Part shown: in pieces, positions 1 through 64,000 of the stretch
Layout of the letters: every line of letters begins with the position of its first letter
Numbering within the stretch: position 1 is the stretch's first letter
Origin: Staphylococcus phage vB_SepM_BE08
Reading direction: 5' to 3' (one strand)
Sequence record: MT596505.1
Length of the DNA stretch: 64,000 bases
Notes under the pieces: generated by a model
The model's input: the letters and a program-made list of their open reading frames with translations, nothing else
Told to the model about the DNA's origin: nothing
Database searches by the model: none
Program-made: the position numbers and the translations under genes

Positions 1-721
1 CTTGCATTAATTGTACTTGGCGACCTAAAATATTATTAACAAAATCAGCGTGTACACCAATAGGCATGTAAGCATCTGTAGCTGTACCAAAGCCTTTACC
101 GATACGTACTGAAGCTTCGTTTAATGTTTTTTCATCTAATGATTCACCATGAGCGTCAATTACGTTATCTTTATCAATTAATTTAGCTAATCCGTCAAAT
201 TCAAGACCTTCTCCACCTGGTTCTGAAGTTAATGAAGCATCACCATAGAATGAAGCCCACTCAATTGTTTTAGCAACAACTGCGATAGCATCTTCTGTTA
301 AGATTTGTGCTGGGTCTTGAATGTTGTTAACTAAACCACTAGCAATTGACATGTTTTTAGTATCAGAAACGTATTTCATTGATACTGTTCTTTGACGAAT
401 GTTAGGGTCACTTACTGGTGCTACCCCTACTTCACGAACAAAACGTGAATGTCCTACATTACCGTGACGTAAATAAACATCGTATTTAACTACTGTTGAT
501 TCAGCTGGTCTACGTGCAATATCACGATAGAAAATCAAATCATCATTAGTCCATGTTAACATAGAGATTTGGTCGTCTAAAATTTCTCGTCTTAAAGCTC
601 CTGCATCAATTTGTGTTTCAGGAGTAATACCGTGTCCTGTTTGGAACGATTTAACTACTTCTTCTTGGAACGCATCAGCATATTGGTTTTGCTGAGCATT
701 TAATTTTTTTCCGTTAGCCAT
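1..721 (-). CDS. major capsid protein, N-terminal part; the gene continues beyond the window start
   Basis: Minus-strand ORF entering from the window edge with ATG at 721 and an RBS (GAAAGGTGA) upstream. It lies downstream of portal, protease and the acidic protein in the canonical head-gene order, and shares the motif TGHGxTPETQxDAGALRRE with the adjacent protease. Confidence 0.75.
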   Translation of the reverse strand, partial: MANGKKLNAQQNQYADAFQEEVVKSFQTGHGITPETQIDAGALRREILDDQISMLTWTNDDLIFYRDIARRPAESTVVKYDVYLRHGNVGHSRFVREVGVAPVSDPNIRQRTVSMKYVSDTKNMSIASGLVNNIQDPAQILTEDAIAVVAKTIEWASFYGDASLTSEPGGEGLEFDGLAKLIDKDNVIDAHGESLDEKTLNEASVRIGKGFGTATDAYMPIGVHADFVNNILGRQVQLMQ

Positions 722-847
722 AAAAGTTAATCACCTTTCATCTTTTATTATATAAGGTAGGAAGTAGGGTGATTAACCCCTAAATCCTTTTAGTTTTTTT
801 ATTTATTAATTACATTGTATAATATAACACAATTTTGTATACTTTTA

Positions 848-1891
848 TTATTTAATAAAATCTTTGATTAATTCTACGTCATTTTCTGTAGCTCTTTCAG
901 GACTAGCTGTTACGTTAGTGTAAGCTTGACGTAATTTATTTAAATGAGCATAGTTCTTATCTTTACGTGAAGCTTGCTCTTTAAATTTATCCATAAACAC
1001 TTTTCGTTCTTCTTGAGTTAATCCTTCTTCTGAAGTTTCTGCTTCTTCTTGTGAGCTTTCTGTTGATTGTTCTGATTTACCTTCGGATACTTCGTCAGCT
1101 TCTGGTGTTTCAGTATCAATAGACTTATTAACAAAGCCTTCAGCTTTACCTTCTTTTTCTTGTGTAGTTGAAGTTACAGATTTTTGAGTTGTTTCTTCTT
1201 CTTGGTTTCCATCTTCTTTAGTTTCTTCTTCTTGGTTTCCATCTTCTTTAGTTTCTTCAACATTTGTTGCTTCTGTTTCTTTTTTATCTAATACAGCATC
1301 TAACTTATCATTTAATTCTTTAAACTCAGATTTAGTAACAAATTGTTCTTTTTCTTGTGAAATAGCTTCTAAAGATTTTAAAACTGTAGAGAAACCTGTA
1401 AGAATATCTTCATCAGAAATTGATTTAGAAGTTTTTTCTTTTCCTTCTTTTTTATCTTCTTTAGAGTCTTTCTCTTCTTTCTTGTCTTCTTTACCTTCTT
1501 TAGAATCTTCTTTTTCTTCTGAATCTTTATCTTCTTTTTTATTTTTACGTTTCTCGTTATCTTTATCTTCTGTCTTAGTATCTTTATGGTCTACAGGGTC
1601 TTTTGATTCTTTAGTAGACTTTTCTACTGTATCGTCTTTCTCTGGACTTACATCTTCAGTACCTTCTGATTCTAATTTCTCTCCTTCTTCTTGAGCTTCT
1701 TTAGAATCTTCTTCAGTTACCTTTTCAGGTTCTTTATTTTCTGTAGCTTGAGTTTCAGCTGTTTGTGTTTCTGTTTCTTCTACCACATTATCTTTTGTTT
1801 CTGTATCTTCTGTTTTATCTTCTTGAGACTTAGTGATAGATTCATTAAGTTTATCATATTCTTCTAAGATATTTGATAATCCTTTAGCCAT
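848..1891 (-). CDS. highly acidic E/K/D/T-rich protein between protease and capsid; possible scaffold-like head assembly protein
   Basis: 347-aa ORF with low-complexity acidic composition. Its position between prohead protease and MCP is typical for scaffolding. It contains a 30-bp tandem duplication encoding TKEDGNQEEE twice. Confidence 0.55.
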   Translation of the reverse strand: MAKGLSNILEEYDKLNESITKSQEDKTEDTETKDNVVEETETQTAETQATENKEPEKVTEEDSKEAQEEGEKLESEGTEDVSPEKDDTVEKSTKESKDPVDHKDTKTEDKDNEKRKNKKEDKDSEEKEDSKEGKEDKKEEKDSKEDKKEGKEKTSKSISDEDILTGFSTVLKSLEAISQEKEQFVTKSEFKELNDKLDAVLDKKETEATNVEETKEDGNQEEETKEDGNQEEETTQKSVTSTTQEKEGKAEGFVNKSIDTETPEADEVSEGKSEQSTESSQEEAETSEEGLTQEERKVFMDKFKEQASRKDKNYAHLNKLRQAYTNVTASPERATENDVELIKDFIK

Positions 1892-1893
1892 TA

Positions 1894-2664
1894 TTATAAA
1901 TGCTCCTTCCTAATTTGCATTACTGCTAACTCAGCGTCTTTTCTTGAAAGACCTTTAGCAAGCTGTAATGTTATAATGGATTCTTCATAACCCATTTGAT
2001 TAGATTTATTCAAATCTTCTACAATATTATTCCAAGTATCATTAAATTTTTTCAAATCTTTAATCTTAGTTACATATGTTAAGTTTGTAATACTAGATGC
2101 TAAAGATTCTCTACGTAATGCTCCTGCGTCTGTTTGCGTTTCAGGTGTAGTTCCATGTCCTGTTAAGAATGATTTAACAAAACTTTCCCATGTTGCCTCA
2201 GGGTTTGCTGGATTTTTAACTAAAGCGACACCTGTAATTGTTACTTCATCAATAACTCTGTTATCATTTACATTACGTTTTTTTACTGCACCTTCAATAC
2301 TAAAACCTAACTTACGACCACTTCCAGATTTTTCTAATTTCTCTGCTAAGTCTAACATCTTAATAACATTTTCGTTATCTTTAAATAAGTTAGCTTCGAT
2401 ATATAATCCTTTTTCAACATCAACATAGCAATTATCTGTAGGGAAACCTACTACTTCATCTTGATTATGCTCATAGTTAACATAACCGTGCTCTTTAAAA
2501 TAACTTATGTCAATTCCTTTAGGGTTTATAATATCTGATTGTAAATCTAATGCTGGTGTACTAGCCCAGCCTGAAACTTTAGAAAATTGTTCTGTATCCT
2601 CTTTTGTGCTTACAGATTTTGATAAGTCCATAGGAACAAAAGCATTAAACTTCATTTCTTCCAA
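1894..2664 (-). CDS. prohead (head maturation) protease, HK97-like family
   Basis: 256-aa ORF directly downstream of portal. A GFSIEG-type segment and the gene order are typical of HK97-like proteases. It shares a putative cleavage motif with the MCP. Confidence 0.65.
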   Translation of the reverse strand: MEEMKFNAFVPMDLSKSVSTKEDTEQFSKVSGWASTPALDLQSDIINPKGIDISYFKEHGYVNYEHNQDEVVGFPTDNCYVDVEKGLYIEANLFKDNENVIKMLDLAEKLEKSGSGRKLGFSIEGAVKKRNVNDNRVIDEVTITGVALVKNPANPEATWESFVKSFLTGHGTTPETQTDAGALRRESLASSITNLTYVTKIKDLKKFNDTWNNIVEDLNKSNQMGYEESIITLQLAKGLSRKDAELAVMQIRKEHL

Positions 2665-2805
2665 AGGTTTTTACACCTCACTTGTCTAGTTAATTTTATT
2701 ATTTTCTATGTATAATATAACACTTTAAGTTTAATATAATAAAAATAACTAACTAATATGTATATTATACCACATATTAGTTAGTTTACAAAATTAATTT
2801 AATAA

Positions 2806-4536
2806 TTATTTTTTAAAATCTTCAGGTTTTTCGTTATTAGGATTTTTACTTGTTGTCATACCTTGTTGATTTGTATTTGTTTGATTTTTAACTTGTCCGT
2901 CTTTACCTACTTCATTACTTTCTTGTTCTGTATCTTGCTCATTTGTTGTTTCTGTATTTTGGTCTTCTCCTTCTGAGCTTAATACATTTTGCATCATTTC
3001 TAATTTTTCTTTTCTTTGTGCATCTTCATATTGATTTTGTTGGTATATTTGTCCTACTCTTTGTACATATACACCGTTAAGTATAGTGTCTCCGCCTTCG
3101 ATTGGTGGTTCACCTAATTCTTTTCTTACTTCATTAACAGTTAAAGCTACTTCTGCTTTAGCTTTAAGTATTTCTATTTTATCTTTTTCAGATTTAGAAT
3201 CTCCACCAACAAATTGGAATGTATATTTATCTCCATACTCAGATACAATATGTCTATTTATTAAGTCTTCTATAAATCTTAATAAAGGTTGTAATCCTTT
3301 ATTTTGAGAAGCTTGGTGTTTTTTAGACGGGTCTGCTTCGTTTAATGTATTTCCACCTTTAGAACTTGTAGCTCCTCCTCTGTTAGGGAAGTTAATTTCA
3401 GCGGGGTCAATTCCATACAGACTTGAAATAATATTAATAAGATAGTTTAACCATTTCTCAAATTGCATATCATTTGCTGTAGGTGTCATATTTACAAAGT
3501 TAACGTCATCAGCCATCATTACAGGCACTTGCCAACTTCCATTAATACCAGAGAAACTAGATTTCCATTCTCTTTTAAAATTTTCTAATGCATGTTGAGA
3601 TTGTTGTTGGTCTGCTTTTATTTGTAATATACCTCTAGTTGTTCCTCCATGACTAAAGAATCTGTCATTAAAGTTTTCAGTATTATTATAAGCTATAAAT
3701 TCTTTCATAGCTATCTCTACTTCAGAAAGTCCATATCCAGAAGCATTAATATCTGTTCTAGGGTTTCTTATACCCATAGCAAGTTCTCTAGAAGTAAAAT
3801 AAGCTACAACTTTTTTATCTATAACTTGTACAAATCTTTTACCACCTTTTATAATTTTACCCTTCTTATCAGTAGCATAGAATATTGTACTAGGGTCAAC
3901 AGCTATGAACTTATCTAACTTAGTACCATTCTTTTTATTAAATACTTTTTCAAAATTAACTTGGTCGTATAAATAAGTATCTCTAACTATTTTCCTACAG
4001 AAAGTTTGAAAAGAATCTCTATCTACATCTTTATCTCTTCCTGTATTTAATATAAATTCTTCAATTCTTTTAATTTCTTCTTTTTCTTTTTTACCAGGTT
4101 CTGCTTCTAAATCACGCATACGTACTTCAAAACCTAATCCTCTTTCAGAATATCTAGAAGGTTGACAATACATAGCTACCTGATTTGCTCTAGTAAGTAT
4201 AATTGCATTTAGTATAGGATTATTACCAAACTTTTTAAGAACATCATGTAAATTATGCTCATTCTTTGTATAACTTCTTTTATCTCTAAACTCTGGATTA
4301 GTATCCATTAAAGACAAAAAAGGTTCTGCATATGCCTGCTGATTACCATATAGAGATTTTGATATGCTCTTATTTAAATTAACATTATCTTGTTCTATTT
4401 TTTTTATATTAGCTTGTAAATCACTATCTATAGGTACCGCTCCATAACTATCGGTATAGTCTTTACCTAGTCTTAAACTCTTAAATAAATCTGCCAAGTT
4501 ATTTGTCACCACCATTTCTAACCACTGATAATACAA
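2806..4536 (-). CDS. portal protein
   Basis: 576-aa ORF immediately upstream of the prohead protease, with an acidic C-terminal tail. Size and synteny are typical for Twort-like portal proteins. Confidence 0.6.
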   Translation of the reverse strand: MYYQWLEMVVTNNLADLFKSLRLGKDYTDSYGAVPIDSDLQANIKKIEQDNVNLNKSISKSLYGNQQAYAEPFLSLMDTNPEFRDKRSYTKNEHNLHDVLKKFGNNPILNAIILTRANQVAMYCQPSRYSERGLGFEVRMRDLEAEPGKKEKEEIKRIEEFILNTGRDKDVDRDSFQTFCRKIVRDTYLYDQVNFEKVFNKKNGTKLDKFIAVDPSTIFYATDKKGKIIKGGKRFVQVIDKKVVAYFTSRELAMGIRNPRTDINASGYGLSEVEIAMKEFIAYNNTENFNDRFFSHGGTTRGILQIKADQQQSQHALENFKREWKSSFSGINGSWQVPVMMADDVNFVNMTPTANDMQFEKWLNYLINIISSLYGIDPAEINFPNRGGATSSKGGNTLNEADPSKKHQASQNKGLQPLLRFIEDLINRHIVSEYGDKYTFQFVGGDSKSEKDKIEILKAKAEVALTVNEVRKELGEPPIEGGDTILNGVYVQRVGQIYQQNQYEDAQRKEKLEMMQNVLSSEGEDQNTETTNEQDTEQESNEVGKDGQVKNQTNTNQQGMTTSKNPNNEKPEDFKK

Positions 4537-4870
4537 TTGTATTATTAAATGTTAATTCACTTATATTTTTAGGTAAATTAATTTTATATTCAAATGGTTC
4601 TTCTATATAATAAAACATTTTTTTACTTTCTGTTACTAAATCATAATCCTCTAATAATATGTTGTTGTCTTTGTCTAATAAAATAACTCTATTATCTTTT
4701 GTAGCTTCTAATATCATATACTTTTGTTTATCTATAGCAATAAATACAGCAACATGTCTTCCACCAATTTGTCTGTAATAATCAACTATTTCTATCCAAT
4801 TATCTTGCATACCTTGTTGTTTAATAAATTCTTTAGCTTCATCCCATTTACTATCTTTTGAATATATCAC
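4499..4870 (-). CDS. hypothetical protein
   Basis: 123-aa ORF, compactly spaced with its neighbours. Confidence 0.45.
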   Translation of the reverse strand: MIYSKDSKWDEAKEFIKQQGMQDNWIEIVDYYRQIGGRHVAVFIAIDKQKYMILEATKDNRVILLDKDNNILLEDYDLVTESKKMFYYIEEPFEYKINLPKNISELTFNNTIVLSVVRNGGDK

Positions 4871-5237
4871 TATTATCTTCTTCCTTTTTCGTTGCTTTTA
4901 TATTTCTCTCTTTAACGTACTTTTCCATTTTATACCATAAAAAACCAATAATAGTACCTATCGTTCCTGTTCCTACGATAACAAATGGATTATAAAAGCC
5001 ATTATATTTTTCTGTATTTTCTATAGTATTTATAACGTCTATTTTAATAATATCAGATGTTTTTTGAAACATTGAAACTAAAAAATAAAATGATACTAAT
5101 AGTATAACATAATTAATTAATTTTACAAAAAAGGATTTATTTTTTTTAGCACAAGAATATATAAGTATATATAATACACTCAAACTAAGGACAATAACTG
5201 ATAGAGAAGTTATTAAATTAAAATCTATACTGAGCAT
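4851..5237 (-). CDS. small membrane protein
   Basis: 128-aa ORF with three predicted hydrophobic helices. Confidence 0.45.
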   Translation of the reverse strand: MLSIDFNLITSLSVIVLSLSVLYILIYSCAKKNKSFFVKLINYVILLVSFYFLVSMFQKTSDIIKIDVINTIENTEKYNGFYNPFVIVGTGTIGTIIGFLWYKMEKYVKERNIKATKKEEDNSDIFKR

Positions 5238-5313
5238 ATACCCACCTCAAATATGTTATTATACTATATATAATATAACATGCAAAAAAAGGGTAGTATA
5301 TATACCCTTTAAA

Positions 5314-5805
5314 TTACTTATTATCTTCCATTAATTTCTCTTTTTCTTTTTTTAATTTTAACTCTTCTTCTTCTTTAATTCGTTGCTTTTCTTCGTAATT
5401 TTCTCTTAACATAAAGTTTAATCCTAATTGAACTTCATTTCCAGATAGTACATTACTCATATAAAAGTCTTCAATTACAATGTCACCTAAAGGAAGTGCT
5501 TTACCTTTTTTAACATCTTCTTTAATTTTCTCTGTATACTCATCTAAATTAAGACGTTTATTAAATGCAATCTCAAACATTTTATTATGATACTCACCTG
5601 TAAGCTCATCATTTAATCTTGTTTGGAATAATAACATATGTGAATCAAGTTTATTTGGTGGGTCTTGTCTAAACAAGTTTAAAGTCTCATACAGGGTAGC
5701 CATAAGTTTACAAGCTAAATCACTAAAATCCTGTAATGCTTTTTCTTTTTCTTCACCCCTAATAGGTGTAATAGATTCTTCTAATGTTAATGTATTTTTT
5801 TCCAT
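5314..5805 (-). CDS. hypothetical protein
   Basis: 163-aa ORF with an RBS (AGGAGA) upstream. Confidence 0.5.
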   Translation of the reverse strand: MEKNTLTLEESITPIRGEEKEKALQDFSDLACKLMATLYETLNLFRQDPPNKLDSHMLLFQTRLNDELTGEYHNKMFEIAFNKRLNLDEYTEKIKEDVKKGKALPLGDIVIEDFYMSNVLSGNEVQLGLNFMLRENYEEKQRIKEEEELKLKKEKEKLMEDNK

Positions 5806-5966
5806 AATAAATCTCCTTTTAATTTAATAAATCTTTTATATCTTTTTCTATTGATTTTAGTTCTCTTGCAATATTAATTTCATAAATTTTACTTTTTTCT
5901 CTTTTATAATAAAACCTAATATCAATTAAAATAAATAGTATAAGTAAAACAGTATAGACAATAAAA

Positions 5967-6770
5967 TTAAACAAAAACATCATTATCACCTACAAAATTT
6001 TGAACTTCTTTTTTAGTCATTAAATATCTATCTTTAACTTTTTTAAAACCTAGATAATCTATATAATTAATAGCTTCTTTTAATTGTATATCATATATAG
6101 ATATTGCCATTTCATTATCTATACCTAGTTTTATAAGTTCAAATATAGAACGTAATCCTACTCCGCTAGATTCTGGTGAACTAATATATGATTCTAATTT
6201 TATTTCTTTGTCATATAAATTATATTCTGCTATACCTATAACATCCTCACCGTTATTGAATACTTTATAAATAGAAGATGTTTCTTTTAAATGAGATGTA
6301 TTTACACCTTTATTTTTAAGTATAGACAAAGATGTAGCTAATCTTTCTGGATTTACTTTTTCATTTATACCACCATTATCTTCAACTGAAGAACCTATAG
6401 CTGAGTTATTATTAGTTTCAGGTTGTTTATCTTGTTGCTCTTTATCTTTTGAATTTCCGTCTTCGTAAATAGTCATTTCTACTTCTTTGCCGTTTCTAAT
6501 TACTTTACGTTTAACTTTATTCAAATTAGATAAATCTTTATCTCCGCCTTTGGTTATTTTTTCAGTATTTGATTTACAAAACAATACCATATCATAAAAG
6601 CTATTAAAACCATTTGGTTTGTATAAATGTTTATATTTTTTGTTTAATGTTTCTTCGTTATTAATAACTTCATCAAAACTAAAATATTTACCTGTAAGAA
6701 AGTATAGATTATTTTCATCCATACTTTCATTATCTTTTTTCATTATATCATAAATAAACTCATTTGTCAA
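5967..6770 (-). CDS. hypothetical protein
   Basis: 267-aa ORF between the terminase and portal genes. Confidence 0.5.
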   Translation of the reverse strand: MTNEFIYDIMKKDNESMDENNLYFLTGKYFSFDEVINNEETLNKKYKHLYKPNGFNSFYDMVLFCKSNTEKITKGGDKDLSNLNKVKRKVIRNGKEVEMTIYEDGNSKDKEQQDKQPETNNNSAIGSSVEDNGGINEKVNPERLATSLSILKNKGVNTSHLKETSSIYKVFNNGEDVIGIAEYNLYDKEIKLESYISSPESSGVGLRSIFELIKLGIDNEMAISIYDIQLKEAINYIDYLGFKKVKDRYLMTKKEVQNFVGDNDVFV

Positions 6771-6783
6771 ATTAAATCACTAC

Positions 6784-7660
6784 CTAATCTATATAATAGT
6801 TTGTATTACTATTTCCTGAATTATAATTAGTAGTAACAAAAGTAGAATTAAACGCTGTACCATTTCCTTGTTGTATTAACTGTTGTATTCGTGTTAATCC
6901 GATATTTGCATATACACTTGCCTGTGCCCAGTGGTCGTCACCTTTACGTTTAATTACTTGATACATTTCTTCTTTTTTCTCGTCTTCCTCATCCATAATT
7001 AAAACATTTTGCCAATGTTTTAAATATGTTCTAAGGTCATCATCTACTTCTTGATACATACGTATATTTTTTGTTTTTAGTCCTTGGATATAAATCTTAT
7101 TTTGCATAAGCTTATCAACAGTTACCGTATTATCTTTTTCATTAAATTTAGGTCGTAACTGTCCTGTAGAACGTGGACTGGAATTGTAAGTACATCCAAA
7201 AACTTTATCTTCTCCGAAATGGTTTATAAGTTTTAGGACATTATTACCGCTATCCCCATTATCTGCTATAATAATGTCTGGTTCATATTTAGAAATTTCC
7301 CATATAATTGTTTCTAAATCAGCTTCAACCATATTAGGTCTTGTGTTTTTCTTAACAGAAAATAATCTTATTAAATCTTTTTTACCATCAGGCAATACAC
7401 CGTGAACTGTAACCCAGTGGTGATTTCCCCAATCAATTCCTACAGAAATATAAGAATAATTACCTCTGTTAAACATTTGTTTTTTAGCAACAGGTGATTT
7501 ATTTTCAAATACATCCTCTTCAAGAACACGCATTTTAACATCTTCATAAGGCATACCTAAAGAATAGTTATAAAATGCTTGCTTAGAATCTGTGTTCATT
7601 TCTTTTTCTACTAATTGGTCTGCTGAAATCCATACAGCGTTCATTTGAGATATATAATAC
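6784..7660 (-). CDS. terL: terminase large subunit, exon 3 (C-terminal RNase H-like nuclease domain); 5' boundary approximate, frame stays open back to about 7713
   Basis: Nuclease-domain motifs (GIDWG, IIIADNGDSGNN). The reading frame continues upstream of the first Met into intron sequence. Confidence 0.7.
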
Positions 7661-9001
7661 CCTCTAATACCTGAATTATTTTTTGTTCGTTCAGGGTAAC
7701 GACATTCCCCAATTACTACCCCTAGTTTCCTAGTATTTTAAAGGGTTTAGACTATATCATGACTACTTTTTTTGGTTAGTAGTCCCTTGCTTTACATTAC
7801 TTAACATTAATTCTATTTCTTCTTTAACACTATCAAAAGTGTATTTAGTATAAGGTATTTCTAGTAAATAAAAATTATTATTTTTAGAAAATTCCTTTTT
7901 AATTCTATCATTTTTTTGTTGTTTCAAAAAATATTCTTCTCCACCAAATAACTCTACAGGCTTATAATGTTGTTGACCTTGATACTCAATTAAAACATTA
8001 TATTCAGGTAAGTAAAAATCATAAGACAGATTATTTATATTTTTTAGACCTTTGAATTTTTTCTGAGCTTCAAAATTTATATCTAAAGAGTTTAGAACAG
8101 CCTCTACCAATTTCTCACCTCTAGAATAATTGCACTTAGGACATCTTCTACCTCTATAAAACATAAAAGGATAAACTGAATACTCATTACCACATGTATT
8201 ATGTCTTATCTTTACTTTATTTTTAACGCCTGTATACTCTCCTATTAAAGTATATTCACCTTGAGTTACATACTCAATTTCTTTTTTGTACTCTTCTGTT
8301 GTTTTTAAATTATCTTTAGATAACTTATTATTAAGACAACTCTTACATTGTGTACCACTTAATAATGAGTCAGGTCTAATATAATATTCTGAACCACAAG
8401 ATAAATGCTTGACTTTTACTTTATCATTCATGGTTTTATACTCAGTTAAAACTTGATATTTGTTACCATGAATATCTTGTACTTCTTTTAAGAACTGCTC
8501 ATGAGTTTTTCTTTTATTTTTACCTTTTTTAGTATCTGAACATCTTTTGCATTTACCACTTCTCAATAAATATTTAGCTACAGGTTCAAATTCATAACCG
8601 CAAATTTTATGTTTTACTTTGATACGTGAATTTATACCATTATAAGTACTTAAAAGAATAAATTCACTATTAAATTTATCATATAATTCACTTTTAAATT
8701 CTTCATGTGTTTTCTTTTTAGTCAATATATTTCCCTCCTTACCTATTATTTTAATATTTTAATGTTAAGTAATTTTTATCTAGTTCTCACTTATTCCTTT
8801 TAATAAGCTACCTAGAAATTTAGTCGTTAGGCTTTTACTATAATATAATTATATCATATATTGTTATTTTGTCAATAATTAAATTACAGATTTAGCACGG
8901 TTGGTTCCCACTGTCTGTGTATAGTCAGATTTAGGGTTTCTTACCAGTATATTATTTTTCTATACATTATTTTACTATGCCCGTTTAACAAGGTTTTAGG
9001 T
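7661..9001 (-). other. group I intron 2 in terL (boundaries approximate), carrying a homing endonuclease ORF
   Basis: It interrupts the terL reading frame, with a stop codon right after exon 2. It contains a td-like core segment (CCGTGCTAAATCTGTAAT, AACGACTAAATTTCTAG) that is shared almost verbatim with intron 1. Confidence 0.6.
7763..8725 (-). CDS. intron-encoded homing endonuclease with repeated Cys-rich modules and a C-terminal Vsr/DUF559-like PD-(D/E)XK domain
   Basis: 320-aa ORF inside terL intron 2. Three repeats of the form KVKHxxCGxEY...C..C, plus a C-terminal motif YDFYLPEYNVLIEYQGQQHY that matches the C-terminus of the free-standing ORF at 32310..33737. Confidence 0.7.
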   Translation of the reverse strand: MTKKKTHEEFKSELYDKFNSEFILLSTYNGINSRIKVKHKICGYEFEPVAKYLLRSGKCKRCSDTKKGKNKRKTHEQFLKEVQDIHGNKYQVLTEYKTMNDKVKVKHLSCGSEYYIRPDSLLSGTQCKSCLNNKLSKDNLKTTEEYKKEIEYVTQGEYTLIGEYTGVKNKVKIRHNTCGNEYSVYPFMFYRGRRCPKCNYSRGEKLVEAVLNSLDINFEAQKKFKGLKNINNLSYDFYLPEYNVLIEYQGQQHYKPVELFGGEEYFLKQQKNDRIKKEFSKNNNFYLLEIPYTKYTFDSVKEEIELMLSNVKQGTTNQKK

Positions 9002-9004
9002 ATG

Positions 9005-9694
9005 CTAGAAAGTTAACACACCATTATACCATCTATCTAAAGGTTTACCACATTTTTGACATACATATTGGTATGTTCCATCTTGTACTGTTTTTGCTTG
9101 TTCATCAATACCTTCAGGATTAACCAATAATAAGTTACCACTTTGTTCTAAATTATTCTCATCATAAGGAGCATATTTCATCTCGTTATGATAATCACAA
9201 TGTTGACAAACATGTGCATAGTACCATTGGTCTGATTGTTGATATAATTTATGAATACCTACACCTGGAGCTGAAGGTGTTGAGAATCTTCTAACAATGT
9301 GTAATGGTGAACTTGACATAGATTCAAGTGCTGATGATTCAGCAAGTGAGTTAACACGTTCATATTCATCCATAGCTAAAAAGTCAATATCCACACCCTC
9401 AACTGAACCTGGTTTACTACTCGTTCTAAAGAATAGACTAGAGTTTCTTATTTGTTTATACCCTAAAGAATCTTTATCCCAATTTACTATATCTTTAAAA
9501 TATGATTTTTCTAAAACAGGATTAAGCCTTGACTGAACAAATTTCTTAAGTTGCTCTTGTGTTGGAAACGTATACAAACATTTTACATTTTTAAAACTAT
9601 ACATATCTGCAAAATGTACCATTTCCATTACACTCATCTCACTTAATCCAAGCTGACGTGACTTAATTACTGCTTTGTTAGGATGAGTATCATT
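9005..9694 (-). CDS. terL: terminase large subunit, exon 2 (ATPase core); boundaries approximate
   Basis: Walker A-like KSRQLGLSE lies upstream of the first Met, and Walker B-like IDFLAMDEYE is also present. The frame is open from about 9694 to the stop at 9002. Confidence 0.65.
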   Translation of the reverse strand, partial: NDTHPNKAVIKSRQLGLSEMSVMEMVHFADMYSFKNVKCLYTFPTQEQLKKFVQSRLNPVLEKSYFKDIVNWDKDSLGYKQIRNSSLFFRTSSKPGSVEGVDIDFLAMDEYERVNSLAESSALESMSSSPLHIVRRFSTPSAPGVGIHKLYQQSDQWYYAHVCQHCDYHNEMKYAPYDENNLEQSGNLLLVNPEGIDEQAKTVQDGTYQYVCQKCGKPLDRWYNGVLTF

Positions 9695-10019
9695 TCAATT
9701 ACTACCGTTACTTTCGTAATACTTTAACATTCATTTAAGAATCGGTTTAGACTATATCACAACCCTTATTTTTGGTTAAGGGTTCTCTGCTTTACGGAAT
9801 ATTATTCCTCTTATCTATTAAAATAGAAATTTAGTCGTTAGGCATTTACTATAATTCAATTATATCATACATTTTTATTTTGTCAATAATTAAATTATAG
9901 ACTTAGCACGGGATTGCCTCTATCCGTTAGGACTTAGGTTCTCTTACCAGCTTATTCATTATTCAGCTTTGCCCGTTTAACAGAGTTATTCAATACATAT
10001 TACTACATAAGGTCGCAAA
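9695..10019 (-). other. group I intron 1 in terL, about 325 nt with no ORF; boundaries approximate
   Basis: It lies between the exon 1 stop (TAA at 10020-10022) and the exon 2 frame. It has the same conserved core blocks as intron 2 (CCGTGCTAAGTCTATAAT, AACGACTAAATTTCTA). Confidence 0.55.
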
Positions 10020-10022
10020 TAA

Positions 10023-10238
10023 TTATACGATTTTAACTTGCCAAGGTCTATGTGCTTGTGCTTTACTTCTATCTCTGTTAGGTATACTAAATGTAATAGG
10101 ATGTCCTCTAAGTGTATGATATTTCAACATATAAGTACTAGGATTAAGCATATTCAATATATGGTCTAACTGTTCTCTAGTAACTTTTTTAGTTTTAAAA
10201 GTTTCCTGTGTCATTTTTATTAACTCTTTACCATCCAT
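10023..10238 (-). CDS. terL: terminase large subunit, exon 1 (N-terminus)
   Basis: 71-aa ORF (MDGKELIKMTQETF...) ending in a stop at the intron start. The reading frame resumes in exon 2. Confidence 0.65.
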   Translation of the reverse strand: MDGKELIKMTQETFKTKKVTREQLDHILNMLNPSTYMLKYHTLRGHPITFSIPNRDRSKAQAHRPWQVKIV

Positions 10239-10248
10239 AAATATCCTC

Positions 10249-10668
10249 CTAAAATGTTTCTGAGTTTTCTTGATTCATTACTTGCTCTTTTTCTGAAATC
10301 ATATTAGCTATATCGTCTGCTGATAACTCAGATAATTTTTGTAAATCTAGTTGATTACTTTCTTCACTATCACTATCTTGGTCTATAACATTTTCAAAGA
10401 GTTCTTGTTGTTTACCTGATATTTCAGGTATTGCTCCTCCACCTTCTGTAGTAGCTCCTGATAGTTCTTGCATTTGTGAGAATATAACAAAAAGCTTATA
10501 CAAATCATTAGGGTCTTTAACCTCTATTTGATTAGACTCTACTTTATTATTAAAGTCTATCATTAATTTTTGTATACTAGACATAAAACCGTCTGCTATC
10601 ATTTTTCTAGCGTCTTCTTGTTCTGATTTTTTCTTATTTACATTTGTTCTTATATCTTTAACTCCCAT
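10249..10668 (-). CDS. hypothetical acidic protein immediately upstream of terL
   Basis: 139-aa ORF with a 10-nt gap to terL exon 1. Confidence 0.5.
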   Translation of the reverse strand: MGVKDIRTNVNKKKSEQEDARKMIADGFMSSIQKLMIDFNNKVESNQIEVKDPNDLYKLFVIFSQMQELSGATTEGGGAIPEISGKQQELFENVIDQDSDSEESNQLDLQKLSELSADDIANMISEKEQVMNQENSETF

Positions 10669-10672
10669 AATA

Positions 10673-10936
10673 TCACACCAATCCTAAATTTTTATAACAC
10701 GTGTTAATGTCTTGACAAATATCTATATACAGAAGATTGGAGTATCTTATGTGATAGTGATTCTTTTTTGCAAATACTTGACCGTTACTATACTTCATTC
10801 CAGACAAAGGTTCTCCACAAATACCACATACTCTAGTAGGACTAGATATTCTCTTATCACCTTTTCTAATAAGTGTTTTTTTAGGTGCGTCTTTAAAAAT
10901 ACTTCGTCTCTTCTCTTTAATATCTATCTTCTTCAC
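10673..10936 (-). CDS. hypothetical basic protein with a Cys-rich C-terminus
   Basis: 87-aa ORF containing a CxxC motif. It is compactly spaced with neighbours, but the start is uncertain. Confidence 0.35.
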   Translation of the reverse strand: MKKIDIKEKRRSIFKDAPKKTLIRKGDKRISSPTRVCGICGEPLSGMKYSNGQVFAKKNHYHIRYSNLLYIDICQDINTCYKNLGLV

Positions 10937-11288
10937 GTTTTAATCTTTCCTTTACTTTAGCTCTTACTTTTACTTCTTCATAAGATACACCTAATTGCTC
11001 TTCTATTACTTCTTTCATTATCTCTACTTCTTCTCTAGTAACATTTGTTTCTTTTAAAATGTATTCTGGTAGAGGGTCTTCTTTCTTTAAGTATATCTTA
11101 TCTATAAAGTTTGAGCTAGTATATGATAATGCTATACCTGTTATAGCATATATAAGTACTGCTTGAGGTCTTAAACTAAATAGTATTGAAAGTACATTTG
11201 CTATAGATAGTAGTAAAATCAACAAATCTAATACTATTAAAAACTTAAATATAAAATATTTCATGTTATTAGTCAAAATATTTGTCAC
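10917..11288 (-). CDS. small membrane protein
   Basis: 123-aa ORF with two N-terminal TM helices. It is the first gene of the leftward operon. Confidence 0.45.
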   Translation of the reverse strand: MTNILTNNMKYFIFKFLIVLDLLILLLSIANVLSILFSLRPQAVLIYAITGIALSYTSSNFIDKIYLKKEDPLPEYILKETNVTREEVEIMKEVIEEQLGVSYEEVKVRAKVKERLKREEDRY

Positions 11289-11686
11289 TTCCTAATGTTA
11301 AAAAATGTAATACATATACTAATCTAACAAAAAGGTCTTACTATGTTATATTATTGTTGTAATAAAAAATATAACTAATAGGGGTTGCTATATAATGTCA
11401 ATATTATTATTAATAGTATCACTACCCCTTGTCTTTTTTTACTTTACATCAATATCAAGATTAAACTATAGGATAGCTAAAGATATAGTATATAAAAATA
11501 ATATAAATTTACTAAAAAATATTATTTTTATTTTTTTTATATACTTACTATCTATATGTAATCTATATTTTATATTTACACATAAATTATTACCTATTGT
11601 ATGTATGAATTTAGTTATTTTATTATCTGTTGTTATTGTCTTTTTAACCCATGATTAAATAAAAAATTAAGGAGGGTTGTTTTGAA

Positions 11687-12010
11687 GTGACAAAATACAA
11701 AGATATTTTAAAAGTAGAATTTGTGGATGCATTAGCTCACTTTGATACTAATAGAGAGTACTTCCATATTTATCGAATCACTAGGTTACTATCTAATGGC
11801 TCTATTATTTCATTCGATTATTATTACCTTCCTTCCGATGACCCTAATATAGTTAATATAGAGATAGATTTAAAAGAGTTCGGTAAATTAAGATTTGCTA
11901 TTGATGTTAAAACTTCTTATGGTAAAATAGTATCTGAAAAGCATAATAAAGTCATCCAGAATTTTATAGAAAATTATGATGTTCACTCTGTAGCCCCGTT
12001 GAAAGTTTAG
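11687..12010 (+). CDS. hypothetical protein (GTG start)
   Basis: The RBS AAGGAGGG lies 9 nt upstream of the GTG. 107-aa ORF. Confidence 0.5.
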   Translation: MTKYKDILKVEFVDALAHFDTNREYFHIYRITRLLSNGSIISFDYYYLPSDDPNIVNIEIDLKEFGKLRFAIDVKTSYGKIVSEKHNKVIQNFIENYDVHSVAPLKV

Positions 12011-12020
12011 GTGAAAGAAA

Positions 12021-12353
12021 TTGGAAAACGACATTGATACACTATTAAATCAAATAGATAAAATAAGAAATCAAATACAAGAAAAAGGCTACATTGATAA
12101 AGATACTTATTCAAACCTAGAAAAAGAAGTTTCAGAATTACGTAGTATGATTCTTAACCTAGATAAAGATTTAGCTGTTACTAGTGAGAAGCAATCAACA
12201 ATCTATATACAATTAGAAAGATTAGATGAAAAAATAAAAGAATTATCTGAAAGTACAAAGGTAAAAGACGATAAGAAACGTGATACTACAGAAAAAGTAT
12301 TACTTTTGATACTAGGTGCAATATTATCGTTTATATTCAATAAATTTAGTTAG
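12021..12353 (+). CDS. coiled-coil protein with a C-terminal TM helix (TTG start)
   Basis: 110-aa ORF with an AGGTGA RBS upstream. Confidence 0.45.
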   Translation: MENDIDTLLNQIDKIRNQIQEKGYIDKDTYSNLEKEVSELRSMILNLDKDLAVTSEKQSTIYIQLERLDEKIKELSESTKVKDDKKRDTTEKVLLLILGAILSFIFNKFS

Positions 12354-12363
12354 GAGAGTTTTT

Positions 12364-12573
12364 ATGGTAAAATCAATTGAATTAACAATGAATAGTGGTA
12401 AAACATTCTTTTTAATAAGTACTGAAGATGAAAAATACACTCATTCTTCCGTGAACGCAATGTTAAGAGGAAAAAGTAACCCTTCTATAAAAGTCCATAC
12501 TAGTAATGATATTAATTCTGATGTGGTTTATATTAACCCTTTCTTTATTGAATCATTTAAGATTAATTATTAA
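12364..12573 (+). CDS. hypothetical protein
   Basis: ATG preceded by an RBS (TTAGGAGAG). The upstream Met shown in the ORF track is rejected because it overlaps the previous gene. Confidence 0.4.
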   Translation: MVKSIELTMNSGKTFFLISTEDEKYTHSSVNAMLRGKSNPSIKVHTSNDINSDVVYINPFFIESFKINY

Positions 12574-12680
12574 AGGCTAACTTATGTTAGTCTTTTTTTA
12601 TATATCTATTATACCATAAACATCTTGAATATTAAAATTAAACTATCTCAATTTCCAACACTACTAAATATTAATTATTT

Positions 12681-12862
12681 ATTGTTAATATATTTATTAT
12701 TAATAATTAGTATTAGTATATATAAATATATATATATTAGAGTAATCCTTATTTTCCAAATATACAAATTACCTAAATATTCAGAATTCTTTTTCCTTAT
12801 ATATAAATATTGTTAATATATTTGTTATTAATAATTAGTATTAGTATATATAAATAATAGTT
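12681..12862. repeat. two copies of a direct repeat of about 50 bp (ATTGTTAATATATTT[A/G]TTATTAATAATTAGTATTAGTATATATAAATA) in an extremely AT-rich intergenic region
   Basis: Copy 1 is at about 12681-12730 and copy 2 at about 12812-12862. Confidence 0.7.
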
Positions 12863-12962
12863 ATTAGAACTGGTCTTATTTGCCAAATAGTTAAAAAAAC
12901 CTCTAAAACACTTGATATTAAAGGATTTTAATCAAAAATTTAAAAAAGTTTATAAAAAGTGT

Positions 12963-12992
12963 TGACATTTATCAAAAATAAGATTATAATAA
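12963..12992 (+). promoter_or_regulatory. sigma-70-like promoter (TTGACA, 17 nt, TATAAT)
   Basis: TTGACATTTATCAAAAATAAGATTATAAT, located upstream of 13032. Confidence 0.6.
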
Positions 12993-13031
12993 ACTTAACA
13001 ATAAAAAATTAAGAAAAGGATTTGATTAAGT

Positions 13032-13253
13032 ATGAGAAAACAAGTAATGGTATATTCAAAACTAAATTGTAAAGAATGTGGGAACCACTTTATGGTTCCT
13101 AGAAAAAGAGCAAAAAGAAGAGAAGAAGGTCATATCAAAGACTTATATTGTGTAAAATGTAAAAAAACAACAAAACATATTGAGGATAACAGAAGTGAAA
13201 CAGAAAAATTCTGGGATGAATTCCATTCAAATAGAAAATATCAAAAAAATTAA
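13032..13253 (+). CDS. small zinc-ribbon protein (two CxxC pairs)
   Basis: 73-aa ORF containing CKEC...CVKC. An RBS (AAAAGGA) is present. Confidence 0.5.
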   Translation: MRKQVMVYSKLNCKECGNHFMVPRKRAKRREEGHIKDLYCVKCKKTTKHIEDNRSETEKFWDEFHSNRKYQKN

Positions 13254-13283
13254 TAAAAAATTTAAAAAAGTTTTAAAATAAAC

Positions 13284-13312
13284 TTGACACAGGGTTATTT
13301 TTATGTTATGAT
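13284..13312 (+). promoter_or_regulatory. consensus sigma-70-like promoter (TTGACA, 17 nt, TATGAT)
   Basis: TTGACACAGGGTTATTTTTATGTTATGAT, with no ORF downstream. Confidence 0.6.
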
Positions 13313-13319
13313 ATATGTA

Positions 13320-14135
13320 TCAAATAAAACAAATCCCTTACACAACTGTTTTTTCATTACGTTGTTTTCCAGTTCAAACAATAACAGCGTTTGCCTATAA
13401 CTAATGATTAGACTATAAACAAATCAAGAGGAAATTAGTCTATTCCTCTAATATAATTTTAATACAACTAAACATCTGAACATAGTGACTGAATAAGTGA
13501 GTGATGTCACTAAGGTGTAAGAATGTCTTAGGAAGCCTACTAAAGTGTGAGAACCTTTAGAGGTATCCTCAGAGGGATATTTATTCCGAAAGGATTGCTT
13601 AGCACTTGGATATAAGGATTATACGGTAGAGAGACTATCAGTGATGAATCACTAGTCAAGGTCTTAGCGGAATCTTGACTAGTTACGCTACTAAAATCAT
13701 TTACGTGGTTGGAGCCTAGAAATAGGTTTGATAATGATTGTCTTTCGTACAAGTAGCACAAACCCACGATAAAGCTAAAGAAAACAAAAAATATATGTTA
13801 TTTTAATTCTTCACATCGTGTGAAAGTTGGTAAGTAACTGTCCTTACCCCTATACTGTGGAAACACTCATAAAAGTGGACTATGGCTAGCTACCATATAG
13901 AACTTTCTATGACTAGGTTACCTAATAATAATTCTTATATTTTAGTTCCCTGTGAAAAGGGCTATGTTTGGATATTTAGTTGTATTATACAACTAACTTC
14001 TCTTTCATTTTATTATTCTTATCAATGGTTTTTGACTCCTTTACCATTGATAGAGAGAAACCCCTTATAAGAACATATTCATTTGTACAAACAAACACCT
14101 CCTTATAAAAAACAAAAAACTTATAAGGGGTTTTT
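13320..14135 (+). ncRNA. candidate structured non-coding transcript of about 800 nt, or a long leader, running from the promoter to the terminator
   Basis: No credible ORF on either strand. GC content is locally higher than the flanks. Strong hairpins are present (ACTAGTCAAG...CTTGACTAGT, GAGGAA..TTCCTC). It is bounded by a consensus promoter and a hairpin plus T-run terminator. Confidence 0.3.
14062..14135 (+). terminator. rho-independent terminator with a long stem (CCCCTTATAAG...CTTATAAGGGG followed by TTTTT)
   Basis: 11-bp inverted repeat followed by a T-run. Confidence 0.55.
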
Positions 14136-14240
14136 ACATACACATAACCCTAATAACCTGAATATAATTTGCTTGATATTTATATTCAAAAAAAAATAAG
14201 GTAAGTACTTTTTAAAGGTTTTTGTCTCACCTATACATAA

Positions 14241-14606
14241 ATGAAAAAAGGAATTGTTATTGTGGCAAAGAAAAAAACATTAGCTCAAAAAACATATGAA
14301 GATACAGTAAAAGCTAGAAGATGGTTTGCAGGTACTCGAAATGAATTTAATACAGCAAGAGCAAAAAAGAAAAATACTGAAGCTTTTTTAAAACAATCAA
14401 AAGAAGATATTAAAACAGCTAGTGAAAAAGGTAGATTTAGTTGTATATTGTATTATAAAGTATTTAAGTTTAAAGAACCTGTAGAAGGGTATAATAAACA
14501 AGAAATATTATCAGCACTTAAAGAGTTGGATAAAGAAGGATTTAAAACAACATATGAGGATACTCAAGATGGTGTATTAGTGAGTGCTAGATGGGATAAC
14601 GAATAA
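14241..14606 (+). CDS. hypothetical basic protein
   Basis: 121-aa ORF rich in K and R. Confidence 0.5.
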   Translation: MKKGIVIVAKKKTLAQKTYEDTVKARRWFAGTRNEFNTARAKKKNTEAFLKQSKEDIKTASEKGRFSCILYYKVFKFKEPVEGYNKQEILSALKELDKEGFKTTYEDTQDGVLVSARWDNE

Positions 14607-14820
14607 ACAAAAAGGAGTTTTTAATATCGCTACTCAAAAACAACTTTACTTTGTAAATGGACTAATAGGTAAAGCTATTGTTAATGACAAAGTATTAAAT
14701 AAAAGAGATTTATGGAATCAGTTAGACTTATTAAATGATACTAAATTAGAAGACTTAGATAATAAACAAATGTCAAATGTTATTAGTAAATTAAATGAAA
14801 TTAATAATGATATAGAATAA
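14584..14820 (+). CDS. hypothetical protein
   Basis: 78-aa ORF. It overlaps the previous gene, so the start is uncertain. Confidence 0.35.
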   Translation: MLDGITNKQKGVFNIATQKQLYFVNGLIGKAIVNDKVLNKRDLWNQLDLLNDTKLEDLDNKQMSNVISKLNEINNDIE

Positions 14821-14918
14821 CCACCTATTTATGTAGGTGGTTTTCTTATATTAAAATAATTAACGCTTTTTTTGTTATATTAGTTAGTACAAAAATATAA
14901 TAGAAAGGGCGTTTTTTA

Positions 14919-15482
14919 ATGTCTAATAAAGATATGAAAAAACCTACTGTTGTAGGTGGTGTAAACTTATCCACACGTGTACGCAGTAAGACTTTTTGGG
15001 TATCACTTGTAGGTATACTAGTTGGTGTAGTTACTCAAGTAGGTACACTTTTTGGTCTTGATTTAGAAGACCAAGTAGGACAATACTCTGAATTAGCTAC
15101 AGGTATTATTACAGCTTTAGGTATTTTAGGTGTTTTACAAGACCCTAATACTAAAGGAATTAAAGATAGTGGTATTGCACAAACATACACTTCTCGTAGA
15201 GATAGTAAAGACCCTGAACAAGCAATAGATTGGCAAAATAATACAGAATTTGATTTAGGTGTAAAGAAACCTCAAGAGTTTGATACTTCTGAATCTTTCT
15301 CTGATGATAGTGATGAAGAAGAAGTAGATTTAGAAGAAGAAGAAGTAGCTAAAGATGATTCTGTACAAGAAGACACAAATAAACCCCTTGGAGCTGGAAA
15401 AGGAGAGTCTGTAGACTCTATGAAAAACACACCTCTAAATGTAGGTAGTCAATCAGCTAAATCAAAAGGCGGTGAAAAATAA
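14919..15482 (+). CDS. holin
   Basis: 187-aa ORF with two TM helices (FWVSLVGILVGVVTQVGTLFGL, ATGIITALGILGVL) and a charged C-terminal tail. It sits immediately upstream of the endolysin. Confidence 0.75.
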   Translation: MSNKDMKKPTVVGGVNLSTRVRSKTFWVSLVGILVGVVTQVGTLFGLDLEDQVGQYSELATGIITALGILGVLQDPNTKGIKDSGIAQTYTSRRDSKDPEQAIDWQNNTEFDLGVKKPQEFDTSESFSDDSDEEEVDLEEEEVAKDDSVQEDTNKPLGAGKGESVDSMKNTPLNVGSQSAKSKGGEK

Positions 15483-15484
15483 TA

Positions 15485-16939
15485 ATGAAAACTAAAAAAC
15501 AAGCTTTAAAATGGATTTTAAATACTATAGGTCAAGGTATAGATTGGGATAAAATGTATGGGTTTCAATGTATGGATTTAGTTGTTGCTTATTTGTATTA
15601 CGTTACTGACGGAAAAATAGCAATGTGGGGAAATGCTATTGATGCTCCTAAAAATAATTTTAAAGGTACTGCTAAAGTAATTAAAAATTACCCTGCTTTT
15701 AGACCTGAAGAAGGAGATATAGTAGTTTGGTCTTATGGTAATTTTAGTACTTACGGACATATTGCTGTAGTTATAGATGGAGACCCTTACGGTGACTTGC
15801 AATATATCACAGTAGCTGAGCAAAATTGGAATGGTTTAGGACTATACAAACAAGAAGTTACTACAAAACGTATTCATAATTACGATGGTGTATCTCATTT
15901 CATAAGACCTAAGTTCAAAAAAACAGTTAAAAAAGAAGATAACACTCTTACAAAAGAAAAAAACAACAAAAAAACAAAAGGAAAAAAATTAAAAGTATCA
16001 ACACAAAGAATAAACTACACTATGGATAAAAGAGGTTATAAACCTAAATTTGTTGTAATACACAATGATGCTGGTAGTTCTTCTGCACAACAGTATGAAC
16101 AAGGATTAAAAAATGCAGGATACAGTAGATATGCTCAAGGAGTAGCACATGCATACGCTTCTGATGGTTATGTGTGGGAAGCAATATCAGAAGATAGAAT
16201 AGCTTGGCATACAGGCGATGGAACAAACCCAGGAACAGGTAACTTTGAAGGATATGGAATTGAAGTTTGTCAATCTTTAGGAGATAGAAATACTTTCTTA
16301 AAAAATGAGCAAACTGTATTCCAATTTATTGCAGAAAAATTGCAAAAATGGAACTTACCTGCAAATAGAAATACCATCAGACTTCATAATGAATTTATAC
16401 AAACAGAATGTCCCCATGCTTCAGCATATTATCATGCAGGTATGAATACTAAAGTAGATGCTTATACAAAAGAAAGACAATTAAAAATAAAAGATTATTT
16501 CATAAAACAAATTAGAGCATACATGAAAGGAAGTACACCTAAATCTACAGTAGTAAAATCTAGTAAAAATAGTGGTTCTTTACCTAAGAAAAAAGGTAAA
16601 AAACAAAAATTTAAATCAAATATTGGTAAAACATTCGACTTTAATGGATTAAATACCAATACTTGGGGTACTAAATGGTATTATGAAAATAATACATTTA
16701 CATGTAATGCTCGACAAGGTATCATAACAAGAGTAGGTAGTCCGTTTACAAACGCACCTCAAGCAGGTGTTTTATTCTACGGACAAACTGTAACATATAA
16801 TCAAGTAGCTGTTAATCCAAAAGAGCCATTTGTATGGATTTCATGGATTACAAATAATGGTACTGAAGTATGGATGCCTATTGAAGTCTTAGACAGTAAT
16901 AATAAAATTATTGAGCAGTGGGGTACTTTTGGTTGGTAA
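15485..16939 (+). CDS. endolysin with CHAP peptidase, amidase_2 and SH3b cell-wall-binding domains (LysK/PlyTW-like); no intron
   Basis: An N-terminal CHAP domain carries a Cys in FQCMDLV and a downstream His (GHIAVV). The central domain is amidase-2 (VVIHNDAGSS...WHTGDG...ECPH). The C-terminus is SH3b-like. Confidence 0.9.
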   Translation: MKTKKQALKWILNTIGQGIDWDKMYGFQCMDLVVAYLYYVTDGKIAMWGNAIDAPKNNFKGTAKVIKNYPAFRPEEGDIVVWSYGNFSTYGHIAVVIDGDPYGDLQYITVAEQNWNGLGLYKQEVTTKRIHNYDGVSHFIRPKFKKTVKKEDNTLTKEKNNKKTKGKKLKVSTQRINYTMDKRGYKPKFVVIHNDAGSSSAQQYEQGLKNAGYSRYAQGVAHAYASDGYVWEAISEDRIAWHTGDGTNPGTGNFEGYGIEVCQSLGDRNTFLKNEQTVFQFIAEKLQKWNLPANRNTIRLHNEFIQTECPHASAYYHAGMNTKVDAYTKERQLKIKDYFIKQIRAYMKGSTPKSTVVKSSKNSGSLPKKKGKKQKFKSNIGKTFDFNGLNTNTWGTKWYYENNTFTCNARQGIITRVGSPFTNAPQAGVLFYGQTVTYNQVAVNPKEPFVWISWITNNGTEVWMPIEVLDSNNKIIEQWGTFGW

Positions 16940-16953
16940 AAATAATATTTATT

Positions 16954-16984
16954 TTTAGACTAGGATTAAATTCCTAGTCTTTTT
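16954..16984 (+). terminator. rho-independent terminator (GACTAGGATTAAATTCCTAGTC followed by T7)
   Basis: Hairpin followed by a T-run after the endolysin gene. Confidence 0.7.
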
Positions 16985-17045
16985 TTATTGATTTATTTAA
17001 AACATTATGATAAAGTAATTATATAGACAAGAAAAGTTAAATATT

Positions 17046-17075
17046 TAGTTGACTTTTAAGTTTATATGTGTTATA
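17046..17075 (+). promoter_or_regulatory. sigma-70-like promoter (TTGACT, 17 nt, TATAAT)
   Basis: TTGACTTTTAAGTTTATATGTGTTATAAT. Confidence 0.6.
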
Positions 17076-17109
17076 ATGTAATTAATAAATAAAAAAGGAG
17101 TGTAAAAAT

Positions 17110-17331
17110 ATGAATAGACTTAAACACTGGTTTAATAAAAGTGTTCTTAAAAAAGAAAAAGATAAGTATAAAGTATATTTTATTCATAAGAAGTTTGATA
17201 GTAGAGTACCTGTAGTTATAGATGTTGAAGCTACAAGTAAAGTAGACGCAAAAAAGAAGACTTTAAAATTTATTAAAAAGTATGCTTCAGATTCTGGAAA
17301 TTATAAATTTTTGAAAGTAGAATATAAATAG
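17110..17331 (+). CDS. hypothetical basic protein
   Basis: 73-aa ORF with a strong RBS (AAAGGAG). Confidence 0.5.
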   Translation: MNRLKHWFNKSVLKKEKDKYKVYFIHKKFDSRVPVVIDVEATSKVDAKKKTLKFIKKYASDSGNYKFLKVEYK

Positions 17332-17562
17332 GTGATGTTTATGGAAAAAGAGAATAAACCATTAGTATTAAAAAAAGTAAGAGAAGAAAAAGGATACACA
17401 TTAAGAGAATTAGCTTCAGAATTAGGTGTTAATTATTCTGTAATATCATACTGGGAATATGGAAAGAAAAAACCTAGAACAAATAACCAATTAAAATTAG
17501 AAAAAACATTAGGTGTTCCTTTCGAAGAATTATCAAAGGAGTGGGAAGAGCAAGATGAGTAA
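17332..17562 (+). CDS. XRE-family helix-turn-helix transcriptional regulator
   Basis: HTH signature GYTLRELASELGVNYSVISYWE. Confidence 0.75.
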   Translation: MMFMEKENKPLVLKKVREEKGYTLRELASELGVNYSVISYWEYGKKKPRTNNQLKLEKTLGVPFEELSKEWEEQDE

Positions 17563-18151
17563 ATTATCGAAATCAATATTAACAAACAAAAAAATAGAAG
17601 ATTTAATAGATATGGTAGATTCTTTTGAATTACAACAAGTAAGAAAAGTAATCGGTGATGATAATTTTTCTAATATTATTACAATTGTAAATTCTTTAGA
17701 TAATGATTACTCAAAAGTATTACTTGTCGGTGTATTAGATAAATTATTACATTCTACACCTTTAGTAGAGTATGATGACGTGTATACTACGTTACGTAAA
17801 TACGATGAAGCAGAGCTAAAAGAAGAGACAGCTAATTTAATAGTTCAAAATACATTATATGATAATTGTACTATTATACCTGAAAAAGAATTACCTAATA
17901 TAGGTGATTTAGAATCAGTGCAGAATTTAATTAAAGTTATTAATGTACTATCAATTATAGAAACTCCTAGTACAAAAGATTTATTTTCTGTAAGTGAAGA
18001 ATTTTTAAGTATAAAAGAATTAATGAATAACTATGACTTAAATGTAGAAGGTATTATAGATAAATTATATAATTTAGATAAAAATATTGAAGATAAAGAT
18101 AGTTTACCTAAAGATTTAGAAGAATTAATAAAGTATGTAATTGAATATTAA
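17554..18151 (+). CDS. hypothetical protein
   Basis: Start moved from the track Met to the ATG at 17554 (MSKLSKS...), which follows a GGAG-containing RBS. This avoids a long overlap with the xre gene. Confidence 0.5.
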
Positions 18152-18158
18152 AATATAG

Positions 18159-18362
18159 GTGGTTATGTGTATTATGAAAAATTTATTTAAAGTGTTTTTA
18201 GATAATTATGAAGTATTTGTGGTTGCTAATAATGATAAAGAAGCAGAAAACCATTGTTTTAAATTTTTAGATTTTAATAAAATTAGTATAAGTAAAGTAA
18301 AGCAAGTTAAAAGTGATGATATTTATCCTTATTTTGTTAGAGGTAAAAGTTATGCAAGCTAA
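18159..18362 (+). CDS. hypothetical protein
   Basis: 67-aa ORF with an RBS (AGGTGG). Confidence 0.4.
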   Translation: MVMCIMKNLFKVFLDNYEVFVVANNDKEAENHCFKFLDFNKISISKVKQVKSDDIYPYFVRGKSYAS

Positions 18363-18768
18363 ATTATACACAGACGGTAGTTCTAACTATAAATTAGGTA
18401 AAGTTGGAACAGGTGCAGTAATTGTAGATAATAGTAATAACATTTTATCAGAAATAAGTAAGGAAGTTGACAAACCAGAACTCTTAAAGTATAATAATGT
18501 TGCAGGTGAAATACTAGCTTGTTGTTACGGTATAGAAAAGTGTATAGAACTAGGTGTCAAACAAGTAGAAATACATGTAGATTATATCGGATTAATTAAG
18601 TGGTATGATGGAACATGGCATACAAAAAATAATTTTACTAAATTATACGTTAATATGTTAAGAGAATATGGTAAATTTATTGATTTTAATTTTATTAAAG
18701 TTAAAGCACACTCAAACGATAAGTGGAATGAGTACGCTGATAAACTTGCAAAAAAATCTATAAAATAA
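18352..18768 (+). CDS. rnh: ribonuclease H (RNase HI-like)
   Basis: N-terminal YTDGS..GxGAV and C-terminal KVKAHSNDKWNEYADKLA motifs. Confidence 0.75.
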   Translation: MQAKLYTDGSSNYKLGKVGTGAVIVDNSNNILSEISKEVDKPELLKYNNVAGEILACCYGIEKCIELGVKQVEIHVDYIGLIKWYDGTWHTKNNFTKLYVNMLREYGKFIDFNFIKVKAHSNDKWNEYADKLAKKSIK

Positions 18769-18782
18769 AAGGAGAAAAAGTT

Positions 18783-19295
18783 ATGAGAAAAATTAATCCA
18801 GTTGTTAAATTTGAAAAATTAATAAGAACGAGTGATGTAGAAAAGGTTAGTAATTACATTCAAAATAATAATTTACCATTAAATGTAGAAGATAATAATG
18901 ATATTAATGCTATTAATAGATATTTAGTTAGTGATGATGGTAAATTTATTGCTAAATACAATAAAGATAAAAACGCAGTAGGTTTTTATAAAGAAGTAGG
19001 AGATACTGTTAAACATTTAACACATGTTACAAGAGAAGAGCTAGGTAGTACTACTTTCACTATTAAAGAAAAAGAATATATTAATTTAGTAACAGAAGTA
19101 TTACCTCAAGGAGATATTTTATTAAAAACAAGTTATGAAATAGTAACTATTGATAACGATTCTGTATTAGGTTTTATTTCAGATGTAATGTATGATGTAG
19201 ATGATGTTGAAGAGATTATTTACACAGGATTGTCTAGTGGTAGAACTGAAAATGTTATTTTAGATTTTCAATTAGATAAATATTTAAGTAACTAA
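18783..19295 (+). CDS. hypothetical protein
   Basis: 170-aa ORF with an RBS (AAGGAGA). Confidence 0.5.
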   Translation: MRKINPVVKFEKLIRTSDVEKVSNYIQNNNLPLNVEDNNDINAINRYLVSDDGKFIAKYNKDKNAVGFYKEVGDTVKHLTHVTREELGSTTFTIKEKEYINLVTEVLPQGDILLKTSYEIVTIDNDSVLGFISDVMYDVDDVEEIIYTGLSSGRTENVILDFQLDKYLSN

Positions 19296-19322
19296 AAAAA
19301 TAATTTTTAAGGTGGAACTTCG

Positions 19323-20060
19323 ATGTCAAAAGAATTAGAGTATAAATTAAGAGAGTATCCTAATGTTAGATATAATATGTTAAATCATACAGTATTTAAT
19401 GAATTTTTAAATAAAGCTACACAAGAACAATTACAGTTTTGTGAGGATTTCTTTAATGATAAAGTAGAAATTTTATTTAACGAAAGCCCAGCGGGTACAG
19501 GTAAAACTATGTGTAGTGTCGCATGTGCTTATGCAGATTGGTTAAATAAAGGAAAGAAATTAGTATTTATTATTGCTCCAGTTTCAGAAGATTTAGGTAG
19601 TAGACCAGGAAATCAAACAGAAAAAGAAATGGCATATTTTATGGGGTTACATGATGCTATTACAGAATTAAATATGGTACCAGAACAAGTTATAACAGAA
19701 ATGTTACTAATGGATGAAAATCATAAAGAAAACGATTTAGTAGATTGTTGGGTATCTCAAATATCTCATTTATTCTTACGTGGAGGTAACTTAAAAAATG
19801 TTACAGTAGTTATAAATGAAGCTCAAAACTTTAAACGTTCTGAATTGAAAAAAGTATTAACAAGACTACATTCTAACTCTAAATGTATTGTTGAAGGTAA
19901 CTATAGACAAATTGATTTAAGACAAAATAATAAATCTGGATTTGAACCTTATGTAGATTACTTTAAATCAGAGAATTATCAAGGTGCAGTATATCATCAC
20001 TTTACAACTAATTTTAGAAGTAAAATAGCACAGTTTGCAGACAATTTTAATTGGAAATAA
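19323..20060 (+). CDS. phoH: PhoH-family ATPase
   Basis: Walker A (SPAGTGKT) and Walker B (VVINEAQN). Confidence 0.8.
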   Translation: MSKELEYKLREYPNVRYNMLNHTVFNEFLNKATQEQLQFCEDFFNDKVEILFNESPAGTGKTMCSVACAYADWLNKGKKLVFIIAPVSEDLGSRPGNQTEKEMAYFMGLHDAITELNMVPEQVITEMLLMDENHKENDLVDCWVSQISHLFLRGGNLKNVTVVINEAQNFKRSELKKVLTRLHSNSKCIVEGNYRQIDLRQNNKSGFEPYVDYFKSENYQGAVYHHFTTNFRSKIAQFADNFNWK

Positions 20061-20082
20061 AAAATATTAAAAAAAGTATATT

Positions 20083-20112
20083 GACATTTATATCTCCCTG
20101 TTATACAATATA
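20083..20112 (+). promoter_or_regulatory. sigma-70-like promoter (TTGACA, 17 nt, TACAAT) overlapped by an 8-bp inverted repeat (CTCCCTGT...ACAGGGAG)
   Basis: TTGACATTTATATCTCCCTGTTATACAAT. It is followed by a 32-codon ORF (20132-20230) and then MTase 1. Confidence 0.5.
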
Positions 20113-20244
20113 TCATACAGGGAGGCTTTTTATGAATAAACTAACAAAGGAAGAAGTCAAACAAATATATACAAGCACTAAGACACAAGATGACAAATAT
20201 AAAAAGAGTAGAAAGATTAAAAGAATATAAAGGAGAGTAAACTT

Positions 20245-20826
20245 ATGAGTGAAAAATATTTAACAGGAACATCTTTATCAGGAACATCAACTACAAGAGA
20301 TAGGGTAGAGAATGATTATTATGCTACTCCACCAGAGAGCACTTTAAAATTATTAGAAGTAGAGGAATTTAAGGGGAATGTATTAGAACCCTGTTGTGGA
20401 GAAGGACATATATCAGAAGTATTAAAGAAAAAAGGGTTTGAAGTACACTCCAATGATTTAATAAACAGAGGTTATGGGGAAGATAACAAAGACTTTTTAA
20501 AAGAAGGTTTTAGAACTTATGACAATATTATTACAAATCCACCTTATAAGTATGCTAAGGAATTTATTGAAAAGGCATTAAAAATAACAACAGGAAAAGT
20601 AGCTATGTTTTGTAAGATTCAATTATTAGAAGGTGTATCTAGATATGATATGTTTCAAAATTCTCCTTTAAAAACAGTCTATGTATTTACTAAAAGACAG
20701 AACCCTTGGCGTAATGGTAGTCCAGTAGATGAGAATGGTAAAAAATGGGCTAGTACAATGTGCTTTGCATGGTTTGTTTTTGAACATGGTTATGATGGAA
20801 AACCAACGATAGAATGGTTATTATAA
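20245..20826 (+). CDS. DNA N6-adenine methyltransferase (gamma-like class: motif X, then I, then IV)
   Basis: DYYATPP, then EPCCGEGHI (the AdoMet loop), then ITNPPYK (the catalytic NPPY). Confidence 0.7.
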   Translation: MSEKYLTGTSLSGTSTTRDRVENDYYATPPESTLKLLEVEEFKGNVLEPCCGEGHISEVLKKKGFEVHSNDLINRGYGEDNKDFLKEGFRTYDNIITNPPYKYAKEFIEKALKITTGKVAMFCKIQLLEGVSRYDMFQNSPLKTVYVFTKRQNPWRNGSPVDENGKKWASTMCFAWFVFEHGYDGKPTIEWLL

Positions 20827-20835
20827 AAAAAGTAT

Positions 20836-20866
20836 TGACATTGATATAAAAATGATGTAAAATAAA
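20836..20866 (+). promoter_or_regulatory. sigma-70-like promoter (TTGACA, 17 nt, TAAAAT)
   Basis: TTGACATTGATATAAAAATGATGTAAAAT, upstream of MTase 2. Confidence 0.5.
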
Positions 20867-20896
20867 GATATAATAAAAATAAAGGAGATTTAAACT

Positions 20897-21586
20897 ATGA
20901 TTAATTTATTACACGGAGATTGTATAAAACTTATTGAAAAATTAGAGGACAACAGTGTTAATGCTATTATTACAGACCCACCGTATAACATTGCAAAAAA
21001 GAATAATTTTACTACTATGGGTAGAGCAGGTATTGATTTTGGAGATTGGGATAAAGAATTTGATGAAATTGCATGGATTGAAAAAGCAATTCCTAAAATA
21101 AAAAAAGGTGGTAATATTGTAGTATTCTGTGATATGAGACAATTTACACCTATTATAGAAAAAATGGAAAGTTTAGGTTGTGAATTTAAAGATGTTATCC
21201 GTATGGTTAAGTCAAATCCTATGCCTAGAAATAGGGATAGACGTTTTATTTTTGATACAGAATTTGCATTATATTTTATTAAAAAAGGCGCTAAATGGAC
21301 TTTTAATAGATTAGATGAGAAATATGAAAGACCTTTAATTGAGACAACTGTTACACCTAAATCGCAAAAGGTCGATAAAGGACACCCAACACAGAAACCT
21401 CTATATGCTATGGAATGGTTATTAGAGAGACTTACAAATGAAGGCGATACTATTCTTGACCCGTTTATGGGTAGTGGTACTACTGGAGTAGCTTGCCAAA
21501 AATTAAATCGTGATTTTATTGGTTGTGAATTATCCGATGAATATTTTAAAATGGCACAAAAGAGATTACAATATGGACTTAAATAG
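20897..21586 (+). CDS. DNA methyltransferase, beta class N6A/N4C type (DPPY first, FxGSG near the C-terminus)
   Basis: TDPPYN at the N-terminus, LDPFMGSGTTGVAC near the C-terminus. Confidence 0.8.
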   Translation: MINLLHGDCIKLIEKLEDNSVNAIITDPPYNIAKKNNFTTMGRAGIDFGDWDKEFDEIAWIEKAIPKIKKGGNIVVFCDMRQFTPIIEKMESLGCEFKDVIRMVKSNPMPRNRDRRFIFDTEFALYFIKKGAKWTFNRLDEKYERPLIETTVTPKSQKVDKGHPTQKPLYAMEWLLERLTNEGDTILDPFMGSGTTGVACQKLNRDFIGCELSDEYFKMAQKRLQYGLK

Positions 21587-21599
21587 GAGGATAATTTAA

Positions 21600-22415
21600 A
21601 TGGAATTAAATAAAATTTATAATGAAGATTGTTTAGAGGGTATGAATAAAATACCTGATAAATCAGTAGATATGATACTTTGTGATTTACCCTATGAAGT
21701 TACTGCTTTAAAATGGGATAAGATTATACCTTTAGATAAATTATGGGAACAATATGAAAGAATTATTAAAGATAATGGTGCTATTGTTTTAACAGCTACT
21801 CAACCCTTTACAAGTAAACTTGTAATGAGTAATTCTAAATTATTTAAACATGAATGGATTTGGGAAAAACAAAAAGCAAACAACTTCATGGGTGCTAAGT
21901 ATCAACCATTAAAATATCATGAGAATATATTGGTTTTTGGTAAGGGTAAAGTAAATTATTATCCTCAGAAATATAAAGTGTTAGAAGTAGAAGAAATAAT
22001 TGAAATGAATAAAAAAGAATTAACAAACTTAATGAAAACTAGAGATTATGATAGATTTGGAAAAGTAGACAGACGTAAGACAATTAATAACTCTAAAAGT
22101 AATAAAGATTATTTAGGAACAAAAGTAACTAGAAATAGAACAAAAGATACAGGTTATAGAAATCCTAAAAGTGTTTTGAAAATTAATAAAGAGATTAATG
22201 GTTTATTACACCCTACACAAAAACCAGTAGCTTTATTTGAATACTTAATTAAAACATACTCTAACGAGGGAGATACTGTTTTAGATAACTGTATGGGAAG
22301 TGGTACTACTGCTATTGCTTGTTTAAATACTAATAGAAATTATATAGGATTTGAATTAGATGAAGAATATTATAATAAATCTTTAGATAGAATAGAAGAA
22401 CACAAAGGAGAATAA
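21600..22415 (+). CDS. second beta-class N6A/N4C DNA methyltransferase
   Basis: CDLPYE at the N-terminus, LDNCMGSGTTAIAC near the C-terminus. This gene is a paralog of 20897..21586. Confidence 0.8.
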   Translation: MELNKIYNEDCLEGMNKIPDKSVDMILCDLPYEVTALKWDKIIPLDKLWEQYERIIKDNGAIVLTATQPFTSKLVMSNSKLFKHEWIWEKQKANNFMGAKYQPLKYHENILVFGKGKVNYYPQKYKVLEVEEIIEMNKKELTNLMKTRDYDRFGKVDRRKTINNSKSNKDYLGTKVTRNRTKDTGYRNPKSVLKINKEINGLLHPTQKPVALFEYLIKTYSNEGDTVLDNCMGSGTTAIACLNTNRNYIGFELDEEYYNKSLDRIEEHKGE

Positions 22416-22419
22416 AATT

Positions 22420-22680
22420 ATGAAAAAACTATCATACAGTTTTCAAAAAGGTAATTTTTGGAGTAAGTTGTTATGGATTGTTGGATTAACATTATCTCTA
22501 ATTGTTGGTTGGTGCGTAATTGAGAGTATAGGTTTCTTCTTACAGACAACTGTAGGTACAATAGGATTGTTGTGTATTAGTCCTATTGTAGCTTTAGGTA
22601 TTATTGCTTTCAGTATTGTAAAATATCCTAGAGTACGTGAATTAGATTCTTACAGCAAATTTACACAAAAGTATTTATAG
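22420..22680 (+). CDS. small membrane protein with two TM helices
   Basis: 86-aa ORF, hydrophobic. Confidence 0.45.
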   Translation: MKKLSYSFQKGNFWSKLLWIVGLTLSLIVGWCVIESIGFFLQTTVGTIGLLCISPIVALGIIAFSIVKYPRVRELDSYSKFTQKYL

Positions 22681-22695
22681 AAGAGGAGAGAATAG

Positions 22696-23439
22696 ATGGA
22701 AAAATTAGATAAGCCTATAATACTAGAGAATGGTACAACATTTACTCATAAAGAAAAGATAAATAACAGATGGCATTATATAGGAACTTGTGGTGTATGT
22801 AACGAAGGTTATAAAGTAAGAACAAGTGATATTGACAATAAATCGAATGTCATAAAATGCCATTCAAAATGTAAAGGTAATGGCAGGGAATTACCTAATT
22901 ATATTGAGAATGATACACCTATGTATAAACACATAAATGAGGAGCTGTGGCATAATATATTAGGATTCCCAGGATATTGGGTTAATAGAAAAGGAGAAAT
23001 TCTTGGTAGAAAAGGTAAAAAATTAAAATTAGGAAAAAGCACAAAAGGTTATCCTCAAATATTTCTTAAAACAAAACAGGTTAAAAAAGGTTTTAGAATA
23101 CACAGACTTGTTGCAGAGTATTTTATTTATAATGATAATCCAGAAATAAAAAATCAAGTTAATCATATAGATGGCAACAAAGAAAACAATTCAGTAGAAA
23201 ACTTAGAATGGTGTTCTAACAAAGAAAATCATGAACATAAAATGAGAAATAATTTAAATGTTGCTTTAAAAGGTTCAGAACACCATAATAGCGTTTTAAC
23301 AGAGCAGGATGTTATAGATATATTTAAGTCTAAAGAACCATATAATAAATTAATAAAAAAATATAATATTTCTAAATCAACAATATCTTCTATAAAATGT
23401 GGAAGAAATTGGAATCATATAACAAAGGAGATAAAATAA
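22696..23439 (+). CDS. free-standing HNH homing endonuclease (NUMOD4-like N-terminal motif followed by an HNH domain)
   Basis: GYWVNRKGEI, then HRLVAEYF...NHIDGNKENNSVENLEW. Confidence 0.75.
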   Translation: MEKLDKPIILENGTTFTHKEKINNRWHYIGTCGVCNEGYKVRTSDIDNKSNVIKCHSKCKGNGRELPNYIENDTPMYKHINEELWHNILGFPGYWVNRKGEILGRKGKKLKLGKSTKGYPQIFLKTKQVKKGFRIHRLVAEYFIYNDNPEIKNQVNHIDGNKENNSVENLEWCSNKENHEHKMRNNLNVALKGSEHHNSVLTEQDVIDIFKSKEPYNKLIKKYNISKSTISSIKCGRNWNHITKEIK

Positions 23440-24032
23440 TGGTAAATTATATTAAAGATAAAGTTTGTTATCTTGGGGGGCATATACTATCTCAAGGTAT
23501 GGTAGAATATAGACAAAAACAACATGATGAAGTGGAAGGTATTATAGGTATAACACCTTATTCTCCTATTAATGATAAATCAATTAATGATAAGGAAAAT
23601 GCTGTACAAGAAGGTCTTGCAGAAAGGATTCTTAAAAATGATTTTAGAGCTATGCAAGAATCTGATATTTTTGTATTTGATGTATTAAATGAAGGTATTG
23701 GTACAATTGCTGAATTAAGTATTGTTCTAGGTATGAAACATCAAGCAGATAGAACCCTAGCATTAATTGAATCTCAATTACACTATGACCATCCAGAATA
23801 TGATAATGTACATCAAATTGCATCTGAATCTAAAAAAATATTAGAAAAACCTGTTTTAATTTATTGCTCAGATATTCGTCAAGGAAATGGTAAACCATAC
23901 TATGACCCAGATAGAGCTGAATTTAGTACGAACCAATTCGTTTATGGCATGATTTTATCATTAACCAATGGCAAAGGGTTTATGTCTTGGGAAGAGGTTA
24001 AAGAAGAATTAGAATATTTAGGAGGAAATTAA
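23439..24032 (+). CDS. nucleoside 2-deoxyribosyltransferase-like protein
   Basis: KVCYLGG... and D..NEGIGTIAELS segments resemble the NDT active-site region. Start set at the ATG at 23439, which follows AAGGAGA. Confidence 0.55.
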   Translation: MVNYIKDKVCYLGGHILSQGMVEYRQKQHDEVEGIIGITPYSPINDKSINDKENAVQEGLAERILKNDFRAMQESDIFVFDVLNEGIGTIAELSIVLGMKHQADRTLALIESQLHYDHPEYDNVHQIASESKKILEKPVLIYCSDIRQGNGKPYYDPDRAEFSTNQFVYGMILSLTNGKGFMSWEEVKEELEYLGGN

Positions 24033-24100
24033 TATGGATAATGTATCTATTGATTACTCTTTTATTATATTAAGAAATAAAAAAGAATAGAGGAGACGTT

Positions 24101-24736
24101 ATGACAGCTCAAATAATATACAATGATATACCTGTATTACTTGCTATGTTATATGGTATTTTGGTAATTGTAGGGTATATACCAGCTTTAGTATCGTTAG
24201 TAAAAGATAAAAATCTAAATGGAGTTAGTAGTAGTTTTTGGTACTTAATAAGTGTAACTGTAGGTATTAGTTTTTATAATATAATCTTAACTGGAGGAAC
24301 ACGATTTCAAGTAGTATCAATATTCTTAAACTTTCTTTTAGGTGTTGTTTGCTTACTAGTACTTAATTATCGTAAATTTAAATTTCATGGTATAGTTTAT
24401 ACAGTTATATTCTTATTAGCATTATATTTATTTTTAGGATTATTAACTAGTATAGAAATTACACAAACAGTAGCTAGTGTATCTATTGTACTAGCTTATG
24501 TAGGACAAATATATAAATTTGTTAAATCTAAATCTTCTAGTGGTACTAATAAATGGTTATACTTACTTATAGGTGTAGGTTTATTAAGTTTAGTTACAAG
24601 TATGGTTTTAACTGATGTGTCTAATCATATTATTATAACAGAATTAATTAATTTTATTTTAATATTAATTTGTTATTTTATGTCTAATTATTACTATAAA
24701 AGTGGGGTAGATATAAGTGAAAGACGAAGTAAGTAA
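24101..24736 (+). CDS. polytopic membrane protein with two PQ-loop-like repeats (SWEET/PnuC-fold transporter-like)
   Basis: About six TM helices. The PQ-like loops IPALVSLVKDKNLNGVS and VGQIYKFVKSKSSSG are spaced as in 3+1+3 TM transporters. Confidence 0.45.
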   Translation: MTAQIIYNDIPVLLAMLYGILVIVGYIPALVSLVKDKNLNGVSSSFWYLISVTVGISFYNIILTGGTRFQVVSIFLNFLLGVVCLLVLNYRKFKFHGIVYTVIFLLALYLFLGLLTSIEITQTVASVSIVLAYVGQIYKFVKSKSSSGTNKWLYLLIGVGLLSLVTSMVLTDVSNHIIITELINFILILICYFMSNYYYKSGVDISERRSK

Positions 24737-24983
24737 AATGGAAGTAATTTCAAATAATGAAATTATATTTTTAAGTACAATTAATAATATGTACATTAAA
24801 AGTGTAGATGAAGATAACATACCTATTGAATACACTAAAGATATTAAATATGCTCTATCTATACCTAATACAATTAATTTTAAAAATTCAACTAAATATT
24901 TAACTTTAATAACAAATAAATCAGTAATACCTATAAATAAAGTTACAGCTAAAACAACTACTATTACTACAGAAGAACTTTAA
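24717..24983 (+). CDS. hypothetical protein
   Basis: 88-aa ORF ending at the terminator. Confidence 0.35.
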   Translation: MKDEVSKMEVISNNEIIFLSTINNMYIKSVDEDNIPIEYTKDIKYALSIPNTINFKNSTKYLTLITNKSVIPINKVTAKTTTITTEEL

Positions 24984-25004
24984 AAAGTTCTTCTTTTTTT
25001 GTTG
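24966..25004 (+). terminator. rho-independent terminator (GAAGAACTTTAAAAAGTTCTTC followed by T7)
   Basis: Perfect hairpin followed by a T-run. Confidence 0.7.
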
Positions 25005-25061
25005 ACAACTTTATAAGTAAATGTTATAGTAGATATAAGATAAATAAAGGAGGAATTTTAA

Positions 25062-25229
25062 TTGAAACCACTTATCACATTAACACAAGAAGAAACTAAG
25101 TTATTATTAGACTACTTAGAAACATTACAAGATGATATGAGAAATTATGAAGGTATGAGAGAGCTGTATAACCATATACAATCAAAATACAAAATTTCTA
25201 AAGGTATTATAGTTGACAAAAATGAATAG
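25062..25229 (+). CDS. small protein with a TTG start (55 aa)
   Basis: A strong RBS (AAGGAGG) lies 8 nt upstream of the TTG. The ORF is absent from the track because of the non-ATG start. Confidence 0.4.
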   Translation: MKPLITLTQEETKLLLDYLETLQDDMRNYEGMRELYNHIQSKYKISKGIIVDKNE

Positions 25230-25275
25230 CTATGATATACTTAAAAAGTAATAAATTAAAAAAGGAGATATAAAT

Positions 25276-25590
25276 ATGGATAAAGTAGAACTTATTAAGC
25301 AATGGGCAAAAGACAGAAATTTACAAACAGGTAAACCTGAAGGTCAAATGTTAAAATTACTAGAAGAGGCAGGAGAATTAGCTTCAGGTATTGCTAAAAA
25401 CAACGACCATGTAACAAGAGATAGTGTTGGGGATATTTTTGTAGTACTAACAGTACTATGTTTACAGTTAGACATAGATATTGAAGAGTGCATTGATATG
25501 GCGTATGATGAGATAAAAGAAAGACGTGGAAGACTTGTAAAGGGTATATTTGTTAAGGAAGAAGATTTAGATGAAACAGACCGTTATTAA
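25276..25590 (+). CDS. mazG: MazG-like nucleotide pyrophosphohydrolase
   Basis: EEAGEL motif and the all-alpha NTP-PPase pattern. 104 aa. Confidence 0.7.
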   Translation: MDKVELIKQWAKDRNLQTGKPEGQMLKLLEEAGELASGIAKNNDHVTRDSVGDIFVVLTVLCLQLDIDIEECIDMAYDEIKERRGRLVKGIFVKEEDLDETDRY

Positions 25591-26188
25591 TATGGAAGGT
25601 AAGGAATTTAATAATCTAAAAGTTATTAGAAGAAATGGTTCAGATAATAAAGGAAAAGCCTTATGGGATGTTAAATGTCATTGTGGTAATATATTTACTA
25701 CCTCAGGTGCTTCTATCAGAAGCGGAGGAACAAAATCATGCGGTTGCTCTAGGTTAAAATCAGCTAAAAAAATGGGTAAAGATAATAAAACTCATGGAGA
25801 AACTGGTAGTAAACTCTATTCAATCTGGCACGGTATGAAAGCTAGGTGCTATAATAGTAATCATAAAAGTTATGATTACTATGGGGGTAGAGGTATAAAA
25901 GTATGTGACTCTTGGAAAAATTCTTTTGAGAACTTTAGAGATTGGTCACTCAATAACGGATACCAAAAAGAATTATCTATAGAAAGAAAAGATGTAAATG
26001 GTAACTATGAACCAGAAAATTGTAAGTGGGCTACCATGGAAGAGCAAAGCATAAATAGAAGAAATAATGTTTACTTATGGTATGAAGGTAAAGCAATGAC
26101 ACAGTCAGAAATATGCAAATTAACAGGTTTATCTAAATATAAAGTACGTAAAAATTTTAAAATCGTTAAAAGTGAAGACCTTAAATAA
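25571..26188 (+). CDS. HNH endonuclease (AP2-like plus HNH type)
   Basis: LYSIWHGMKARCYN...YGGRGIKVCDSW, followed by SIERKDVNGNYEPENCKWAT. Confidence 0.7.
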   Translation: MKQTVINMEGKEFNNLKVIRRNGSDNKGKALWDVKCHCGNIFTTSGASIRSGGTKSCGCSRLKSAKKMGKDNKTHGETGSKLYSIWHGMKARCYNSNHKSYDYYGGRGIKVCDSWKNSFENFRDWSLNNGYQKELSIERKDVNGNYEPENCKWATMEEQSINRRNNVYLWYEGKAMTQSEICKLTGLSKYKVRKNFKIVKSEDLK

Positions 26189-26310
26189 GGTTAAATTGGA
26201 TAGAAATTGTTATATTATGGGTGTATAAATAATTTATACATTCCATAATATCTTTCCTTTTCCCTTATTACTTTTGTAGTAAGGGTTTTATTTTATATTG
26301 GAGGTATATT

Positions 26311-26727
26311 ATGGATATTAAAGAATTCTTAGAAGGACAACCTAAATCAGAGTATAAGGATAAACAGAAGTTAAAAGAAAGTATTATTAATACAAGTATT
26401 GAGATTACAAAAGTAAACCTAAATGATTTCAGAGAACTAGAAAAGTTATTTGATGATTTAAAAGAATACATCCATATTTTAGAAATTAATTATGGTAAAG
26501 AAACGAATATAGAAATTCCTAGCCACTATTCAGGAACAAAAGATGTTATATCATTCTTAGAAGAACAGTTTACAGCTGAATCTTTTGTTAGCTCTATGGT
26601 GTTTAACATTGTTAAGTATACTACAAGATTAGGTAGAAAAGATGAAGAAGCAAAAGAAATAAGTAAAATTAAAAATTACTATTTAAGATTGCATAACTTT
26701 TTCTTAACAGGTGACTCACTTGGATAG
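26311..26727 (+). CDS. hypothetical protein
   Basis: 138-aa ORF with an RBS (TGGAGG). Confidence 0.5.
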   Translation: MDIKEFLEGQPKSEYKDKQKLKESIINTSIEITKVNLNDFRELEKLFDDLKEYIHILEINYGKETNIEIPSHYSGTKDVISFLEEQFTAESFVSSMVFNIVKYTTRLGRKDEEAKEISKIKNYYLRLHNFFLTGDSLG

Positions 26728-27037
26728 TCAAACATTTAATAATTTAATTTATCTATGTAAGTCTACCTTTAATAGTTTAAAAAATTATGATGTAGTAGAC
26801 CATAATGTTACAACACATGCCACTGACGAAGGGGTTAAAAACTTCTATATAGCTTATGTAAGATTAGAAGGTAACTTTATTCCAGTTCAAATTGATTTAG
26901 AAAAGTTATTAAATAATGATTCTATAGAAAATATGTATAAATATATAATTAAATGTATAAAAATAGAAATACAAAAACACTATTTTAAAACATTTAACCA
27001 AAAAATAGATATTGATAGAATTTTAGATGAGGTATAA
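26711..27037 (+). CDS. hypothetical protein
   Basis: 108-aa ORF. Confidence 0.45.
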   Translation: MTHLDSQTFNNLIYLCKSTFNSLKNYDVVDHNVTTHATDEGVKNFYIAYVRLEGNFIPVQIDLEKLLNNDSIENMYKYIIKCIKIEIQKHYFKTFNQKIDIDRILDEV

Positions 27038-27040
27038 TAT

Positions 27041-27193
27041 ATGAAAAAATTTATTATTTTATTAAGTGTGATTGTTTCAGGTTATTTATTATATAGATAC
27101 TACTATAAATCTGTATTAGAACAAGATGATATAGATACTTATTCAGATATTGATTTTAATAAAGGCGACCATATACATTTAAATAATATTTAA
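27041..27193 (+). CDS. small membrane peptide (50 aa)
   Basis: Sequence MKKFIILLSVIVSGYLLYRYYY... It is followed by a terminator hairpin (AAGGACTA..TAGTCCTT). Confidence 0.4.
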   Translation: MKKFIILLSVIVSGYLLYRYYYKSVLEQDDIDTYSDIDFNKGDHIHLNNI

Positions 27194-27315
27194 AGGACTA
27201 TTAATTTAGTCCTTTAGTATTTAATAGACGCTTAATGTTTTTGTTACTTCTTTGTAATAATTTTATGTTATATTGGTACAGTAGAAAATTTGAAGAACGA
27301 AAGGATTTTTATTTT

Positions 27316-27978
27316 ATGTTTAAAAAATTAGTAGCTCCAATTGTAGTAGCAGGAGCATTATTTACAGTAGGACACTCAGCAGATGCTAGTGAAGTTAATT
27401 TTGAAGATTTAGCTAATAAAGCTCAACATAATAGCCCTGAATTAGTACAACATCCAGTACATGCAGGAGCATACGATTATAATTTTACACGAGAAGGTAT
27501 TAATTATCATTTCTATAGTGATGGTACTCACTTTGGATATGAATGGCACAATACTTTAGTAGAAAATCCAACACAAGACCACTTAACACCTAACCCTAAT
27601 GCTACAACTAATAATACAGTAGCTAAACAAGAACAAGCACCTACACAAGAAGTAGTTAAACGAAATGAAGGTGTTAAATCTTACAGTGCACCGTCTCAAT
27701 CAACTTCATCAGTTAAACTATCAAACGGTAATACACCTGGTTCTGTAGGTTCAAGTGTAGCTCAAGAAATGGCTAAACGTACAGGCGTATCAGCTTCAAC
27801 TTGGGAACACATCATTGCCAGAGAATCTAATGGAGACCCTAATGCACACAACCCTTCAGGAGCACATGGCGTGTTACAGACGATGCCAGGATGGGGAGAT
27901 ACTTCAACAGTACAAGGACAAATCAATGCTGCTGAGAAAGCCTTTAACGCTCAAGGTTTAACAGCTTGGGGTATGTAA
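27316..27978 (+). CDS. secreted transglycosylase-like protein (IsaA/SceD-like SLT domain)
   Basis: Signal peptide MFKKLVAPIVVAGALFTVGHSADA. C-terminal segment WEHIIARESNGDPNAHNPSGAHGVLQTMPGW. Confidence 0.65.
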   Translation: MFKKLVAPIVVAGALFTVGHSADASEVNFEDLANKAQHNSPELVQHPVHAGAYDYNFTREGINYHFYSDGTHFGYEWHNTLVENPTQDHLTPNPNATTNNTVAKQEQAPTQEVVKRNEGVKSYSAPSQSTSSVKLSNGNTPGSVGSSVAQEMAKRTGVSASTWEHIIARESNGDPNAHNPSGAHGVLQTMPGWGDTSTVQGQINAAEKAFNAQGLTAWGM

Positions 27979-28068
27979 TATAAATAATTTAGACCTATGT
28001 AATTAGTTATTACATAGGTCTTTTTTGTTATATTAACCATAGATAAAAAATAGATTGGAGACATGATA

Positions 28069-28410
28069 ATGGCAAAAGTTTTAAGATTGTATGATAGTAC
28101 AGATAAGCTACTTGCAACGTCTGAAGAAGTTACTTCTAATTCAGCATCTGTTCGTATTGATGACCTTAAGCCTGATACAACTTATGAAGCTGGTGACTTT
28201 AAAGTTGCTTGGGTTATTAATGATTCAGAATCCAGTAAGATAGATGTTCCAGGATTCAAAACATTACCTTCTACAAGTGGTAATACAGATGATTCAGTAA
28301 GTCATACTTTAACATTTAACATGTTAAACTTTGATGATAATAACATCACTATAAGTGATGAAGAGCCTGAAGATAAAAATAAAATCTGGTTTAAACCAGT
28401 AGAACAATAA
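28069..28410 (+). CDS. small beta-rich protein, paralog of 29477..29755 (Fn3/Ig-like?)
   Basis: MAKVLRLYDSTDKLLATSEEV...LKPDTTYEAGDFKVA aligns with the later ORF. Confidence 0.5.
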   Translation: MAKVLRLYDSTDKLLATSEEVTSNSASVRIDDLKPDTTYEAGDFKVAWVINDSESSKIDVPGFKTLPSTSGNTDDSVSHTLTFNMLNFDDNNITISDEEPEDKNKIWFKPVEQ

Positions 28411-28429
28411 GTAAAGGGGAAATAATATA

Positions 28430-29008
28430 ATGGCAAATTTATTACCAAGTGTATTTAACAAAGAGACAGGTAAATGGGAAACAATTATTGCTAGACCTGT
28501 AGCACAAGAAGTATTTAAAATTATGAAAGAGGATTATTTAAGAAGCAAAGGTGATATTGGTTATATCTTTATTTCACATGATGAAGGGGATATGCCTGTA
28601 AATTTAATATTATTATATGATACATCTAAAACAGGAACTGAAGTAGTAGATAACCCTGAACGTGTTAAAGAAAATATTAAGTTTAATCTAGACCAATACC
28701 TATTAACTAAAAATAATAATGCTAAGCAATTCCGTATATCAGAATTCAGACAAAGAATTGAAGATTTACATTTAGTTGATATTGATTCTGAATTCTATGT
28801 AGAAGTTATAGATACTGAAGGAGAGAAACACGTTATACCTTCAACAAAAGCATTAACAAATAACTTTGAAATCACAAACGCTCTCTTAGAGGCAGGGAAT
28901 GAAATTAAAGTTAAATATTTCTACAATGGTAATCCTATAGATGACTTCATGTTAGATAAGAAAGTAACAGAAGAAAATAGAGATAGATACCCTAGTGAAT
29001 CACAATAA
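28430..29008 (+). CDS. hypothetical protein
   Basis: 192-aa ORF with an RBS (AAGGGGA). Confidence 0.55.
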   Translation: MANLLPSVFNKETGKWETIIARPVAQEVFKIMKEDYLRSKGDIGYIFISHDEGDMPVNLILLYDTSKTGTEVVDNPERVKENIKFNLDQYLLTKNNNAKQFRISEFRQRIEDLHLVDIDSEFYVEVIDTEGEKHVIPSTKALTNNFEITNALLEAGNEIKVKYFYNGNPIDDFMLDKKVTEENRDRYPSESQ

Positions 29009-29027
29009 TAAATTATTTTTTTAAAAT

Positions 29028-29066
29028 AAACTTGTAAAAATAACAAATGTATGTTATAATGTGATT
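29028..29066 (+). promoter_or_regulatory. sigma-70-like promoter (TTGTAA, 17 nt, TATAAT)
   Basis: TTGTAAAAATAACAAATGTATGTTATAAT, with no ORF downstream for about 400 nt. Confidence 0.5.
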
Positions 29067-29069
29067 ATC

Positions 29070-29415
29070 AGTATCCTAACACCTCTTAATAGTGTGAAAC
29101 ACAGGGTGCAGTTTTTACTTAAAACCTTTTAAGGTTTGACTTACTAGAGAGTACAGTAAGTTGCTTGCGTATTGGCTTTATAAATACGTGTTGGTTCCGA
29201 CATGAAGCTTCTTCATTGTCCGTACTCTATTGACCTATCTACCATGTTGTAGAAAAGGACTACATTAACGTTAATAGAAAATGACCTTAAACCTGCAATT
29301 ACTTATCATAGGAAAACTATGATAAGTCCCTGCTATATAGGTATACTTTAATCAATGTAACCTAGGGACATACGATTGAGTATACTATTATATAGTATAC
29401 ATTGCAGGTTTTTTA
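29070..29415 (+). ncRNA. candidate small or medium non-coding RNA (about 340 nt) between a promoter and a hairpin plus T6 terminator
   Basis: No ORF. Hairpins are present (ACTTACT..AGTAAGT, GTATACTAT..TAGTATAC). It ends ATTGCAGGTTTTTT. Confidence 0.3.
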
Positions 29416-29476
29416 TATAATTAATGTTATATTATCTAGTGTAAGAAAAAATATACGATAAGGGATGAATAACAAC

Positions 29477-29755
29477 ATGGCAAAAAAATTAGTAGCTTAT
29501 AACAAACAAGGTGAGAAATTAGCAACAGGAGAACCAGTAGAATCAGGTAAAGCGACAGTACAATTAACTGGTCTAACACCAGAAACAACTTATGCTAAAG
29601 GTGATTACCAAGTAGCAATTGATGAAGATGGTCGTGAAGGTGGCAAAGTAGACGTACCTGAATTTACAACAAAAGCTAAACCAGTTGCGGAACCAGCAAA
29701 TGTAGAAACTAGAGAAACAACAGATACAACAGCGGACATCTCAGCGGAAGTATAA
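29477..29755 (+). CDS. small beta-rich protein, paralog of 28069..28410
   Basis: MAKKLVAYNKQGEKLATGEPV...LTPETTYAKGDYQVA. The track start at 29465 is also possible. Confidence 0.5.
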   Translation: MAKKLVAYNKQGEKLATGEPVESGKATVQLTGLTPETTYAKGDYQVAIDEDGREGGKVDVPEFTTKAKPVAEPANVETRETTDTTADISAEV

Positions 29756-29772
29756 ATAGGAGGAATTAATCA

Positions 29773-29946
29773 ATGGAAAATGTATCACAAGAATTTCTAG
29801 CTAATTTAGCTCTAAATCATCAAAGTGCTTTAAATGAAAAACCATTAAAAGACGGAGATTATGATATTAGTTTTACATTAAACAATGTTCATTATTCTTT
29901 TAGTCAAAAAGATGGTTATTGGAAATGGTCGTTTAACGACAAGTAA
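29773..29946 (+). CDS. small protein (57 aa)
   Basis: Strong RBS (TAGGAGGAATTAAT). It is followed by a terminator. Confidence 0.4.
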   Translation: MENVSQEFLANLALNHQSALNEKPLKDGDYDISFTLNNVHYSFSQKDGYWKWSFNDK

Positions 29947-29952
29947 GTATTA

Positions 29953-29987
29953 AGGACTAGGATTCATTTCCTAGTCCTTATTTTTTA
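29953..29987 (+). terminator. rho-independent terminator (AGGACTAGGATTCATTTCCTAGTCCT followed by T6)
   Basis: Hairpin of the same CTAGG-palindrome family as the one at 16954. Confidence 0.7.
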
Positions 29988-29998
29988 GGAGGTCACTA

Positions 29999-30361
29999 AT
30001 GGAATTAGAAAAATTTTTATATATGTATAAAGCTCACGTAAATCGTGTTGTAGATGGTGATACAATTGTCGTTACCATAGACCACGGAATGAGAGTATAT
30101 TCAGAACAAAGAGTAAGAATTTTAGGTGTCGATACACCTGAGAGAGGACAAGAAAATTTTAAAAAGGCTTCTGAATTTACAAGAAGTAAATTAGAAAATA
30201 AAGAAGTTATAATACAAACTTATAAAGATGATTCTTTTGGTAGATATTTAGCTAACGTATATTTCCAAGAAGAAGGTACGTATAAAAATATATCCGTAGA
30301 ACTTATAAGCAAAGGGTTAACTAAACAAAATAGTAAGTGGAACAATACATTAAAAGACTAG
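29999..30361 (+). CDS. thermonuclease (staphylococcal nuclease / SNase-like)
   Basis: VDGDT...RILGVDTPE Ca-binding and catalytic motif of the SNase fold. Confidence 0.7.
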   Translation: MELEKFLYMYKAHVNRVVDGDTIVVTIDHGMRVYSEQRVRILGVDTPERGQENFKKASEFTRSKLENKEVIIQTYKDDSFGRYLANVYFQEEGTYKNISVELISKGLTKQNSKWNNTLKD

Positions 30362-30448
30362 TTATTTACTAGTCTTTTTTTTATTTTTAGTTGACAGATA
30401 TAGTTATTTATGGTATACTTTATTTAATAATTAATAAGAGAGGTGTAA

Positions 30449-30759
30449 TGATGAGTAACTTAGGTGATAAACTTAATCAAGTAACAGAAGAGAAAATAAA
30501 TAATCAATGTTTATCAGAGTACAAAGATAAAATTTTAAAATTTATAACTAACAAATTATATGAAGAAGCAAATAAAGGTAAATATAGTACAAATATAAGC
30601 TTATATCATGTTTATTCACATTTTGATATTTATCCTTCTAGTCAATTTACATTTGATATTTTAAATTATTTTAGACGTAATGGTGTTAGTGTTTACATTA
30701 AATATATAGATTCCGAATACCCTCACACTTTATACTATGAATTTAGTTGGGGAAAATAA
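30449..30759 (+). CDS. hypothetical protein
   Basis: Start set at the ATGATG that follows the RBS AGAGGTG. The track start at 30391 is rejected. Confidence 0.45.
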
Positions 30760-30798
30760 CTTTAAATTAGTAAAAAATAATAGAAAGTAGGTATAGTA

Positions 30799-31383
30799 AT
30801 GTATATTATTGTAGGACAAGATTTTGATGTAATTGATTACCAAGAAGTTTATACTGATTATAATGTATGTTTAGCAAACACAGAAAATGAAGCAAAAAAA
30901 ATTGTAGATTATTTAAATAAAAATACTTATGAAGGAGATTTATTTAAGTATATTAAAATATCTAGCTATTCTTTAGAAGAATTAAAAAATAAACATAGAT
31001 ATTATCATGTTTATGGTTATATTACTTTAGAACGTCAAAACCATGTATTTAAAGTTAAAGATAGTTCAATTAATAATTTAGATTATTACCCTTTCTTAGA
31101 ATATTTAAGTGAAGATGAAATTCTAGAAAATAATGAATACTATATGTATGAGTCTGGTGATGATAGGGTACCATATAAAATACATTGTTACAGTGTAAAT
31201 AAAAATAAAATTGATGTTAATATTGAACTACCTTTATCTCGAGATAAAGAAGAAACAAATAAACAATTTAAATTACTAGAAAATAAAATAAAATCAATTG
31301 TAGATAATATAGCTAAAGAAGATATACGTTCATCAAACAAATATAAACAAGAGATTGAAAATTTAAGTAAGGGAGAATTATAA
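30799..31383 (+). CDS. hypothetical protein
   Basis: 194-aa ORF. Confidence 0.5.
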   Translation: MYIIVGQDFDVIDYQEVYTDYNVCLANTENEAKKIVDYLNKNTYEGDLFKYIKISSYSLEELKNKHRYYHVYGYITLERQNHVFKVKDSSINNLDYYPFLEYLSEDEILENNEYYMYESGDDRVPYKIHCYSVNKNKIDVNIELPLSRDKEETNKQFKLLENKIKSIVDNIAKEDIRSSNKYKQEIENLSKGEL

Positions 31384-31385
31384 TT

Positions 31386-31640
31386 ATGCGTTTATATCAA
31401 GCAGAACACGATAATTGTGAGCAATATGAAGACAATTATTCTTATAGAGAAAATAAAGCTTATACAAATAAGGATAACTTAATTAAACGTATTAAAGAAG
31501 AAGGGTACGAAGAAAAAAGAAGCGGTTACCTTCAAGATGGGTACATTTATTACCATAAAGATAATATAGAAGATGTACCTCTTTTTAAGGAAGATATGAT
31601 TATAATCCATGAATTAGAAATTGTTAAAGAAAATACTTAA
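31386..31640 (+). CDS. hypothetical protein
   Basis: 84-aa ORF, translationally coupled to the previous gene. Confidence 0.45.
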   Translation: MRLYQAEHDNCEQYEDNYSYRENKAYTNKDNLIKRIKEEGYEEKRSGYLQDGYIYYHKDNIEDVPLFKEDMIIIHELEIVKENT

Positions 31641-31698
31641 CATAAAGATATTTTTTATAGTATAATAAAGGAAAAGATACTAGAAGGAGAGAATTATA

Positions 31699-32277
<579 letters not shown>

Positions 32278-32286
32278 TACTTATAT

Positions 32287-32316
32287 TTTATAAATAAAAG
32301 CAAGAGTTTTTATCTC
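32287..32316. terminator. bidirectional terminator hairpin (AAAGCAAGAG..CTCTTGCTTT) at the junction of the convergent blocks
   Basis: 10-bp inverted repeat flanked by T-runs on both strands. Confidence 0.6.
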
Positions 32317-33737
32317 TTGCTTTTTAAATTATCTATTTTACTTTGCAATATATCTATTTCTTTTTGGTAATCTCTTATTTCAAATTCATAAGCTTCATAT
32401 TCTATCTGATTTAATTTTTTTAATTTATTTATATACTCTCTTACAACTTTTTTATTTAATTTAGATTCTATAGATATTTCTTTTAAAGTTAAATTTTTTT
32501 CATATAATTTTTTAACTAATAAAATATTATCTGTATCATAGAAAGAGTTTTTGAAAACATTAAACCAATTAACATCAGTATTATATAAAGAAGAGTTTTT
32601 AATACTATTTTTAATGTATTCAAAGTCAGAAAGCTCAGCATTTATCTCTACATATTTAATACTATTATTAAGAACCGCGTCTTTTTTCTCTTTATCTACT
32701 CTTTGTTGTTCCTCTAAAGTTAGTTTAAATCTAGCACCTTCTCTTAACTCTTTATAATGTTGAGCACCATGAACTTCTATTACACAATCTAAATTTGGTA
32801 AATAGAAATCATACCTTCTTCTTTTTAAGAAATCAAAAGTCTTTTCTTGTATATAAGAAATACCTAACTCATCTAAGTAAGCTTTAACGACTTTTTCTGG
32901 ATAACTTCTTTTTATATTAAATTTACTTTTGTTTTCTTTATTTTTACTTTTTAATTCCGCACAATAACCACAATTTTTTTGTACTCCATTTAAAAAATGG
33001 TCTACTCTAACCTTCTTAACTGTACCGCAAGTTAAACACTTAACTTTAAACATATTTCTTGTATTTATAGTACCATCCTTATTTATAAACTCTTCATTAA
33101 AATAATCAACTATCTCATAGTTATTATTTACTTCACCTATTAAATTTTTATTAGCATCAGAGTTCTTGTTAGCTAAATAAGATATATTACAAGTAAAGAA
33201 ATTATACTCATTATATAACCTATTTTTATTATCATGTTCTAATCTTATATAACCAATTTCTTTACCCTTATTATTATATTTAGTAAAATAGTCTAAGATA
33301 GTGACGTAACCCTTATAGTTATTAAATTCAAAGTAAACATCACAACCAATACTATTTTTTAAATCTACTTTACCATTATTTTTTAGCGGTAAGCTTTCAT
33401 AATACATCTTTCTTTTAGCTGATTCTTTACTGTGTCCTAATTTATCACCTACTATACTTTTAAGTGATACATTTAAAAAACTTTCTTTATTTATAACATA
33501 ATATTTATTATCATACTTTAATTTTAAACGAGCTTTTTTATTATCTTTAGTACTAGGTAAATATTCTTCTATTACTATATAACCTTTAACACCTATATAC
33601 TCAAAAGGAACTTCTGTATTATTACATTTTTTAAAATCATATACTTCTTTTCCAGATGGTTGTATTTTAGTAGGTACATTATTTAAGTCTATGTAACAAG
33701 GTTTATTATTTTTATATACTTTAATTATTTTATCCAT
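32310..33737 (-). CDS. free-standing homing endonuclease-like protein with repeated N-terminal modules, a Zn-ribbon and a Vsr/DUF559-like nuclease domain
   Basis: CLTCGTVKKVRVDHFLNGVQKNCGYC, then YDFYLPNLDCVIEVHGAQHY. This C-terminus is homologous to that of the intron HEG at 7763..8725. Confidence 0.65.
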   Translation of the reverse strand: MDKIIKVYKNNKPCYIDLNNVPTKIQPSGKEVYDFKKCNNTEVPFEYIGVKGYIVIEEYLPSTKDNKKARLKLKYDNKYYVINKESFLNVSLKSIVGDKLGHSKESAKRKMYYESLPLKNNGKVDLKNSIGCDVYFEFNNYKGYVTILDYFTKYNNKGKEIGYIRLEHDNKNRLYNEYNFFTCNISYLANKNSDANKNLIGEVNNNYEIVDYFNEEFINKDGTINTRNMFKVKCLTCGTVKKVRVDHFLNGVQKNCGYCAELKSKNKENKSKFNIKRSYPEKVVKAYLDELGISYIQEKTFDFLKRRRYDFYLPNLDCVIEVHGAQHYKELREGARFKLTLEEQQRVDKEKKDAVLNNSIKYVEINAELSDFEYIKNSIKNSSLYNTDVNWFNVFKNSFYDTDNILLVKKLYEKNLTLKEISIESKLNKKVVREYINKLKKLNQIEYEAYEFEIRDYQKEIDILQSKIDNLKSKR

Positions 33738-34039
33738 TTAATATTTCTCCTTATTATTTTTTATCCTAGGTATAGTATAATATAACAAAAATTAACGGGG
33801 AAGGGTATGAGTACATAAGAAAGTTATTTATTATTTTTTTTGTTGACTTTTGTAGATTATAGTTTATTTTTAAGGTGGTTTATAGGGAACCTGAGGTAGG
33901 TATACTAGGGTATTATTACACCCCTTGTTTATGGCAATTTATAACGGGGCGTATATATAAAAAAATTATACAATATCATAGATATATTAATTCACTCTTT
34001 AACTATTCCTTTTTATATTTATTTATAAAAATTTTTTTA

Positions 34040-34092
34040 TTTTATATTTTTAAAAACAAAAAAATACAAAGGGAATTATTCCCCTTTGTACT
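34040..34092 (-). terminator. rho-independent terminator on the minus strand (CAAAGGGGAATAATTCCCTTTG followed by a T-run)
   Basis: Hairpin followed by TATTTTTTTGTTTTT, reading on the minus strand. Confidence 0.55.
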
Positions 34093-34354
34093 CTCTTACT
34101 AATATCTCTAGTTCTTCATCTTCTATTGTTTCTAAGTCTTCTAGTTGTTCATCTATTGAAGCATTTTCAATGCTTAACGCTTCTGTTAGCTCTTCATATG
34201 TTAAGCTCTCATTGATAGCTTCTAATCGTTCTCTAGACAATTCTTTCAGTTCTTCTAATAGTTCTGTTTGTCTTCTTTCTTCTTCTCTTTCTTGTTGCTC
34301 TTGTTCTCTCTCAGATTGTAAATACTCGATTTCATATTGTTCTAATGTTTTCAT
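34076..34354 (-). CDS. very acidic coiled-coil protein (92 aa)
   Basis: Consensus early promoter upstream (TTGACA, 18 nt, TATAAT at about 34386-34415) and RBS AAGGAG. Confidence 0.5.
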   Translation of the reverse strand: MKTLEQYEIEYLQSEREQEQQEREEERRQTELLEELKELSRERLEAINESLTYEELTEALSIENASIDEQLEDLETIEDEELEILVREYKGE

Positions 34355-34385
34355 TTAAATACAACTCCTTTGATTTGTTAATTAC

Positions 34386-34416
34386 ATTATAGCATTATAT
34401 GTTAGATATTGTCAAC
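34386..34416 (-). promoter_or_regulatory. early promoter with UP element (AAAAAACC TGTTGACA, 18 nt, TATAAT); representative of about 22 copies
   Basis: Reverse complement of the plus strand reads AAAAAAACCTGTTGACAATATCTAACATATAATGCTATAAT. Confidence 0.6.
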
Positions 34417-34424
34417 AGGTTTTT

Positions 34425-34562
34425 TTAATCTTTTTCAATAACATATTTAACAATGTTATTATCGAGTTTGTGCTCAATATCTACCATTGAACAGTTAGGA
34501 GTTACCTCTTCACGTGTGACTCTCACAGCCTCGTCAAGAGCTCTTTTTGTTTCCTCGTTCAT
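34425..34562 (-). CDS. small protein (45 aa)
   Basis: MNEETKRALDEAV... with an RBS (AAGGAATTGAATAC). Confidence 0.3.
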   Translation of the reverse strand: MNEETKRALDEAVRVTREEVTPNCSMVDIEHKLDNNIVKYVIEKD

Positions 34563-34621
34563 TTGTATTCAATTCCTTTCTTTTCTTTAATATGAAGCTA
34601 TAAGGTGCCTTATAACTAATA

Positions 34622-34969
34622 CTAGAATTCTTCTACCTCTTCAACCATTTCAAAATATTGTTCTTGCTCTGCTGTTGGTTCTTGTCCTTGTTTTACTAAA
34701 ATCCAACCACTCTCTGGCACATGTTGAATCATTCCTGTTCTTTCATGTGCTTGTTTCCAAAAGTCTTCTGTGTATCTGTCTATATCGTCAAACAATACCT
34801 CAATTATACGATGGTCTTCTGTACGACAACCGTCATAAAACATGCCACTGATTAAAGTACCATCATCTAAGATGTAAATTGCTTCATCTAAATTCTCTGT
34901 AGTTTCTACGCCTTCCGCTTCAAATAGTTCAATAATTTCTTCATTTGTTAATGTTCTCATTACTAACAA
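34622..34969 (-). CDS. hypothetical acidic protein
   Basis: 115-aa ORF. An early promoter (TGTTGACA) lies at about 35014-35019 on the reverse strand. Confidence 0.55.
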   Translation of the reverse strand: MLVMRTLTNEEIIELFEAEGVETTENLDEAIYILDDGTLISGMFYDGCRTEDHRIIEVLFDDIDRYTEDFWKQAHERTGMIQHVPESGWILVKQGQEPTAEQEQYFEMVEEVEEF

Positions 34970-35049
34970 CTCCCTTTTCTTTATATATCTATAATAACAT
35001 GATATATAAATGTTGTCAACACTTTTTTATTTAAAATATTAAACGGAAA

Positions 35050-35334
35050 TTATTCCGCTTCTTCTTGCATAGCAATAAAATCATTATATTTTTCTTCATT
35101 ATCTGTATAAGTAATTATCAAATCTGAAGACCATTCATTTAAATAAACCTCTTCAATAATTGCATATTTACGAACGATACGACCAAATTTTATTTTTTCT
35201 TGGCTATTGTCTATTGTGAATTCATCCGCAAGTGAGCCGATGAATCTATTAACCTCTAACCCCCAATCTGAACATTGTTCAACTAAATTTTCCGCAATTT
35301 CTAGTGTAATTTGTTTCTTAATATCTTTTTTCAT
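35050..35334 (-). CDS. hypothetical protein
   Basis: 94-aa ORF with an early promoter at about 35390. Confidence 0.5.
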   Translation of the reverse strand: MKKDIKKQITLEIAENLVEQCSDWGLEVNRFIGSLADEFTIDNSQEKIKFGRIVRKYAIIEEVYLNEWSSDLIITYTDNEEKYNDFIAMQEEAE

Positions 35335-35406
35335 TTGTAATAATTCCTTTCTTAACTTTCTATAATTATAATATCATGTTATAGTTACGTTGTCAATAGT
35401 TTTTTT

Positions 35407-35736
35407 TTAAATTTCTAAATATCTTTTTTTGTCTGTATCTGGGTTGTGAATTTCAATTTTTAAAGTTGTATCATTATTAAATACTGAGCAAATTGTTTCA
35501 TTATCTAAATTCATTAATTTGTTGTTAATTACATAATCAAAAATTTCATCCATTAGTTTATCTTCTTTTTCAGTGTTTGGCTTATCTTCATATAAATCCT
35601 TACCATCGTTAAAGTTTTCAATATCCATAAAGTTATAGTTTGATAAAAATTCATTTTTGAAATTTGTCATAGTAATCAATTCCTCTCTTGTTTTAATTTC
35701 TATATTTATATTAACATGTATTATGTAAGGTGTCAA
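35407..35736 (-). CDS. hypothetical protein
   Basis: 109-aa ORF with tandem early promoters upstream (about 35731 and 35823). Confidence 0.5.
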   Translation of the reverse strand: MTPYIIHVNINIEIKTREELITMTNFKNEFLSNYNFMDIENFNDGKDLYEDKPNTEKEDKLMDEIFDYVINNKLMNLDNETICSVFNNDTTLKIEIHNPDTDKKRYLEI

Positions 35737-35843
35737 TACCTTTTTTTATTTTTTTCTGTAAGGTGTGGGAGTTTTCCGCTCCCTTAACCTTACATCTTTA
35801 TATTATCATAGTTTCAAATTACTGTCAATAGTTTTTTTAAAAT

Positions 35844-36182
35844 TTATTCTACAAATTCTATAGGCTCAATTTCCCCGTCTTCTAGTAGTTCATTGTAGCG
35901 TTCTACAATTTCATTGTAATTGTCTTTCAATAGTTCTTTATAGTCTAGGTTGTCTAAGCTGTCTAAGTTACCGTAAACGTTAATCGTGAAATAATCATCA
36001 TTCCAATCAAACTCTCCAAAGTGTGCCATTCTTAAGATTTCAGTAACTGATGTGTCTACTAAAATATCGTCTAGTTCATCCATTGGATTATAGTCAAATT
36101 CTTCTAAACTGTCATCCCATGCGTTAACCTCTCTTACGATTTCTTTTAATTGTTCTACTGTGTATTTTTTCATTTTAATCAA
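35844..36182 (-). CDS. hypothetical acidic protein
   Basis: 112-aa ORF with tandem early promoters upstream (about 36242 and 36333). Confidence 0.5.
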   Translation of the reverse strand: MIKMKKYTVEQLKEIVREVNAWDDSLEEFDYNPMDELDDILVDTSVTEILRMAHFGEFDWNDDYFTINVYGNLDSLDNLDYKELLKDNYNEIVERYNELLEDGEIEPIEFVE

Positions 36183-36489
36183 TTCCTTTTCTTTGTTTTT
36201 GTTTTTCTTTCTATAATTATAATACCATGTGCTTTAGTTTCTGTCAATACTTTTTTTAAAGTTTTTTTTATTTTTTTCTGTAAGGTGTTTCCTTAACCTT
36301 ACAACTATATAATATCAAATAGTGAAGAGATTGTCAACACTATTTGATAAAAATATTTATACTATCTTGAATACTAATCAAGTAATCAAGAGTAGTTATA
36401 ATAGTTGTGCCACCTACTAAGGTAACCAAAGCGTCAGTTAATTCTGTGCTTTTATATGATTTGTTTTTATATTTAAATTTAATCATTTT

Positions 36490-36738
36490 TTAAGCTCCTT
36501 TTTTTATATATTTTGTTTTATTATCATTAAGAATAAGTTTAACACATTTAGGAGTAGTAGATATTTCTTTTGTTCCTGTGCCATATAGATTTAAACATGA
36601 TAAATTTATTTTATAGAACAAATCATCACATTCTTCAATGTTAGACCATTGAGAAACATCAGGTGTTATAGTTCCCTGCTCTTTAATTCTTTCGTATGTG
36701 TCGGCTATATAGTTTTTATAATTATTCATTTGTAACAA
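36490..36738 (-). CDS. hypothetical protein
   Basis: 82-aa ORF with an early promoter at about 36787. Confidence 0.45.
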   Translation of the reverse strand: MLQMNNYKNYIADTYERIKEQGTITPDVSQWSNIEECDDLFYKINLSCLNLYGTGTKEISTTPKCVKLILNDNKTKYIKKGA

Positions 36739-36808
36739 TTCCTTTCTTTATTTGTTAAGTTAATAATAACATGTGTTGGGGTTGAGTGTCAACCCCTTTA
36801 TTTAATTT

Positions 36809-36949
36809 TTATTTTTGTAACTCTTCTAGTTCTTTTTTAGCTTTCTTAATCTCTCTTCTTGCTTCCGCTTCTTCTTTCTTAGTAAGGTCTTGGAATTCCA
36901 ATTCCATTTCTAAGTTCTCGATAATGCTTTCTAGTTCTAATTCTCTCAT
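36809..36949 (-). CDS. small coiled-coil protein (46 aa)
   Basis: MRELELESIIENLEMELEF... Promoter at about 37007. The leader and RBS are identical to those of the neighbouring gene (TTGTAACAATTCCTTTCTTTATTTGTTAAGTTAATAAT). Confidence 0.35.
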   Translation of the reverse strand: MRELELESIIENLEMELEFQDLTKKEEAEARREIKKAKKELEELQK

Positions 36950-37339
36950 TTGTAACAATTCCTTTCTTTATTTGTTAAGTTAATAATATCATAAAGGCTT
37001 GAGAGTGTCAAGCCTTTATTTAATTTTTTTATTGTGGAAATCTTCCAGTATCTTCTAGCGTTTCATTACCTTTGAACGTTGGGTAATATTCTAATTCTTC
37101 CACCCATTCGTTAAATTCTACACTATCTAATAATTGGTCTAAATTCATTTCTATCAATTCCTTTTCTGTTTGATTTGTTATCTTTATATTAACATGTAAG
37201 TTTCAGATTGTCAACACATTTTATTAATTTTTTTATTTCTTTTTTTTTGTGTTGTTCCCTGTTCCTTACAAATACTATTATATCAAATATACTATATAAG
37301 TCAATAGTTTTTTAAAAGAAAAAAGTGTAAAATTTACCT

Positions 37340-37386
37340 ATTGACAAATGGTAGTTTTTAATATATAATAGAAGTGATGACCTTTT
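37340..37386 (+). promoter_or_regulatory. plus-strand promoter (TTGACA, 17 nt, TATAAT) with a conserved downstream box GAAGTGATGAC and an upstream operator-like GTGTAAAATTTACC; it is antisense relative to the early block
   Basis: CCTATTGACAAATGGTAGTTTTTAATATATAATAGAAGTGATGACC. A near-identical unit recurs at 40166-40225. Confidence 0.45.
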
Positions 37387-37593
37387 TTAGTATAAGAATA
37401 AAATTAAATAATTTTTTTATTTAATAAAAATTAGGTTAGGTCTTTCCTGTTACCCCTCTTGGGCAACTCTGGTATCTCTACAATTATTATTATACAGTAG
37501 TAAGCAAATAAAGTCAATAGATATTTAAAAGAAATTTTACACCTTAAATTTTAATATATAAAAAATGAATATAAATTTAAACAAACAAAATAA

Positions 37594-37619
37594 CCTAGGA
37601 ATTTAATCCTAGGTTATTC
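37594..37619. terminator. bidirectional terminator palindrome AACCTAGGAATTTAATCCTAGGTT
   Basis: Perfect 10-bp arms. The same palindrome occurs at 39053-39075. Confidence 0.55.
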
Positions 37620-37629
37620 TATAACTTTT

Positions 37630-38199
37630 TTAATTATTTTCATTGAATTCTTTAAATAATTCTAATTGATTATTTTTAAAATCAGTTATATATTTATAAC
37701 CTTTTCTAACTGCTTTTAAATCTTTAAACATATAATATAAACTGTCTTGTAATTCTTCAAATTCTGCTTGCAAGTCGTCTTGCAAGTCTTCTATATCGTC
37801 ATTCAAGTTACTGTAATATTCTTCAAAGTTATCTGATAGGAATACGTCTTCAAGCTCATTTAATCCATAGCCTAGAACGTCAAATATATCTTCATTGTCT
37901 TGTACGTCAAATAATTCAAAGTCAGTCATTACGCTTTTAGGTACGATTTTGAATGATGAAGTTGTTCCTAGTTGTTCTGTTTCTAACCCATTGTCTTTTA
38001 GGTATTCTGTAAATTCATCAAATTCAAGCTCACAGAAGCTATTAAACATTCTCATATCTTCTTCAGTTTCTAAAGTGAAAGCAACATCATGAAGCTTCAC
38101 ATTTGTATAGCCTAGCTTTTCTACATGTTTTTTAATATTCATAAATTGTTTATTTAATTTTTCTGTTTCTTTTTTAATTTCATTATATAGTTTTTTCAT
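37630..38199 (-). CDS. hypothetical acidic protein (189 aa)
   Basis: Early promoter at about 38294. The conserved leader is ACAAGGTTAAGGAA...AAATAAAAAAATTATAGAATTTGAAGGGAA, followed by ATG. Confidence 0.55.
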   Translation of the reverse strand: MKKLYNEIKKETEKLNKQFMNIKKHVEKLGYTNVKLHDVAFTLETEEDMRMFNSFCELEFDEFTEYLKDNGLETEQLGTTSSFKIVPKSVMTDFELFDVQDNEDIFDVLGYGLNELEDVFLSDNFEEYYSNLNDDIEDLQDDLQAEFEELQDSLYYMFKDLKAVRKGYKYITDFKNNQLELFKEFNENN

Positions 38200-38310
38200 T
38201 TAAATCAGTTCCCTTCAAATTCTATAATTTTTTTATTTGCTTTAGGTCATTTCCTTAACCTTGTGTCTTAATAATAACATGTTGTGTTTAAGTTGTCAAT
38301 AGTTATTTTG

Positions 38311-38442
38311 AATATTTTACAATTTTATTTGCTTTCAAAAATGTAACATCTTGACGGTAGTTTTTTAATTCTTCTGCAAAATTTTCATTATTTTTCATAC
38401 CGATTAATTTTAAAGTTGTTGTAATTTTTTTCATTTAAATCA
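38311..38442 (-). CDS. small basic protein (43 aa)
   Basis: MKKITTTLKLIGMKNNENF... Its promoter (at about 38547), leader and RBS are identical to those of the previous gene. Confidence 0.35.
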
Positions 38443-39122
38443 ATTCCCTTCAAATTCTATAATTTTTTTATTTAATTTCTTTAGGTTAGAAGCGGTTGAC
38501 CGCTTCCTTAACCTTACAATTATATAATATCATAGTTTCAAGTGACTGTCAACACTTTTTAAAAAATTAATTCTTTTTCTTTTTTACTATCCATATACAT
38601 TTTTATTTCACAACATAACCAAAGTGTTATCATTTGTAACAACCCCTAATTAATAATTTTTTTATATAATTCTTGTAAGGTTTGTTATTTCTTTCCCTTA
38701 CAACTATTATATTACTACACATTAAAACCAATTGCAACCCCTAAATGCAAATTTTTTTAAGAAAAAAAATAATAAAAAAGTTGGTAAAACCCCTTTACAA
38801 ATACCGTAGAATTTGTTATTCTATATATAGAAAGAAAGCGGTGACCTGCATCCATGTCCGCTATATAAATGAAGTTGTAGGGGGAAAGACCAACCCTAAA
38901 CCTTTTTATATAAAAAAGTTATTTAATTTTATTTTTATATTAAAAAAAGATTCCCACTCTATTATAGCATTTTTAATATAATATTGTCAAGTGTTAATTT
39001 TACACCTTTATTTTTATTATATAATTTTTTTATATAAATTTAAAAAATAAAAAACCTAGGAATTTAATCCTAGGCTTAATATTATTTAATATAATTTTTT
39101 TTTATTTAATTCAGAAGCGGTA

Positions 39123-39404
39123 TTATTTAACCGCTTCTATTTCCTTAACTGTTTCTAGTGCCCATTTGATAGTTTCTTCAATGTTGTAGCTTTGGAACAC
39201 TACACCGCCACCGAACCATTTGGCAGTGTACTTTTTAAAACCGTATAGCTTGTTAATATCGTCATAATCCCAAAGGCTAATACCTAGGTCGCTAAAGTGT
39301 ACTACATATCTAGGGTTTCCGTTATTATCATTTTCAATTCTGAACACTGTAATCTCGTTTCCATTTACTGTCACTGTTTCTTCATATTTAAAATTCTTTT
39401 TCAT
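39123..39404 (-). CDS. hypothetical protein
   Basis: 93-aa ORF with an early promoter at about 39499. Confidence 0.5.
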   Translation of the reverse strand: MKKNFKYEETVTVNGNEITVFRIENDNNGNPRYVVHFSDLGISLWDYDDINKLYGFKKYTAKWFGGGVVFQSYNIEETIKWALETVKEIEAVK

Positions 39405-39607
39405 TTAAATCAAATCCTTTTCTATATATTTTTTATTAAATTTCTATTCCGTGTGCTTGATTACCTTACATCTTTATATTACCATGTATCTTATAAGCTG
39501 TCAACACCTTTTTTTAATTTTTTTATTTTTTTTCTTGTTGTTGTTGTTTCCTTTTCCCTTACAAGTATTATTATAGCAAATAGGGGTTTTGATTGCAACC
39601 CCTAATT

Positions 39608-39925
39608 TTAAATTATTTCATCAAAAACAATTTCCCCGTTATCAATAACGATAACGCCACCTTGTACAATAAAGAAAGTTAACCCTTTATATTCCCGTGC
39701 TATTCCGTAATCATAAGGCGTTTTACCAAATAGCTTATTTCTTTTATAAAAAGTAATATCTTCACTATATAAGCCACTAGGTACATGTACAGTCAATTCT
39801 GGATGCCAACCTGTACCCCCTAAATCGTTTCGGTATAAGTTTTTGGACTTATAACCATCATAACCAAATGTTTCCATTATATTATTTGCAATTAATTCTA
39901 TATTATTTTTATACAATATTATCAA
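39608..39925 (-). CDS. hypothetical protein
   Basis: 105-aa ORF. Confidence 0.45.
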   Translation of the reverse strand: MIILYKNNIELIANNIMETFGYDGYKSKNLYRNDLGGTGWHPELTVHVPSGLYSEDITFYKRNKLFGKTPYDYGIAREYKGLTFFIVQGGVIVIDNGEIVFDEII

Positions 39926-40501
39926 TTCCTTTCTGTGAATTACTGTAATTATATATTACCATTTATCTTATGATTAATCAATAGATTTACATGAATTTAT
40001 TTAAATTTTTTTATTGGTCTGTTTTCTACTATTATATGAAGAAACTGGAAAATAGGTTAAAATAAAATTAGATTGTGTACAACAAGATCTCACCATAAAA
40101 AAATTATTCTATAAAAAAATTATAGAAATATAATGTACCTGTCATGATCCATTTATAAACAGAAATAAGGTGTAAAATTGCCTATTGATTTTGAACATGG
40201 TTTATTATATAATGGAAGTGATGACTATCTTTAAGTTAATAAATATATTATATAAAAAAATTATATAATACCCTTTTTTTATAACCCACCCACCACTCCA
40301 ATTATTATGTTAAGGCATTTTTGCCAATTTGTCAAGAGGTAAATTTTACACTTTTTTCTTTTGTAAATAGTGTAAAATTGCCCTAAAAACTTTTAAAATT
40401 ATATTTACAAATACGGTAATATGCTGTAATATATTAAGTGTAGTAAGCAAGGGAAACAAATTCCCACTACAAATATTATATAAAAAAGGAATTGATTAAA
40501 A

Positions 40502-40723
40502 ATGAAAAACGTTAAAAATTTAAAAAATTGGTTAAAAAGAAATGATTATGATTTTGAAGAATACAACACGCCAGACGGTTGTGGGAGCACATTGAAAGGG
40601 ATTATCATTCATAACATTGAATTTGCTACTGAGAATGATGAACTAGTTGCTCTATTCCCTGATGGTGATTATGAACACATGACAAACAGACAAGCTTATA
40701 ACTTTATAAGAAAAAACATTTAA
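40502..40723 (+). CDS. hypothetical protein
   Basis: 73-aa ORF with RBS AAAGGAATTGA and an upstream promoter (TTTACA, 17 nt, TAATAT). Confidence 0.45.
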   Translation: MKNVKNLKNWLKRNDYDFEEYNTPDGCGSTLKGIIIHNIEFATENDELVALFPDGDYEHMTNRQAYNFIRKNI

Positions 40724-40755
40724 TAAAAAAATTAATTAAAAAGGAATGAATTATA

Positions 40756-40956
40756 ATGACACATATTAAAGTAGATAAAAGAAAATCATTAAATAAAAAT
40801 ATAAAAGAAAATGGATTAAAAAAAGAATTAAATAAAAATAGTGGAAAAATAAAAATAAAAGAAAGTTTATTAAGAAAAGCAAAAAGAAATAATGATATAG
40901 AAAAAATTAATAAACTAGAAAATGAATTAAAAAAATTATATAATCAATTAGACTAG
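40756..40956 (+). CDS. hypothetical lysine-rich protein
   Basis: 66-aa ORF with RBS AAAGGAATGA. It is followed by a terminator (GACTAGGGAAAACCCTAGTC followed by T5). Confidence 0.4.
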   Translation: MTHIKVDKRKSLNKNIKENGLKKELNKNSGKIKIKESLLRKAKRNNDIEKINKLENELKKLYNQLD

Positions 40957-41009
40957 GGAAAACCCTAGTCTTTTTATGTTCTATATCTTATATCTTTTTT
41001 AGGGGAAAT

Positions 41010-41186
41010 CCGTACGATACTACTTGCTATTTTTAGGGGAAAATCGACACCAGACTACTTGAAACAACTAGCCTTTTTCATACAATACTACTTACTAATT
41101 ATGTATATTTATAAGAATATTTGAATAAAATTCATGCAATACTACTTACATTATATAGTTAATATATAAACAATACTACTTGAATA
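41010..41186. repeat. five direct repeats of ATACTACTT(G/A) spaced 32-52 bp apart (iteron-like)
   Basis: Copies at about 41015, 41053, 41085, 41137 and 41173. An inverted GTAGT lies just downstream at 41197. Confidence 0.6.
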
Positions 41187-41734
41187 TATAATAGTATTCA
41201 GGAAGGTAGTGGGTAGATTAACCCCCTAGTATTAAAAAAGATATTAATACTAGAGCTAAATCATATTTCAGTTTAGGCTAGGTCTAGTTTCATTTTTGTT
41301 AATATTTTTACACGCACTCTTATCCACGCAACCTAACTTAATAGGTTAATACTACCCCGTTCATATTGAACCTAAGAGTCCTCCCTGTCCTTTATTGCTT
41401 GGTAGACACCACCAACTATGGTAGAAGGTATAGTGTATCTATACCTACAAAGTATAAGCATTGCATATCTTATACCCGCCCTGTGAGTTTTATGCAGGTG
41501 CTCGTGGCTCACTATCACCACATCATTGTCGCTATTCCTATAGGTTCCTATGCATGACCTATACTCATCAGCTCTTTATCTTATTGTACTTATACTATAC
41601 CATACTTTTAATATCAGGTCAAGTAAAAAATGATAACTTTTACTTATTACTTATTATAAGTTTATCTTATTGTAAATAAAACCTTTTTGAAATTTTTGAG
41701 TACCCTATTGTAAAAATTTTTAAGGGGGTATCAT

Positions 41735-41826
41735 CCTAAATTTTTTAAGGTCTTCATCCTAAAAAAATAAGACCGCTTCATCCTATTTAAGTGAAGCGGT
41801 TTAACCTAAATATACTTCATCTTAAA
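41735..41826. repeat. four direct repeats of TTCATCCTA spaced 18-37 bp apart, plus a hairpin ACCGCTTCA..TGAAGCGGT, immediately upstream of a plus-strand promoter
   Basis: ATCATCCTAAA, CTTCATCCTAAA, CTTCATCCTATTT and CTTCATCTTAAAA. Confidence 0.55.
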
Positions 41827-41832
41827 AAATTA

Positions 41833-41861
41833 TTGACAATCTAATTATCCTATAGTATAAT
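41833..41861 (+). promoter_or_regulatory. sigma-70-like promoter (TTGACA, 17 nt, TATAAT)
   Basis: TTGACAATCTAATTATCCTATAGTATAAT. Confidence 0.55.
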
Positions 41862-41903
41862 TAACTTAACAAATTAAATTTATTAAGAAAGGAGTTAATA
41901 CAT

Positions 41904-41984
41904 ATGATTAACTTTTTAATTGGAGTATTTGTAGGTGGAACATTAGTATTAATCGAGAATGTAATTATGAATAAATATATGTAG
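41904..41984 (+). CDS. 26-aa hydrophobic peptide
   Basis: MINFLIGVFVGGTLVLIENVIMNKYM, with the RBS AAGGAG 8 nt upstream. Confidence 0.3.
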   Translation: MINFLIGVFVGGTLVLIENVIMNKYM

Positions 41985-41995
41985 GAGTGATACAA

Positions 41996-42181
41996 ATGTC
42001 TTTAAGTACATTATTTGGAACTATAGGAGTTATTTTATTAGCAATTGTATTTTTAATAGTGACTATTGAAGCTATTATTGAATTAATAAAAGAGAAAATG
42101 TATATACAGTTAGTTATTTTCTTATTATTAGTATTAGGTTTAATATCATTAATATTAGCATCTATATTCAAATATTATTAA
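41996..42181 (+). CDS. 61-aa membrane peptide with two TM helices
   Basis: RBS AGGAGTGA. It is followed by a terminator (AAGCGGTTAATATACCGCTT followed by T7). Confidence 0.4.
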   Translation: MSLSTLFGTIGVILLAIVFLIVTIEAIIELIKEKMYIQLVIFLLLVLGLISLILASIFKYY

Positions 42182-42268
42182 TTTCATTTGAAGCGGTTAA
42201 TATACCGCTTTTTTTAATACATAAAAATAAGACCACTCATTTGAAGTGGTCTTATTAGTATACTTATA

Positions 42269-42604
42269 TTACTTCATACCTTTAAAAAATTTATTTAATT
42301 TAATCTTTTCTTTTTCTTCTTTTTCAAGTCTTTCTTTATTTTTTTCATCATAGAAATCAATTAATTCGTAAATAGTATCAAACTTAGTTAATTTCTTTTT
42401 AAAATTTCTACCTTTAAGTGTGTTTAATTCAAACATTTCAACATAGTTACCCTTTGATATAGTAACAATACCTCCTTCTTTATCAAAAACACACTCTACA
42501 CCATACTCATCATTAGTTATAGTATAATAAGTATTATACCCTACATAACTTTTTCTTCCACGTTCTTTAATATAATTTTTAAATCCAATAATATCAATAT
42601 CCAT
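42269..42604 (-). CDS. hypothetical protein, tandem paralog of 42745..43089
   Basis: N-terminal segments align between the two: MDIDIIGFKNYIKERGR and MEFDSIDLKNYIDKYGR. Confidence 0.5.
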   Translation of the reverse strand: MDIDIIGFKNYIKERGRKSYVGYNTYYTITNDEYGVECVFDKEGGIVTISKGNYVEMFELNTLKGRNFKKKLTKFDTIYELIDFYDEKNKERLEKEEKEKIKLNKFFKGMK

Positions 42605-42744
42605 TTGTATAATCTCCTTTATATTTAATACCCTTAGCTTAAGGACTTTAAAAGTCTATATGAAACGGTAATATTTTTCTAGTACTATTTATCCTAGAAA
42701 CAATACCGCTTCTATATAAGGCTATAAACACCTTTAGAATTAAT

Positions 42745-43089
42745 CTAGCTTAAAAATTCTTTAACACTTGATTCAATTCTTCTTTGTCTTCTCTTTTCTT
42801 CATTTTCTTTTCTAGTAAGGTCTTCATATAAATCATCAATTAAATCAAATACGTTAGAATGTAATTCAATATCTTTGTTAAGTTGTTCTAATTTATCTAA
42901 AGCACTAAGGTCTACCTTTAATATAGTTTTTCCATTTTTACAAAATAGTAAATAACCAGAAAAAATATTTAGTTCTTTATACTGTATCTCATAACCTTTA
43001 CCTAAGTCAATAGTTTTTGATAATTTTTTATCATCTACTCTACCATACTTATCAATATAATTCTTTAAGTCTATACTATCAAATTCCAT
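42745..43089 (-). CDS. hypothetical protein, tandem paralog
   Basis: See 42269..42604. Early promoter at about 43145. Confidence 0.5.
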   Translation of the reverse strand: MEFDSIDLKNYIDKYGRVDDKKLSKTIDLGKGYEIQYKELNIFSGYLLFCKNGKTILKVDLSALDKLEQLNKDIELHSNVFDLIDDLYEDLTRKENEEKRRQRRIESSVKEFLS

Positions 43090-43175
43090 AATTTAATCTC
43101 TCCTTTAAACTTTATATATAAATGATACCATGATACTTATACTTTGTCAACACTTTTATTTAAAGGCTCTACTAC

Positions 43176-43850
43176 TTAATCAATTGTAGTACCTAAAAAG
43201 AATTGATAAGCATTAAAAATATTCCTTTTTTCTTTCTCATTATCTTTATTCATTTCTAATCCTTTTTCTAAAAACTCTTCTAAATTACCTTTCCAGCAAC
43301 CAGCAAATATTTTATCTTGCTCTGGTAAATACGTTACTTTACCTGCAAATGTACCTATATTGTCAATTGAATATACTTCTAGTCCTTCAGTACATCGGGT
43401 ATTAGCTTGAGATAAATTAACATCTTCTAGATTACAATTTTCTAAATGAGCGTTATCTAAATTAACATTCTTTAAACTAGCATTTTTAAAATCAACACAT
43501 CTTAAATAAGAACTATCTAAATTAGCACCATATAAGTTAGCATTTTTCAAATTAACACTATTTAAGTCAATATTTTCTAAATTAGAAAAACTTATAATAG
43601 CCTTTGTTAAATCCATCTTTACTAAATCAGCATCTTTTAAAGTAGAAAAACTTAAATCAGAGTAACTTAAATCTACATTACTTAAAATAGAACAACTTAA
43701 ACTAGAGTACCTTAAATCAGAATTACTTAAATCTAAATTTCTTAAGTTATAACCATTTAATTCTAACTTTTCCCCTTTGTTATCATCTTCTAACCATTCT
43801 TTATGCAATTCAATTTTATTGTTTAATTCTTCTTGTGTAATTTTTTTCAT
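43176..43850 (-). CDS. pentapeptide-repeat protein (Qnr/MfpA-like right-handed quadrilateral beta-helix; candidate DNA mimic)
   Basis: Runs of A(D/N)LxX pentapeptides, for example NANLYGANLDSSYLRCVDFKNASLKNVNLDNAHLENCNLEDVNLSQAN. RBS AAGGAGAAG. Early promoter at about 43906. Confidence 0.7.
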   Translation of the reverse strand: MKKITQEELNNKIELHKEWLEDDNKGEKLELNGYNLRNLDLSNSDLRYSSLSCSILSNVDLSYSDLSFSTLKDADLVKMDLTKAIISFSNLENIDLNSVNLKNANLYGANLDSSYLRCVDFKNASLKNVNLDNAHLENCNLEDVNLSQANTRCTEGLEVYSIDNIGTFAGKVTYLPEQDKIFAGCWKGNLEEFLEKGLEMNKDNEKEKRNIFNAYQFFLGTTID

Positions 43851-43924
43851 TAATATCTTCTCCTTTTATTAAGTATATCTATATACTACACTATTATTTA
43901 TCAAGTGTCAATACCTTTTAATAA

Positions 43925-43953
43925 AATAATTTACTTGACAACTAATATTACTT
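43925..43953 (+). promoter_or_regulatory. plus-strand promoter (TTGACA, 17 nt, TATAAT) driving a three-gene plus-strand islet
   Basis: TTGACAACTAATATTACTTATGCTATAAT. Confidence 0.55.
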
Positions 43954-44023
43954 ATGCTATAATAGTAGTATAATCAATAAGGAGGAATAATATGGAATTT
44001 ACAATAGTTTTAATAAAGGTATA

Positions 44024-44218
44024 TTGCTATTATACAGAGATAATATTCAAGTAGAAACAGTAGATTTAGGTAAAGAGGAAGAAAGAAATGAATTTGAAAA
44101 AGTTTTATTCTCTCAAGATAATATCTATGATTTAATTGATGTATACTATTTTAAGTACATTGAAGCGGAAGAAGAAAGAGAAAACACACTTGAAAAAATA
44201 GAAAAATATTTTGAATAA
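44024..44218 (+). CDS. small acidic protein
   Basis: 64-aa ORF. Start uncertain. Confidence 0.35.
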   Translation: MLLYRDNIQVETVDLGKEEERNEFEKVLFSQDNIYDLIDVYYFKYIEAEEERENTLEKIEKYFE

Positions 44219-44293
44219 TAATTACTAGACCTCTTGTCAAGAGGCCTTTTCTATGTTATACTTATAGTATAATAAATAAGGAGGAGTTACATA

Positions 44294-44554
44294 ATGATTG
44301 AACTTAATAAAGTTACAGGAGAAGAAAGTGTTAATGTAGGAGATTTAGTACAAGACGACTATACAGGTGATATAGGTATTGTAATTAAACAAGACTTTAA
44401 TAGTACTTCAAGTATTTATAATGTACTAATACTAGATACAATAAATGAAGAACACAGTTTACTATACCTAGAACCTAAAACATTATATGATATATCAAAA
44501 GACTTTACTGTAATACAAAAGAAAAATAACTATAAACTTAATATAGAGTATTAG
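44294..44554 (+). CDS. hypothetical protein, tandem paralog of 44573..44839
   Basis: Shared segment SIYNV(L/M)(I/L)LDT...Y(K/N)(L/I)(N/K)IEY. RBS AAGGAGGAG. Confidence 0.5.
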   Translation: MIELNKVTGEESVNVGDLVQDDYTGDIGIVIKQDFNSTSSIYNVLILDTINEEHSLLYLEPKTLYDISKDFTVIQKKNNYKLNIEY

Positions 44555-44572
44555 TATAAGGAGGTATAAATA

Positions 44573-44839
44573 ATGATTGAAGTAGTAAAAAAGAAAAGTA
44601 CTAGACCATTACAAGATGGAGATTTATTATATGACAGTGATTTAGATATGTATGGCTTTATAATTAAAGAAGATACCAGTAATTATGAAAGCATATATAA
44701 TGTCATGTTACTTGATACTAACTCAAAAAAGCCTGAATTATATTTCTCTGAGCCTATAACACTAGAAGAAATAGAAGAGTTTGGATTTAATCTAGTAAGT
44801 AAAAAAGGTAACTATAATATTAAGATAGAATACAGTTAA
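44573..44839 (+). CDS. hypothetical protein, tandem paralog
   Basis: RBS AAGGAGG. It is followed by a hairpin (GTACCGCTTC..GAAGCGGTAC followed by T6). Confidence 0.5.
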   Translation: MIEVVKKKSTRPLQDGDLLYDSDLDMYGFIIKEDTSNYESIYNVMLLDTNSKKPELYFSEPITLEEIEEFGFNLVSKKGNYNIKIEYS

Positions 44840-45221
44840 TACTACATGGACTATACATTAGAATAGTTTAACTATATATTAGAACAATTGAATAGTATAT
44901 CAGAATAGTTGAGTACCGCTTCAGTAATATAGAAGCGGTACTTTTTTGTTTATTATTAAGTTGTATACAATAGTAATGTAATGTTTAAATATACTATAGT
45001 AGTAATATAAATAAATTATAGTAAACAGGTAACGTCAAAACAGGTCAAGACAACGAATAGGACAGACAAAAAAATCCTAGGGTAATTGGTTTACTTTTTT
45101 CTTTTTTTCTATATACTTTTAATTTTTCCTTATTTATACTATATGGTTTTCTTCTCTCCTTTTATCTCCTCTCTTCTACTTTTTTAAATAACTCTACCTA
45201 CATATCTATTTTTTTATCTAT

Positions 45222-45246
45222 ATATATATATATATATATATATGTC
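45222..45246. repeat. (TA)12 dinucleotide microsatellite
   Basis: CTATATATATATATATATATATATATG. Confidence 0.9.
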
Positions 45247-45392
45247 TATATACTTTATTCCTCCCTTTTAATAATCAAAGAGTAATAATACAAAGAATAG
45301 GAGTTTTATTTATATATTAATAAGTAATAAGTAATTAGTTTCTTTTTTCCTTGGTTTTCTTTTTTTTTCTTATTTTATTTAAAGTCAACATT

Positions 45393-45413
45393 ATTATTAT
45401 TATTATTACTATA
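45393..45413. repeat. (ATT)7 trinucleotide microsatellite
   Basis: CATTATTATTATTATTATTAC. Confidence 0.85.
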
Positions 45414-45808
45414 CCTCATCCCTATTTCTTCTATATTACTTTATTAATAAAACCCCTATATATACTACTTATACATAAGGGTCTTTACTTATATTATTCT
45501 TATTCTACTTGTACATACTTACTTAACTGATAAATAATTTTTTTATGTTATTCTATTCATAATTATTTACTATATAATTTAGCTAAAGTTTCAAGCGGTA
45601 ATTCAATTAATTCCCCACTAAATAATAAATCTTTTACTTTTTTAGGTACAGATACATGATAATCTAAGTTTAAACTATTTATGATTTCACTAGCTTTCCA
45701 GTTTAATTCAATTTTATACATAGAATTTTCTCTAACCTTTTGATGTAACTTTTTAATAAGTTCTGGTTTATGAGTTAAATGTTGAAACTATGCCTAATGA
45801 TTTTAATT

Positions 45809-46051
45809 TCATTTATTAATCCTCCTTCTAATTTTAGCATAATCCCACAGCTGTTTATATTCTGGAATAACAGGTAATAAATAATACTTATCTGTACTAT
45901 TCTTATTTAGTTTCTTCAAAACTCTTTTTGCTTTCTTTTTATTAGGGAATATTCTTGGCGTTATCTTAGTTAAAATAGTAAAATCTTTATACTTCTTATC
46001 ATAAAAAGCAATTGAGTGTTCAAGTTCTGTAGCTATAACATATTTAGTCAT
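45809..46051 (-). CDS. hypothetical basic protein
   Basis: 80-aa ORF with RBS AGGAGGA. Confidence 0.45.
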   Translation of the reverse strand: MTKYVIATELEHSIAFYDKKYKDFTILTKITPRIFPNKKKAKRVLKKLNKNSTDKYYLLPVIPEYKQLWDYAKIRRRINK

Positions 46052-46146
46052 TATTAATCCTCCTTATTAAATTTACCTTTATTATACAACAAAACCTCAA
46101 CTATGTCAATAGCTTAAGTTTTTTTATAATAATCACAGCTCCTTTT

Positions 46147-46539
46147 TTAACTATCTATAAAGTTATTCAATTTTATTTCTCTATCTCTAGCTTCTATTCT
46201 TTCTTTTCTATCTCTTTCTTTCTCACGTTTTTCAATTCTTTTTTGAGTATCTAAATGTTCTTTTAGGCAATAATGTAAAAAATCCATTAACGTTTCACAA
46301 TGTTTATATTTTTCATAATCAGTATTCATTTTATGACTAAGAACACCTGCATAATGACCATGTGTGATAAATGCAATAACCTCACCTTTATAGAGGACAT
46401 TAATCCCAGAGGGGAGTATGTCACCTAGCTGGCAATCTCGATATTTAATTTTAAATCCTTGTTCACGCATTGTTTCAGTTTGTATATTACCTAACTCTTT
46501 AACCTTATCTACTAAAGCGTCAAACACTTTAAATTCCAT
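46147..46539 (-). CDS. hypothetical protein
   Basis: 130-aa ORF with RBS AAGGAGAGG. Confidence 0.5.
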   Translation of the reverse strand: MEFKVFDALVDKVKELGNIQTETMREQGFKIKYRDCQLGDILPSGINVLYKGEVIAFITHGHYAGVLSHKMNTDYEKYKHCETLMDFLHYCLKEHLDTQKRIEKREKERDRKERIEARDREIKLNNFIDS

Positions 46540-46552
46540 TACTACCTCTCCT

Positions 46553-46996
46553 TTAGCTTAAATACATACCAATCTTAGGTTCTGATAGTTTATTTCTATA
46601 TTCTAGGAAACTAAGACTTATATGTTCTATATTATATTCATGATGTTTTACTTTAAAGAAAAGGTAAAAGGCATCTGCAATATCGTTATCGTAATTTGAA
46701 AAGAAATCTTCAATTTCAAAAGTTGCACCATCTATGTTTATAGACATAATAGTACTTATATCAGACTTGTTAAACAAATGTAATCTCTCTACTAATGCTT
46801 TATACTTCTGAATTAAATGCTTATCATTAATAGTTGCACGAAGTATATTAGTAAAACTATAGCTGTAATCATTATTTTTCAACGTTTCACGTATACTAAA
46901 ATCTAAATCTGACACAAATAGAGATAATAGTTCTCTTGTATGCTCTAATTCTTCCTTTTTGTTTTTATTTATTAATTCTTTAATATCAATAGTCAT
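46553..46996 (-). CDS. hypothetical protein
   Basis: 147-aa ORF with RBS AAGGAGAATGG. Confidence 0.5.
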   Translation of the reverse strand: MTIDIKELINKNKKEELEHTRELLSLFVSDLDFSIRETLKNNDYSYSFTNILRATINDKHLIQKYKALVERLHLFNKSDISTIMSINIDGATFEIEDFFSNYDNDIADAFYLFFKVKHHEYNIEHISLSFLEYRNKLSEPKIGMYLS

Positions 46997-47016
46997 TATC
47001 CATTCTCCTTTACTTT

Positions 47017-47355
47017 TTATCTATTTGCCACTTTAATCAGTTCATCTATTAAATTGCTTACTTTTTTAATTTCTTCTAAACCAGAAAATTCAAGACAAAT
47101 TCTTTCAAATTCTCTATGGTTTACGATAGGTTCTGCATTATTATAAACCACATCTCTACTATTCTCATATCCATTTTCAATGATAAGTGCTAAATAACCA
47201 TCTTCAGTTTTTGCTGTTTTAAGTATATTCTTATTTTTTTCTATGATGATAGAAGAAGTCATTACATCATCATATTTAATTATTTTTTTATTATCTTCCT
47301 TTGCTTCATCTTCAGTTAAAGTATCGTAAATAACTTCTTTCCAAACATTAGTCAT
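47017..47355 (-). CDS. hypothetical protein
   Basis: 112-aa ORF with RBS AAGGAGAATGA. Confidence 0.5.
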   Translation of the reverse strand: MTNVWKEVIYDTLTEDEAKEDNKKIIKYDDVMTSSIIIEKNKNILKTAKTEDGYLALIIENGYENSRDVVYNNAEPIVNHREFERICLEFSGLEEIKKVSNLIDELIKVANR

Positions 47356-47373
47356 TATTCATTCTCCTTTATG

Positions 47374-47829
47374 TTACTTCCTTTTATTTTTTACATAATC
47401 CATTTGTTTTTGGTATAACCCATCGTCTTTTTCTTTTTCCATTAATAAAGGTAATACAGTATTATAAGCATAATCATTTATTTTTCTTCTATTTTTAGAT
47501 AATTTAATTCTATTGCCTACACTATTACCATATTTTACTCTTAAATCATCACATTTATCAGCTAAAAATTCAAAAGGTGCTGTTATAATACTAAAAATAA
47601 AGTAAACACCTTCTAATATATACTCAGGAATTTTTAAAAAGAAAGCTTTAATACTATGAATACATCTTTCTCTCTTCCATTTTTTAATTAGCTTTTTTAA
47701 ATAAGGTCTATGTTCTTTAGCAATTTCTAATTGTTCTTCGTTTAAGAAATCAGAATTATCATTAACGATATACTCTCCAAAAGCACTATAAACTTCATTT
47801 TTAATTCTTTTTACCATAATACTATTCAC
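47374..47829 (-). CDS. hypothetical protein with a central TM helix
   Basis: 151-aa ORF with RBS AGGAGTGAA. Confidence 0.5.
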   Translation of the reverse strand: MNSIMVKRIKNEVYSAFGEYIVNDNSDFLNEEQLEIAKEHRPYLKKLIKKWKRERCIHSIKAFFLKIPEYILEGVYFIFSIITAPFEFLADKCDDLRVKYGNSVGNRIKLSKNRRKINDYAYNTVLPLLMEKEKDDGLYQKQMDYVKNKRK

Positions 47830-47832
47830 TCC

Positions 47833-48069
47833 TTAGTTTTTATCATCTCCAACAGTAGCAAACGCAATTCTTAAAGCTAATCTTTCCATAATATGTGATA
47901 GTGATTTATCTAGAAATTTGTCAAATTCATCTCTATATTCTTCTATTACATCTAAAACTTCTTCATCTTCTTTACTATCAAACTCAGTCATAATATCCCA
48001 AATATTTATATCATACTTACTATTTTTTAATACTTGCATAACTTTATCATAATCAATTCTATTACTCAT
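47833..48069 (-). CDS. hypothetical acidic protein
   Basis: 78-aa ORF, translationally coupled to its neighbours. Confidence 0.45.
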   Translation of the reverse strand: MSNRIDYDKVMQVLKNSKYDINIWDIMTEFDSKEDEEVLDVIEEYRDEFDKFLDKSLSHIMERLALRIAFATVGDDKN

Positions 48070-48071
48070 AA

Positions 48072-48491
48072 CTACTTCTCCTCCTCTTTTATATTAATAA
48101 TTAATTCGTCAAAACCATGTATATAGGTATATGATTGATAATTATTATTATCATCACCATATCCCTCTTCATAAGGAACAGCTATTGTTTGTCTTGATTC
48201 GTCAGAATATACTAATGTAACATGAGCAATATCATCAAATTCAGTAAGTCTATTGAATATTACTTCCTCATTTTCAAAATTAAAAGGGTTATATCGTAAT
48301 TTTGTCGATTTTTTTACAATAAAGTAAATATCTTGTGCACTTTTATACGTTTCTACTTCCTCGTCTTCATAATTTAAATGTTCAATACTATCAGAAATAC
48401 CTTTAATATGAAGACCTCTAATATATTTTGATTGTATTTCCATACTATCGCAATTTTCAAATGTTAAAATAATACTTTTTAATTTACTCAT
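48072..48491 (-). CDS. hypothetical protein
   Basis: 139-aa ORF with RBS AAGGAGAATAT. Confidence 0.5.
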   Translation of the reverse strand: MSKLKSIILTFENCDSMEIQSKYIRGLHIKGISDSIEHLNYEDEEVETYKSAQDIYFIVKKSTKLRYNPFNFENEEVIFNRLTEFDDIAHVTLVYSDESRQTIAVPYEEGYGDDNNNYQSYTYIHGFDELIINIKEEEK

Positions 48492-48522
48492 ACTATATTC
48501 TCCTTAATTTTTTAAATATCAA

Positions 48523-48723
48523 CTAAATTATTTTATTAGCTTTCTCTAATGCTAACATTAGTTCAGTCATTACATCCCTTTTTTCAGAATTAGAAACGGG
48601 TAAATCAAGATACTCTTTAATAATTTTATGTGCCTGAACATAACTTAAGTCATCAATATTTTCTGATTTACTTACTACTTTATTTGCTTTATCATGTAAA
48701 TTTTTAATTTGTTTATTATTCAT
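48523..48723 (-). CDS. hypothetical protein
   Basis: 66-aa ORF with RBS AAGGAGAGG. Confidence 0.4.
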   Translation of the reverse strand: MNNKQIKNLHDKANKVVSKSENIDDLSYVQAHKIIKEYLDLPVSNSEKRDVMTELMLALEKANKII

Positions 48724-48735
48724 AATTACCTCTCC

Positions 48736-49182
48736 TTAATTTATATTAACATATCTACGAACGAATTTCTTAATATTTACTTTTGTAGAATGTTTATACC
48801 ATTTCTTTAAATGAATGTCATAACCTTGAAGTATAAAGTACTTAATACCATTTCCTAAATGTATTTCTGTTTCAATAGCCTGGTCTTTAAACCTTGACTT
48901 TGCATAACCATTTTTAATACTAAATATTCTAGTCGTGTCTTGCCAACGTTTAGGAGTTTCTTCAAACATGTATTCTAAGATAGGATAATGGTTTTTATTA
49001 TCAAAACTTAAAGTGTTTTTATATAAATATGCTTTCCTATTCTCAATTTCTATTGGAATAGGGTTTTGAGAAAACCAAGCACACTTATCATTATTCTCTT
49101 TTTTAATAACAAGAACACCATAATCTAAACTAGCCATTCTAATCACCTTTTCCTTTATATTAAGTATATTTATAATATACAC
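48736..49182 (-). CDS. hypothetical protein
   Basis: 148-aa ORF with early promoter at about 49197. Confidence 0.5.
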   Translation of the reverse strand: MYIINILNIKEKVIRMASLDYGVLVIKKENNDKCAWFSQNPIPIEIENRKAYLYKNTLSFDNKNHYPILEYMFEETPKRWQDTTRIFSIKNGYAKSRFKDQAIETEIHLGNGIKYFILQGYDIHLKKWYKHSTKVNIKKFVRRYVNIN

Positions 49183-49368
49183 TATATTTATACAGTTGTC
49201 AATAGTTATTTTTAAGTGTTTTTAGAGCTTTATAGTGTTGTTTTATTATTTAGGTACATTTATACCTAAAATTTATTAGATATTCTGTATGCTTCTTATA
49301 TAAGCTTTGTGTAGGTATAAAAATAACCTTTACATATTAGTAAAGGTTATTTGTTATTTAAACATTAT

Positions 49369-49773
49369 TTATTTTACCAATTCTCCATCTTTCCAAATGA
49401 GTGTCATTGTGTCATCTTCATTAACTAAATATATACATTTAGTAACAATACGGTTAGAAGTGTACCCTAGAATATCATTAATACTTACAGATTTATGAAT
49501 ATCCGGAAATTTTGATTTTGTGTAATCTAAATTTGTATATATTTCTAAGACAGAATCTAGTTTTGTTTTTTCTGTAATTTCTTCTTCAACTTCAACTGTG
49601 AAAGTTTCATCTTTATTAATTGGGTCATCTATAAATACTGTTTGAAAACGATTAAACCTCACACAACTATTATCAAGGTTGCTATAAAATGTTTTTTCTT
49701 TAATATTGTTCTTCCAAACATATTCAATCAATTCTGGTAATGCCATTTCTATTTTTCTTTTAATTTTAACCAT
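49369..49773 (-). CDS. hypothetical protein, paralog of 50044..50460
   Basis: Shared pattern M(V/I)KIK(R/K)(K/E)I(E/T)M(A/S)L(P/D)ELI...EEEITE(K/G)TKL. Confidence 0.5.
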   Translation of the reverse strand: MVKIKRKIEMALPELIEYVWKNNIKEKTFYSNLDNSCVRFNRFQTVFIDDPINKDETFTVEVEEEITEKTKLDSVLEIYTNLDYTKSKFPDIHKSVSINDILGYTSNRIVTKCIYLVNEDDTMTLIWKDGELVK

Positions 49774-49784
49774 AATATCTCTCC

Positions 49785-50051
49785 TTAGTCTATAAAATCA
49801 TACGTTTGTTTAAAAATATATGGTTTAACCGCATAAAACTCACCTTGTACACCTTTCACAACATAGTCTCCTTCAGATACTCCTAGAGTTCCTTCTAATG
49901 TATCAATACCGAAAAGAATATCAAAATTAACCTCATCATAAAAAGGATGAGCTTTACCATTAGTCCAGTCACAAATTTCTTGTTTGTTTTCATCTCCATT
50001 ATACTGAATATATTCAACTTCTACTGGTTTCTTTTTTGCTTTTTTAATCAT
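49785..50051 (-). CDS. hypothetical protein
   Basis: 88-aa ORF between the two paralogs. Confidence 0.45.
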   Translation of the reverse strand: MIKKAKKKPVEVEYIQYNGDENKQEICDWTNGKAHPFYDEVNFDILFGIDTLEGTLGVSEGDYVVKGVQGEFYAVKPYIFKQTYDFID

Positions 50052-50460
50052 TGTTTATATCTCCTTTACTATCACATACATTCATGTAAATCAATGACAT
50101 TGACATATCTTCTTGTACTAAATACAAACATTTAGTCTTAAATTCATCTTGGTTATTTGTAATAATTTCATTAATACTTTTACTACGGTGTATAGTAGAA
50201 CAAACTTCTCCTGAATAAGTATTATAATATAATTCTAATATAACTTCTAACTTTGTTCCTTCAGTAATTTCTTCTTCAATCTCTACAGATATGTTACTAT
50301 CTATATTAAAGCAACCACTAACTGATATGTCTCCAAACATATCAAAACTAACTATATCTCCAAAATTATTTTTATAATCTTTTGAAGTTATATTATTTTC
50401 TTTTGCCCATTTAATTAGTTCATCTAAACTCATTGTAATTTCTTTTTTAATTTTTATCAC
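50044..50460 (-). CDS. hypothetical protein, paralog of 49369..49773
   Basis: See 49369..49773. Confidence 0.5.
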   Translation of the reverse strand: MIKIKKEITMSLDELIKWAKENNITSKDYKNNFGDIVSFDMFGDISVSGCFNIDSNISVEIEEEITEGTKLEVILELYYNTYSGEVCSTIHRSKSINEIITNNQDEFKTKCLYLVQEDMSMSLIYMNVCDSKGDINND

Positions 50461-50560
50461 GAGTTATACCTCCTATATTTTTTATTACCAACTTACTCTT
50501 TCTAATCGTTTTTGATAATATGGTAACTCATCATAGAATTCTCTAGCTTCTGTCTTCCTT

Positions 50561-50764
50561 TTAATCCTTCTTTTTAAACTTTAAAGTCACTACATCTCTA
50601 AAATGTTTATTTCTTGTATGCGTTTCTGAAAGTTTATAATTAGTTATCATTTCAATAACTTCATAGTCTACTAGGTTCAGACGAGATATATGAATATTAG
50701 TTTCATCTTTTCCGTCAAATAATCTTTTTAATATTTTTATTGTTGGTTGCTCAAAGTTTTTCAT
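50561..50764 (-). CDS. hypothetical protein
   Basis: 67-aa ORF with RBS AAAGGGG. Confidence 0.4.
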   Translation of the reverse strand: MKNFEQPTIKILKRLFDGKDETNIHISRLNLVDYEVIEMITNYKLSETHTRNKHFRDVVTLKFKKKD

Positions 50765-50796
50765 TTTTTAACCCCTTTTGATTAAGTATTGTCTCA

Positions 50797-51195
50797 TTAA
50801 TGTTTCACCACTGGATAATGAATATCTTTTATTTTTAACGAACATATGCTGTAATAAAAATCACCGTTACCTGCATCTGCATAACATTCACCCTGTGCTA
50901 TAGGGTTTTGGTTATGATATAAAACAACAGTAGCCAAACTTTCTGATTCAGCACTCCATGTATCAAACTTTTGTTGTTCTCTCTCATTCTCTATTTTAAC
51001 ATTTGTAATAACTGCATCTAGTTTTACATTAGTCCATTCTCCACCAGCACTTGCACAACAATCTTGTTCACTTTCCACTATTTCTACAAGAGTGCCATCA
51101 TCTAAAGTCAATGTTTTATCAGTCCATTCCTTGACTTTTTTATATAACAATTGTTTTTTTATTTCCTTAAATTCTTTATAATTAATTTTATACAT
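50797..51195 (-). CDS. hypothetical protein
   Basis: 132-aa ORF with RBS AGTATGGAGTGAA. Confidence 0.5.
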   Translation of the reverse strand: MYKINYKEFKEIKKQLLYKKVKEWTDKTLTLDDGTLVEIVESEQDCCASAGGEWTNVKLDAVITNVKIENEREQQKFDTWSAESESLATVVLYHNQNPIAQGECYADAGNGDFYYSICSLKIKDIHYPVVKH

Positions 51196-51223
51196 TTATA
51201 TTCACTCCATACTTAGTATTTAT

Positions 51224-51577
51224 TTAGTGTTCTTCTATTTTTTCACTCATTGATTGAATAATGTGTAATACCATAGTTGCTAAATCGTTTTTTACATCAT
51301 CACCAGTATAAACATTAGCTAGTGTGTCGCAAAGCGGACATGTACCATAAAAATCCGATGTCGTTATATCCGGAACACCATCTACTTTAGATTTAAAAGT
51401 ACAAAATATTTGTCCTTGATAATCTCCTAAATATCTAACAATAGGTGTAGTATTATGTGTATCTTTTAAAACCAGTTCTCCTGCTAATTGATGTAAATCT
51501 TCATAAAAATAATGATTATTAGTATCTATGTGCTTTTTAATTTCTTTTGTAGTGATTCCTTTAGCATTTTCAATCAT
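51224..51577 (-). CDS. hypothetical Cys-containing protein
   Basis: 117-aa ORF containing a CPLC motif. RBS GGAGGAATAATAA. Confidence 0.5.
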   Translation of the reverse strand: MIENAKGITTKEIKKHIDTNNHYFYEDLHQLAGELVLKDTHNTTPIVRYLGDYQGQIFCTFKSKVDGVPDITTSDFYGTCPLCDTLANVYTGDDVKNDLATMVLHIIQSMSEKIEEH

Positions 51578-51580
51578 TTA

Positions 51581-51799
51581 TTATTCCTCCATGTTTTTTA
51601 TAATATTAATTATATCTAAGTACATATTAATATATTTATCCATTAATTTTAATTGTTTTTGGTATAAATCTGTATCTATAGTTGAATCTATACTACAACA
51701 TTGAGCTATAAAATCTTCTTTATAATTAACAATATTGGAAAGTTCCTTAAGTAATACTTCTATCGGTTCTCTTACATACGTTAATTTACTTTCGACCAT
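51581..51799 (-). CDS. hypothetical protein
   Basis: 72-aa ORF. Confidence 0.4.
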   Translation of the reverse strand: MVESKLTYVREPIEVLLKELSNIVNYKEDFIAQCCSIDSTIDTDLYQKQLKLMDKYINMYLDIINIIKNMEE

Positions 51800-51819
51800 A
51801 ATTGTGTTACTAACACTCC

Positions 51820-52113
51820 TTATTCAACTTCAAATCCATTTTTAACTAGTTCTTTTCTGAAATACTTAACTGCTTCTACTGCTTCATTATAAGTATTTAT
51901 ATGTTCTTCCATTTCTTCTAATGCAAGAACACCAGGACTACTTGTTCCAATTTTGAAATATGTTTCTACACCCATATCACTTTTACCATAACCGTGAATA
52001 TCTGTATGAGGTTTTGTTCTATCAATAGGTGTTACTTTAAGAATTCTAATATACTCACTCCCTAATACTGTTAATTTATAGTTACCAAATTCCGTTTCAA
52101 ATTGTTTTTCCAT
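51820..52113 (-). CDS. hypothetical protein
   Basis: 97-aa ORF with RBS AAAAGGAGATTGA and a promoter at about 52168. Confidence 0.5.
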   Translation of the reverse strand: MEKQFETEFGNYKLTVLGSEYIRILKVTPIDRTKPHTDIHGYGKSDMGVETYFKIGTSSPGVLALEEMEEHINTYNEAVEAVKYFRKELVKNGFEVE

Positions 52114-52203
52114 AATATCAATCTCCTTTTTACTTGTTAAATCAATCTTAACATATAAAAATTATAATGTCAACAGCTAAATAAAAAAAAGGAGTAAGTT
52201 TCC

Positions 52204-52704
52204 CTACTTCTTTATTATACTAATATCTAAAAAATCATTATCTCTTATTTTATGGTTTTTAATATTAATATTTTTATTATTTTCAAGACTAATTTTATCT
52301 CCTGATTCTATGTTTTTACTGTGTCTAGAATTAATAACATACAATTCATTTTTTGCATCTTTAAAGTATATTTTTTGCTCTATTGCATCTCTATCATCTA
52401 CTTTTGGTTCAAAGTTTTCTACTTCTGTTACTTTAGTATAACCTTTTGTTTCATAAATTTTATCTTTTACAAGTAAATAATTCATTGTTAAACCAAAGAT
52501 AATAACACCAAATACTAATGGAGGTACAACTATAGAATGAAGTATAAAAGATGAAGATAATTTTATTTTTTCTACACTTAAAAAGAATATTGAAAAAACA
52601 ATAATAGCAAATATAGATATAGTAATACCTTCTACAATAAGGTCAGTATTAAAGTTTTCTTTTAAAAACTCAAAATAACCTATATCTACTTTATTTATAT
52701 CCAT
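52204..52704 (-). CDS. membrane protein with two TM helices
   Basis: 166-aa ORF with RBS AAGGAGGATTT. Confidence 0.5.
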   Translation of the reverse strand: MDINKVDIGYFEFLKENFNTDLIVEGITISIFAIIVFSIFFLSVEKIKLSSSFILHSIVVPPLVFGVIIFGLTMNYLLVKDKIYETKGYTKVTEVENFEPKVDDRDAIEQKIYFKDAKNELYVINSRHSKNIESGDKISLENNKNINIKNHKIRDNDFLDISIIKK

Positions 52705-52705
52705 A

Positions 52706-53188
52706 TTAAATCCTCCTTATACTTTTTAGTAACTCATTATACTCATAAACATATCCTTTAACTTTTGAATGTTCTAATAACGATACAATATAATTTGAAC
52801 TAGACTCACTTTCAAAGTCTTCTGTTGAAACATCTGTATGATTAATTCTAAAATCAGATAAATAGATGCGTTCTTTTCCCCCTACTAAATCAACATTAAC
52901 TACAGCTCTATTAATAATACTTGAAGCACTCTCTGAATCATTTATATTTAAAAGTACTTCATCTTCAAATTCAATAATTGCTTTATCATAAATTTCTTTA
53001 TTATCTATATCGTTAACACCACTATAAAATAAAATATTTACATGGTCTGTAACATCTGCAATCATACCTGATTCTTCATCATAATTTAAATCTCCAGCAA
53101 GTACAGTACCATTAGGAAGTAAGCAAACATCACAGTAATCAATGAATTCTTTGTTCATTGTATTCCAAACTATATATTTAAAAGTCAT
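52706..53188 (-). CDS. hypothetical protein
   Basis: 160-aa ORF with RBS AAAGGAGTT. Confidence 0.5.
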   Translation of the reverse strand: MTFKYIVWNTMNKEFIDYCDVCLLPNGTVLAGDLNYDEESGMIADVTDHVNILFYSGVNDIDNKEIYDKAIIEFEDEVLLNINDSESASSIINRAVVNVDLVGGKERIYLSDFRINHTDVSTEDFESESSSNYIVSLLEHSKVKGYVYEYNELLKSIRRI

Positions 53189-53212
53189 TTATATTTAACT
53201 CCTTTTTAATTA

Positions 53213-53413
53213 TTACTGATTAGGTAAACCAGCTTCTAGACATTCATTATATGCTCTTTCGTTATCAATTTCTGTTCTATAATAATCAATAATTTGTCCG
53301 ATTTCAAGATGTGTCATTTTGTTAATTTCACTAGCTTTATATATTTCATCATCTTTTAATCCGTATTCTTTTTGTAATCCTTGCACATATTTAATTTGTT
53401 TCTTTGTAGCCAT
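53213..53413 (-). CDS. hypothetical protein
   Basis: 66-aa ORF with RBS AAGAAGGATGA. Confidence 0.4.
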   Translation of the reverse strand: MATKKQIKYVQGLQKEYGLKDDEIYKASEINKMTHLEIGQIIDYYRTEIDNERAYNECLEAGLPNQ

Positions 53414-53602
53414 TATAGGTCATCCTTCTTTTTTAGTTTTGAATTCTTTATGCATTTTATCCCAAGATTCTGCTTTTCTATACACTTCTTCTATTTCTTT
53501 ATCTATATCATCACTATAAGAACCATATATTATATCTAAGACATCTTGTTTTTCTTTATAGTTAATATCATAAATGTTATATGACATTACTAAGTTCCTC
53601 CT

Positions 53603-53890
53603 TTATTTAAAGTATAAATTAGATAAAAGTGCTAATTCCTTAATCTCTTTTCTACTAGTTAAACTTAAGTGTTTCTTTTTATTGCCTTTTATAATATCTA
53701 TCTCGTATAACCAACCATCAAAGTATGGCTTGCTTAAATGCTTCATTAATTCTCTTTCTAAATAAATAGGGTGGTCTGCTTTAATGTATACACACTTAGA
53801 ACTAGGTAAATACATTGAATACCTAAGTTGTTGTTGCTCAATCTTTTTTTCTGGGATATCGTTAAACCAATCCATAATACGATGCCACAT
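53603..53890 (-). CDS. hypothetical protein
   Basis: 95-aa ORF, coupled to the upstream membrane protein gene. Confidence 0.45.
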   Translation of the reverse strand: MWHRIMDWFNDIPEKKIEQQQLRYSMYLPSSKCVYIKADHPIYLERELMKHLSKPYFDGWLYEIDIIKGNKKKHLSLTSRKEIKELALLSNLYFK

Positions 53891-54310
53891 TTAATCTTTC
53901 CCCTCCTTTATTGTTTTAATTATTATTACTATAACACCTATCACAATAATTGTCAATATAATATATAAAAATAATATTGGATGAATAAAACATAATGCTA
54001 ATATTGAAAATATACAACCACCTAATATACCACAGAACAATAACTTATACCATTTAACTTTTTCTTCTTGATTAAAATCATCAAGAAAAAGAATAACTAT
54101 ACTAAATACAGAAAAAAACCAAATAATAGCTGGTATGGTTAAAAAATATGACTGAATATTGAAATGATTTAATATTAAACTAGGAAGTATTGCAATAAAA
54201 GATATTACACCGAGTATAATAACAATTCCAGCCAAAACTAATAACACTAATATTACAGGTAATAGTAAATATTCCCACAAATTTTTAAATAATCTTTTAA
54301 TAAAATTCAT
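53891..54310 (-). CDS. polytopic membrane protein (about 4 TM helices)
   Basis: 139-aa ORF with RBS AAGGAGGAAAAT. Confidence 0.5.
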   Translation of the reverse strand: MNFIKRLFKNLWEYLLLPVILVLLVLAGIVIILGVISFIAILPSLILNHFNIQSYFLTIPAIIWFFSVFSIVILFLDDFNQEEKVKWYKLLFCGILGGCIFSILALCFIHPILFLYIILTIIVIGVIVIIIKTIKEGKD

Positions 54311-54328
54311 ATTTTCCTCCTTTTTAAA

Positions 54329-54547
54329 CTACTTTAAGTAGTCTGTAAATTCATTTATTATTGTATCCTTATTACTGATATACAACATGTTGTCGTACTT
54401 AACATCATATATTTCAATAAACTCAAATGAATCCAAATCATCTTTTTTATTTAATAAATCAGACAAATTATTAAACTTAAGTACTACATCATCCATCCCT
54501 CCTGCTGGGTAATATTCAGAATAACTAAATAGTAAAAATCTATACAT
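54329..54547 (-). CDS. hypothetical protein
   Basis: 72-aa ORF with RBS AGGAGGAAAT. Confidence 0.4.
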   Translation of the reverse strand: MYRFLLFSYSEYYPAGGMDDVVLKFNNLSDLLNKKDDLDSFEFIEIYDVKYDNMLYISNKDTIINEFTDYLK

Positions 54548-54592
54548 AATATTTCCTCCTATAAAAATGATTTTTTTAAAATTTATTTAATA

Positions 54593-54808
54593 TTATAAAA
54601 TTTTTAAAATATTATCTGATTCATCTACTACTAATATATTTTCGTGTTTTATAGGTACATAAACACCGTCTATTTTTACAACAGGTTCATATGTAAAATA
54701 ACTACCTAATGAACTCTCTCCTGTATCACAATCTACAGTTTTAATCATTGGATAAGCAAGACTTCTTTCGTATATCCATTTTTCTATATCTACTTTAATT
54801 TCTCTCAT
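54593..54808 (-). CDS. hypothetical protein
   Basis: 71-aa ORF with RBS AAGGAGAAAT. Confidence 0.4.
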   Translation of the reverse strand: MREIKVDIEKWIYERSLAYPMIKTVDCDTGESSLGSYFTYEPVVKIDGVYVPIKHENILVVDESDNILKIL

Positions 54809-54836
54809 TATAATTTCTCCTTATAAAATGTATATT

Positions 54837-55346
54837 TTAAATCCTTTCAATTGTATCAGTGTTTAAATTCAAATAATACTTTACCTTTTTATTTAATCCT
54901 CCTTTAGTAAAACCTTCAGATGTTCCTTGCCCTTGCATATAAAAATACTTAAACAGTTCATTATTGTATCGTAAGTATATATCCATACCGAAATATGTTT
55001 CAATATAAAATGGAGGATATTCCATCACATTATCATTGTAAAAGTTATTGATATACTTACAAATAGATTCTAACTTTTGATGCATAAACTCTTCACTTGA
55101 ATATAGATGTTTATACTTATCTTTATAGAGATACAGAATATCTTCTGTTGAGATACTTCCGAGTATCTCAATTGTCTCAGTAAACATTTTATTTAAATCA
55201 AAATCTTTGTTTTTGGCTTTCTTTAAAATTAAATTTCTTCTATTTTCTTTTTCTTTTAATCCATTATTAATGCTTTCTATTTGTTCATCAGTCATATTTG
55301 ATATATTTTTCAATATTTTATCAAATTTGTCATCTATATTACTCAT
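54837..55346 (-). CDS. hypothetical protein
   Basis: 169-aa ORF with RBS AAGGAGCGATAC. Confidence 0.5.
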   Translation of the reverse strand: MSNIDDKFDKILKNISNMTDEQIESINNGLKEKENRRNLILKKAKNKDFDLNKMFTETIEILGSISTEDILYLYKDKYKHLYSSEEFMHQKLESICKYINNFYNDNVMEYPPFYIETYFGMDIYLRYNNELFKYFYMQGQGTSEGFTKGGLNKKVKYYLNLNTDTIERI

Positions 55347-55378
55347 ATAGTATCGCTCCTTATAAAATGATTCTTTTA

Positions 55379-55573
55379 TTACCTCATATATTTATTCCTA
55401 TTTACTGTACTTGGTTTTGGTAGCTTATCAATGTCATATTGCTTTACATCTTCATGCATATATGTTTTTAATAATTTATCATTCTTTATAATGTATTTGC
55501 TATAATCTTTACTACTATTAAATTCTAAATGGCTTTTATCTTTTAAATTTTCTTTTTTCTTACCTTTTTCCAT
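55379..55573 (-). CDS. hypothetical basic protein
   Basis: 64-aa ORF with RBS AAAGGAGTTTT and a promoter at about 55628. Confidence 0.4.
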   Translation of the reverse strand: MEKGKKKENLKDKSHLEFNSSKDYSKYIIKNDKLLKTYMHEDVKQYDIDKLPKPSTVNRNKYMR

Positions 55574-55648
55574 ATTTAAAACTCCTTTACTTTATTGTAG
55601 TCTAAGTATATAACAAAAAACACCCAGTGTCAAGGGTGTTTTTATAAT

Positions 55649-56758
55649 TTATTCAATATATTCAATATTATCTTTAGTTTCTAATATACCTTTTGCTGTA
55701 TTATATACTAACTCAGGTTTATCTTCGACATCAAATGGAACAATGTTTTTACTTTTATCAAGTTCAAACTTTATTTTACTCATTAAGTCTTTAAAACCTA
55801 CAAAATAACCTTTTCTTTCATCTAGATTATTCTTTTGATACGTGTATGTTCTATCAAAAGGTTTAACAAAGAATCTATAAGTATTTCTGCCTTTAACATA
55901 GTTAAATGATATTGCGTGACTTTCATAATATCTAATACTTGTTTCTTGTAAGATATAACCATTAATAGGTATTTTTGTAATACTATCAAAAGCATCTTGG
56001 AAATCAGATAAATCATATAATAAGTCATTTGTATAAGATTTAATAGTTTCTAATACATTATTTTCAGTAACAAATACGTATTTTAAATCACGAGTAGTAA
56101 AACTAGGAATACATATAGCTTCTTTAACATCTCTAAAATTCCCTTTAGAAGATAATATTATTTCATTTATTTTTTGTTCTCTATCAGGAACTAATCCTAT
56201 AATTAAAGGTATATTATTATATTTCAATTCTACATTAATACTCTGACTTTCTATAATATATGGTTTAACTATTTCTTTAATTTTTTGAAAACTTTTGATT
56301 TTATTCTCTACAGAAGTTATATTATAGTTTATTTCTTTAAAAATAGAACTTAATGCTTTATGTGCTTTATAACCATCTAAAGTATAATCCAAATCATAAA
56401 TACTCATTAAAAAATAAGATAAAACTTTTTTGTTTAAGCTATTATAAATTTCTAGATTTAAACTAGGATTTTTATACGAACAATCTAGTTTTAGTAAAAA
56501 TTTAAAATTTTCATGTCCGTATTTACGTGTACGTTCAAGACTATACTTAGAGTAGTCACTAACTTCTACTAAATCAAAGTCCAAATCTTCTTTGATTTTA
56601 TTTACTAAACTTTTAGCAATATCATACTTGGAAAATAGGAACATATCATCTTTTTTCTTTATTGTTGGTTCTGGTTTAGACTCGAGAAATGCAAAAATTA
56701 CACTAAAAATAACTAAAAAAACTACGAAAACTATCATCATACCTAATACAATTTTCAT
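55649..56758 (-). CDS. membrane-anchored protein with an N-terminal TM helix (369 aa)
   Basis: RBS AAAGGAGTG. Hydrophobic N-terminus MKIVLGMMIVFVVFLVIFSVIFAF. Confidence 0.55.
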   Translation of the reverse strand: MKIVLGMMIVFVVFLVIFSVIFAFLESKPEPTIKKKDDMFLFSKYDIAKSLVNKIKEDLDFDLVEVSDYSKYSLERTRKYGHENFKFLLKLDCSYKNPSLNLEIYNSLNKKVLSYFLMSIYDLDYTLDGYKAHKALSSIFKEINYNITSVENKIKSFQKIKEIVKPYIIESQSINVELKYNNIPLIIGLVPDREQKINEIILSSKGNFRDVKEAICIPSFTTRDLKYVFVTENNVLETIKSYTNDLLYDLSDFQDAFDSITKIPINGYILQETSIRYYESHAISFNYVKGRNTYRFFVKPFDRTYTYQKNNLDERKGYFVGFKDLMSKIKFELDKSKNIVPFDVEDKPELVYNTAKGILETKDNIEYIE

Positions 56759-56811
56759 TATTTATACACTCCTTTGTAATTATTTTCATTAGTATCTTCT
56801 CCTTTTATTTT

Positions 56812-57321
56812 TTATGAAAATACATCTTTCATTTTGTTATAAGCATCTAATAGTTTATTATATTCTTGTTTAGAAATAGTTACTTTTTCTTGTATACTTG
56901 ATTTTTTAAAATGTTCTTCATAATCTCGTTTACAAGGTCTAACAATATAATCAATTTGTTTCTTTGGAAAGAGGTGTTTTTCTACGGGTTTATTTCCTTT
57001 ACCATCTCTATTTTGAGTAATAACAGCTACGTTATCAAAATTATGGTTGTAAACAATGATACCATTGAATCCAAATATAGATATTTTTTCTGATACAAAT
57101 ATATCCCCTTCTCTATAATCGTCAGTTTTTAATAATTCTTTGGACTTAATGATTTTCCAAGAATTAGGTAATTTCTCGTATTTCATTCTACTAGCATTTA
57201 ACTTAGTTGTATATTTATTTAAAGTTAATCGTTTTACATAATTAGATACTAGATTTGTGGATTGGTACCCATTAATATTGTTACTTTTTATAAATTTTCC
57301 TACGTAATCATTTAAATACAT
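56812..57321 (-). CDS. hypothetical protein
   Basis: 169-aa ORF with RBS AAAGGAGAAAAT. Confidence 0.5.
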   Translation of the reverse strand: MYLNDYVGKFIKSNNINGYQSTNLVSNYVKRLTLNKYTTKLNASRMKYEKLPNSWKIIKSKELLKTDDYREGDIFVSEKISIFGFNGIIVYNHNFDNVAVITQNRDGKGNKPVEKHLFPKKQIDYIVRPCKRDYEEHFKKSSIQEKVTISKQEYNKLLDAYNKMKDVFS

Positions 57322-57761
57322 GTTTTATTTTCTCCTTTATAAATTTTCTAAATGGTATTTGTAAGAACGTTTTACTTTGTTTAGCTCTTCTAATGCTTTA
57401 TTTAAACATACAGTATTGATAAGACCATTAGTGTCTAATTTTAAGTACTCTACATCAGTAATAATTCTTTCTAAAGAATTCACATACTCCTTTAATTGCT
57501 CTTCACTTTCCATTATATAACTCCTTTCTATATACCTAATGCTATTAAGATAAGGCTTACTAAGATAAGCACTACCATAATTAACATTATTAATAGAGGT
57601 ATGGCTTCTTCTTTATTTCCATCTTTAAATAGTTTAATTACTTCTACTAAAACACTAAAACAAATAGCTAAGTAAAATAAAGCTAATACACTTGCTAAAA
57701 TAATAAAACCTATAACTTTTACTCCTCCTTATTTATTATATATAAACTATAACATAAAAAA

Positions 57762-57800
57762 AGACCCCTGTCAATAGGGGTCAGTAAAAAATTTTAATAC
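57762..57800. terminator. bidirectional terminator hairpin (GACCCCTGTCAATAGGGGTC); it also embeds a TGTCAA early-promoter core
   Basis: Perfect 8-bp stem flanked by A and T runs. Confidence 0.5.
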
Positions 57801-57833
57801 TATTTTAGATTAACAATCGGTTCTTTATCTATA

Positions 57834-58646
57834 TTATTTATGTCTCATATCTAATATAGCATTTCCTGAATCTGGTAATGTGATAGGTGTATCACCTTTC
57901 CATTTTTCGATAAGTTGTTTTTGTAGTAACTCATCTGTTAATGATTCTTCTACAATTTCATTTGCTTTCTTAGTACCTTTTGCTTCAATTTCTTTACGTT
58001 CAGCTTCTTCTTTAGCAATTTGTTTGTCAACTTTCTTTCTCTCTAATTCTTGATTTGCTTTAACACGACTGTCAATTGCTTTTTGAGTATTTTTATCTGC
58101 TTTTGGAGAACTTAAAGCAATATCTTCAACAATAAAACCTTGACCTTTAAGATTTTCTTCAAGTTTATCTAAAGTAGATTTTTTAATTTCACTTGTTTTA
58201 ACACCGAAAGCATCAATTACTGAGTATTTAGAAACAGATTGACGTACGTTATCTTGTACTCTTGAACGTAAATAACCTTTTTCTAGCTGTTCAATATCTG
58301 CACTACCAAAACGATTAAATAATTCAACTGCTTTTGAGCTATCAACTTTATAGTTTACATCAATATCTAAATTAAGGTTTTTACCATCTGACGTTGATAC
58401 ATTCATATCTTTGTAGCTGATAGTTTGTGTTCTTGTAGGATATTCATTTACTCTGTTCATAGGTGCTACTAAGTGCCAGCCAGGACTTAGAGTATTATCC
58501 TTAACACCTTTAGGTGAGTATACAACACCTACTGTTCCTTGCGGTACTCTTTCAATACTTAGAAACGCAATTATAATTGCTACAATAATAATAATACCGC
58601 CTATAGTTAATCCTAAACCTGCTTTTACTTTACTTTCCATAATCAT
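57834..58646 (-). CDS. SPFH / band-7 (stomatin/prohibitin/HflKC-like) membrane protein
   Basis: N-terminal TM helix, then RVPQGTVGVVYSPKGV...LSPGWHLVAP, and a C-terminal coiled coil that is K- and E-rich. RBS AAGGAGA. Confidence 0.7.
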   Translation of the reverse strand: MIMESKVKAGLGLTIGGIIIIVAIIIAFLSIERVPQGTVGVVYSPKGVKDNTLSPGWHLVAPMNRVNEYPTRTQTISYKDMNVSTSDGKNLNLDIDVNYKVDSSKAVELFNRFGSADIEQLEKGYLRSRVQDNVRQSVSKYSVIDAFGVKTSEIKKSTLDKLEENLKGQGFIVEDIALSSPKADKNTQKAIDSRVKANQELERKKVDKQIAKEEAERKEIEAKGTKKANEIVEESLTDELLQKQLIEKWKGDTPITLPDSGNAILDMRHK

Positions 58647-58915
58647 TCTCCTTTTTTAATATCTTTATGAAGTTTTTTTAACTCTGATATTTCTTCTTCA
58701 AGTTCTTTAATTTGAGATACACTCGATGTTGATGATTCTAATGCTTCTTTTTCATGGTTTTTTAATTCAATCTCATAGTCAACCATTTTTAATCTCTTAT
58801 TAATTTCTCTTTTCTCTATTTCTTTCCTTACATACTCAAATAGCTTAGTTGCTCCAATAATTATACCTAGTATGATTACTACAAAAATTAAAGCAACTAA
58901 TAGTAACCAAGCCAT
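58643..58915 (-). CDS. small membrane protein with a coiled coil (possible NfeD-like partner of the SPFH protein)
   Basis: 90-aa ORF with an N-terminal TM helix and a 4-nt overlap with the SPFH gene. Confidence 0.45.
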   Translation of the reverse strand: MAWLLLVALIFVVIILGIIIGATKLFEYVRKEIEKREINKRLKMVDYEIELKNHEKEALESSTSSVSQIKELEEEISELKKLHKDIKKGE

Positions 58916-58985
58916 ATATACCTAACCTACTTTCTTCTCTTTAACTATTCTTGTTTAAGTTTATCTTTTTGTTCAGGTGTTAACA

Positions 58986-61322
58986 TTAACTATCTCTCCA
59001 AACTTGATTTATTTCATTATGAGTTCTTCCTGTTTCATTTTTTGCAAATTCTTCTTGCATTTTTCTTAAAGTGATAATATCTGTATTCTTAAGTTCTTTT
59101 CTAGTTAAATTAGAATAATCACGAACCCAGTAATAAAAAGCTCTTAAACTTTCGTTTTCTTGTAAAATTCTTTGAATAGGTCGTCTATCATTACCTTTAG
59201 CTAAGCTTTCTACGATACCTCTCATGTATTTCCAGTCATTATAGTACTTAGATTTATACTTAAACATAAAACCATTTGAATCTTCAAATACATATCCTTC
59301 ATGTTTAATATCTAAAGAATTATGATTATTCTTATACCAATCATAAAACTCTACCCAAGTATCGAACATAAGAGACCATGATTTAAAAGGTACTCCGATA
59401 GATAAAGCAAATGTATAAGTATTGGAATAACTTTCTTTTTTGAATTCTAAAGTATTATGAATAATATCTAATAAAACGATATGACTTTTATCATATTCAA
59501 TGATATGTGGGTCGTTTTCAATATCAATAACTTCAAACACTAAAGTTCTATCATGTTCTTTAAGATACTTAACGATTGTTTCTACTTGAATATCATCAAA
59601 CTGCTTATCAAATAAATCTTTAAACCATAGAGCATAATCATTATTATGCTTACTTAAATGTGTTTTTGATTTACTACAAAAGACTAAATCATCAATGTTA
59701 GAATCAAAGTAAACTAAACCTAAATAACCATTCTCTTTTTTATAACCATATAACGGAAATTTAATAATATCAGGTAATGCATCTAATTTTGTCTCAGGTC
59801 TTTCATTAATATTGAAAAATTTATTATAACCTCTACCTAAAATTTTATTTACTAGAGTATCAATAAATAATCCTCTAGCACTTACTGTTAATTGGTTCCA
59901 TCTTTTTTTATCAAATGCTTTTTTAGTAAAGTTAACAGATACTACATAATTGTACTGTTCAATGACTTTGATAGATTTTTTCTCTTCTTTAGCTAAACTT
60001 AAATATTTATCTACTGTTAAATCTTTATCAATTGATTTTAAATAGTCTTCATTAACTAAGAACTTATGATTAAATTTTTCATTTTTAATTAATACGGGGT
60101 CAATAGAGTTGTCACTATTAATCGTTACTGCTCTTAAGTAACCACCTTTTTCAACTCTACCTTCTAAGTTGATAGAATTTTTTGTTAAATCTAAACGTTC
60201 ACGATATAAATTTCTATGACCGTGAATCTGAATAACTGAACTATCTTTCCATTTACTGTCTACATCAAATTCATAACTACCTACACCATTAATAAGTTGA
60301 TGTGTTGATACTTTATTTAAATTATCTAACATATTAGGTAAGATACCACCATGATTAATAACATAGTACTGTCCTCTATAATTAAAGTATAGAACTTGTT
60401 GTAAGTTTCTTAAAATAGCACGTACTCGTTTAGGTGTAATACCATTATCAAGGAAAGATTTTAACGTGTACACAAAACCTCTAGCTTTAAATACATCTAA
60501 GGCTAATTTAAATAGTTTAGTTTTATCATCACTAACTTCATGGAGCTCTTTATACGTATCTGTATCTAAGTGAGCATACCTACGTAAATGTCTTTCATGA
60601 TTACCTTCTAATAATTCTACATTGTCTAAGTTATGGATAAGTTCTAAATAATCAAAAGTTTCTTTAGGTTCTAAACCTCTATCAAAGTAATCTCCTACAA
60701 AAATGAATAATTCGTTAGGGTGGTCTACAATGTAGTTATAACTAGCAAATTCATTTAAAGCTGTGAAACAAGAATGTACATCACCGATAACATGAATTTT
60801 ATCATAATGATTTACTTCCATAAAATCTTTATCCCACTCAAGAGAATCTAATACTTCTTCAGGTTTTAATTCTTTTGCAACGCTAGGAATATGCTCATGT
60901 TGTAGTCTTTCATAAATATTCTCAATAACTTCTACAGGAACTTGTTTTAATTTTTCCCTTTGGTTATTACGTTCAATTAATGTGTCTAAGTCTTCTTCTA
61001 AGGTTACTACATAAACACGATAACCATATACTTTAGCTAACTTCTCATATCGTTTAATTAATTTACCTGTAGAGTGTGTAGCATCAATTACAGTAAATTC
61101 ACCATTACTCATACGATTCTCTAAAATTTCAAATAATGTTTTCCAAACTAGATTATCTTTATCTTGAGTAATCGCTATTCTACCTTCTTCATTATAGATA
61201 GGTGAACCGAATTGTAATCTTAAAGTGTCTGGACTTAATGTGTAATTTTCTAGTCCTTTCTCTTTAATAAAAGTAGATTTACCTACACCTGGTACACCTC
61301 TCATTAATAATAATTGTTTCAT
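58986..61322 (-). CDS. trifunctional polynucleotide 5'-kinase / 2',3'-phosphoesterase / RNA ligase (Pnkp-like RNA end-healing and sealing enzyme)
   Basis: N-terminal P-loop kinase (GVPGVGKST, then DTLR). Central calcineurin-like metallophosphoesterase (GDVHS, GDYFDRG, GNHE). C-terminal nucleotidyltransferase-like motifs (KENGYLG as motif I KxNG, EGYVFE, FKYKSKYY as motif V KxK). RBS AAGGAGAGG. Confidence 0.7.
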   Translation of the reverse strand: MKQLLLMRGVPGVGKSTFIKEKGLENYTLSPDTLRLQFGSPIYNEEGRIAITQDKDNLVWKTLFEILENRMSNGEFTVIDATHSTGKLIKRYEKLAKVYGYRVYVVTLEEDLDTLIERNNQREKLKQVPVEVIENIYERLQHEHIPSVAKELKPEEVLDSLEWDKDFMEVNHYDKIHVIGDVHSCFTALNEFASYNYIVDHPNELFIFVGDYFDRGLEPKETFDYLELIHNLDNVELLEGNHERHLRRYAHLDTDTYKELHEVSDDKTKLFKLALDVFKARGFVYTLKSFLDNGITPKRVRAILRNLQQVLYFNYRGQYYVINHGGILPNMLDNLNKVSTHQLINGVGSYEFDVDSKWKDSSVIQIHGHRNLYRERLDLTKNSINLEGRVEKGGYLRAVTINSDNSIDPVLIKNEKFNHKFLVNEDYLKSIDKDLTVDKYLSLAKEEKKSIKVIEQYNYVVSVNFTKKAFDKKRWNQLTVSARGLFIDTLVNKILGRGYNKFFNINERPETKLDALPDIIKFPLYGYKKENGYLGLVYFDSNIDDLVFCSKSKTHLSKHNNDYALWFKDLFDKQFDDIQVETIVKYLKEHDRTLVFEVIDIENDPHIIEYDKSHIVLLDIIHNTLEFKKESYSNTYTFALSIGVPFKSWSLMFDTWVEFYDWYKNNHNSLDIKHEGYVFEDSNGFMFKYKSKYYNDWKYMRGIVESLAKGNDRRPIQRILQENESLRAFYYWVRDYSNLTRKELKNTDIITLRKMQEEFAKNETGRTHNEINQVWRDS

Positions 61323-61339
61323 AATTACCTCTCCTTTTA

Positions 61340-61603
61340 TTATTTAATACTAATAAATTCTATACTGTTTAAAGGTACCCAAACATCGTCTTCTGTTGAA
61401 TTACTTGCAAAAAATAGTGAAAATGTATCAGCGTCACAGTTTTTTAACAACTTAATAAGACTATCTCTCTCTTCAATTGAAACATTAATATCCATATATT
61501 TCCCACTTTTTAGAGCTACTGTGACTTTATATTGTTTTTCTTCTTTAAAATTTTCCATATTATTCATTGAAATATCTCCTTTATTTTTTGATATATACAT
61601 CAT
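61340..61603 (-). CDS. hypothetical protein
   Basis: 87-aa ORF with RBS AAAGGAGATATT. Confidence 0.45.
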   Translation of the reverse strand: MMYISKNKGDISMNNMENFKEEKQYKVTVALKSGKYMDINVSIEERDSLIKLLKNCDADTFSLFFASNSTEDDVWVPLNSIEFISIK

Positions 61604-61928
61604 ATTTAGTGTCTAATTCTCTATTACCTGTTATGAAATAAATTTTACTTTTCTTTGATACTGTATATGTTGTTTTCTTTATATAACTTTTATTACTCTC
61701 ATGTGCTTTTACGTCAACAGAAGATACTGATGCTATTTCATTGAATTGTTCTGCTGAAATTACTGATACATTTTTATCTTTTAAAGCTACTTCTTTAGGT
61801 AAAATAATAGTTACTCCTATTAGTAAAATACCTATAAATCCTAAAAATTCAAAACTTTTTTTTCTCTTTTTTATCCCTACGTACCATGATACTACTGTTA
61901 GAATTAAAATAATAAAATAAAAAATCAT
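61581..61928 (-). CDS. membrane protein with two TM helices
   Basis: 115-aa ORF with RBS AAAGGAGGTATATT. Confidence 0.5.
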   Translation of the reverse strand: MIFYFIILILTVVSWYVGIKKRKKSFEFLGFIGILLIGVTIILPKEVALKDKNVSVISAEQFNEIASVSSVDVKAHESNKSYIKKTTYTVSKKSKIYFITGNRELDTKYDVYIKK

Positions 61929-61981
61929 AATATACCTCCTTTAACTTAACTATAAACTATAATAACTTTTTTGTCAAGTAC

Positions 61982-62551
61982 TTATTTAAACTCAATTAAA
62001 TCTTTATGTACATCTTCAGGTTCTAAATAATACTTTTTAGCGGTTTTAGTTATGCCTATTAGTTTATCATTTGTGTTATCCTTATCTACAATCAAACTAT
62101 TAATTTGCTCTTGTATAATATTTTTCGTATTAGGGTTCTTTGTTTTAATTTTACTTATTTCTTTTTCATAAATTTTAATTTGAATATCATTACGTTTTTT
62201 GATTAAAGGTCTAACTTCTTTATTTAACTTACGTTTAATAAAATCACTAATATCATCTCTAGTATCCTTTATAGATTCCCAATCAGCTTCATTATCACTC
62301 ATAATAGTAATAATATTTAAGTGTTTATCAATAACAAGTTTATGCTCTTTAAATACATAAACTTCTCGACCCTTTTCTTGTTGTGTAACATAAGTAGCTT
62401 TATTTAAAGCTTGAGCTACCCACTCTTTTGCTTTCTCTCTTGATGAGTTTTCTACACGCATTAAAAATCTTTCATATGCATGGTTTGTTATATTTACGTG
62501 TTTACTTAAAATAGGTTTTTTTCTTTCCACTATATTTAGCATGTTTAACAT
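61982..62551 (-). CDS. hypothetical protein
   Basis: 189-aa ORF with RBS AGGAGATG and an early promoter at about 62596. Confidence 0.5.
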   Translation of the reverse strand: MLNMLNIVERKKPILSKHVNITNHAYERFLMRVENSSREKAKEWVAQALNKATYVTQQEKGREVYVFKEHKLVIDKHLNIITIMSDNEADWESIKDTRDDISDFIKRKLNKEVRPLIKKRNDIQIKIYEKEISKIKTKNPNTKNIIQEQINSLIVDKDNTNDKLIGITKTAKKYYLEPEDVHKDLIEFK

Positions 62552-62634
62552 CTCCTTATTTGTTATGTCTTAATGATACTATAATTTATATTAGATGTCA
62601 ATACTTTTTATAAAAAAAGAAGTGTAGTTTTATA

Positions 62635-62958
62635 CTACACTTCATCCACTACATTTTGTGCTTCTTTAAACATTGTATCTTCTAAGTTATAAATCTCACT
62701 TAAAGTAAATTGCAATGCGTCACTAATTCTAGATAGTGCAATTCTTTCAGTAACTTTAATATTTAATTTAGTAAAGTGTTGTTTTACTAGTCCGTTATCT
62801 GTTTCTAATACCGTATCTCCATTAACTTTAATTACAAATTCGTTATTATCTTTGAGTAGTCGTAATGAACCTACATCAAAAGATTCTAACAATTTAACAA
62901 TACTATTTAAAATACTTAACTCTGATTCTTTTAATACTGATAATTTTTCATTATTCAT
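62635..62958 (-). CDS. hypothetical protein
   Basis: 107-aa ORF with RBS AAGGAGTGAATT. Confidence 0.5.
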   Translation of the reverse strand: MNNEKLSVLKESELSILNSIVKLLESFDVGSLRLLKDNNEFVIKVNGDTVLETDNGLVKQHFTKLNIKVTERIALSRISDALQFTLSEIYNLEDTMFKEAQNVVDEV

Positions 62959-62961
62959 ATA

Positions 62962-63462
62962 TTAATTCACTCCTTCTTTGTAATGAATTGAATAGCCTTC
63001 TACTTGAGATAATAAGAATTCTAAATCTACAGTTGAGTCATGTTCTTTAAACTCGATTAAAAATGTATTATTTCTATCACTTTTAAATGCATGTTTGAAT
63101 TTATTAATCTCATTTTCTAAACTATAAACATCATTTTTATTTACTTTAATAACTTTACCACTCTTCAAGTTGATAACGAGTTCGGTTGGTCTTTTAATGA
63201 TGTCAGCATATGTTTCTAGTTCTCTCTTTTGTTTTTCGTGATACTGAATTACTAACGTTAAATCAGAACCTTTTAGACCTTCTTTATTAAAGTTAGCATT
63301 TAAGTCATTACCATTAGATAGTGTGACATGGTTGTCTAGTTTTCTACTTTCTCTAATAATTAAGTCCTCATCTTGTAAATGAATAATGATACTTCCTTTA
63401 CGTACTTCATAATTATATCCATACTGGCTTAACTTATCTTCAATTAAATCTTGATATAACAT
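62962..63462 (-). CDS. hypothetical protein
   Basis: 166-aa ORF with RBS AAAGGTGGAAAAT. Confidence 0.5.
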   Translation of the reverse strand: MLYQDLIEDKLSQYGYNYEVRKGSIIIHLQDEDLIIRESRKLDNHVTLSNGNDLNANFNKEGLKGSDLTLVIQYHEKQKRELETYADIIKRPTELVINLKSGKVIKVNKNDVYSLENEINKFKHAFKSDRNNTFLIEFKEHDSTVDLEFLLSQVEGYSIHYKEGVN

Positions 63463-63815
63463 TATTTTTCCACCTTTTTCTTTATTAAATTATCTATATC
63501 AGGTTCATTAAATGATTTAATAATATATCTACCTTTCTTATTAAAAATAACATCAAAGAAACCATCATCTTGTAACCTAATAACTGCTTCAATATTAAAC
63601 TGCTTTAACTTTTTAAATATTTCTGTTGTCATAGGTGATTCAAAAACAAAAACAACATCTTTATTTTTTTGTTTATTAACATGTTTTTTATTGAAGTTTG
63701 TAATACTACCATAACATAATTTATTTTTCTTGTCAATACCTTTAAAGTATTTTTTCATAGAATCATTTAAGTATGGTTCTTCTTGTTTTTTATACGGAAA
63801 TGCTACTATAATCAT
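63462..63815 (-). CDS. hypothetical protein
   Basis: 117-aa ORF with RBS AAAGGATATAGAAG, overlapping the stop of the upstream gene. Confidence 0.5.
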   Translation of the reverse strand: MIIVAFPYKKQEEPYLNDSMKKYFKGIDKKNKLCYGSITNFNKKHVNKQKNKDVVFVFESPMTTEIFKKLKQFNIEAVIRLQDDGFFDVIFNKKGRYIIKSFNEPDIDNLIKKKVEK

Positions 63816-64000
63816 CTTCTATATCCTTTCAAATATAATATCTTATGAAAATACTCTATTGCTCTGTGTGCTTTAGCTATTGTTGTAGCGTACTCTAATA
63901 ATTCATTTTCTGATAGAGGTTTTTCTGTATCTCTTTTTATATCTGCTACTAAGTTTACTTTATCTAAACCATCATCATAAATAACAGGAGCATATTCTAA
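63812..64000 (-). CDS. 3' end of a gene whose start lies beyond the window (partial)
   Basis: The frame is open to the window edge (...IKRDTEKPLSENELLEYATTIAKAHRAIEYFHKILYLKGYRR*). Its stop overlaps the next ATG (ATGA). Confidence 0.45.
   Translation of the reverse strand, partial: LEYAPVIYDDGLDKVNLVADIKRDTEKPLSENELLEYATTIAKAHRAIEYFHKILYLKGYRR

Follow-up and report, generated by a model that had tools for sequence, protein, structure and literature searches.

A probable mbpV-mbpS-type gene pair encoding a prohibitin-family SPFH protein and a small membrane partner in Staphylococcus phage vB_SepM_BE08

Directly downstream of an RNA-repair gene, Staphylococcus phage vB_SepM_BE08 carries a compact pair of minus-strand genes that are probably the Sepunavirus orthologues of the mbpV-mbpS pair of Kayvirus phages. 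The second gene encodes a prohibitin-type SPFH protein and the first a 90-aa protein in which charged helices follow a hydrophobic helix at the N-terminus. On the reading that we favor, and which we regard as the probable one as a whole, the pair would be a self-contained, translationally coupled unit ending at its own terminator, and its products would act as a membrane-compartmentalizing scaffold consisting of a prohibitin-type cage and a bitopic partner. MbpV and MbpS are gp196 and gp197 of phage K and received these names from Glowacka-Rutkowska et al. 2020 (PMC7150955). Annotations and names for the genes already exist, the pair is known, and nothing sets the sequence of the present copy apart from hundreds of others.

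The stretch of DNA analyzed here (64,000 nt; hereafter, the window) belongs to a Sepunavirus and is 99.7% identical to phage vB_SepM_BE05. The phage infects S. epidermidis, whereas the original prediction had S. aureus in mind. That prediction had correctly placed the two ORFs immediately behind the RNA-repair gene, which combines AAA_33 kinase, metallophosphatase, and RNA_lig_T4_1 domains and ends 70 nt before the pair (Table 1). Both ORFs are present in 15 near-identical phage records, and the frame, length, and architecture of the small partner are kept across genera down to 24-37% identity, with a dN/dS of about 0.5; on these comparative grounds, we consider that the two-ORF arrangement does not reflect chance.

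Table 1. Features of the locus, with positions in the window
Feature	Position	Strand	Basis
RNA-repair gene, 778 aa, upstream of the pair	58986-61322
70-nt spacer between RNA-ligase gene and partner gene (5' boundary of the pair)	58916..58985	-
Small partner gene, MbpV family, SEP1 gp100 orthologue, 90 aa	58643..58915	-	ORF list
Partner TM helix, about aa 2-24	58844-58912	-
Partner charged helices, aa 25-89, predicted cytoplasmic	58649-58843	-
Shine-Dalgarno AGGAG of the SPFH gene	58648..58652	-	direct reading of the sequence
SPFH gene, longest ORF, 270 aa, alternative upstream ATG at 58646	57834-58646	-	ORF list
SPFH gene, prohibitin type, MbpS family, SEP1 gp101 orthologue, 268 aa	57834..58640	-	homology
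SPFH protein N-terminal TM anchor, aa 2-27	58560..58637	-	AF2 helix and hydrophobic sequence
SPFH alpha/beta domain, aa 29-176	58113..58556	-	Pfam match 33-215 and AF2 strands/helices
Long K/E-rich helix, aa 183-233	57942..58094	-	AF2 and alignment to the PHB1/PHB2 helical region
SPFH gene stop codon	57834-57836	-
Intrinsic terminator, stem-loop GACCCCTATTGACAGGGGTC plus T-run	57753..57782	-	terminator scan
Promoter-like site TTGACA-17-TGnTATAGT for the next early block	57746..57774	-	promoter scan

The larger ORF is certainly an SPFH protein. It matches the Pfam family PF01145 (Band_7) with E=2.4e-33 (116.1 bits against a cutoff of 23.6), and it matches phrog_200 with E=1e-84. In its AF2 monomer model (pLDDT 81), a TM helix leads into an alpha/beta SPFH domain, which is followed by a 51-residue helix whose counterpart in SPFH cages, by alignment to PHB1/PHB2, is the coiled-coil segment of the wall. 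The profile match, the model, and a Foldseek search of that model thus confirm the predicted phage SPFH protein with an N-terminal TM segment and a coiled coil. The best PDB match was the human prohibitin complex (8rrh_A, E=1e-16), followed by erlin (2e-15), HflK/C (7vhq, 7e-15), stomatin, and QmcA (8z5g, E=6e-10), all with a probability of 1.00; the top matches were all cage-forming SPFH proteins.

As to the subfamily, the original prediction had seen an arrangement of the HflK/C type, and here the sequence comparisons point elsewhere. A phmmer search of PDB sequences retrieved PHB1 at 8e-8, and a profile built from 24 family members retrieved PHB2 (2.4e-15), PHB1 (2.7e-14), and the erlins (1e-7), with no HflK/C, stomatin, or flotillin among the PDB sequences at E<=1e-3. 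On the hflC equivalog model TIGR01932, the protein reached 26.9 bits, far below the cutoff of 134.4, and there is neither a second SPFH gene nor an hflK-hflC pair. NCBI names its relatives 'prohibitin family protein'. We therefore assign the protein to the prohibitin subfamily (SPFH4-like) and not to HflK/C, with which it shares the SPFH cage fold and may share a type-II topology.

Its closest relatives in both sequence and structure are thus PHB1/PHB2 and the prokaryotic SPFH4 proteins (Hinderhofer 2009), and it resembles them in its length of about 270 aa and in the order of its parts: N-terminal TM segment, SPFH domain, long helix, and short C-terminal segment. The likeness has limits, as identity to the prohibitins is about 20%, a coupled small bitopic partner has not been described for them, and the single SPFH ORF at the locus means that there is no paralogue pair like the PHB1/PHB2 heteropair. 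Of the labels that the gene carries in GenBank ('HflC membrane protease regulator', 'prohibitin family protein', and 'lipoprotein'), the last, which is also the database label of phrog_200, does not apply to this protein, which has Ser instead of Cys at the lipobox position (...IAFLS-IERVPQG). Phage K differs here in having a Cys before IEKVPQG, and a canonical lipobox, [LVI][ASTVI][GAS]C, occurs in 6/143 unique relatives.

The upstream ORF had been likened to NfeD, the partner of SPFH proteins in bacterial operons. Like NfeD, it is encoded in one operon with an SPFH gene, but it has none of NfeD's defining features. There was no PF01957 hit in Pfam or NCBIfam searches at E<=0.1, the protein has a single hydrophobic segment, and its AF2 model (pLDDT 84) is all-helical (H2-61 and H66-89) and lacks an OB-fold; on this evidence it is not NfeD. 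Compared with the SPFH-NfeD operons (QmcA-YbbJ, FloA/FloT-NfeD, and PH1511/PH1510), the pair is alike in that an SPFH scaffold and a small membrane protein are expressed together and in the significant structural match to QmcA, and unlike in that the partner has one TM segment, consists of helices only, and has neither an OB-fold nor a ClpP domain. This is in keeping with a survey in which NfeD pairs with the SPFH1/2/5 subfamilies and not with the prohibitin type, the prokaryotic SPFH4 subfamily being reported to have no NfeD partner (PMC2636767); the absence of NfeD is thus a further likeness between our protein and SPFH4.

What the partner is instead emerges from phage families. It matches phrog_22697, annotated 'membrane protein', with E=2e-42 and falls into the PHROG category 'moron, auxiliary metabolic gene and host takeover'; neither a Pfam or NCBIfam family nor, with the family profile, a PDB relative was found for it. 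While tblastn with the 90-aa sequence returned only the 15 Sepunavirus records, suggesting a gene private to this lineage, a profile search and a direct look at the ORFs in syntenic positions overturned that picture. Homologues are found in Sextaecvirus (36% identity, E=8e-21), in phage K as gp196/MbpV (26%, E=1e-5), and on Macrococcus chromosomes, and the profile retrieves UniRef entries named 'MbpV' at E of about 1e-33. The proposal that the small upstream gene encodes a single-TM helical partner therefore stands: the gene is conserved, coupled to the SPFH gene, and in phage K co-transcribed with it. We regard it as a genuine partner of the SPFH gene although it is not NfeD, and the two proteins may well be in physical contact.

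How the two genes are joined depends on the start codon of the SPFH gene. The AGGAG motif lies 1 nt from the ATG at 58646 and 7 nt from a second ATG at 58638-58640. This spacing favors the second ATG, as do the choice of the GenBank annotators (807-nt CDS) and the SPFH homologues, which align from there. The likely arrangement is therefore the partner's stop codon TGA, 2 nt, and the SPFH ATG, still a tight coupling as judged from the sequence; the previously described 4-nt overlap (ATGA) holds for the longest ORF only and, at the probable start, gives way to a 2-nt gap. The Shine-Dalgarno sequence is embedded in the last codons of the partner (K-G-E), a layout predicted to couple translation of the pair, and a ribosome binding site is annotated at the matching place in phage Twillingate. 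The same stop/Shine-Dalgarno/start geometry, with gaps of -23 to +12 nt, recurs in 27/43 unique viral loci.

The unit is delimited at its 3' end as well. The terminator lies 52 nt past the SPFH stop codon and is annotated in SEP1 and Twillingate, too; in phage K, the equivalent terminator after gp197 is CCACCTATTGACATAGGTGG. The promoter-like site that overlaps it, with 11/12 matches and an extended -10 in the promoter scan and likewise annotated in SEP1, marks the 3' boundary of the unit. Its -35 box sits inside the terminator loop, the same design as in phage K. At the 5' end, the scan found no sigma-70-like site in the 70-nt spacer, only a weak candidate at 59103..59074 inside the ligase gene, nor did it find a middle-class promoter for the pair in the window.

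Published RNA-seq data for SEP1, whose sequence is 97.9% identical here, and the transcription map of phage K provide the expression figures for the pair, none of them coming from vB_SepM_BE08 itself. In SEP1, RPKM values were 1120/14708/877 for gp100 and 693/24899/1473 for gp101, both peaking at 15 min, whereas the flanking genes peak at 5 min. From 5 to 15 min, the two genes rise 13- to 36-fold versus 1.5-fold for the ligase gene, which is already high at 5 min (7804 RPKM); gp102-104, downstream of the pair, are early genes. At 15 min, gp101 ranks with the most highly expressed middle genes, as would suit a scaffold needed in stoichiometric amounts. Phage K transcribes gp196 and gp197 as one unit, TU29, with a middle promoter and a terminator of their own, and the holin and endolysin belong to TU31, a late unit. 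The pair is hence a middle-class unit transcribed at a high level in mid-infection in these close relatives, and not an early one as had been supposed.

The Kayvirus pair offers the closest comparison. In both groups, a small protein with an N-terminal TM segment and a charged helix is encoded upstream of, and coupled to, an SPFH protein (of about 264 aa in Kayvirus); the SPFH core is 76% identical to that of K gp197 and the partner 26% identical, and the two share the terminator design and, going by SEP1, middle expression. The differences lie in the surroundings, the pair following the lysis cassette there and the RNA-ligase gene here, and in the length of the partner, 102 aa versus 90 aa.

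A phage copy of an SPFH gene had been thought unusual. However, we counted such genes in 703 phage records at 704 places, one per record with one exception, or in about 1.4% of sequenced phage genomes. They are scattered patchily over unrelated phages, among them temperate prophages of streptococci and enterobacteria. The pair itself was found in at least seven unrelated contexts: beside the RNA ligase in Sepunavirus; after lysK, between the holin-endolysin cassette and tgl, in Kayvirus; near the DNA polymerase in Sextaecvirus; in a phage-like element of S. pseudintermedius; and on the chromosomes of Macrococcus (between yqeG and yqeH), Jeotgalicoccus (between thiN/DUF554 and asp23-fakA), and Phocicoccus (near yflT). 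In Bacillus phages, SPFH genes of this clade are coupled to shorter partners with one TM segment, and we conclude that the small TM genes coupled to this clade across phages and chromosomes are either homologous or analogous. Since the small partner is absent from the inspected loci of Enterococcus and Streptococcus phage homologues and of distant bacterial prohibitin-family genes, it is not universally needed.

The two genes are inherited together, and the parts of the pair have diverged to different extents. Between BE08 and Sextaecvirus, the SPFH core is 98% identical (dS 0.40) with a dN/dS of 0.03 over aa 29-245, and this value, together with that of the partner, points to purifying selection on both. 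The SPFH TM segment is 40% identical although the core is 98% identical, and the TM segment, the C-terminal tail, and the partner range from 36 to 43%, with dS of 0.9 or more. These figures do not support the idea that the two genera recently exchanged the pair as a whole; the pattern reflects either mosaic histories or greatly differing rates for the core and for the TM segment, tail, and partner, segments too short to decide between the two.

Given its homology to prohibitin, erlin, and HflK/C, whose assembly structures are solved, we propose that the SPFH protein, with its N-terminal TM anchor, SPFH domain, long wall helix, and short C-terminal tail, most likely assembles into a homo-oligomeric ring or cage that would enclose an area of the host's cytoplasmic membrane. 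This cage would probably lie on the outer face of the membrane (N-in, C-out), though this topology call, made from residue charges and relatives, is a weak one. The N-terminal flank is rich in K/R (net charge +1.7 over about eight residues versus +0.4 over the next 15), the N side is more positive in only 28/42 SPFH homologues, and in S. pseudintermedius relatives the same helix ends in a canonical lipobox (LTAC/LAAC), absent from our protein, as a sign of export. For SPFH4 proteins, too, a periplasmic orientation and cooperation with FtsH, like that of HflK/C and PHB, have been predicted (PMC2636767). The partner would be a clade-specific bitopic protein with its TM helix in or beside the ring and a helical hairpin of about 65 aa projecting into the cytoplasm; its counts of 0.5 K/R before the TM segment versus 4.3 in the 20 aa after it favor a predicted N-out/C-in orientation. 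With the SPFH domain outside and the partner helices inside, contact would be made through the TM helices alone. One feature of the locus runs against a cage, namely its single SPFH gene, whereas PHB, HflK/C, and erlin cages are hetero-oligomers.

While the phage replicates, such a scaffold may sequester or shield a membrane client and preserve membrane function up to late lysis. The best-precedented client would be the host AAA protease FtsH, by analogy with known SPFH complexes, but that it is FtsH specifically strikes us as doubtful. As of the 2009 survey, SPFH4 proteins had not been the subject of a functional study (PMC2636767), and for phage SPFH proteins the literature searched offers only genome-annotation mentions and the hypothesis discussed for Kayvirus in 2020 (PMC7150955). 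[quoted passage not shown]

Several other functions were weighed. In Kayvirus, the location of the pair next to the lysis genes suggests a lysis-control module, in which the partner would resemble a holin, antiholin, or pinholin while the SPFH protein organizes holin rafts or aids Sec-dependent export of Tgl, thereby tuning lysis timing. MbpV has been said to 'resemble holins' in its one TM segment and charged C-terminus, MbpS has been proposed to aid Tgl secretion (PMC7150955), and our partner is weakly similar to phrog_25820, a lysis PHROG (E=0.003). Yet the TU29 pair is middle and the holin and endolysin are late in phage K, the SEP1 holin gp074 peaks at 30 min, after the pair, and the pair has no lysis genes as neighbors in Sepunavirus, Sextaecvirus, Bacillus, or Enterococcus phages and sits in housekeeping contexts on the Macrococcus, Jeotgalicoccus, and Phocicoccus chromosomes. 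A predicted N-out/C-in protein with a long cytoplasmic coiled coil, moreover, corresponds to no standard holin class. We thus do not class the partner as a holin despite its TM segment and charged tail, and consider a role in lysis control improbable. To a moron-type function in exclusion or counter-defense, whereby the complex would block entry of superinfecting genomes or shield the membrane from depolarizing abortive-infection effectors, we give similarly little credence. It is in line with the autonomy of the cassette (own terminator, and own promoter in phage K), with the patchy distribution and the PHROG category noted above, and with the fast divergence of partner, TM segment, and C-tail, a pattern common at conflict interfaces; but the partner's dN/dS indicates relaxed purifying and not positive selection, and such a phenotype was not reported in the literature searched. 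Nor did a link to defense, raised in the original prediction for the SPFH protein, find support in PADLOC, which returned zero defense-model matches for this protein and a marginal one for the partner (CARF_TM model, E=5e-4), and the chromosomal copies sit among housekeeping genes, not in defense islands.

Proximity to the RNA-repair gene could mean that the pair works with the adjacent kinase-phosphatase-ligase in tRNA repair, as in loci combining RtcB, Band-7, and a tRNA-like RNA. Bacterial Band-7 genes beside RtcB with a 'band-7-associated tRNA' are described by Burroughs and Aravind 2016, as cited in a preprint (bioRxiv 10.1101/312249), and PaFlo8 of P. aeruginosa lies within the rtc locus (PMC13086221). 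However, a ligase homologue adjoins the SPFH gene in Sepunavirus and at no other locus fetched, ARAGORN found no tRNA in the whole window, Rfam gave no match in 55000-62000, and the SEP1 ligase is high at 5 min when the pair is not. The missing conserved adjacency and the lack of a tRNA-like RNA largely refute this linkage, which we find barely credible. Hardly more plausible, and in our view very unlikely, is the scenario of the original prediction, an HflK/C- or YqiK-style SPFH protein with an NfeD-like partner that is expressed early and takes over FtsH or flotillin microdomains. SPFH membership is secure, the partner does occupy the operon position of NfeD in bacterial SPFH1/2 operons, and a link to FtsH has precedents in HflK/C, QmcA, and prohibitins (PMC2636767); against it stand the hflC score, the family profile, the structure of the partner, and the middle expression in SEP1 and K, all described above.

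The mbpV-mbpS reading, that of a middle-expressed prohibitin-type scaffold with a bitopic partner, can be carried further, if tentatively. MbpV-type proteins might represent a new, non-NfeD class of partner for SPFH4 scaffolds that is confined to Bacillales and their phages, and TM helices would link a cage outside the cytoplasm to a coiled-coil handle inside it. Such a machine might be brought in by large staphylococcal phages to govern a membrane client of the host, for example FtsH, midway through infection, with the cassette moving repeatedly between phages and the Macrococcus, Jeotgalicoccus, and Phocicoccus chromosomes. SPFH genes are carried by Kayvirus and Sepunavirus phages that are used for therapy. 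Being small, strongly expressed, and matched by copies on chromosomes, this two-gene system would offer a tractable model for how SPFH cages choose their clients and for what a virus gains from installing a membrane scaffold of its own.

The large ORF of the pair encodes an SPFH protein, in line with the original prediction. It matches Pfam Band_7 (E=2.4e-33) and phrog_200 (E=1e-84), and its AF2 model (pLDDT 81) consists of a TM helix (residues 2-27), an SPFH alpha/beta domain (29-176), a 51-residue helix (183-233), a short helix and a low-confidence tail. Foldseek comparison of this model with the PDB placed the human prohibitin complex at the top (E=1e-16), followed by Erlin1/2, HflK/C, stomatin and QmcA, all of which are cage-forming SPFH proteins. 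The proposed HflK/C identity did not hold, however: a 24-member family profile reached prohibitins (2e-15) and erlins only, with no HflK/C, stomatin or flotillin at E<=1e-3, and the hflC equivalog model gave 26.9 bits against a cutoff of 134.4. On these three grounds, the protein belongs to the prohibitin type of SPFH proteins, the equivalent of SPFH4 in Hinderhofer et al. SPFH4 proteins come without an NfeD partner and are predicted to face the periplasm; no experimental study of them existed at the time of that description (PMC2636767).

Features of the pair and its surroundings, with chromosomal copies
Feature	Sequence	Position	Strand	Remark
SPFH ORF, longest form, 270 aa	window	57834-58646	minus	
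Partner ORF, 90 aa	window	58643-58915	minus	
Shine-Dalgarno AGGAG of SPFH gene	window	58648-58652	minus	within the partner's last codons
Intrinsic terminator after SPFH gene	window	57782-57763 + T-run	minus	terminator scan
Strong promoter-like site for next gene block	window	57746-57774	minus	-35 box (TTGACA) in terminator loop; terminator and promoter-like site together cover 57746-57782
RNA-repair gene, 778 aa	window	58986-61322	minus	upstream of the pair
62-aa two-TM membrane protein	window	57528-57716	minus	homologue of SEP1 gp102 and Twillingate_179; first gene after SPFH terminator
169-aa ORF	window	56812-57321	minus	matches phrog_4855; RefSeq SEP1 gp104 'endolysin'
Chromosomal pair, Macrococcoides bohemicum CP079981	locus L079	5730-6849		between yqeG and yqeH-aroE-nadD-rsfS
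Chromosomal pair, Jeotgalicoccus	locus L083	2666-3819		between thiN/DUF554 and asp23-fakA
Chromosomal pair, Phocicoccus	locus L082	2667-3795		near yflT and ABC transporter

The small ORF matches phrog_22697 over its full length and no curated family in Pfam or NCBIfam. Its AF2 model (pLDDT 84) is made up of two helices (2-61 and 66-89) without any beta structure, and a family profile found no solved relative. NfeD proteins are defined by a C-terminal OB-fold and usually have several TM helices. Because the partner has neither, the suggested likeness to NfeD fails on every structural count, leaving positional analogy alone. Hardly any residues precede the TM helix and a K/R-rich stretch follows it (family means, 0.5 K/R before the helix and 4.3 within the next 20 aa), from which an N-out/C-in topology is predicted.

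The 4-nt overlap of the two ORFs exists for the longest SPFH ORF but not for the probable real start. AGGAG lies 1 nt from the first ATG and 7 nt from the second (58638-58640), which is the start used by annotators and the point where homologue alignments begin. At the real junction, stop and start are probably 2 nt apart, with the Shine-Dalgarno sequence inside the 3′ end of the partner gene. Downstream, the SPFH terminator carries the -35 box of the next promoter-like site in its loop. Phage K (NC_005880.2) has the same arrangement after the orthologous gene, with the terminator at 32909 and the promoter at 32893, which suggests a regulatory layout conserved in Twortvirinae.

The pair was expected to be early, but its orthologues are middle genes. 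In phiIBB-SEP1 (SEP1; RPKM at 5, 15 and 30 min, Table S1 of PMC11265418), both the partner gene gp100 (1120, 14708 and 877) and the SPFH gene gp101 (693, 24899 and 1473) peak at 15 min, as does the RNA ligase gene gp099 with a high level already at 5 min (7804, 11546 and 681). Since gp097-098 and gp102-104 reach their maximum at 5 min, the SEP1 pair forms a middle-class island within a region of early transcription; gp101 ranks with the most abundant of the middle transcripts (PMC11265418). Similarly, the phage K orthologues gp196 and gp197 make up transcription unit TU29 (supplement of PMC9241854), which has its own middle promoter, TTGACAAAATTAATACATAGTGTATAGT, and its own terminator, CCACCTATTGACATAGGTGG (PMC9241854). 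No counterpart of the middle promoter was found in the 70-nt spacer upstream of 58915.

The pair is already known: databases contain it, and the literature has a name for it. Over 57600-59100, the window shares 99.7% identity with Staphylococcus phage vB_SepM_BE05 and 97.9% with SEP1, the type Sepunavirus. That entire region occurs in 15 S. epidermidis myovirus records, which makes S. epidermidis the host, not S. aureus. The large ORF is labeled 'HflC membrane protease regulator' in Twillingate, Quidividi and Terranova, 'prohibitin family protein' in CF9, a related siphovirus, and in the paper on SEP1 RNA-seq, and 'lipoprotein' in RefSeq; the small one is a 'membrane protein'. For Kayvirus, Glowacka-Rutkowska et al. 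(2020) named the genes mbpV and mbpS, drew attention to the PF01145 domain and to the holin-like appearance of MbpV, and raised the speculation that MbpS may aid Sec-dependent export of Tgl (PMC7150955). The literature searched held no functional study of a phage SPFH protein. Nor is a phage copy unusual, as had been thought: tblastn found relatives in 703 of 50,697 phage records, from phages of Staphylococcus, Bacillus, Enterococcus, Pseudomonas, Salmonella, Erwinia and other hosts, and SPFH genes in T4-like phages were remarked on in 2006. Several distant homologues, for example in crAss-like cr85_1, Erwinia phage S6, Escherichia phage OLB145 and a Klebsiella prophage, carry 'serine protease' or 'putative transposase' as labels. 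The labels are probably wrong, though they could reflect fusions to, or neighbors of, NfeD/ClpP-type proteases.

For the small ORF, tblastn returned nothing beyond the 15 Sepunavirus records, but synteny gave a different answer. Sextaecvirus siphoviruses encode a 91-aa homologue (36% identity, E=8e-21) 2 nt upstream of the SPFH gene, and phage K gp196 (102 aa; 26% identity, E=1e-5) overlaps gp197 by 1 nt. Across 43 unique viral-contig SPFH loci, 27 have a small ORF that encodes an N-terminal TM helix and ends -23 to +12 nt from the SPFH start. In staphylococcal phages this ORF encodes 90-106 aa, including a long charged helix, and in Bacillus phages 44-52 aa; with one exception, the Enterococcus and Streptococcus loci among the 43 have no coupled small ORF. 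The long-form partner profile retrieves Staphylococcaceae-associated sequences only, including UniRef 'MbpV' entries and chromosomal genes of several Macrococcus species. Chromosomal copies of the pair occur in three Staphylococcus-related genera, each at a different housekeeping site, and the S. pseudintermedius copy resides in a phage-like element; among bacterial genes of the prohibitin family, the more distant ones have no such partner. Because adjacency is kept across at least seven unrelated contexts, we regard the pair as a functional unit and the upstream gene as a real partner, and the distribution suggests a mobile cassette traded between phages and cells.

Selection acts on both genes. 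Purifying selection on the SPFH core is very strong (dN/dS 0.03 in the comparison with Sextaecvirus), and constraint on the partner is weaker yet real (dN/dS about 0.5), which argues that the small ORF is translated, as the original prediction needed it to be. Between the window (57834-58915) and Sextaecvirus S-CoN_Ph3 (locus L004, 3229-4301), the core (aa 29-245) is 98.2% identical with dS 0.40, as against 40% identity in the TM segment, 43% in the C-terminal tail and 36% in the partner (dS about 1.06). The comparison pairs a myovirus with a siphovirus that infects the same host, the two having a near-identical SPFH core in common. The contrast between core and periphery stems either from mosaic recombination, its junctions lying at domain borders, or from evolutionary rates that are far from equal.

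Among the neighbors, the 778-aa protein unites in a single chain a P-loop domain of polynucleotide-kinase type, a calcineurin-like phosphoesterase and a T4 Rnl1-type ligase, which is the domain content of a complete heal-and-seal RNA-repair enzyme; its GenBank names disagree ('RNA ligase' and 'polynucleotide kinase'). The gp102 homologue starts with GTG in SEP1 and Twillingate and with GTT in the window, where it lacks a canonical start codon and is missing from the ORF listing, through either start-codon loss or sequencing error. For the 169-aa ORF, Pfam gave a single weak match (E=0.084) that is not significant and falls short of the gathering cutoff, SEP1 gp104 is an early gene (9886 RPKM at 5 min), and the endolysin label looks doubtful.

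Beyond the fold, subfamily and structure of the genes, their coupling, co-inheritance and selection, and the co-transcription seen in relatives, all of which are shown, we propose that the SPFH protein, like all its structural relatives, would form a homo-oligomeric ring or cage, which the partner may join via its TM helix, presenting its helical hairpin to the cytoplasm, and that the complex could sequester or shield a membrane client in mid-infection. The best-precedented client is FtsH, given HflK/C, QmcA and PHB with m-AAA proteases (PMC2636767); by this analogy it is a possible, if on balance unlikely, client here. Over-reading of the scaffold is discouraged by the Enterococcus and Streptococcus phage homologues without a partner, by the single SPFH paralogue, and by the nearly silent SPFH deletions of P. 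aeruginosa (PMC13086221).

A role in lysis control would fit the Kayvirus position of the pair but conflicts with its middle-class timing, its position in other phages and the housekeeping chromosomal copies, and we consider it distinctly unlikely; phage K holin and endolysin lie in a late unit (PMC9241854). About the same small chance goes to exclusion or counter-defense, where the autonomy of the cassette, its patchy spread and its fast-evolving periphery are set against the lack of a PADLOC match for the SPFH protein. In some bacteria, RtcB and a tRNA-like RNA are found together with Band-7 genes (PMC13086221; bioRxiv 10.1101/312249), for which reason a link to RNA repair was tested as well. 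It appears highly improbable: the ligase adjoins the pair in Sepunavirus only, ARAGORN found no tRNA in the window, and Rfam gave no match in 55000-62000.

Returning to the proposed scaffold, the SPFH protein is predicted to face outward because its N flank is the more positive (in 28 of 42 homologues only), relatives with a lipobox must be exported, and the same topology is found in prohibitin, erlin and HflK/C. The 'lipoprotein' label itself misfits the window copy, in which Ser precedes the conserved IERVPQG motif. Cys takes this place in 75 of the 122 unique relatives where the motif was found, and six relatives only have a canonical lipobox. In elements associated with S. pseudintermedius (comparison loci L015, L017 and L076-L078), a canonical lipobox, LTAC or LAAC, stands exactly where the TM helix ends. 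Judged by this motif, the clade may include some true lipoproteins, a possibility that matters for the topology of the clade as a whole.

Follow-up and report, generated by a model that had tools for sequence, protein, structure and literature searches.

Introduction

Phages classically counter tRNA-cutting defences with RNA heal-and-seal enzymes. In bacteriophage T4, Pnkp (pseT) and Rnl1 (rnlA) together reverse the damage inflicted on host tRNA by PrrC, and DNA ends are also substrates of T4 Pnkp. Viral end-healing is represented as well by the Pnkp of mycobacteriophages Omega/Cjw1, which joins a T4-like kinase to a lambda-phosphatase-like metallophosphoesterase without a fused ligase, and by baculovirus AcNPV Pnk/Pnl, in which an Rnl1-like ligase, a kinase and a HAD-type phosphatase follow each other, an order opposite to that described here. 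To our knowledge, thorough study has so far been confined to the T4 pair and to the bacterial Pnkp-Hen1 system.

Wild-type Clostridium thermocellum Pnkp (CthPnkp) heals tRNA ends in such a way that T4 Rnl1 is able to seal them. Its healing reaction proceeds via a 2'-phosphomonoester, and the H189D variant supplies ends to the yeast ligase (PMC1920235). The essential metal and phosphate ligands of its phosphatase are Asp187, His189, Asp233, Arg237, Asn263, His264, His323, and His376, and monoesterase activity was restored by an Asn or Gln substitution at His264 but at none of the other essential histidines (PMC3675462). In CthLIG, the ligands of the 2'-PO4 are His227, Arg334, and Arg337 (PMC11404444). 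Here, we describe a Staphylococcus phage gene that carries kinase, phosphoesterase and ligase modules in a single polypeptide.

Results

The DNA analyzed, hereafter the window, is a stretch of 64,000 nucleotides from Staphylococcus phage vB_SepM_BE08 (MT596505.1) and belongs to a Sepunavirus, with 98.8% identity to phage Quidividi. One uninterrupted 778-aa ORF fills positions 58986..61322 on the minus strand, from an ATG start to a stop codon at 58986-58988, and the frame on the opposite (plus) strand of this region is riddled with stops. A strong Shine-Dalgarno sequence, AAGGAGAGG, lies 5 nt upstream of the ATG (61328..61336, minus strand), and a ribosome binding site is annotated at the equivalent place in Quidividi. 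The single fusion proposed in the initial annotation, which was silent on strand, is thus a real minus-strand gene. Its translation, Pfam domains, PHROG profile, and AF2 model characterize the product as a predicted trifunctional kinase-phosphoesterase-RNA ligase of PHROG 8238. That two genes had been joined by a sequencing frameshift was ruled out, because the intact ORF is present in 15 Sepunavirus genomes (97-99% nucleotide identity), in 107 phage records at a coverage of at least 80%, Twort included, and in metagenomic data, where proteins of 700-800 aa sharing this three-domain layout number in the hundreds.

Domains were called with Pfam above gathering cut-offs, and conservation was assessed over 259 relatives of 35-99% identity. 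Three domains scored far over their cut-offs (in parentheses), as the initial annotation had anticipated: AAA_33 with 76.1 bits (27) at residues 4-138, Metallophos with 50.7 bits (21.5) at residues 175-377, and the Rnl1-family ligase domain RNA_lig_T4_1 with 130.3 bits (28.3) at residues 482-693. Each of the motifs quoted there was located in the translation, namely GVPGVGKST (9-17), DTLR (32-35), GDVH (180-183), GDYFDRG (210-216), GNHE (240-243), KENG (529-532), and FKYKSK (687-692). The AF2 model of the whole ORF (mean pLDDT 91.3, pTM 0.70) and a second structure model (pLDDT 94.3) are both confident, with residues 766-778 predicted to be disordered. The closest folds to the models are Trl1-LIG, T4 Rnl1, the CthPnkp kinase, the CthPnkp phosphatase, and T4 Pnk. 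Catalytic residues of all three modules are present and invariant, or nearly so, across the 259 relatives, a pattern that speaks for selection on each of the activities.

The predicted P-loop 5'-OH polynucleotide kinase module comprises residues 1-165 (60828..61322, minus strand) and is supported by Pfam, conservation, and PDB matches, obtained by profile and fold searching, to the kinase domain of CthPnkp (4gp7/4jst/4mde) and to T4 Pnk (1ly1). Alignment with hhalign matched residues 1-143 to residues 1-145 of T4 Pnkp with a probability of 97.5%, placing K15, S16, D32, R35, and R122 on T4 K15, S16, D35, R38, and R126. All five are invariant in the 259 relatives, and the Asp/Arg dyad of T4 Pnk, first read from the P-loop and the DTLR motif, corresponds to D32 and R35.

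Residues 170-415 (60078..60815, minus strand) form a binuclear metallophosphoesterase, predicted to act as a 2',3'-cyclic phosphodiesterase/phosphomonoesterase on the evidence of Pfam, conservation, and profile and Foldseek matches to the CthPnkp phosphatase domain (4j6o) and lambda phosphatase (1g5b). All parts of the calcineurin-type signature GDxH...GDxxDRG...GNHE noted earlier are there, and together with the GH motifs they provide D181, H183, D211, R215, N241, H242, H324, and H369, the counterparts of the CthPnkp essential residues. Gln occupies the position equivalent to His189 (GDxQ) in 23 of the 259 relatives; the window protein has the wild-type His183.

The C-terminal segment, initially described as nucleotidyltransferase-like from KENG and KxK, is an RNA ligase domain with a nucleotidyltransferase fold, as indicated by the RNA_lig_T4_1 score and the Trl1-LIG and T4 Rnl1 neighbors. 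Residues 445-692 (59247..59990, minus strand) constitute the adenylyltransferase domain of an ATP-dependent RNA ligase of Rnl1/Trl1 type (Pfam PF09511). The Rnl1-type N-terminal sub-module is recognizable, as are motifs I, III, IV, and V. Key residues of the domain are R483, K501, F503, K529 (motif I, the predicted AMP acceptor), K551, E597 (motif III), H606, E675-G676 (motif IV), and K688/K690 (motif V). The residues that we take to be essential in T4 Rnl1 (R54, K75, F77, K99, G102, K119, E159, E227, G228, K240, and K242) align, in order, to R483, K501, F503, K529, G532, K551, E597, E675, G676, K688, and K690. The alignment to T4 Rnl1 ends at its residue 249, and the T4 Rnl1-type C-terminal tRNA-specificity domain is absent, as is the Rnl4-clade C-terminal ligase of bacterial Pnkp. 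Instead, residues 693-765 (59028..59246, minus strand) form an all-helical C-terminal domain with invariant K698, R701, and R753. It aligns with the C-domain of Trl1-LIG, so that the distinctive Rnl6-type arrangement of a helical C-domain after an Rnl1-like adenylyltransferase domain is present. The ligase is nearer to Trl1-LIG, with which it shares this C-domain, than to T4 Rnl1, and thus resembles the fungal tRNA-splicing ligase (Trl1) and not the bacterial Pnkp ligase. CthLIG His227, Arg334, and Arg337 align to H606, K698, and R701, with Lys in place of the first Arg. H606 is conserved in 259/259 relatives, position 698 is Lys in 256 and Arg in 3 of 259, and R701 is found in 257/259; T4 Rnl1 has no His at the H606-equivalent position.

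Terminator-like hairpins delimit the minus-strand unit that contains the gene, one upstream at 62643-62619 and one at 57763..57782 (minus strand, with a T-run), where the unit closes after a Band_7 gene; Quidividi has terminators annotated in the corresponding positions. Two candidate sigma-70-like promoters (62601-62573 and 61977-61949, that is, within 61949..62601 on the minus strand) match the consensus at 11/12 positions each, in a scan whose overall count was not above shuffled expectation, and stand upstream of small ORFs preceding the gene. This layout is compatible with early transcription by the host polymerase. Downstream, and co-transcribed, are minus-strand genes for membrane proteins of 90 aa (58643-58915) and 270 aa (57834-58646), the longer one of SPFH/Band_7 type. 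A Band_7 gene also adjoins two of the seven other homologues inspected (L012 and L013) and is absent beside the other five; a functional link of Band_7/SPFH to the repair enzyme, based on the window operon and these 2/7 homologues, was judged too weak and dropped. Pfam scanning of other genes in the unit returned no RNA-related domains. Genes for Hen1, Tpt1/KptA, 2H/LigT, Macro, and a second RNA ligase are absent from the operon, and the annotation of the complete genome of Sepunavirus 80A, a relative, lists none of them either. In a single case, a LigT gene was seen about 3 kb from the homologue in Thermoactinomyces. Neither the window nor the full 80A genome contains a tRNA gene. In one relative (L014), the gene has as neighbors an RlaP nucleotidyltransferase and a tRNA nucleotidyltransferase of the CCA-adding type, which supports a tRNA or RNA repair setting.

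The protein belongs to a large phage family that is already named in databases. It matches PHROG 8238, "RNA ligase" (E = 0, 1168 bits), with residues 1-763 aligned to positions 1-736 of the 737-position profile, whose members include Twort ORF008, SEP1, SA11, SPbeta-like phages, and Brochothrix A9 gp147. Annotated proteins of sequenced Sepunaviruses are 98-99% identical to it, the gene is called "polynucleotide kinase" or "RNA ligase" in Quidividi, and at least 914 protein clusters contain this fusion. It was suggested that a fused enzyme might set this phage apart from Twort-like phages with separate genes. This is not so, as Twort ORF008, SA11, all Sepunaviruses, and the ~90-kb S-CoN/CF1 phages share the fused gene. 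The separate or shorter genes are N-terminally truncated remnants in Silviavirus, or copies broken up by an intein and frame breaks in Alsa phages. Decay in the Silviavirus relatives indicates that the gene is dispensable in some hosts.

Discussion

An RNA-repair role is the natural reading of three modules with intact active-site residues, and we infer from them the enzymatic activities, an RNA substrate, and a function against host defence. The gene product is probably a self-contained enzyme that heals and seals RNA, and its likeliest use is the reversal of ribotoxin damage to host tRNA or other translation RNAs. The kinase would use D32 as general base, with K15, S16, and R122 placed at the NTP phosphates. 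The Mn/Ni-type binuclear metallophosphoesterase would open the cyclic phosphate to a phosphomonoester, which, because H183 is present, would probably then be removed to leave a 3'-OH. With ATP, the ligase would form ligase-AMP at K529, adenylylate the new 5'-phosphate, and join it to the 3'-OH. As the ligase is of Rnl1/Trl1 lineage with a Trl1-like helical C-domain, no Hen1-type activator should be needed. Anticodon nucleases or HEPN RNases are examples of the ribotoxin defences that might be countered, and a phage with no tRNA genes could not replace the cut tRNAs. Counting against this proposal, the sequence points to no particular substrate RNA or host nuclease, the other genes of the unit scanned with Pfam gave no RNA-related domain, the gene has decayed in Silviavirus, and the Trl1-like His-Lys-Arg triad hints at a 2'-phosphate preference that would alter the phosphoesterase step.

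This last point could mean that sealing follows a yeast-type route. The metallophosphoesterase would stop at the 3'-OH,2'-PO4 end, or the ligase would capture this end as a transient intermediate; the 2'-phosphate would be read via H606, K698, and R701, and the resulting 2'-phosphate junction would later be cleared by a host or phage activity. The closeness of the ligase to Trl1-LIG and the near-invariant triad, whose His is missing from T4 Rnl1, are consistent with this route, as are the 2'-phosphomonoester intermediate of CthPnkp, the ends that its H189D variant passes to the yeast ligase, and the natural Gln at the His189 position of some relatives, given the failure of most Asn/Gln swaps in CthPnkp to restore monoesterase. 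However, full dephosphorylation is expected from the wild-type His183 of the window protein, the first C-domain position of the triad is Lys instead of Arg, and the triad might merely bind the 3'-terminal nucleotide or the backbone. In addition, Tpt1/KptA, 2H, and Macro are neither annotated in 80A nor found beside two relatives that carry the Gln. We therefore consider the route rather unlikely, and it is similarly doubtful that the phage/Firmicute family represents the first prokaryotic or viral Trl1-type (Rnl6) branch with yeast-like chemistry. If it did, the 3'-OH,2'-PO4 end would be permanent in GDxQ variants and transient in GDxH forms such as the window protein, and bacterial RNA would carry a 2'-phosphate-marked junction with no Tpt1 encoded alongside.

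Housekeeping end-processing in place of counter-defence, for example of phage or host RNAs that RNases of the phage itself have cut, or of 3'-phosphate/5'-OH DNA ends arising in replication or recombination, appears quite improbable, even though the gene in 80A shares its strand with replication, recombination, and nucleotide-metabolism genes and lies downstream of them, and some relatives are found among thymidylate synthase, DHFR, and ribonucleotide reductase genes or beside an NAD-dependent DNA ligase. The ligase fold is of the RNA-specific Rnl1/Trl1 lineage, the RlaP and CCA-enzyme context of one relative points to RNA, and an accessory gene lost or truncated in Silviavirus follows a pattern typical of host-specific counter-defence, not of core replication. 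Within this reading, the protein could also have a non-enzymatic function comparable to tail-fibre attachment by T4 gp63; the ligase part is related to PHROG 562, which bears the name "RNA ligase and tail fiber protein attachment catalyst". Scarcely tenable is membership of a genuine Pnkp/Hen1 system whose Hen1 has been lost or is encoded elsewhere. The bacterial Pnkp architecture recognized in the initial annotation holds for the domain order and for the kinase and phosphatase, which match CthPnkp structures (Foldseek TM 0.72 and 0.66, normalized to target), but neither for the ligase, nearest to Trl1-LIG, nor for the family model: with the bacterial Pnkp equivalog TIGR04075, whose cut-off is 750 bits, the protein reaches 59 bits, and only residues 4-250 align (model positions 10-269 of 851). 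Membership of the bacterial Pnkp family was rejected on this score and on the Rnl1/Trl1 lineage of the ligase fold. No methyltransferase domain was found in the neighboring genes and no Hen1-like methyltransferase is annotated anywhere in 80A, in agreement with the earlier remark that no Hen1 partner is nearby.

As a discovery the predicted heal-and-seal enzyme is modest, since the gene was annotated already and its domains are evident to any Pfam scan. Its one-polypeptide design is very common in Gram-positive phages (Twort-like, SPbeta-like, Lactobacillus, and Brochothrix phages) and in Fusobacterium phages, and we found no study testing it, nor other biochemical or genetic characterization of the fusion family in the literature, although the survey of Burroughs and Aravind (2016) may describe it. 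If active, the enzyme would be a compact tool to repair or ligate RNA with cyclic-phosphate ends, a marker of hosts with RNA-cleaving immunity, relevant to the choice of therapeutic Staphylococcus phages, and a tractable bacterial-world relative of a fungal ligase pursued as an antifungal target.

Compared to known systems, PHROG 8238 is the protein's own family, from which it differs by point substitutions only. The T4 Pnkp and Rnl1 pair performs the same three chemical steps with the same likely logic, and its kinase and adenylyltransferase domains are homologous to those of the phage protein, with key residues aligned. However, T4 uses two proteins instead of one, its DxDxT (HAD) phosphatase has no counterpart here, the alignment ending at T4 residue 145, and the tRNA-specificity domain of T4 Rnl1 is not shared. 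In C. thermocellum Pnkp, kinase, binuclear metallophosphoesterase, and ligase succeed one another from the N to the C terminus as they do here, the kinase and phosphatase modules are homologous, and the set of phosphatase active-site residues is shared. The ligase module, in turn, compares best with the fungal Trl1 ligase domain (Rnl6 clade; PDB 6n0t, 6n0v, 9qw7, and 8rbj). Trl1 is arranged as LIG-KIN-CPD with a 2H cyclic phosphodiesterase and the phage protein as KIN-phosphoesterase-LIG with a metallophosphoesterase, Pfam detecting in the latter no 2H/LigT domain of the fungal/plant Trl1/AtRNL layout; the setting of Trl1 is the splicing of tRNA and HAC1 rather than phage infection, and the first Arg of its triad is Lys in the phage protein. 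The phage design thus combines Pnkp-type healing modules with a Trl1-type sealing module.

Results

The repair-enzyme gene (58986-61322, minus strand) is a single ORF of 778 codons in the ORF listing of the window, with an ATG start preceded at 5 nt by the Shine-Dalgarno consensus AAGGAGAGG; the plus strand across the same interval carries many stops. It is one gene and not two joined by error, as its reading frame is uninterrupted in 15 Sepunavirus genomes (97-99% nucleotide identity). The frame was also unbroken in 107 phage records at protein coverage of at least 80%. The window phage belongs to Sepunavirus (Herelleviridae, Twortvirinae), and its gene shares 98.8% identity with Quidividi_174, annotated as "polynucleotide kinase", and 98.5% with a phiIBB-SEP1 gene annotated as "RNA ligase". 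PHROG 8238 ("RNA ligase") matches the protein over its full length with 1168 bits. A word-indexed search returned the three-domain architecture, with the same Pfam set, in hundreds of proteins of 700-800 aa, and an exhaustive HMMER scan gave 914 clusters (50% identity) of relatives at E<=1e-30; essentially all of the best 150 among them align end to end with the repair enzyme. The protein belongs to a very large family that is already annotated.

The initial annotation had read motifs of three catalytic modules in order along the protein. All of these motifs are present in that order, and the three modules are Pfam domains well over gathering scores: AAA_33 for the kinase (residues 4-138, 76 bits; GVPGVGKST at 9-17, DTLR at 32-35), Metallophos for the phosphoesterase (175-377, 51 bits; GDVH at 180-183, GDYFDRG at 210-216, GNHE at 240-243) and RNA_lig_T4_1 for the ligase (482-693, 130 bits; KENG at 529-532, FKYKSK at 687-692). 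With hhalign, residues 1-143 matched T4 Pnkp at 97.5% probability, and K15, S16, D32, R35 and R122 fell on T4 residues K15, S16, D35, R38 and R126, reportedly identified as essential for the kinase by Wang, Lima and Shuman in 2002. The T4 HAD phosphatase has no counterpart here, because the alignment ends at T4 residue 145. The ligase matched T4 Rnl1 at 97.2% probability, with R483, K501, F503, K529, G532, K551, E597, E675/G676 and K688/K690 placed on R54, K75, F77, K99, G102, K119, E159, E227/G228 and K240/K242, all of which Wang, Ho, Pei and Shuman are said to have found essential in 2003. [quoted passage not shown] By motif, D181, H183, D211, R215, N241, H242, H324 and H369 are the counterparts of the CthPnkp essential residues Asp187, His189, Asp233, Arg237, Asn263, His264, His323 and His376 (PMC3675462). 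Across an alignment of 259 relatives (35-99% identity, median 40%) the catalytic residues of all three modules are invariant or nearly so, as expected if purifying selection acts on three active sites.

Membership of the bacterial Pnkp family, which had also been proposed, did not hold: TIGR04075 (NCBIfam bacterial Pnkp) scored 59 bits, below its cut-off of 750, and aligned to the first 250 residues only. In a PDB profile search, ligase domains of the fungal tRNA ligase Trl1 ranked first (9qw7, 1.5e-31; 6n0v, 7e-22), with alignments continuing through the C-terminal domain up to the profile end, and the T4 Rnl1 match (2c5u, 1e-11) was confined to the adenylyltransferase part. The ligase-clade table, whose two value columns are unheaded, reads 28.7 and 312 for Trl1-LIG 6n0t, 26.4 and 316 for Trl1-LIG 9qw7, 23.8 and 249 for T4 Rnl1, 17-18 and 258-264 for archaeal Rnl3 enzymes, 8.3 and 198 for the CthPnkp ligase (4drf_A), and 6.3 and 179 for Rnl of the Pnkp1/Rnl/Hen1 complex (4xrp_B). 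The order was the same in a Foldseek search with the model of the whole protein. Rnl1, Rnl4 and Rnl6 clades have the adenylyltransferase domain in common and are distinguished by their C-domains (PMC6379707); by that criterion the ligase belongs neither with Pnkp (Rnl4) nor with T4 Rnl1 but with Trl1 (Rnl6). Independence from Hen1 is therefore expected.

The unit holding the gene, all on the minus strand, lies between terminator-like hairpins at 62643-62619 and 57782-57763, with strong sigma-70-like promoters predicted at 62601-62573 and 61977-61949. Upstream of the repair gene lie three small ORFs without Pfam match (61982-62551, 61581-61928 and 61340-61603); downstream are a gene for a 90-aa membrane protein with no above-threshold Pfam match and, in the same operon, one for a 270-aa SPFH/Band_7 membrane protein (57834-58646). 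Band_7 genes also lie no more than 3 kb from two distant homologues (locus L012, 10409-11371; locus L013, 10323-11225), of which the Thermoactinomyces one appears to be chromosomal, and PgpA genes recur at both loci. The association was missing in five other homologue contexts inspected, and the Band_7 link may therefore be chance. In phage Quidividi (L001, 2337-3569), the counterparts of window ORFs 63462-63815 and 62962-63462 are separated by a transposase gene of the IS605 OrfB/TnpB type. These ORFs are directly adjacent (~63462) in the window, so the insertion is absent there, and they are likewise adjacent in phage 80A.

Discussion

The initial annotation of a trifunctional RNA repair enzyme stands as regards its three modules with intact active sites, and falls as regards Pnkp-family membership and the idea that such a fusion is out of the ordinary among Twort-like phages. 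In the best-supported scheme, the kinase would phosphorylate the 5'-OH, the metallophosphoesterase would turn the 2',3'-cyclic phosphate into a 3'-OH, and the ligase, adenylylated at K529, would close the break. The enzyme would probably reverse damage that host ribotoxin defences do to tRNA or other RNA, a role proposed from the analogy of T4 Pnkp/Rnl1 acting against PrrC and from general literature on RNA repair in phages (PMC9503650, PMC7824862). ARAGORN detected no tRNA genes in the 64-kb window, nor in the related Sepunavirus 80A, whose complete genome (L007-L009) was scanned; for a phage without its own tRNA genes, repair and not replacement would be the option. Among Twort-like phages, an intact repair enzyme and phage-borne tRNA genes may conceivably be alternative strategies. 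Further support for a family role in RNA/tRNA repair comes from a metagenomic contig (L014, 6001-14199) that resembles a larger cluster for RNA/tRNA repair, in which homologue P0096 is followed by genes for an NAD-dependent DNA ligase, a sigma-factor-like protein, an RlaP (PF10127) nucleotidyltransferase and a CCA-adding-type tRNA nucleotidyltransferase. No experimental work on a member of the family came up in the literature search.

It is conceivable, if rather unlikely, that the family acts wholly or partly via 2'-phosphate ends. In Chaetomium Trl1-LIG, His227, Arg334 and Arg337 bind an anion mimicking the RNA 2'-phosphate, and their mutants adenylylate RNA 60- to 580-fold more slowly (PMC11404444). 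Counted along the HMMER alignment to 6n0v, these residues correspond to H606, K698 and R701, all three of which the family conserves (H in 259/259 relatives; K in 256 and R in three; R in 257/259). T4 Rnl1 lacks a His at the position of H606. Moreover, the CthPnkp phosphatase acts on the cyclic phosphate in two steps, first opening it to a 2'-phosphomonoester and then taking the phosphate off; mutation H189D abolishes the monoesterase, and the product, stopped at 2'-PO4, is sealed by yeast ligase but not by T4 Rnl1 (PMC1920235). The window protein has the wild-type His183 (nt 60774-60776) at this position; 23 of the 259 relatives, 36-64% identical among themselves, carry Gln there (GDxQ for GDxH) and retain all other catalytic residues. 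However, genomic context gives the 2'-phosphate route no backing, with no Tpt1/KptA among the annotations of 80A or adjoining the two Gln-variant homologues inspected. The end specificity of the Trl1-like ligase is a testable question.

The fused gene is the norm in Twort-like phages: Twort (ORF008) and SA11 have it, as do all Sepunaviruses and the ~90-kb S-CoN/CF1 phages. It also occurs in SPbeta-like phages of Bacillus, in Brochothrix A9 and in phages of Fusobacterium and Lactobacillus. Other homologues lie in large phage contigs or in apparently chromosomal contexts. The "bacterial" copy of Bacillus halotolerans sits inside an SPbeta-like prophage with AimR/AimP, YoqO and Gad1. In this prophage (L004, 16019-16906) the copy is ~6 kb from a Gad1 (anti-Gabija) gene, among small accessory genes, which fits an anti-defence gene neighbourhood.

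Where relatives have shorter or separate genes, these have arisen by decay or through damage from mobile elements. Silviaviruses Remus (L005, 2579-4021; 480 aa, residues ~258-753 only) and V1SA22 (L006, 2450-3211; a 253-aa remnant) have N-terminally truncated versions. Both are annotated "putative 2,3-cyclic nucleotide 3-phosphodiesterase", and mostly the ligase domain remains. Alsa phages have a LAGLIDADG intein in the kinase P-loop and two frame breaks. In Alsa_3 (L002, 2896-4708) the intein (ALDNN...VTHN) lies between MKQLVLMRGVPGAGK and TTFIKE, and the breaks fall within the intein near 3481 and within the GNHE motif near 4670, which makes the gene either a pseudogene or a bearer of sequencing errors. 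The N-terminal piece of the Alsa_3 gene carries the annotation "terminase large subunit". The 1001-aa metagenomic homologue P0042 has an in-frame HNH/NUMOD homing-endonuclease segment (NUMOD4, HNH_3, NUMOD1; I-HmuI-like) at residues ~220-440, between kinase and phosphoesterase domains. This segment and the Alsa intein show that mobile elements have targeted the repair gene repeatedly.

Compared with characterised systems, what is new in this family is the combination of Pnkp-type healing modules and a Trl1-type sealing module in one chain.
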